DNA from: Eledone cirrhosa
Lineage: Eukaryota
DNA: 64,000 bases
Assembly: GCA_964016885.1 (NCBI GenBank)
Contig: OZ024743.1
Span: forward strand, 80,352,001-80,416,000
Reading direction: 5' to 3'
Numbering within the stretch: the stretch's first letter is position 1; each line of letters starts with the position of its first letter. Made by a program: the position numbers and the translations under genes. Of this stretch, positions 1 to 64,000 are shown one piece after another. A model generated the notes under the pieces. That model searched no databases, was not told the origin of the DNA, and saw nothing but the letters and a program-made list of their open reading frames with translations.

Positions 1-28396: not shown

Positions 28397-28535
28397 ACGA
28401 ACGAAATGTGGTAAGGAACCAGATGGACCATAACGCACCAAAGTACTCAATACTTAGGGTAGTAGAGTGGGTAATAGGAACAAGTATGACCCCGACGGCA
28501 GAGCTCAAGCCGTTTCGACGGCTAATTCTGGACTC
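28397..28535 (-). mobile_element. Family A minus arm fused head-to-head with family B
   Basis: Family A sequence ending ...ctaattctggactc directly abuts gaatcatatatgattcc, the start of family B. Confidence 0.75.
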
Positions 28536-28539
28536 AGAA

Positions 28540-28875
<336 letters not shown>

Positions 28876-29557
28876 AATATGTATGTATGTACGTTCGTAC
28901 GCATGTAAGCCTACATGATGTACTTATGTATGTTTGCGAAGTTGTATAAAGAGCAAAGCCAGAAATATTGGAAGCGGCCATTAAAATCGAACATGTTAAG
29001 ATAGATTCAGCCGATGTTTAACAACAGCAAATGAGTGCCAATTGCTCGGCTATCAAAATGTAAAAAGGGAGGCAATCTCACAGCGTGAATACACTAAAGA
29101 GAAGGCTTATGATACCTCTCACATCAAACTGCTGTCATAAGGTTTGTGCTTGTACACTTAGATAGATGGCAACTTAAATTAACATCTATATTGTTTGCAG
29201 AGATTCAATAAATGTATCAAATTCAATTGATGTGAAAAACTATAATGATGTATCATAAAAAATATAGTATAGCAACTTGAATTAAGGTAATATGAAGCTA
29301 TAGAGATTGGGGTAAAATACCAGAAATGAATATATAAATATATATGTGTGTATTTGTGTGTGCGTGTGTGTGTGTGTGTGTGCGTGTGTGTGGGCGTGAG
29401 TGTGTGTGTGCATGCGCGTGTGTGTATGTATGTATAAATATATATATACATATATATATATATTTATGTATATATATATATATATACATTTATATATAAT
29501 TATATATAAATGTATATACGTATATATATATATACATAAATATACATGTATATACAT

Positions 29558-29607
<50 letters not shown>

Positions 29608-29683
29608 AAGAGAGAGATATATGTATATATGGATATATCTATATTATGTATAATTATATTTATGCAGACGTGTATGTATGTGT

Positions 29684-29721
<38 letters not shown>

Positions 29722-29830
29722 ACTATATATATATATATGAGTGTGCAATACCTGTGCGAACACACACACACACAGACACACACACACACAGACACACACA
29801 CACACACATACACACACACATACACACACA

Positions 29831-29897
<67 letters not shown>

Positions 29898-29900
29898 ATA

Positions 29901-29931
<31 letters not shown>

Positions 29932-30086
29932 GTGTGTATGTGTGTACATCTATGGGTATGTTACACTGAAATATGTAAATCGTAAAAAAGTACACCAGGA
30001 ATAAGATTGATCACCTTCATATATTACTTTTCATATGACAAAAACAAACAAAAAACTCTTTCATGAATCACATTTATAGCATGAAG

Positions 30087-30123
<37 letters not shown>

Positions 30124-30505
30124 CTATGTGTGTGCCGTTATGTGTGTGTGTGTGTTCCTTTTATTCCGTGGCTTTGCGATTGAATTTCATTTTGGTATTG
30201 AATAAATATTAAAATATTTTGAACATACCATTTTGGATTGGGATTAGCAAGTTTTTTTCAATTCTATTCATTTGAAATGTCAATCCTGAAAGTTTTTCTA
30301 TGAGAGAATATCATTTCATTATTAAAGCATTCAGATTAATATTAGCATAGTACTTAGCTGAGTATTTCTCACTCCGACATTCTCAGTGTTGTTGTCATAG
30401 CAACAATATTACTAATGTAACAATGGTCATCTTATCTAGACCACATATAGAGGCGGAATAAATACCGCAACACATCTCTTCTTTTACATTATCATACAGT
30501 GTAAC

Positions 30506-30577
<72 letters not shown>

Positions 30578-30667
30578 CAGGCAGACAGACAGACAGAGGG
30601 GAGAAATCTATCCCGACCGCGGTGCCGAGCGGCTTCGGGATTTTACATATCTCTATACCCATGCTAC

Positions 30668-30880
<213 letters not shown>

Positions 30881-30905
30881 TATATATATATATATATATA
30901 TATAT

Positions 30906-32117
30906 CTAGGGCGGGTAAAATTCCCGAGATCCATGGACGAGTTCTCTCCAGCGGTCTCTGTCTCTCATTATCGCTGCCATGTCCTGCGTCTCCAACAGAC
31001 CAGTGTCTGTCCTTAGGGCATCAACATACGTTAACCTTGGACTTCCCCTTCCAGTGTGTTCATGTAGGGGCTCCCACAGGAGCACTGAATGCAATGTCAA
31101 CTCTGGTTGTCGGTGAGCATGTCCAGCTAACCTCAGTCTCGTCTGTATCCCTTTTGAGCTGACTTTTGGGAGGCTCCCATACAGCTCTGAGTTTTTCATC
31201 TTCTGTGTATACTGATTAATGTTCAGAGCCATCCTCAGCATTCTCGTGTAGCACCCATCCACCATCTGAGTAAGTTTCTTGGTCAGTGTCCAAGTCTCAG
31301 ACCGTACAGCAGCACAGACTCCACTACAGAAATGAAGAGGTGGATTTTCAGGTCTTTACGAAGGTCTGACTTCCACACCGATCTCAAGCTGTGGCACGCC
31401 GCCCAGGCTTTGCTCTTCCTCTCAACCACATCATCTTCCGTATTCCCAATCTTTGGTCCCAAATACAGGAAGTCCTCAACCAATTCTAGCGGCTTCCGGC
31501 CTACATTAGTGATCCCCTCTGGCTTCTCAACATTCTCTACCAGATATTTTGTTTTAGTCTCATTCATTCTCAGCCCCACACTCATCGACACAGTCTCAAC
31601 CTCCCGCATCAAATCCTCTGCCTCCTTCACTGTATTTGTCACCAAAACTATGTCGTCGGCAAATTCAGCATCTGATATATTTTTCGCCTTAACTCTCCTG
31701 CTCTGAGCCGGTGCTACAGTAAAGCCAGAGTTCTTGTGTTTCTCCAGTGCAAGGCGCATACAATAGTCCACTACGATGATAGAAAGTTAGGGAGCCAATG
31801 TATCTCCCTGGAACACTCCAGCTATCTCAAAGAACTCTTTCATCCCATCAGGTGTAATGACTTGGGCTTTGGTGTTGGTGTAGAGCAGTGATATCAGGTT
31901 CACTATCTTCTTGGGGATTCCATAAGCCTGTAAGATCTTCATCAGGCAGTTGGTCCACAGAATCAAAGGCCTTCCTAAATTCAATGAAAACCATGACTGC
32001 AGGAAGGCACTTTGCTCTAGCTCCCTCTAATATCCTCCTCAGCATCAGGATGTGACTGCTGGTTGATCTTCCCTCTCTGAAGCCGTTCTGATTGTCCCTG
32101 AGATTCTTCTCCATCTC
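30906..32117 (-). pseudogene. 5'-truncated RTE-clade LINE reverse transcriptase, frameshifted
   Basis: NQNGFREGRST, FIEFRKAFDSV, GVFQGDTLAP, EFADDI, FLYLG, VESVLLYG, RLRLAGH across four ORF fragments. Confidence 0.9.
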
Positions 32118-32939
32118 ATATATATATATATGTATGTATGTATGTATTATTAGTACAGTTTAAAGTTTAAGCAAAGAATTTCTGCTTTAACCCTAATTGG
32201 GATCTTCTGGTCTACAGATTTGCATATACTTACTTTCTACTACCCTTACCGAACGTTCTTCGGATTTTGGTCTTTGTATTTATTTTTACTATATATATGT
32301 GTGTGCGTGAGTGCGTGAGTGCGCGCGCGCGCGCGCGTGTGTGTGTTTAAGTGCATGCAAATGGCAACCAGAAATAACAAAACAATTGACACAATACAGT
32401 GAAGAAATATATTATTAGTTGTACGTGTGATACATTAGGAAAAGCGTCTTAACGTTTCTGACGCTAGTCCTTCACACACATCTACATGTATATATAGTAT
32501 CTAGAAATGTAGAAAAACACAAACATAAGACAATTCCCTTATTAAGTTGTCTGCGGTGGGTCTCTAATGTTTCGGTGCATTAAAGACAATACATCTATCC
32601 ACAGTGCGTTAATAACCTCAAGAAGTTATGAGGGAAAGAAAAGACAAAAAAACAAGAGGTGATAGCGGAGAGAAAGAAAATAAACAGAAGAAAAACAACA
32701 GAAAACATACCGACAGAGAGGGGGAAACACGAGACAGTAGTACATGTATGTAGCAGTAACCAAGGGGAGAGAGAGGACGAAATTAAAAAGACGACCGGGT
32801 GTAAGTACTGAGACTTTATTAACAGCATAAGAGAGAGCGAAGTGAAACACGTCTGATGTTAGAGAACAGACGTAAAGAGGGAGAGACGAAAGAAAACGGA
32901 AGTAGTAAGGGAGCAGAGAGAGGGGGGAGGAAGAGCATA

Positions 32940-33218
32940 GATGGTGGGAGAGAAAGAGGATGAGTGGGAGAGAGAAATAGGGGAGAATACGTGAGTGGGA
33001 GAGTGAAAGAGGATAGTTGGTGGGAGAGTGAAAGAGGATAGTTGGTGGGAGAGTGAAAGAGGATAGTTGGTGGGAGAGAGAGAGGAGAGAATACGTGAGT
33101 GGGAGAGAGAGAAAAAGAGAGAGAAAGAGGATAGATGGTGGGAGAAAGAGAGAGAGAGATAGGGAGAGAAAGGGGACAGATGGTGGGAGGGAGAGAGAGG
33201 GGGAGAATACGTGAGTGG

Positions 33219-33259
<41 letters not shown>

Positions 33260-33480
33260 GATAGATGGTGAGAAAGAGAGAGGGGGGAGAATACGTGAGT
33301 GGGAGAGAGAGAGAGAAAGAGAGAGAAAGAGGATAGATGGTGGGAGAAAGAGAGAGAGGGGAGAATACGTGAGTGGGAGAGAGAGAGAAAGAGGATAGAT
33401 AGTGGGAGAAAGAGAGAGAGATAGGGAGAGAAAGGGGATAGATGGTGGGAGAGAGAGAGGGGATGAGTGGGAGAGAGAGA
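32940..33480. repeat. Purine-rich degenerate minisatellite (gagaatacgtgagtggga...aggatagatggtgg)
   Basis: Recurrent motifs interleaved with (GA)n. Confidence 0.8.
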
Positions 33481-33701
33481 AGGGAAGAAAGAAAGAGGGG
33501 AAGGGAGGGAGGAATAGAGTTAATCGAAATGGTAGGAGTTAAGCCCAAGACCAGGATAACAACAAGAACCGATATAGAGGGAATAGAAGGAAGGGGACAG
33601 TAATAAAGAAATAAGAATTAAAAGGGTCAAGGTTCTGTGGGGGGTACTAATAAATATATAGGAGGGAGTGAACGAGAGAGAACTCAATAGTGATGGTTAT
33701 G

Positions 33702-35163
33702 ATGTTTATATAGTACTAATAATATACCATGTTTATATAGTACTAATAATATACCATGTTTAAATAGTACTAATAATATACCATGTTTATATAGTACTAA
33801 TAATATACCATGTTTATATAGTACTAATAATATACAATGTTTATATAGTACTAATACTATACAATGTTTATATAGTACTAATAATATACAATGTTTATAT
33901 AGTACTAATAATATACCATGTTTCTATAGTACTAATAATATACCATTTTTATATAGTACTAATAATATACAATGTTTATATAGTACTAATACTATACAAT
34001 GTTTATATAGTACTAATAATATACAATGTTTATATAGTACTAATAATATACCATGTTTATATAGTACTAATAATATACAATGTTTATATAGTACTAATAA
34101 TATACAATGTTTATATAGTACTAATAATATACCATGTTTATATAGTACTAATAATATACCATGTTTATATAGTACTAATAATATACCATGTTTATATAGT
34201 ACTAATAATATACCATGTTTATATAGTACTAATAATATACAATGTTTATATAGTACTAATAATATACCATGTTTATATAGTACTAATAATATACAATGTT
34301 TATATAGTACTAATAATATACCATGTTTATATAGTACTAATAATATACCATGTTTATATAGTACTAATAATATACAATGTTTATATAGTACTAATAATAT
34401 ACCATGTTTATATAGTACTAATAATATACCATGTTTATATAGTACTAATAATATACCATGTTTATATAGTACTAATAATATACCATGTTTACATAGTACT
34501 AATAATATACCATGTTTATATAGTACTAATACTATACAATGTTTATATAGTACTAATAATATACCATGTTTATATAGTACTAATACTATACAATGTTTAT
34601 ATAGTACTAATAATATACAATGTTTATATAGTACTAATAATATACCATGTTTATATAGTACTAATAATATACAATGTTTATATAGTACTAATAATATACA
34701 ATGTTTATATAGTACTAATAATATACCATGTTTATATAGTACTAATAATATACCATGTTTATATAGTACTAATAATATACAATGTTTACATAGTACTAAT
34801 AATATACCATGTTTATATAGTACTAATAATATACCATGTTTATATAGTACTAATAATATACCATGTTTATATAGTACTAATAATATACCATGTTTATATA
34901 GTACTAATAATATACCATGTTTATATAGTACTAATAATATACCATGTTTATATAGTACTAATAATATACCATGTTTATATCGTACTAATAATATACAATG
35001 TTTATATAGTACTAATAATATACCATGTTTATATAGTACTAATAATATACCATGTTTATATAGTACTAATAATATACCATGTTTATATAGTACTAATAAT
35101 ATACCATGTTTATATAGTACTAATAATATACCATGTTTATATCGTACTAATAATATACAATGT
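33702..35163. repeat. 27-bp minisatellite (atgtttatatagtactaataatatacc), ~54 copies
   Basis: Strict 27-bp period with cc/ca variants and no spacers. Confidence 0.97.
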
Positions 35164-35239
35164 CCTAAATCATGGGAGTTAGGAAAAAGCCGAGTCCATG
35201 AAAATTAGACTTTTGTATAAGTTAACTTAACTAAAGTAT

Positions 35240-35343
<104 letters not shown>

Positions 35344-35463
35344 AAGAAAGGAGAAAAATAGATGGATGGAGGTACAGGGACAGAAAGAGAGAATGTGTGA
35401 GAGAGAATATATGTGGGAAAGAGAGAATTGGACAGAGAGATAGAGGGGGAGAGAGAGAGAAAA

Positions 35464-35517
<54 letters not shown>

Positions 35518-35544
35518 TGAGAGAGAGAATGTGTATGTGTGTGA

Positions 35545-35613
<69 letters not shown>

Positions 35614-36002
35614 GTGTGTGTGTGTGTGAGAGAGAGAGTGACTAATATTTACAGAGAAAAGAGAGAGACATATGGGTAGGAACACAAAGACATATATATT
35701 AAAGTATTGGGACGAAGTAATTATCTAATTAAACACAATAAAACGTTTCCATTTGTTGTAATTAAGGGGACGAAGCCCTAAACGGGGTGTGTAGTGAATA
35801 TTGAACTTCTATCATGTATTGCCATCAAATTAGTTGGGGTTTTTCTTTTACTGAACGAAGCTTTTCATTATTAATAAAATAACCAACAAAAACCTATTCC
35901 AGACGATATAACAAGGATGTAAACAACAGCAACAGAGCTAACATCATCAACATCAACATCAGGAACAACGAAGATGGGGCAGAGGGAGGAGGGGGAGGAG
36001 GC

Positions 36003-36199
36003 GAAGAAGAAGAAGAAGAAGAAGAAGAAGAAGAAGAAGAAGAAGAAGAAGAAGAAGAAGAAGAAGAAGAAGAAGAAGAAGAAGAAGACGACGAAGGAGA
36101 AAGAAGAAGAAGAAGAAGAAGAAGAAGAAGAAGAAGAAGAAGAAGAAGAAGAAGAAGAAGAAGAAGAAGAAGAAGAAGAAGAAGAAGAAGAAGAAGAAG
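36003..36199. repeat. (GAA)n microsatellite
   Basis: Direct inspection. Confidence 0.97.
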
Positions 36200-36999
36200 A
36201 CCATCAACATCAACAAGAACAACAGTGAAATATCAAGATTCTAATTAGAGAAATGGTCCACCTTTCAATATATATAATTACCAACATTTGAACTTTACTT
36301 GGTTTTTACTGGCGTTCCCTTCTCTGCCTGGCAGATATATACCAAAGATTGCAAACTGAAAAATACTAAATAATGTTAATTATATTAATTACTAGATTCA
36401 TATAAATATAATTGTATGGAATAAATTAGCAACAATAAATATCAAAAGATGTAGGAAAAAACATAGGTAGGAGATAAAAAAATATAATTACTGGAATAAT
36501 TATAATTGTATAATTCTTGAAAAGAAATAATTTTAAGGAGACGTAGTTTGAAAATGGCGAATTCTTAGAGAGAGGGAGTGGCAGAGAGTGTGGGAGATAT
36601 ATATATATATAGATAGAGAGAGAGGGGGAAAGAGAGAGGGTGAGAGGGAGAAGGAGAAAGAGAGAAAGAGGACGATAGAGAAAGCGAATCGATTTTAGAT
36701 TTCATCTCGTGAAAAGTGAAATTTTGAATATAGTCTTCTACCTTAATCAACCGCGTGTGATCTTTGAGTGTGAGTGTGTGTGTGTGTGGGGGGGCGTGTG
36801 TGTGTGCGTGGGTGTGTGTGTGTGAGTGTGTGCGTGCGTGTAAGTGTATGTGTGCGTGTGTATGTGCGTGTGTGTGTCTGCGTGTGTGCGTATGTGCGTG
36901 TGTGTGCGTGTGAGTGTATGTGTGTGTGTGCGTGTGTGTGTGTGCGTGTGAGTGAGTGTGCGTGTGTGTGTGTGCGTGCGTGTGAGTGTATGCGTGTGA

Positions 37000-37039
<40 letters not shown>

Positions 37040-37202
37040 GTATGTGCGTGTGTGTGTCTGCGTGTGTGCGTGTGTGCGTGTGTGTGTGCGTGTGAGTGTA
37101 TGTGTGTGTGTGCGTGTGTGTGTGTGCGTGTGAGTGAGTGTGCGTGTGTGTGTGTGCGTGTGTGAGTGTGTGTCTGTGTGTGCGTGCGTGCGTGTGAGTG
37201 TA

Positions 37203-37284
<82 letters not shown>

Positions 37285-37421
37285 TATATATAAGCACTGA
37301 GCACAGAAGCCAAAACCGCTTGGGCCCGCAGTCGAGAGTGTACATATCTCTATACCCACTTTGCATCTCCCCATACAACGAGTGCATGATATATTTAGTG
37401 GTCTCAGCACCACAGACTCTC

Positions 37422-37486
<65 letters not shown>

Positions 37487-37536
37487 GTGTGTGTGTGTGT
37501 GAGTATATATATATATATATTTGTGTATGTGTGTGA

Positions 37537-37575
<39 letters not shown>

Positions 37576-37787
37576 TTGCAAGGTTTTTTATATGAAATCG
37601 TGTGTCGAAACAAATATTGATATACTTGGGGAGGGTCATATTGTTGTAATCATATTGCCAGAAATAATAACAGAACACAATTGGTTGGTTTTCGCTTCTG
37701 TATCTTTTATATCTCCATAGTTAATTTATTTGGCAATCAATGTCTATCATTGATTGGCCAACGGTTAAATATATATATATATATATA

Positions 37788-37936
37788 TAGTCTAACAAAG
37801 TTCTTTCGTTGCACACCTGTGACATCATCAGTGGTTCTATTATGTTTCCTTCTATTAAAGTGCATTACAATACAAAAGAAGGAAACATAATAGTACCACT
37901 GCTGATCTTGCAGTTGTGCAACGAAAGAACTTTGTT

Positions 37937-37942
<6 letters not shown>
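37788..37942. repeat. 155-bp imperfect hairpin (MITE-like) within (TA)n
   Basis: tagtctaacaaagttctttcgttgcaca ... tgtgcaacgaaagaactttgttagacta. Confidence 0.8.
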
Positions 37943-37982
<40 letters not shown>

Positions 37983-38273
37983 AAAGTAAGTCCATAGAAT
38001 CATTTGATAAAATATATACAGTATTTCTTCTACCAATTAGCATAATCAACCACATAAAAAATCAATTAAATGAGGCTATAAGTTTAAAATATAACTACGA
38101 AGAAACAATAGATAAGTAAACGTTAGCTATTTTATCCGCTATCTACATCCGCAGAAGATTTACCTAGTATTTCTAATAGCCCGTAGAAATTGACTAGACA
38201 TATAGTTAACCATACATAATTAGGTACAAAATCAAAGTTAGAAGAAATAACGTACATAAACATACCAAAAACA

Positions 38274-38358
38274 TGTTTCTACCCCCTGGGGTTTCATTCG
38301 CTTTTTGGAAACATCCGATCATGGATAAATCAACGAGTTTCGAAATCATCAGGAAACA
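38274..38358 (-). ncRNA. Type I hammerhead ribozyme (family G)
   Basis: tgtttc-CTGATGA-tttcg...cgaat-GAAA-cccc(ag)gggg-TA-gaaaca. Confidence 0.8.
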
Positions 38359-38812
38359 AACTCAATTGGACAAAGATTTTTCTTAAATGATCCCCGCCAG
38401 ACACGAATTCAAAATGGCTAAGAATTGTCACATGGCCAGTGGTCAAGCCAGAAAGCTTGTGATTGGTGCCTGACGGCGAGTAGACTGGTTGCTAGAAAGC
38501 GCAGCCGAATACTGCCTAAAGTTTGACTCAACCTTACGGGAGTATATAAAATACAGAGGTTTACATAGACACAAACTAGACTGACCCATATATATATATA
38601 TATATATGTTTTTTCAACCATTCACGGTGTGGCTCAATGACGAATTAATTAATTAAAAGTATTCGGCTGCGCTTTCTAACAACCAGCCTACTCGCCGTCA
38701 GGCACCAATCACAAGCTTTCTGACTTGACCACTGGCCATGTGACAATTCTTAGCCATTTTGAATTCGTTTCTGGCGAGGATCATTTAAGAAAAATCTTTG
38801 TCCAATTGAGTT

Positions 38813-38897
38813 TGTTTCCTGATGATTTCGAAACTCGTTGATTTATCCATGATCGGATATTTCAAAAAAGCGATTGAAACCTCCGGGGATAGAAACA
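38813..38897 (+). ncRNA. Type I hammerhead ribozyme (family G, slightly decayed)
   Basis: tgtttc-CTGATGA-tttcg...cgatt-GAAA-cctccgggga-TA-gaaaca. Confidence 0.65.
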
Positions 38898-39172
38898 TGT
38901 TTTTGGTATGTTTTTGGTATGTTTCTTCATAGATACATTTTAAACTTATAGCCTCGTTTAATTGATTTTTTTATGTGGTTGATTATGCTACTTTGGAGAA
39001 GAAATACTGTATATATTTTATCAAATGATTCTATGGACTTACTTTCGTATATATTGCTCTGATTGTTGATTATTTAATTAATTAATTCGTCATTGAGCCA
39101 CGCCGTGAATGGTTGCCAAAAACATATATATATATCTATCTATGGGTCTGTCTAGTTTATGTATATGTAAAC

Positions 39173-39404
<232 letters not shown>

Positions 39405-39563
39405 CTGTATTTTTAACCGTTGGTCAGTCAATGATAAATACTGATTGCCAAATAAATTAACTATGGAGATATAAAAGATACAGATGCGAAAACCAAACAA
39501 ACAGTGAGTGTGTTCTGTTATTATTTCTGGCAATATTATAACAACATGACCCTCCCCAAGTAT

Positions 39564-39609
<46 letters not shown>

Positions 39610-39620
39610 TATGAACAATT

Positions 39621-39749
39621 TTAGGTGCCCCCACCTCGAATAGTGACCTCTAGGAGATGGTTCATCTTCTGCCTGACTGTAAAACGTGTATCATTGCATA
39701 TACGTGGTTGTTCTACGTTTCTCAAAAGGATGATGGAAGTTCCAATCTT
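39621..39749 (-). pseudogene. PIF1-like helicase fragment of a Helitron RepHel protein
   Basis: Hand translation KIGTSIILLRNVEQPRICNDTRFTVRQKMNHLLEVTIRGG resembles the LKVGxPIMLLRNLxxxxLCNGTRL block of Helitron helicases. Not in the ORF track. Confidence 0.8.
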
Positions 39750-40535
39750 TTATATTATATGTAGATATAGATAATTAATATAAAAGATGATGCTCAGCCA
39801 GTTCGTCTTCAACCATCGCAGCACGCCGTCGCTGCTTGGTTCCAGTGTTTCGTTGGCGTTGTTCAGCCAGCTCCTCTTCATTCATGGTGGCACGTCTTCG
39901 CCTCTGAATTTCAGCGTTCCGATGCCGCTGTTCGGCCCGTTTTTCTTCATTCCTGGTTGCACGCCGTCGTCGCTGTGGTTCACTGTTTGATAAAGTCGAA
40001 TTGCCTTTATTATCAGTATTCATTTCGAGCAATTGTCAAAAAATGACACAATAATAAATATAAAAGATGTCCGTCAATGTAAATAAAAGGTCCCTATTTA
40101 CTCCCTTCACAACTCTGTGTATGTTAGACTGACAGATAGGCACATAGACAGATAAACTGCGTGGCGATTGTGGAACGCCCCACGTACATACACATACACG
40201 CATGGAAATGCGCACACTCACGCAAACTTACACACGCACCCGTACACTTACATACACTTACACACTCACACATGTTGATAGTTTTTACTTTCTGTGGAAC
40301 GCTGCACGCACGCACTCACATATAAACATACGCGCACGTACATACACACGCACACATGGTAATAGTTACAGCGTTCTTTTTGCCTCTCTGTTTCTTATTC
40401 TCTCCTCTTACTTCCTCATTGGCATTTTGCGTATTAATTTAAGTTTGGCGTCACTGAGGTGGGCGGAGTCGTTTGAAACCTATGAACCAACAATAATCGA
40501 GAATTATGACACACGGAATACTGACGTTGTTGAAA

Positions 40536-40540
<5 letters not shown>
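39621..40540 (-). mobile_element. Internally deleted Helitron
   Basis: ORF 39775-40032 has 23-aa basic/acidic repeats (QRRRRATRNEEKRAEQRHRNAEI; STPR-like, as in RepHel N-termini) directly upstream of the helicase fragment on the same strand. Confidence 0.65.
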
Positions 40541-40602
<62 letters not shown>

Positions 40603-41129
40603 ATACAAATATACATAGATATATGTGTGTTAGGTGTGTAACTACAGACACAGTCAGCGCGTCGTTTAAAGCACTCGAATCTGTTACGAGGTCCGTCTTG
40701 TGTGTGATATATTCCATAGTTATGGTGGCTGTGGTGTGCCGTGGAAATAGATTAAGTAGAATGGAAGTCAGTGTTGCAGCATACATATATACAAACTTTA
40801 TTTATATATTACAAATGTTTCGATATCGATCACCTCAGGGTACAATCAAAATCACGGGACCCGACTCTCTTTCGAGATCTCGTTTGATATGCGAGTTTAT
40901 ATGTGCAAAGACACATCTAAACTGTTGACAGAGTTCCCGGGATCTTATATACATTAGTAATGTGGTTGGGGAGGGATTAGTTGTAAGAATAACAATAGAT
41001 TTGAATTTAAAAACCACAGAAAGGATTAAGGATGAAAAATAAATAGCTGGTATGGCAACGTGGTTGTTATTGGCCTTGATAATATATTGAAATAATTATA
41101 CTCAAGCTCACCACACGGACATGAGTTGC

Positions 41130-41380
41130 TCTATACCTTCTCTTACTAATGTGTGTCTTTCGGTGTGTGATTGGGGGTTAAATATGAGTTGTACTTGTCA
41201 TTCAAAGAGTCAGCCTTGTCACTCTGTGTCACGCTGAATCTCCCTGAGAACTGCGTTAAGGTTACACGAGGTTGTTGAATATCAGCTACTTGCTTGTAAA
41301 ATTAGTTATTTAATGAGCAGGACGATTCATTGATTTAATCAACTGGAACACTCGTCGTCGGAAATGGTGGCGCTCCAACA
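41130..41380 (+). mobile_element. Degenerate SINE-like interspersed repeat (3' part)
   Basis: gtcacgctgaatctccctgagaact...aactggaacactcgtcgtcg resembles, from memory, an abundant octopod repeat. Single copy here, unverified. Confidence 0.35.
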
Positions 41381-41398
41381 ATATATATATATGTGTGT

Positions 41399-41436
<38 letters not shown>

Positions 41437-41440
41437 GTAT

Positions 41441-41540
<100 letters not shown>

Positions 41541-41614
41541 ATTTGTCGCGAGCATTCGCTTCGTTCGATAGTAGTTTTCGACCAAATATGTTTTATACGA
41601 GGTGTATAACTTTA

Positions 41615-41778
41615 TTTCCATTTGCTGCTATGGAGCTGATGGAAAGTCACGGTTCCATACACATCTTATGCCGGACTTACTCCCAGGTGAGAGCCATATT
41701 TGTCAAGTCTTCCTCCACACATCTCACCCAGGACTGGTGGGTCTAACTTGCCTCCCACCCCACTTCTGGCTTTCAGAT
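41615..41778 (-). pseudogene. Possible RTE LINE C-terminal remnant
   Basis: Minus frame gives WVRCVEEDLTNMALTWE, typical of RTE ORF ends. Confidence 0.4.
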
Positions 41779-42194
41779 AGTAATTATATGTATGGGATAT
41801 TAACGATACTCAATTTTGTCTTGACTAGACAAGACAAACATTCCAGTAGTAAGTCACAATGGGACACAATAACTCCAGGAAACGAGTTTACGAACAAAAC
41901 GAAATATAAGGTGGCAAAGTTTATTTCATCTGTCCAGCGCTTGTGTTGGTAAACTCCCTAGTGTTGGTGTCATCATTAAATATATTTGCCAGTCATGTGA
42001 TAGTGCTGTGGCCACAATAAAACCATACTGTAATGTAGTAGTGCTAGTTACACGATACAATGCACCCAGTACGTGGTTGGGAAGCGAATTAAAACAGACG
42101 GCCATACTCGCATCTATGTACATCAAGGAGCAGAACGTTGGGAACTCAGGTCTGTTGAAAGCAACATTTCGCAACAAAAACCAGGAATGTAAGG

Positions 42195-45155
42195 AAGCTA
42201 CCAGAGAGGGTATATAATATATATGACATGGATATACCACTGAGGGTATAGAATATATATGACACGGAGCTACCAGCGAGGGTATATTATATATATGACA
42301 TGGAGACACCAGTGAGGGTATATTATATATATGACATGGATATACCAGCGAGGGTATATAATAAATAAGACATGGATATACCAGTGGGGGTATATAATAT
42401 ATATGACATGGAGATACCAGTGAGGGTATATAATATAGGAGACATGGAGCTACCAGTGAGGGTATATAATATATAAGACATGGAGATACCAGCGAGTGTA
42501 TATAATATATAAGACATGGAGATACCAGTGAGGGTATGTAATATATATGACATGGAGCTACCAGTGAGGGTATATAATATATATGACATGGAGATACCAG
42601 TGAGGGTATATAATATATAAGACATAGAGATACCAGTGAGGGTATATAATATATAAGACATGGTGATACCAGTGAGNNNNNNNNNNNNNNNNNNNNNNNN
42701 NNNNNNNNNNNNNNNNNNNNNNNNNNNNNNNNNNNNNNNNNNNNNNNNNNNNNNNNNNNNNNNNNNNNNNNNNNNNNNNNNNNNNNNNNNNNNNNNNNNN
42801 NNNNNNNNNNNNNNNNNNNNNNNNNNNNNNNNNNNNNNNNNNNNNNNNNNNNNNNNNNNNNNNNNNNNNNNNNNNNTAAGACATGGTGATACCAGTGAGG
42901 GTATAAAATATATGAGACATGGTGATACCAGTGAGGGTATATAATATATAAGACATGGTGATACCAGTGAGGGTATATAATATATAAGACATGGAGATAC
43001 CAGTGAGGGTATATAATATATAAGACATGGTGATACCAGTGAGGGTATATAATATATGAGACATGGTGATACCGGTGAGAGTATATAATATATAAGACAT
43101 GGTGATACCAGTGAGGGGTATATATTATATATGACATGGTGATACCAGTGAGGGTATATAATATATAAGACATGGAGATAGCAGTGAGGGTATATAATAT
43201 ATAAGACATGGTGATACCAGTGAGGGTATATAATATATATGACATGGTGATACCAGTGAGGGTATATAATATATAAGACATGGTGATACCAGTGAGGGTA
43301 TATAATATATAAGAGATGGTGATACCAGTGAGGGTATATAATATATATGACATGGAGATACCAGTGAGGGTATATAATATATATGACACGGAGCTACCAG
43401 CGAGGGTATATAATATATAAGACATAGAGATACCAGTGAGGGTATATAATATATAAGACATGGAGACACCAGTGAGGGTATATAATATATATGACATGGA
43501 GACACCAGTGAGGGTATATAAATATATGACATGGAGACACCAGTGAGGGTATATAATATATAAGACATGGAGACACCAGTGAGGGTATATAATATATATG
43601 ACACGGAGCTACCAGCGAGGGTATATAATATATAAGACATGGTGATACCAGTGAGGGTATATAATATATATGACATGGAGATATCAGTGAGGGTATATAA
43701 TATATATGACATGGAGACACCAGTGAGGGTATATAATATATATGACATGGAGACACCAGTGAGGGTATATAATATATAAGACATGGTGATACCAGTGAGG
43801 GTATATAATATATATGACATGGAGACACCAGTGAGGGTATATAATATATAAGACATGGTGATACCAGTGAGGGTATATAATATATATGACATGAAGACAC
43901 CAGTGAGAGTATATAATATATATGACATGGAGACACCAGTGAGGGTATATAATATATAAGACATGGTGATACCAGTGAGGGTATATAATATATATGACAT
44001 GGAGACACCAGTGAGGGTATATAATATATAAGACATGGTGATACCAGTGAGGGTATATAATATATATGACATGGAGACACCAGTAAGGGTATATAGTATA
44101 TATGACATGGAGACACAAGTGAGGGTATATAATATATAAGACATGGTGATACCAGTGAGGGTATATAATATATAAGACATGGTGATACCAGTGAGGGTAT
44201 ATAATATATATGACATGGAGATACCAGTGAGGGTATATAATATATAAGACATGGTGATACCAGTGAGGGTATATAATATATAAGACATGGAGATACCAGT
44301 GAGGGTATATAATATATAAGACATGGTGATACCAGTGAGGGTATATAATATATGAGACATGGTGATACCGGTGAGGGTATATAATATATATGACATGGAG
44401 ACACCAGTGAGGGTATATAATATATATGACATGGAGACACCAGTGAGGGTATATAATATATATGACATGGTGATACCAGTGAGGGTATATAATATATATG
44501 ACATGGAGACACCAGTGAGGGTATATAATATATAAGACATGGTGATACCAGTGAGGGTATATAATATATATGACATGGAGATGCCAGTGAGGGTATATAA
44601 TATATATGACATGGAGATACCAGTGAGGGTATATAATATATATGACATGGAGATACCAGTGAGGGTATATAATATATAAGACATGGAGATACCAGTGAGG
44701 GTATATAATATATAAGACATGGATATACCAGTGAGGGTATATAATATATATGACATGGAGATACCAGTGAGGGTATATAATATATATGACATGGAGACAC
44801 CAGTGAGGTTATATAATATATAAGACATGGAGACACCAGTGAGGTTATATAATATATATGACATGGAGACACCAGTGAGGGTATATAATATATATGACAT
44901 GGTGATACCAGTGAGGGTATATAATATATATGACATGGAGACACCAGTGAGGGTATATAATATATATGACATGGTGATACCAGTGAGGGTATATAATATA
45001 TATGACATGGAGATACCAGTGAGGGTATATAATATATATGACATGGAGATACCAGTGAGGTTATATAATATATAAGACATGGAGACACCAGTGAGGGTAT
45101 ATAATATATATGACATGGAGACACCAGTGAGGGTATATAATATATAAGACATGGA
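42195..45155. repeat. 36-bp minisatellite (gagggtatataatatatatgacatggagataccagt), ~3 kb, spanning an assembly gap
   Basis: Strict 36-bp period. The MSYILYTLTGIS ORFs are its translation. Confidence 0.97.
42677..42876. other. Assembly gap (200 N)
   Basis: Run of n. Confidence 1.
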
Positions 45156-45242
45156 CAGGGAGACTCCAATCTGAGTGTTTCAACGTAAAGATTCTGGAGA
45201 GTAACTGAAGTAAAGAACAATTAGCTGCCTTTAAATATATAG

Positions 45243-45335
<93 letters not shown>

Positions 45336-46419
45336 GTCAGAGTGGGAGAGAGAGACAAACAGAGGGGGAGGGAGTGAGACAAACAGAGAGGGAGAGAGTG
45401 AGAGACAAACAGAGAGGGAGAGAGAGAGACAATCAGAGAGGGAGAGAGAGAGAGACAGAGAGGGAGAGAGACGTCAGAGAGGGATAGGGTGACGTCAGAG
45501 AGGGAGAGAGAGACAAATATAGAAGGAGAGAGACAGACGGAGAGGGAAATAGAGATATACAAACAGAGAGGGAGAGAGAGACAAACAGTGAGGGATAGAG
45601 AGACAGACAGAGAGGGAGAGGGAGACGTCACAGAGGGATAGAGAGACGTCAGAGAGGGGGAGAGAATGAGAGAAACAGAGAAGGAGAGAGACTGAAAGAC
45701 AGAGAGGGAGAGAGAGAGACAGACAGAGAGGGAGATAGAGAGACAGAGAGGGAGAGAGAAACAGACATAGAGGGGGAGTGAGTGAAAGTGAGAGAAAGTG
45801 AAAGAGTTAGAAAGTGAGAAAAAGAGAATTAAAGCGAGAGAGAGAGAGCTGAGATGTGTGAGAGCGAGAGAGAGATAGCTGTGATGTGTGTGTATGTGTG
45901 TTTGTGTGTGTGTCTGTCTGTGTATGTGTGTATGTGTGTGTATATGTGTGTGTGTCTGTCTGTGGATGTGTGTGTGTGTGTGTATGTGTGTGTGTGTGTC
46001 TGTGTGTGTATGTGTGTGTGTATGTGTGTATGTATGTGTGTGGCTGTGTGTGTGTATGTGCGTGTGTCTGTGTGTGTATGTGTGTGTGTGTGTGTGTGTG
46101 TGAGTGCGTTTGTGTATGTGTGTATGTGTGTGTGGATGTGTTTATGTGTGTGTGTCTATGTGTGTGTGTGTATGCGTGTCTGTGTGTGTCTCTGTGTGTG
46201 TATGTGTGTGTGTGTGAGTGTATATGTGTATGTGTGTGTGTCTATGTGTGTGTGTGTATGTGTGTCTGTGTCTGTCTGTGTGTGTGTGTGTGTGTGTGTG
46301 TGAGTGTGTGTAATAAACAAGGGTAGTGGAAGAAACAGTTTTTCCCTGTCAGATTGTTTGGTTGGCGGCAAAGTGTGACATGGAATGTACTGATAACCGT
46401 CTTGTTGAGAACATTACAC

Positions 46420-46477
<58 letters not shown>

Positions 46478-46907
46478 CATATATATATATATATAGACAT
46501 ACACACACTCACACATATTTATATATATGCGGTTATGTATATATATATGTGTGTATAGATTTATATATATACACGCACACACACATATATATATATATAT
46601 ATATACATATGCACATTACACAACACAGACACACCTTAACACTTCATTGCGGCATATGTAGCACTGTTTACCTGTGTGGCAGTGTATGTACCCACACACT
46701 CACACACACACACATATATATATATATATACACACACACTTCATATGTATGTAAATGTATATATATATGTATATATGTGGGGGGGGGACATTCCCAAGGG
46801 GTATTGGAAGGTGACCACAGCTAAAGAAAGTACTCAATACGTCGGTAGAGTATAAGCATCGTTATTTTATACAGAAATTACTTCTATACCACTAGAAATG
46901 TTTCTTC

Positions 46908-46946
<39 letters not shown>

Positions 46947-49139
46947 CATACATGTAGAAAGGGAAGCATGTGTTTTTGTACAAACGTACTTAGATCAAAT
47001 ACATCACTTTAATGAGCACTCAATACATGTGAGCTGTGTATGTTTCTAGTTATATGATTCTTTTTACTTTATATGTGTATAACTTGATTATCTACCAAGA
47101 AGACACGTGTGTGATTACTGGCTTCTAATGTCGACATGTATACATGTATGGATGTGAGGCTTCGTATGTGTGTCTGTCTATGTGCGTATATGTGTGTGTA
47201 TGTATATGCGTGTGTATATACACATACACACACACACACATATATATATATATGTGTGTGTATGTGTATATGAGAGAGAGAGAGAGAAAATGATGTAATA
47301 TGAGAAAGTAGAGAATGTAGGTATGTTAAGGTTTTGTGCTGTTGTCAATGAGATGAGCTGATAAATATCCTTTAGCTATGGAGTTCACAGAACATGATGT
47401 GTAATCAAGCCGAAAGAGCCACCATTTCTTTGCTGTAGATCTCATCTGATACTTGCCAACGAATCACTACTATTTCATGTACTGCTTTAACTTTTTTCTT
47501 AACCTTTTCCTTGTTATTGCTGTTGTACGACTTTCTTTGTTGTTGTTGCTGTTGGTGGTGATGTACGACTTTCTGTTTTTGTTTTTGGTGGTATAGATTG
47601 TTTTGTTGTTGTTGGCGGTGGTGGTGTTGGTGTTATACGGCTTTGTTGTTGTGGGCGGTGGTGTTGGTGTTATACGGCTTTGTGGGTGTTGGCGGTGCTG
47701 TTAGTGTTAAAAGGCTTTGTGGGTGTTGGCGGTGGTGTTGGGTGTTGGTGTACGGCTCTCTCTTTGCTTTCTTTATGTTTTGGTTTTGTTAGGTTTTTAT
47801 TTATTTTGTTGGAATTTCAGGCTACCTTATAGTTTATTTTTCTTCATCTTATGACGCTAAGGTGTGTATTACTTTGAACATTTCAAATTCCCAGCGTTTT
47901 AGGACAAAAAGAAAAAGAAAACAAGACATAGCATACAAACAAAAGCAAATAGTATGAGAGAATCTGAATTTCATCGGAGCTGACCGTAAACAAGTGATCA
48001 TTGATCAACTCAGTTTTATTCAACTCCAGCTGATCTCCAACACAACGTGACGGTGACGAGAATAATGATGATAAATATAACTGAAAATAACAAAGCAACG
48101 TAGATGTAAATTGCAGACACAATCCAATACTTGCAGCATTGCAATGTTGTGTAGAGAGATCAGAACAGACACGTGTGTTGCAGCAGAATCTTGCATGAAA
48201 CTTGAAATAAAAAAAGATGATAGCAACAATAAATAATAACCGTGGATATCGACAGAATATAGATGCCCCGCTCACAAGGAGGACGTGGTCGGATACATAG
48301 AGAAAAGTACTATGGAATAAGAACATTTAGCCCGACAAAACAAACAGATAGTGGAAGACATATATATGCAATAAAGAAACATGAAAAGAATATCTATATG
48401 CAGTGCCCCAGTACGGTTGCAGTCGAATGACTGAAAGCAGCGAAAGAGAGAGGGGGGAGATTAGAGTGGTACTTTATGGGTCAGGAAAGTATACCTAAGA
48501 GCGCAGTGTGTAGAAATGAACACCTCCTTGTGACACCCTAAACTTTACCATTACGCTGCCTAATTATCGACTTAGTCATACTAAATATCTGTTATTCAGA
48601 TACAAGCTTAAAAGGCAGAGGGATATCATCGAATTCGCTGCTAAATAAATGAGAATATAAACATTACGACAACTAAGGGAGGTAACTATATTTCCATTTG
48701 TATTCAATGCAAGTGTTGTAATATATAACCTTTTCTGTAAAAGCTTTGAGAGATTACCTATAAGGATAGACATAAGCATGTTCGAATATACAGCAGCAAT
48801 TACACTTTAGCTATGGTAACACATCTTCATCTTACCTATACATAAGATTCGTGATAATATAAATAATTATAATGTTATTATTGAGAATGCATATTCTATT
48901 TATGTGTACATGGTACTCCAGCACAACCTCAGCTAGATAACAGGAGTGGGTGAAAGAGTATTTAAATATTAAAGTTTCAACAGATAGACCAAAAACAATG
49001 AACGTATATATAATGTCTGTGTGTGACAGCTCACACCTATGCAGGTATAGCTGGCCTCCTCCAAGGTATTTCTCATTGGAGGTGTCTTGGGTAAATTAAT
49101 GATAGGGACCCCAGGCCTATTATCTCATTTCTACAGCAT

Positions 49140-49268
49140 TTCTAAACTGGAGCAATGTGAAATAAAGTGTCTTGGTCAAGGAAACAACACATCACCCTGT
49201 CCGAGAATTGAACTCACAACCTTTCAATTGCAAGCCCAATGCTCTAACCACTAAGCCATGCGCCTTCG
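49140..49268 (-). mobile_element. tRNA-derived SINE 5' part
   Basis: Homologous to 9274-9400. Confidence 0.75.
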
Positions 49269-49448
49269 TATATATAATAGAGAAATAGGAAAGATATGAT
49301 AACAACAGAGATAAGAGAACAAATACTTTCATATGTTATAAATATTGGTATTTCTCTGAGTGGGGCCGAACTGTTAACCATGTAGTTGGTAAAGAAACAA
49401 GCAGCCAAACGTTAGTGTTTGCAAGTGTGTGCGTTTGTGTGTGTAGGT

Positions 49449-49541
<93 letters not shown>

Positions 49542-49723
49542 ATATCTGTAGAAAACAATCTCAAGGAAAACAATGAGAGATGGTTTAATATAATTAATAA
49601 TACATACACTTAGCATTGTATGAGTGACCTCAGATTCCGAGGTCCAGTTATGGCCACCACTGTAAAGTGGTGGGGTCGTTTCAAACCTGATCTCACGTCG
49701 GGCACCAAGACTATATATATATA

Positions 49724-50682
49724 TAGTCTTGGTAAGTGTGTACGCATTTCTTCTAGCTATAATTTTATACCTAATTGTGTATGGTTCACGTTATATTTAG
49801 TCGATTTCCACGTGCTGTTGAAATGTTGGGTAAATATTCTATAGCGGTCGGCCTCGAAGAGATTGCTGTCGTTTATTTATCTTATATTTCTTCGTAGGAG
49901 CCTTTTAATCTTATAGTCTGGTCTAATTCATTTTTTTATGTGGTTGATTATGCTAGTTGAGAGAGGAAATGGTGTATATATATTATCAAATGGACATACT
50001 TTATAGTATATTGCTCTGATTGTTTAATTTATTAATTCATCATTGAGCCACATCGTGAATGGTTGCCAAAACATATATATCTATGACTTTGTTTAGTTTG
50101 TGTATATGTAAATCTTTATATTTAATAATCTCCCATTAGGTTGAGATGCAATTTGGGCAATATTGGGCTGCGCTTTCTAGCAACCAGCCCACTCGCCGTA
50201 AGCAACCAATCACATTCTTTCTGACTTGACCACTGCCACGTCACGATTTTTAGCCATTTTGAATTTGTTTCTGGCGAGGATCATTTTTGAAAATTACTTG
50301 TCCTATGAGTTTGTTTCCTGACGAGTTCGAAGCTCGAGATTTTATCCTTAATAGGATATCTCAAAATGCGAACGAAACCCAAGGATAGAGACATAATCCT
50401 GGTAAGTGTGTACGCATTTCTTCTAACTATAATTTTACACCTAATTGTGTATGGTTAACGGTATATTTAGTCGATTTCCACGTGCTGTTGAAATGTTGGG
50501 TAAATATTCTATGGCGGTCGGCCGCGAAGAGATTGCTGTCGTTTATCTATCTTATATTTCTTCATAGGTGCCTTTTAATCTTATAGCCTGGTCTAATTGA
50601 TTTTTTATGTGGTTGATTATGCTAATTGGGAGAGGAAATGGTGTATATATATTATCAAATGATACTATGGACGTACTTTATA
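49724..50682 (+). mobile_element. Partial-tandem retrozyme-like element (family G subfamily), 670-bp monomer, ~1.4 units
   Basis: 49724-50005 directly repeats at 50394-50682, with the HHR immediately before the second repeat. (TA)n on both sides. Confidence 0.85.
50312..50393 (+). ncRNA. Type I hammerhead ribozyme (family G subfamily)
   Basis: tgtttc-CTGACGA-gttcg...cgaac-GAAA-cccaagga-TA-gagaca. Confidence 0.75.
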
Positions 50683-50698
50683 ATATATATATATATAT

Positions 50699-50823
<125 letters not shown>

Positions 50824-51050
50824 AATATATATATATATATTAATATATATAGAGATAGATAGATATAGATATAGATATAGATCTACACACACACAAAAAC
50901 ATATATATATACATATATTCGCATGCATACACGAACTTATGTTCGTGTATGCATGCACACACACACACATACCTATATTGATATATAATTATACATTCAC
51001 ACATATATATATATATATATATAAATACATACATACATATATACAGTACA

Positions 51051-51216
<166 letters not shown>

Positions 51217-51534
51217 CCAGTCCTTTCAATAACTAGGCTCATCTTTTCGTAGTTTTTCTCAATCTAATATCACACACACACATGCACAGAACCCCCCCCC
51301 CTTCCCACACACACACACACACATACATAACCCCACCCCACACACACATATACAGAACACACCCACAAACATACCCCCCCACACACACACACCTCACCCC
51401 CACCCCACACACCCCACACACTATTGTGGTGGCAGAGTTCCTTTCATTTATGTCTTAATGGAATCTTCTTGGGAATAAAACTGATCCAAACAACCAGATT
51501 CTTGTTTTTATCTGTTTTGGGTTTCTTACATTAT

Positions 51535-51592
<58 letters not shown>

Positions 51593-51645
51593 ATATATAT
51601 ACATACATACATACACATATATATATATATTATATCATACTATAT

Positions 51646-51677
<32 letters not shown>

Positions 51678-51722
51678 CATATACATAAATATATATATAT
51701 ATATATATATACATATATATAT

Positions 51723-51824
<102 letters not shown>

Positions 51825-51887
51825 TATAATATATATATATAAATATATGTATATAACATAATATGATATAATATATATATATATATA

Positions 51888-52086
51888 TGAAAAAGTATGA
51901 CCCCGACGGCAGAGGTCAAGCCGTTTCGACGGCTATTTCTGGACTCAGAGTCCAGAAACAGCCGTCGAAACGGCTTGAGCTCTGCCGTCGGGGTCATACT
52001 TTTTCAGATTTTCACTCTACTACTCTAAGTATTGAGTACTCTGGTTCGTTATGGTCCATCTGGTTTCTTACCACATTTCCTTCGTT
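51888..52086. mobile_element. Family A fold-back element
   Basis: Arms meet at ggactcagagtcc. The plus arm runs to ccttcgtt(TA)n. Confidence 0.8.
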
Positions 52087-52108
52087 ATATATATATTATA
52101 TCATATTA

Positions 52109-52171
<63 letters not shown>

Positions 52172-52200
52172 ATATATATTAATATATATACATATGTATG

Positions 52201-52240
<40 letters not shown>

Positions 52241-52262
52241 TTAATATATATACATATGTATG

Positions 52263-52295
<33 letters not shown>

Positions 52296-52312
52296 TAATA
52301 TATATACATATG

Positions 52313-52396
<84 letters not shown>

Positions 52397-52398
<2 letters not shown>

Positions 52399-53004
52399 GT
52401 CAGGTCACCAGTTGCGGCTACTGGTAACATGTATCCCAGTACAACCTGTCTGATGGTCGGGTCGTTGGCGACTAAACTGGCAACCCCACCAAGGTTTCTT
52501 GGTGAGGAGGGTGACTTTGGACATCCTGTAGGACTAAAAACAAAACCTGTCAAAGGGCAAAGGAGCTCTTAAGAGTCAATGGCCATCCAAAATCACCGGG
52601 AGAGATGACCCCTTAGCCTTTGTCGAGGAAGAATTCTAGGAGAAGGAAAACTCTGATATAACACCTGCAGCCCTGATGTTATCCAATGATGTTGATTTGT
52701 TCTTCTTTTTGGTAAATATCATCTTGGTTGAGAGAGTGGGACTGGCTTTGTGCAGTGCCTTTGCTCACTATAAAAGCTTCACGGCACAGGCATTGCTTTA
52801 TATCTGGAGATCTCTCTGCACTTGTCATCACATGGTACCATGGGCCCAGCACTATATGTCAATAATTGTCACAAGTGTAGTGTTTGTACCAGAGTTTTCA
52901 AGTCGCTGGCTGGACTAAAAAGTCACGCTCGTTCAGTGCATCGGTGGAGGTTCTCCTACATGGATATAAAGTAGTGGCCGTACTCGAAAACGAGTTGGCA
53001 GCCA

Positions 53005-53005
<1 letters not shown>
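52397..53005 (+). mobile_element. RTE-type 5' UTR-like non-coding element
   Basis: GC-richer island between (TA)n runs with tctaggagaaggaaaactctga (RTE 5' UTR-like, recalled, unverified) and an HDV-like fold at its 5' end. Confidence 0.45.
52403..52480 (+). ncRNA. Putative HDV-like ribozyme
   Basis: P1 ggtca/tggtc, J1/2 hairpin ccagt..actgg, P2 ccagt/actgg, P3 ca/tg around L3 acctgtc, P1.1 cc/gg, P4 tcg(ttgg)cga, J4/2 CTAA. Confidence 0.5.
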
Positions 53006-53043
<38 letters not shown>

Positions 53044-53341
53044 GATAAATCTACCAAAAGTTTACGGTAGTGTCCAATCCGTATGAAGAACTCAATGTAA
53101 TCCGGATATCATGAAAAGAGAAGATGCATTCAAAAACTACTTTCGGTGAAAAATAAACGGAAAACAGAGTCAAGATAAATTAATAAAATAATGAATAAAC
53201 AAAGAAACAGTTCCTTATATTAAAAAAATTAATCATTTTACGATCGTTTCTAGGATATATATGTGTTAGAGTTGGTATGCATATTCTATAGATCTATGTA
53301 CAATATTTATACAAACTATCAGAGGGAATATACATACCTAC

Positions 53342-55382
53342 AAAAATTATAGAAAAACAAATAATGCGTCACTTACCAACATCAACAACAAAACACACAG
53401 CATAGTGAATAGACTTAATATTGAAGATAGAACTGAACCTTTGGCATTGAAAAGACCACACTTCAACCTGAAAGATCATAAATCTAACTTTAACTCTAAT
53501 CCTTCTATAAGGCTTATATGCCCTTCCAAATTTGATATTGGAATAATTAGTAAAAAAATTTTAGATAGAGTCATCCCACAACTAAGAAAACATGTTAATT
53601 TACCACTCTGGGAAAACACATCCCAGGTAATTAACTGGTTTAATAATATTAGAAATAAATCCTCTGCTTCATTTCTACAATTTGATATAGATAATTATTA
53701 TTCTTCTATATCACCTATACTCCTGAACAAAGCCTTGATATTTACTAAAAATAGATCTAACTTAACTTTGGATGACATTAATATTATTACACATGCTAGA
53801 CTAACACTATTGGAATTTCAGAATGAATACTGGACCAGAAACACATATAGTAATCTATTCGATATTACTATGGGCTCAAGCGATTCTGCCCAAATTACTG
53901 ATCTTGTGGGCCTCTTTCTTCTTTTTAACATAAATGCTTCCTTTCCCCACCTTAAAGGTGGTTTATATCGTGACGACTGTCTTCTTCTTTCCAATAACCT
54001 TAGCCTCTCAGAGATAGAAAAAAATAAAAAGCTTATTAGAACTTTCCTTAAAGACTATTATAGTCTAGATATTACATTTGAAAACACAAGTAAAGTAGTT
54101 AATTTCCTAGATATAACATTAGACTTATCTACGCGTATCTACCAACCTTACCATAAACCCAACCAAAATTTACACTACATACACTCACAATCTAATCACC
54201 CTAAATCTATCCTTAAAAACCTTGCATATAATATATCACTTAGAATTTCTAACCTTTCGTCTAACCAAGATGTATTTGATAAAAATGCGACCTTTTATAA
54301 CGAAGCTCTAGCTAGAAGTGGCCACAAAAATAGATTAGTATATATACCTTCTACCAATAACACTACAAACATACAACCTAATATTACCAACAAACACCAA
54401 ATGAAACATACACACCTAAATGCCACTCACACTATACCCCAAAACACCAACATAAAACCAAATTTCTCTAACTCTTCTAATATACAGTATAGTAACTCTC
54501 AAAAAACTACTCAGCATACAACTCTAATAAATGTTAATAATAAAACTCCTAATAAACAAGCTAAAACACCTAAATCAATAAATCTAACTAAAAATGTGTG
54601 TGGAGAGGTCATTAACAATAATTCTCTTAATAAACATCAGGATGCATCCTATAAAAACAATAAACAACATCGAAACCGTAATAGACGAGTTACTTGGTAT
54701 AATGCTCCATTTAATTTACAAATTAAGGATAATATACCTAAAAAATTCTTTAATATCCTAGAGAAAAACTTCCCGCCAAACCACAAATACCATCAAATCT
54801 TAAATAGATCAACGGTTAAATTCTCCTACTCAACAACCAAAAACATAAAACAAAATATAAGTGCCTATAATGCATATAAGTGTAAAAAAAACCATGAGTA
54901 TACCACCAGTACATCAAACTAACCATAATATCTCCTCAGATACAGGATTCGCGAAAAGTTGTAACTGTAGAAACAAGGCAAACTGTCCATTAAAAGGAAA
55001 TTGCCTTGTGAATAACATAGTATATAAATGTAAAGTTAACACTAAGGACTCAATTTATTCATATATAGGAGCTACCTCTAACAATTTTAAGGTAAGGTTT
55101 AATACCCACAAACATAGTTTTTAAAATGCCGCACTAGCTAATACATCTCTAGCTGAAATAATTAATAGTTATAGAAAGAGGAATAAAGAATATAACCTGA
55201 CCTGGAGTGTGCTCAAAAGGGCCACCCCTTATCAAAATAGTAGAAATGAATGTAGATTATGTTCCCAAGAACTTTTCGAAATAATGAAATCTAAGGATAC
55301 CCTATTAAATAAGCGACAGAAATTAATAATATCGTGTAATCATAAACTGAGAAAAACCTTTAAATATTATAAACCTAATTAA
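53342..55382 (+). pseudogene. Penelope-like RT-GIY-YIG polyprotein (Naiad-like), one frameshift near 54900 and a TAA at 55122
   Basis: LKDHKSNF..IRLICP, QFDIDNYYSSI, TMGSSDSA, GLYRDDCL, NFLDITL, SNHP; then CNC..CPLKGNC, IVY..YIGAT, WSVL, CRLC..E, LLNKR..CNH. Confidence 0.9.
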
Positions 55383-55586
55383 TATACACTTTAGAAATTA
55401 ATATATAAATTATTTTTAATTTAGTTAACCTATAATTAATATTCTACTACTGATGAACTACATAATTTTGCTTTAAATATTATAAACCTAATTAATATAC
55501 ACTTTAGAAATTAATATATAAACTATTTTTAATTTAGTTAACCTATAATTAATATTCTACTACTGATGAACTACATAATTTTGCTT
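55358..55586. repeat. 113-bp tandem duplication across the Penelope ORF stop
   Basis: ctttaaatattataaacc... at 55358 and 55471. Confidence 0.9.
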
Positions 55587-55842
55587 TCCTTCTTACAAAT
55601 ATCATTTCCTAAAACTGATACCATTAAGTAAACATATATAATGCTTTAACTTCAGGTTATGACTCTATGTTCCTTGAAAACTATATATATTTACTATTTC
55701 TCACTAATAAATTTAATCCCCCCCACCCAATAATTATATGTATGTATAAGTGTGTATGTGTGTGTATATGTATGTGTATGTATGTATATGTGCATGTATG
55801 TGTGTATATATATATGTATATATATATATATATGTGTATATA

Positions 55843-55943
<101 letters not shown>

Positions 55944-55989
55944 ATGTGTGTGTGTGTATGTGTGTATATATATATATATACATATATAA

Positions 55990-56049
<60 letters not shown>

Positions 56050-56616
56050 ATGTGTATATATATGTATTAGTATAATTTTATCAATATAAATATACCCATC
56101 AATTAAATTAATTTTATATTCTTTTCATAGATGTATTTTTTTCACTAACATTCTTATCTTAAAACTTTGGTCACCTTACATATTTGTATTGACATTACTA
56201 TTTTATAACAGCAACTGCTTGTATACCTTTGACTGACCACCTGACCTATTTTCACCCCTAAAATAAGCTTCAATTACTACTATTTTACCATTTGGCCAAT
56301 TATTAACTTTCTATTGGTTAATTCTAAACCTCTTACCATACAGACAGAATATATTAGATCTTTATTGGTTTTATTCAATGAACAAATAAAATTATTTCTG
56401 AGGTCAGCATAAGACCTATTTCTTCCCTAAAATATTCCTTCATTCATAATACTATTTTCCATCCAAAACTGAAATCTACCTTCCTCTACCCATAATTTAA
56501 GGTTCTTCTACTACTATATTACTATCTTGACCCTCACTATCTCCTGATTGTCAATTCAAAACCTGTTCCCAAACAGACCTATTGTATTGAATCTTTGCTT
56601 TTTTCAATAAACAAAT

Positions 56617-56757
56617 ATCATTATTTCTGAAGACAGCATATATATGTGTAGGTAGGTATATTCCCTCTGATAGTTTGTATAAATATTGTACATAGATCTA
56701 TAGAATAGGCATACCAACTCTAACACATATATATCCTAGAAACGATCGTAAAATGAT
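56617..56757 (+). ncRNA. Type I hammerhead ribozyme in the Penelope 3' repeat
   Basis: atcattattt-CTGAAGA-[long stem II atatatatgtgt...acacatatatat]-GAAA-cgatcg-TA-aaatgat. Confidence 0.75.
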
Positions 56758-56811
56758 GAATTTTTTTAATATAAGGAACTGTTTCTTTGTTTATTCATTA
56801 TTTTATTAATT

Positions 56812-56929
<118 letters not shown>

Positions 56930-57104
56930 GTTCATCATTCTGATTTTGCTTGTATATTCCGGTGTGCTGTTGAACCTGAGAAACGAATCACTAGGTTTAA
57001 TATCCAGAAGAAGAAGACGAGTATATCTGTTGTACACAGAGGGAGAAGTGAAGGGTTTAACAGATAGATAAATATTGGGATAAATATACACATGCACACA
57101 CACA

Positions 57105-57189
<85 letters not shown>

Positions 57190-57204
57190 CCACATATATA
57201 TATA

Positions 57205-57318
57205 TAACGAAGGAAGTGTGGTAAGGAACCAGATAGACCATAACGCACCAGAGTACTCAATACTTAGGGTAGTAGAGTGGGAAATAGGAAAATGCCGTCG
57301 GGGTTAAATATTTTCCTA
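57205..57318. mobile_element. Family A collapsed fold-back remnant
   Basis: Minus arm to ataggaaaa, then plus-arm tgccgtcgggg...ttttcctat. Confidence 0.65.
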
Positions 57319-57336
57319 TGTATATATATTGGGGCA

Positions 57337-57463
57337 CCCACTGATGAATTATAGGAGCCCACTTGAATATATATCTGTTGATGGTATACAAGTTCCTACA
57401 TAAATTGGTATAATTTCACCCAAATTGTAGGAATCCTATAATGAATCGAGACGTCCGTCTAGG
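57337..57463 (+). ncRNA. Degenerate hammerhead (GAAU in place of GAAA)
   Basis: ccca-CTGATGA-attatagga...tcctataat-GAAT-cgagacgtccg-TC-tagg. 9-bp stem II base. Confidence 0.55.
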
Positions 57464-57635
57464 AAGAGATATATTCGATAGTCTGATATGAAATAATACA
57501 GCCAATTTTCCACGCAATACATTTAGTTAGCACCCCGAACGCTTAATTAGGAATATACTCACTTATTTCCTAATGTTTGTTGAGTGAGTTGGAATTTGGC
57601 CGGAGTATCGCTAAAAAGCTTTCTCCGATAATTTA

Positions 57636-57704
<69 letters not shown>

Positions 57705-57711
<7 letters not shown>

Positions 57712-58040
57712 TATTTATACGTATATACATATATGTATACAGACGTACAGTAGTATGTATATATATATATATACATACATGCACACATATATATATGTAC
57801 GTATGGTTTACCGAACATTTATTATAATGTTCGCTTTGTTTGTAAACAAAAAGCCCGAATTAAGACGTACAGTGTTCGGCAACCACCGTTGCCCTTTTGT
57901 TCAACAGTGACAAACCTAACATTATAATAAATGTTCGGTAAACCCATACGTACATATATATATATATGTGCATGTATGTATGCATATACATACTACTGTT
58001 CATCTGTATACATATATGTATGTACGTATACATACTTATA
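57705..58040. repeat. Imperfect ~135-bp inverted repeat (MITE-like hairpin)
   Basis: gtacgtatggtttaccgaacatttattataatgtt / aacattataataaatgttcggtaaacccatacgtac, with pairing extending outward. Confidence 0.8.
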
Positions 58041-58085
58041 TATAAGTATCAGCCGTACTAAGAGTGAGAAATGAAATTTCATTTT

Positions 58086-58122
<37 letters not shown>

Positions 58123-58144
58123 GTATAAAAATCAATACAGTATA

Positions 58145-58222
58145 ATTACCTCATTACCAGAGGTTTCCCGAATGAGGCGAATACGAAAGAAACGTCTTCA
58201 TTCGTTCGTCAGACGAGGCAAT
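58145..58222 (-). ncRNA. Type I hammerhead ribozyme (family H)
   Basis: attgcctcgt-CTGACGA-acgaatga...tcattcgg-GAAA-cc(tct)gg-TA-atgaggtaat. 10-bp stem I with G.U pairs. Confidence 0.85.
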
Positions 58223-58428
58223 ATAAAACATGGGTAAATACTTGGAAAGTCTCATCAAGAAAAGCAAAAAAAATATATAGACAAATGAATTACAATATGA
58301 AATATATAAAAATCTTTCAAGAAATATAGTTAGGTGTGTGTATATGTATGTATATACGCTCACAGATGTGCATATATGAGCACTCTTCACTTCTATGACC
58401 TTTTCTGTTTTCAACGGAAATTTCAATA

Positions 58429-58495
<67 letters not shown>

Positions 58496-58636
58496 GGAGG
58501 AGCAAAAAATTGCTTATTGTGATCCAGTATAACCCTATTTGCAGTATAGCAATATATGGTTGAACTTACCAATGAAACGGTCGTAAATACCTGGATAAAA
58601 TCCTTCTCTTAATGCTTACCTGTGTTTTCTCTTTTA

Positions 58637-58717
<81 letters not shown>

Positions 58718-58758
58718 TACATATATATATGTAAACACACACATAGTTCATTATATAT

Positions 58759-59222
58759 ACTAGCAGAAAAACCACCCTCGGGTGTTTTTCTGCTAGCATG
58801 CGTAGTGTGTACATAGATATTATACGCAAGTACATATACATGTAGATATGATACATCAAATAAAATCGTAATTGACAATATACACAGAAATTGAACGAAG
58901 TCAGTGTTACATTGTCTTATGTAATCAGTAAAGTAATCCATGATACATTAAAAAAATACTATAATATATATAAACTGCATTAGGAGAAAATTAGTGACAG
59001 AAAATTAATATGTTTATTTAAGCGATCGCCACCGGAGTGTTGACATTTGAAAAATTTAAAGAAGTGAATCTTTAAACAAATAATAAAACATATTTAATGA
59101 TCAGCCGCGAAATTTAGTAGATAAATTATGTAATATTCATTCATTATTTATTCAAAGTAATCCAACTTATTTTCTCATGGGATAAAAAATTATAAACCGT
59201 ACGCAGTCCGGCGCTTCTTACT

Positions 59223-59232
<10 letters not shown>
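58759..59232 (-). mobile_element. Possible non-autonomous Helitron-like element
   Basis: CTAG end with hairpin ctagcagaaaaac..gtttttctgctag (58760-58796). The other end reads tatattataaaag on the minus strand. Confidence 0.35.
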
Positions 59233-59277
<45 letters not shown>

Positions 59278-59284
<7 letters not shown>

Positions 59285-59452
59285 GAATAGCTTTCGCCGT
59301 ATTTTTTACTAAAGAAATTTTAGCCTGATAAGAGTGTTTAGAACCCTCAGATAAATGGAAAAGATCAGGGTAAAATTTCTTTAGTCAAAAATACAGTGAA
59401 AGCTATTCTATTTTCAAATGTCAAACCTGCTCACTGTTTCAAAACATACTTG

Positions 59453-59455
<3 letters not shown>
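59278..59455. mobile_element. Fold-back element with HHR 3' half (GAAA-gc-TA)
   Basis: 59278-59334 is an imperfect inverse of 59364-59415. (TA)n on both sides. Confidence 0.6.
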
Positions 59456-59516
<61 letters not shown>

Positions 59517-59518
<2 letters not shown>

Positions 59519-60045
59519 AGGGCAATCCCAAAAGTAAGGTCTCCAAAGCGATGGGGACGCAGAGAAACTGTTCGTACGGCTGTTGGCAACACTGTTGTGA
59601 TTGGTGCTTCCTTCACTCCCAAACAAGCATGGGCGTGCTTCGCTGGGATGCTCAATCTTGGCTTCGCAGTCGTTGAGAATGGAGCTCTCGTTGAACGCTA
59701 CCGCCAAGTGCGAAGTTCGCGCAGTTATTCGGTTTTTGAATGCAAAAGGCGTTGAACCGATTGAAATTCATCACCAATTGACGGGAGTGTATGGACAGTC
59801 GTGCATGGGTGTCAAAAACGTTCGCAAGTGGTGTAGAGAGTTTACAGCCGGTCGTACTGAAATTCCCGACGAATACAGGAGCGGGAGACCGTTAATTTCC
59901 GACGAGACAGTCGCAATTTTTCCGATAAAATCCTGTGGATGGTGCTTCGGGAAATCTCAGGAACCAAAATGCAGAGATCATCCAGAGTGATCCACCGATC
60001 TTTACGATTGTTTTCCTCAACCTTTGCGACTGTCTCGTCGGAAAT
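59517..60045 (+). pseudogene. Mariner transposon left end and transposase HTH N-terminus, with an inverted continuation
   Basis: cgaggg TIR-like start. From ATG 59679: EVRAVIRFLNAKG..EIHHQL..VYG..VRKWCREF..GR..DEYRSGRP. The next residues (KVEENNRKDRWITLDDL..ISRSTIHRIL) are on the minus strand 59914-60045. Confidence 0.85.
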
Positions 60046-60201
60046 CTTCCGGAGGTGAAGAAATACAAACAAAATCTCTATAATTGTGTATGAATAGATC
60101 TTGATTATAAGATTTTTTTCAAAACATTATTCGAATAATTTAATGTCCAACTGTCTTGAAACTTGTGTAAGGAATTAAAAATGATTTAAAACCTAATGTT
60201 T

Positions 60202-60292
<91 letters not shown>

Positions 60293-60404
60293 AACCCTAG
60301 AGCAAATATTTATTATTAAAAAAACAGATTAAAGTTTAAGAAAAGAATCGCTGCTTTCACCCTTAACGGGATTGTCTGAAAAAACAACAACTATATATAT
60401 ATAT

Positions 60405-60625
60405 ATAAAGTTAAATAAAAAGTCAAATGTTTAAAATTTAGCTTCGTTTATTACTGCTATATATATTTCAGTGACAGCCATCTTTGGCTGTGACCTCTTC
60501 AGGCAGTCCGAATTAGTGTGGTATAGACAAGTACATATGTTGTTGTGGTGTATAATATTGTCAATACTCTGATATGCCCAGTTCCTGGTTGGGTTGTTAT
60601 TTCACTGAGGAACTGGAATCATATA
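60405..60625 (-). mobile_element. Family B copy 3, with HHR at 60453-60507
   Basis: Reverse complement of 28540-28765. Confidence 0.8.
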
Positions 60626-60636
60626 TATATATATAT

Positions 60637-60775
60637 AACAAAGGAATTGTGGTAAGGAACCAGATGGACCATAACGCACCAGAGTACTCAATATTTAGGG
60701 TAGTAGAGTGGGAAATAGTCCAGAAATAGCCGTCGAAACGGCTTGAGATCTGCCGTCGGGGTCATACTTTTTCCT
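60637..60775. mobile_element. Family A fold-back element
   Basis: Minus tail arm joined to plus arm agtccagaaatagccgtcGAAAcggc..gccgTCgggg. Confidence 0.75.
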
Positions 60776-60939
60776 ATATATATATATATATATAAATTTG
60801 AGTTTGTGTGCTTACCGACACTTCAATATGCAGGCTAGAACACTCGAGGAAGTGTACAGGTGAGTATGTTTCATCCGGAGTAATTTAAAACAAGAAGTGT
60901 AACTTAACACGTTAAAATTAACTCCGTTTAATCATATTC

Positions 60940-60998
60940 GCTGTTATATATATTTCGGTGATAACCATAATTCAACAGCTATGACCTCATCAGGCAGC
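60940..60998 (-). ncRNA. Type I hammerhead ribozyme (divergent relative of family B)
   Basis: gctgc-CTGATGA-ggtcatagctgt...atggttatcacc-GAAA-tatata-TA-acagc. Confidence 0.75.
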
Positions 60999-61277
60999 TA
61001 GAACTTGAACAGAAAAAACAGGGAAACATAATGTTGGAATAGAGTTTACCTTGTTAATTCGCTGATATGACCAGATCCGAAAAGTGGTGTTGTTAATCCA
61101 AAGAACTTGTATTGTCTAGGGTCCTGAAACGTTTGTAAATGGAGTAGTTAATATTGTGTTGTTCACTTTCTAATTATATGTGCGTGTGTTGGGTGCGAGA
61201 GAGAGAGAGAGAGTCCTGGATGATTTACTTTGGATGAAAGATTTCTTGTCATTTAGAAACCATTTGTATATTAAATA

Positions 61278-61417
<140 letters not shown>

Positions 61418-61619
61418 CATAACAGGCCGGACTGGAAATGTATCTTTAAAGTGTTAATGTGGCAACGAAAACTATACATACGACGCAAGAGCTTTGTGAC
61501 ATCGCCAGGTACGGATAGCATTATTATTATTAGTTAATAAATGAAATAGAACTACGGTAAACACTAACATATACTTGATCCGGATATGGCTCGCGAAATT
61601 CGGTTTTATTATTTAACTC

Positions 61620-61802
61620 GTGGATTGGCAGAATTGGTAGAGGGTTGGACATGCTTTCCAGCATAGTTAAGTCCCTTTACGATCTGAGTTCAAATCCCGC
61701 CAAGGTTAACTTTGCCTTTCATCCTTACGAGGTCGATAAAATAAAGTACCAGTAATGTACTGGGTAATTGCTGGCCTTGTGCCGAAAGTAGAAACAATTA
61801 TT
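61620..61802 (+). mobile_element. tRNA-derived SINE (Nin-domain-like core), near full length
   Basis: A-box TGGCAGAATTGG, B-box GAGTTCAAATCCC, tttgcctttcatccttacgaggtcgataaaataaagtacc. Confidence 0.8.
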
Positions 61803-62067
61803 TAACTCCGTTTCGGCTTCCACAGGATTCAACATCTACGATGAATGAATTGCATAACGTAGAGTGCTTTTCTTATGAATACATCATGGTTTACAAAATG
61901 GAATGACCAGTTCCACCCATTGATGAACTACACAACAGTAATGGTATATATGCACACACACACACACACACAAATATATATATATATATATACACGACAC
62001 ATTAAATAAATATATATATATATATATATATACACATACACACCACACATATTTTATATATATATAT

Positions 62068-62618
62068 ATGTAGAAGTTATATGTAATTTGTTGGGATACA
62101 ACAAGCAAATATTTTTATAACTGATATAAAGCACTCAACAAATTTTTGGAGTAAAAACACAATATATTAACAAATGGAAACTATATTTATAAAACCATAT
62201 TTATTTCATTATACATATTTCAAAGACACCAAAGCAAATTATGGCGCGCTTTCATCATATAAAATATAATATAGATCAATTTTATAAACAAATATTGACA
62301 TACACTTAAAGAATGCGACCATGTCGGTTGGAAGCTCCCGGATAGCTCACTATCCGGGAGCTTCCAACCGCATTCTTTAAGGGTATGTCAATATTTGTTT
62401 ATAAAATTGATCTATATTATATTTTATATGATGAAAGCGCACCATAATTTGCTTTGGTGTCCTTGAAATATGTATAATGAAATAAATATGGTTTTATAAA
62501 TATAGTTTCCATTTGTTAATATATTGTATTTTTACTCCAAAAATTTGTTGAGTGCTTTATATCAGTTATAAAAATATTTGGTTGTTGTATCCCAACAAAT
62601 TAAATATAACTTCTACAT
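62068..62618. mobile_element. 550-bp hairpin element with variant HHR in each arm
   Basis: Arms symmetric around ggatag(ctca)ctatcc at ~62346. Plus arm 62421-62483: attttat-ATGATGA-aagcgcacca..tggtgtcctt-GAAA-tatgta-TA-atgaaat. Confidence 0.75.
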
Positions 62619-62663
62619 ATATATATATATGAGAGAGAGATTAGGCGAGAGTATATGTATGTA

Positions 62664-62734
<71 letters not shown>

Positions 62735-62742
<8 letters not shown>

Positions 62743-63296
62743 AGTCGTTTGGAAGCCTCGACAATGCAAATGGGTAAATCTCCGGGTAACAAGGTCCGGT
62801 GGTGGAGAGAGAGATATGTAAGTGGGTGTACGTTGAGATGCGTGGTGTGTATAAGATGTGTGAGATGTGTAGAATGAAGGGAAGAGTAAAATAATAAAAA
62901 TAATAATAACAACACAAGAGAGAGAGTTACCTTGGGAGAGATTTAATAGTCCCTATATATTTCGGATTCACATCCATCAACTGTGGTTTTTTCCGGGGTG
63001 GGGAAAAGGTTGTCTGTCGGACAACTCGGAACGCGTCTTTCGCTGTTTGTTGATTTGAATATCTCTCTCTTGTGTTGTTATTATTATTTTTATTCTTTTA
63101 CTCTTCCCTTCATTCTACACATCTCACACATCTTATACACACCACGCATCTCAACGTACACCCACTTACATATCTCTCTCTCCACCACCGGACCTTGTTA
63201 CCCGGAGATTTACCCATTTGCATTGTCGAGGCTTCCAAACGACTTATAAATATTTACTTATTGTTCCACAATACTTCAAGCAAACTTCAATACTCT

Positions 63297-63298
<2 letters not shown>
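62735..63298. repeat. ~190-bp inverted repeat with ~135-bp spacer and sense tail
   Basis: 62735-62925 is the inverse of 63063-63253. (TA)n on both sides. Confidence 0.85.
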
Positions 63299-63385
<87 letters not shown>

Positions 63386-63414
63386 GAGAGAGAGATTGGG
63401 CGAGAGTGTATGTA

Positions 63415-63452
<38 letters not shown>

Positions 63453-64000
63453 AATGACCCATATAGAAAAGTAGATGAAGAAGGAAGCAATCAATAAGCC
63501 CTCCCTAATGAATTCACTACTAAATTGGTATTCCAGCTTTGTGAAATTTATACATACGTACACAGACCGAACCACACAATATATATATAAAGAGCGAGAG
63601 AGACAGGCACATACAGTAGTTATATTCACTTATATATGCGTGTGTGTGTGTATTTGAGAGAGAGAGAGAGAGTGAAAGAGAGAGAGAAAGGGAGAGAGAG
63701 AGGTAAAGAAAGATCGATTTGAAAATAGAATCGTTGTTACAAGTCATATATTTGACAAATTAAGATAGAGGAAATATCTGTCTCATACGTTCTATCCCTC
63801 TACACATCCTCTAACTTCCCAATCTCGTTCTCTAGCTTCTCTTAGTGAAGCGGAGAATTCCCAGAAACGTTAGAGCGTCGGTTAGACAACCTTGTGACAT
63901 CTTGTTCTCCTCATTGAGTTCAAATCTCTTTAAGGTCTCATCTCATCTGCCCTCCATTCTTTCAATCTTGCCTAATAATTACGAGTTCTATACTGGGGAC

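What the first reader, a model, noticed from the sequence alone, without database searches (positions are those of the whole stretch)
49704..50682. Partial tandem that begins at the predicted ribozyme cleavage site
Seen: the 670-bp monomer repeat starts at 49724, equivalent to 50394, about 6 nt after the predicted cleavage position (50387). It is preceded by a tiny fold-back accaagacta-(ta)n-tagtcttggt. Inference: the template RNA 5' end was made by self-cleavage and was longer than one unit, as expected for retrozyme or Penelope terminal-repeat transcripts.
Basis: partly seen in the sequence, partly recalled or inferred. Interest (0 to 1): 0.8.

Follow-up and report, generated by a model that had tools for sequence, protein, structure and literature searches.

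The report
Jumping repeat starting at ribozyme cut
This is one copy of a non-coding jumping repeat that carries a hammerhead ribozyme, and across this animal genome its copies begin right after the predicted cut site about four times more often than chance, which likely records self-cleavage of the RNA that was copied into DNA.

Summary
Observation confirmed. The locus is a 1.4-unit copy of a dispersed, non-coding 677-nt repeat inserted in (TA)n. It has a covariation-supported type I hammerhead with the predicted cut after 50387. An independent subset replicates this. However, 138 of 163 passages read through the cut, and stopping rises about threefold after one full unit, as a circular template would give. 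The fold-back is not ribozyme-related: its left arm belongs to an older flanking repeat and its right arm looks copied from that flank. Copies start at two fixed sites 114 nt apart. In inverted insertions the sites pair strictly: of 33 partners of the first site, 31 start at the second site and 0 at the first. It works like a non-autonomous Penelope-like element (non-LTR retrozyme). No RNA data were available and no autonomous partner was found.

The parts
49536..49711 (.). Older, unrelated dispersed repeat forming the left flank; its last 8 nt are the left arm of the fold-back
   Evidence: 42 matches at 75-86% identity; relatives read ...CGGGCGCCAGGAC then AAAATT
49704..49733 (.). Perfect 15-bp palindrome centred on (TA)7; the right arm differs from the family's ATCCTGGT at two places, both matching the flank
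   Evidence: sequence
49712..49725 (.). (TA)7, left remnant of the microsatellite target
   Evidence: sequence; 114 of 166 plain 5' ends have (TA)3 or more just upstream
49726..50387 (+). First, near-complete unit (from about +8 after the cut-equivalent to the next predicted cut)
49998..50006 (+). Internal copy of start site A (ACTTTATAG, about +295)
50110..50120 (+). Start site B (AAATCTTTATA, about +410), the outer end of inverted partners; 114 nt after site A
50205..50244 (+). CCAAT-box and CACGTCA-type motifs upstream of the ribozyme; candidate internal promoter (motif names recalled, function untested)
   Evidence: ACCAATCAC is kept in both older subfamilies in the alignment
50313..50392 (+). 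Type I hammerhead, short stem III with near-palindromic loop; predicted cut after 50387; this copy has GGGTA changed to GGATA, which breaks one stem III pair
50388..50682 (+). Second, partial unit from the cut to start site A, where copying is inferred to begin
50683..50850 (.). (TA)n, right remnant of the target
   Evidence: sequence
37972..39174 (.). Older-subfamily insertion of the same family in this window: minus-strand tract ending at site A joined to a plus-strand tract ending at site B
   Evidence: 76-86% identity to the unit

Best explanation
The locus is a copy of a non-coding, hammerhead-bearing repeat that was likely pasted into a (TA)n microsatellite by a borrowed Penelope-type reverse transcriptase-endonuclease, which likely began at a fixed internal site, read through one ribozyme junction and ran off the 5' end left by self-cleavage at the next. 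Shown: the anatomy, the two fixed start sites, the excess of 5' ends just after the cut, seamless read-through in most copies, and the strict A/B pairing in inverted insertions. Inferred steps: (1) Transcripts of multi-unit copies self-cleave, probably as dimers, and give cut linear RNAs and ligated circles. (2) A nick in (TA)n primes reverse transcription at site A, whose UUUAUA end could pair with the TA primer. (3) Copying ends at random, at a cut 5' end (15% of passages), or more often after one full unit, where on a circle the enzyme would meet its own cDNA. (4) The other side of the break is closed by end-joining to the TA run, or in about 1 in 5 insertions by a second priming at site B, which gives an inverted partner. 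(5) Here the TA-ended flank folded back and templated GTCTTGGT, either during repair or later by quasi-palindrome correction. With a single ribozyme, this copy could not release a monomer by itself.
For: 5' ends: 25 at 0..+17 against 6.4 expected, P 2e-8, and x4.1 after adjusting for TA microhomology and pass number. Two ends lie in the 18 nt before the cut. 0..+17 is the highest of all 18-nt windows of the unit. The window 0..+10, seen first in samples A+B (11 vs 2.5), replicates in sample D (8 vs 1.6, P 2e-4). These copies are not one burst: mean pairwise distance 8.0% against 8.7% for read-through copies. Hammerhead: stem I is paired in 99.3% of cells with compensatory UA/CG and GC/AU changes, and 0 of 500 shuffles reach the covariation score (related sequences inflate this control). 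Start sites: 396+77 exact hits for A plus TA, 163 for B plus TA, and 0 for two other positions plus TA. Asymmetry: 33 of 161 A-ended copies have an inverted partner, 31 starting at B and 0 at A. Of 30 B-ended tracts, 24 have an A partner, 5 none and 1 other; 9 loci are in both sets. The genome holds RT plus GIY-YIG elements.
Against: No RNA evidence of any kind was obtained. 138 of 163 passages read through the cut. Copies that end at the cut cluster weakly by sequence (P 0.066). No autonomous element sharing the unit's sequence was found in 50 GIY-YIG loci. No copy ends at the 3' side of the cut in (TA)n; only L206 has a tract beginning there. In the anole element the ribozyme was dispensable in vitro, no RNA-seq reads ended at the cut, and both strands used the same start sites (PMC11167929). 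The post-one-unit rise could also come from later recombination between the tandem halves.
Confidence: 0.72

Rival explanations
1. All templates are circles, and the peak marks stalling of the enzyme at the ligation junction rather than run-off from a cut 5' end. The ribozyme still cuts there, but the template is not a linear RNA longer than one unit.
For: Stop rates at the site are similar on the first and second pass (22 of 150 and 3 of 13). Junctions in read-through copies are seamless. Stopping rises after one unit. A locus's two halves tend to be close relatives: 15 of 17 rank in the nearest 10%.
Against: A stall would need an unusual junction bond, for which I have no evidence. Rare variants are mostly not shared between the halves, so a single-molecule origin is not shown. 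DNA alone cannot separate this from run-off.
Confidence: 0.2
2. The ribozyme does not cut in vivo. The peak comes from a structural pause at the base of the ribozyme fold or from TA microhomology, and this copy is an ordinary 5' truncation.
For: Many of these ends join through 1-3 nt of TA microhomology. A second, weaker pile-up at +233..+281 coincides with the 3' arm of a predicted long rod. Similar minimal hammerheads cleave poorly in vitro (PMC4209133).
Against: The excess survives adjustment for microhomology (x4.1). It has a sharp edge at the cut, and there is no excess inside the stronger stem II. Stem I is only 5 bp.
Confidence: 0.08
3. The partial tandem arose at the DNA level, by local duplication or unequal crossover of a shorter insertion, as proposed for the growth of retrozyme satellites (bioRxiv 10.64898/2026.07.22.740005).
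For: The two halves at a locus are close relatives.
Against: Dispersed copies share one 3' end and one period and are truncated only at the 5' side, in a continuous length series. Only 5 of 161 are long enough to hold two ribozymes.
Confidence: 0.03
4. The template is an antisense transcript that self-primes, as suggested for inverted Penelope copies (PMC3846280).
For: Fold-backs occur at some junctions (L061, L090, L184).
Against: Truncations run towards the 5' end of the ribozyme-sense strand and pile up on the 3' side of its cut. Both arms of inverted insertions begin at fixed sense-strand sites.
Confidence: 0.03

Closest known systems
Non-LTR retrozymes of animals (Cervera and de la Pena 2020, PMC7229834; Li et al. 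2026, bioRxiv 10.64898/2026.07.22.740005)
   Same: Non-coding, AT-rich head-to-tail repeat with a type I hammerhead in each unit; Penelope-like elements in the same genome.
   Different: Unit 677 nt against the 150-450 bp described. Mostly dispersed partial copies (71 of 161 up to 295 nt, 52 up to one unit, 38 longer) rather than multimers. Circular RNA not shown here.
Penelope-like elements with pseudo-LTRs (PMC8557442, PMC3846280, PMC4209133)
   Same: 5' truncation, partial tandems, an inverted 5' copy, an optional tail at one end, microsatellite targets, and a hammerhead with a short palindromic helix III.
   Different: No RT/GIY-YIG ORF. The tail is 114 nt rather than 30-40, and it is tied strictly to one arm of inverted insertions.
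Poseidon of the green anole, in vitro (Frangieh et al. 2024, PMC11167929)
   Same: Two internal start sites downstream of the hammerhead that define the tail; AT-rich target.
   Different: There both strands used the same sites, the sites were not homologous to the target, and the ribozyme left no detectable RNA ends. Here the two sites are split between the two sides of the break, both end in TTTATA that could pair with (TA)n, and genomic 5' ends peak at the cut.
L1 twin priming
   Same: A second priming event gives an inverted 5' segment joined by microhomology.
   Different: The second priming site is fixed and lies downstream of the first; the two cDNAs overlap freely in sequence.

Membership tests
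Non-LTR retrozyme | Type I hammerhead in the unit | tested here: met
   the Rfam gathering-threshold scan missed it
Non-LTR retrozyme | No protein encoded | tested here: met
   no ORF over 74 aa apart from TA-repeat frames
Non-LTR retrozyme | Two or more consecutive units with complete ribozymes | tested here: inconclusive
   not at this locus (one ribozyme); L002, L008, L024 and L026 show two; 5 of 161 copies are long enough
Non-LTR retrozyme | Monomer of about 150-450 bp | tested here: not met
   671-684 nt in most whole units; a described range rather than a strict criterion
Non-LTR retrozyme | Self-cleavage and circular RNA in tissue | not testable with these tools
   no RNA holder listed; indirect genomic signs only
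Non-LTR retrozyme | No LTR, primer-binding site or polypurine tract | not tested
   not scanned; the repeat is a partial tandem, not flanking LTRs
Penelope-like element (autonomous) | ORF with RT and GIY-YIG endonuclease | tested here: not met
   it is not an autonomous member
Penelope-like element (non-autonomous derivative) | 5'-truncated partial tandems with a fixed 3' end | tested here: met
Penelope-like element (non-autonomous derivative) | Inverted 5' copy with a tail at one end only | tested here: met
   33 of 161; 31 at site B and 0 at site A; tail 114 nt
Penelope-like element (non-autonomous derivative) | Insertion in AT-rich or microsatellite DNA | tested here: met
   3' ends run into (TA)n in similarity-picked copies; 114 of 166 plain 5' ends adjoin (TA)n
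Penelope-like element (non-autonomous derivative) | Sequence shared with the pseudo-LTR of an autonomous partner | tested here: inconclusive
   none in 50 loci drawn from 150 scored of 10,597 GIY-YIG candidates
Penelope-like element (non-autonomous derivative) | Target-site duplication | tested here: inconclusive
   (TA)n on both sides hides it

The most novel reading that the evidence does not exclude
The family is a genomic fossil record of the whole Penelope/retrozyme cycle. It would show in vivo hammerhead cleavage of the transposition template, reverse transcription on circular RNA that is hindered after exactly one turn, and an ordered two-primer integration in which the first DNA nick always primes at site A and the second always at site B, 114 nt downstream. 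The Penelope 'tail' would then be the mark of second-strand priming.
Probability: 0.45. Interest if true: 0.75.

Novelty: new variant of a known kind. Interest (0 to 1): 0.58.

Why it matters
The role of hammerheads in Penelope-like elements is open. [quoted passage not shown] Here the ends of genomic copies give a count-based sign that cut RNA served as template, that the sense strand is the one copied, and that the tail follows a strict rule. The same count can be repeated in any assembled genome with such elements, and the short non-coding unit is a ready substrate for cleavage and priming assays.

Tried and rejected
Rfam scan of the window at gathering threshold: 0 matches. Fold-back as an inverted copy of the element's own start: rejected, because the left arm belongs to an older repeat. 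A flank-swap control for fold-back frequency was uninformative (1-5 hits against 3 of 166 observed), so no enrichment is claimed. A type III reading of the ribozyme was considered by eye and dropped once copies showed stem I covariation. A shared flank in L025, L044, L077 and L294 first looked like a subfamily start; L077 and L294 show it is another repeat inserted inside the copy. Autonomous partner: none found; L273 ends in a similar CTTTATA+(TA)n, which is a lead only. RNA: no RNA holder listed. Priming at the 3' end of a cut monomer: 0 exact-pattern hits, one candidate (L206). Shared rare variants between tandem halves were too few to prove a single circular template. Circular folds are modestly better than shuffles (z -2.2 to -4.9 on 12 shuffles); the long +12..+275 rod has little compensatory support, and the oldest subfamily was only partly included in that alignment. 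Earlier scan findings by sequence: none. Literature searches listed no paper that, in the passages I read, maps genomic 5' ends to the hammerhead cut. The library lacks most subscription papers and I read no supplements (bioRxiv supplements are closed), so absence from print is not established.

Full report
Observation. The sequence from about 49726 to 50011 is repeated 670 nt later, up to 50682, where a long (TA)n begins. The fold-back 49704-49733 is a perfect palindrome around (TA)7. Positions below are counted from the first base after the cut (0). The copy starts between +5 and +16, most simply at +8.

Family. The window lies in G000 (3.0 Gb). The unit gave 5,931 candidates, of which 40 were scored; the other full-length matches are 86-94% identical. 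Whole units are mostly 671-684 nt and non-coding. Copies share a 3' end at about +295 (site A) followed by (TA)n and are truncated at the 5' side. An older subfamily insertion lies in this window at 37972-39174.

Ribozyme. In 30 copies from young and old subfamilies the core bases are invariant or nearly so. Stem I is paired in 99.3% of cells, with UA:14/CG:10/UG:6 at one pair and GC/GU/AU at another; 0 of 500 shuffles reach the covariation score, and slid controls pair at most 53%. Relatedness inflates the shuffle control. Stem III is short and often palindromic or nearly so (CCCTAGGG, CCATGG), the type described as working in dimers with weak activity in vitro (PMC4209133; results and discussion read). 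This copy's stem III has one broken pair.

Sample A: 92 of 396 exact site-A hits, taken in chromosome order from the 100 listed, with 1 duplicate dropped. Sample B: 70 of 77 hits of a variant end, the window's own copy excluded. Sample D: all 58 hits of three point-variant patterns at +41..+75, with 2 dropped as loci already in A. Each tract was extended 5'-ward against real units. Eleven tracts ending in a same-strand jump, 5 interrupted by other insertions and 1 reaching the edge of its locus were censored. L044 is probably interrupted too but was counted as an end at +56. Of 217 tracts, 25 stop at 0..+17 against 6.4 expected (x3.9, P 2e-8; x4.1 after adjusting for TA microhomology and late pass), and 2 stop in the 18 nt before the cut. 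The window 0..+10, seen first in A+B (11 vs 2.5), replicates in D (8 vs 1.6, P 2e-4). 0..+17 is the top 18-nt window of the whole unit. These copies are as diverse as the rest (8.0% vs 8.7%), with only weak clustering (P 0.066). The peak is therefore real, but 138 of 163 passages read through. In the 84 segments recovered from 114 long tracts (1 of them a mis-match outside the ribozyme), gaps at the cut columns number at most 2.

Signs of a circle. The best change-point is at -365 to -400; one full unit from site A is -382. This is what a circular template would give once the enzyme meets its own cDNA (inference). Later recombination between tandem halves, or a protein bound at the upstream site A, could mimic it. 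The two halves of a locus are near relatives (15 of 17 in the nearest 10%), but they share few rare variants, so a single-molecule origin is not shown.

Two start sites. Thirty-three of 161 A-ended copies carry an inverted partner at their 5' side. Its outer end is at about +410 (site B) in 31, at site A in 0, and elsewhere in 2. Of the first 30 of 163 B-ended tracts, 23 are joined to a tract ending at or within about 15 nt of A, 1 more is so across an insertion, 5 have no partner and 1 begins at the 3' side of the cut; 9 loci are in both sets. Two control positions plus TA gave 0 hits, so the sites are specific. The old-subfamily pairs in this window and in L273 follow the same rule. A 30-40 bp tail at one end of inverted Penelope insertions is known (PMC8557442 and PMC3846280, passages read), and two start sites define the tail in vitro without strand difference (PMC11167929, abstract and main text read). 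The 114-nt spacing and the strict pairing are what differ here.

The fold-back. The flank 49536-49711 is an older repeat whose relatives read GCGCCAGGAC or GCACCAGGAC, so the left arm pre-existed. The right arm GTCTTGGT differs from the family's ATCCTGGT at two positions, both complementary to this flank. It was therefore most likely templated from the flank, by snap-back of the TA end during repair or by later quasi-palindrome correction (mechanisms recalled). L184 shows a 54-bp flank fold-back around (TA)n; L061 and L090 show fold-backs of the element's own start. These are uncommon (3 of 166).

Partner and expression. The genome has many RT plus GIY-YIG elements, but none of 50 loci examined shares the unit beyond neighbouring copies. 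The partner is inferred, not identified. No RNA run was listed, so cleavage and circles are untested directly.

Other papers seen: PMC7229834 (passages and part 3 of 6); bioRxiv 10.64898/2026.07.22.740005 (part 1 of 5 and passages); PMC8969392 and PMC9977147 (passages). No supplements were read.

Verdict. This is a real, non-autonomous Penelope-type retrozyme copy. The kind is known. The quantitative signs of in vivo cleavage, of a one-turn barrier and of ordered A/B priming were not found in the papers I could search, and they make an open mechanistic question testable.

Noticed in passing
window 51886-52010: Near-perfect fold-back of about 60 bp (-109.7 kcal/mol) at one end of another repeat that lies between TA runs and ends in CTTCGTTATA+(TA)n; similar sequence adjoins family copies in L008 and L077. 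Possibly another TA-targeted element with an inverted end.
   Followed up: partly
window 58217, minus strand: A second, unrelated type I hammerhead-like motif (CTGACGA...GAAA, short stem III) found by a pattern scan.
   Followed up: no
window 37972-39174: Older-subfamily inverted pair of the same family, with one arm ending at site A and the other at site B, each arm holding a hammerhead.
   Followed up: yes
L077 (near 2300-3260); also L025, L044, L294: A repeat of about 650-950 nt starting ACTAG and ending TTTTATATATATAG is inserted inside family copies at an A^ATTG-like site; it resembles Helentron-associated elements (recalled).
   Followed up: partly
L273:2055-5135: 5'-truncated RT plus GIY-YIG element with a hammerhead-like core about 150 nt before a CTTTATA+(TA)n end, directly behind an old family pair; a short piece of flank is repeated in inverted form on the far side of the whole insertion. 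A lead for the autonomous partner.
   Followed up: partly
L206:720-1125: An inverted tract that begins at the 3' side of the ribozyme cut instead of site A or B, outside a TA run; a single case, possibly priming on a cut monomer end.
   Followed up: partly
window 49730-49995 (unit positions +12..+275): Predicted long rod-like pairing of +12..+60 with +232..+275; 5' ends are also somewhat enriched at its 3' arm.
   Followed up: partly
window 2952-5489, 14216-16158, 33702-35163, 42199-45155: Several kilobase minisatellite arrays (27, 18, 10, 27 and 36 nt units) in a very microsatellite-rich window.
   Followed up: no
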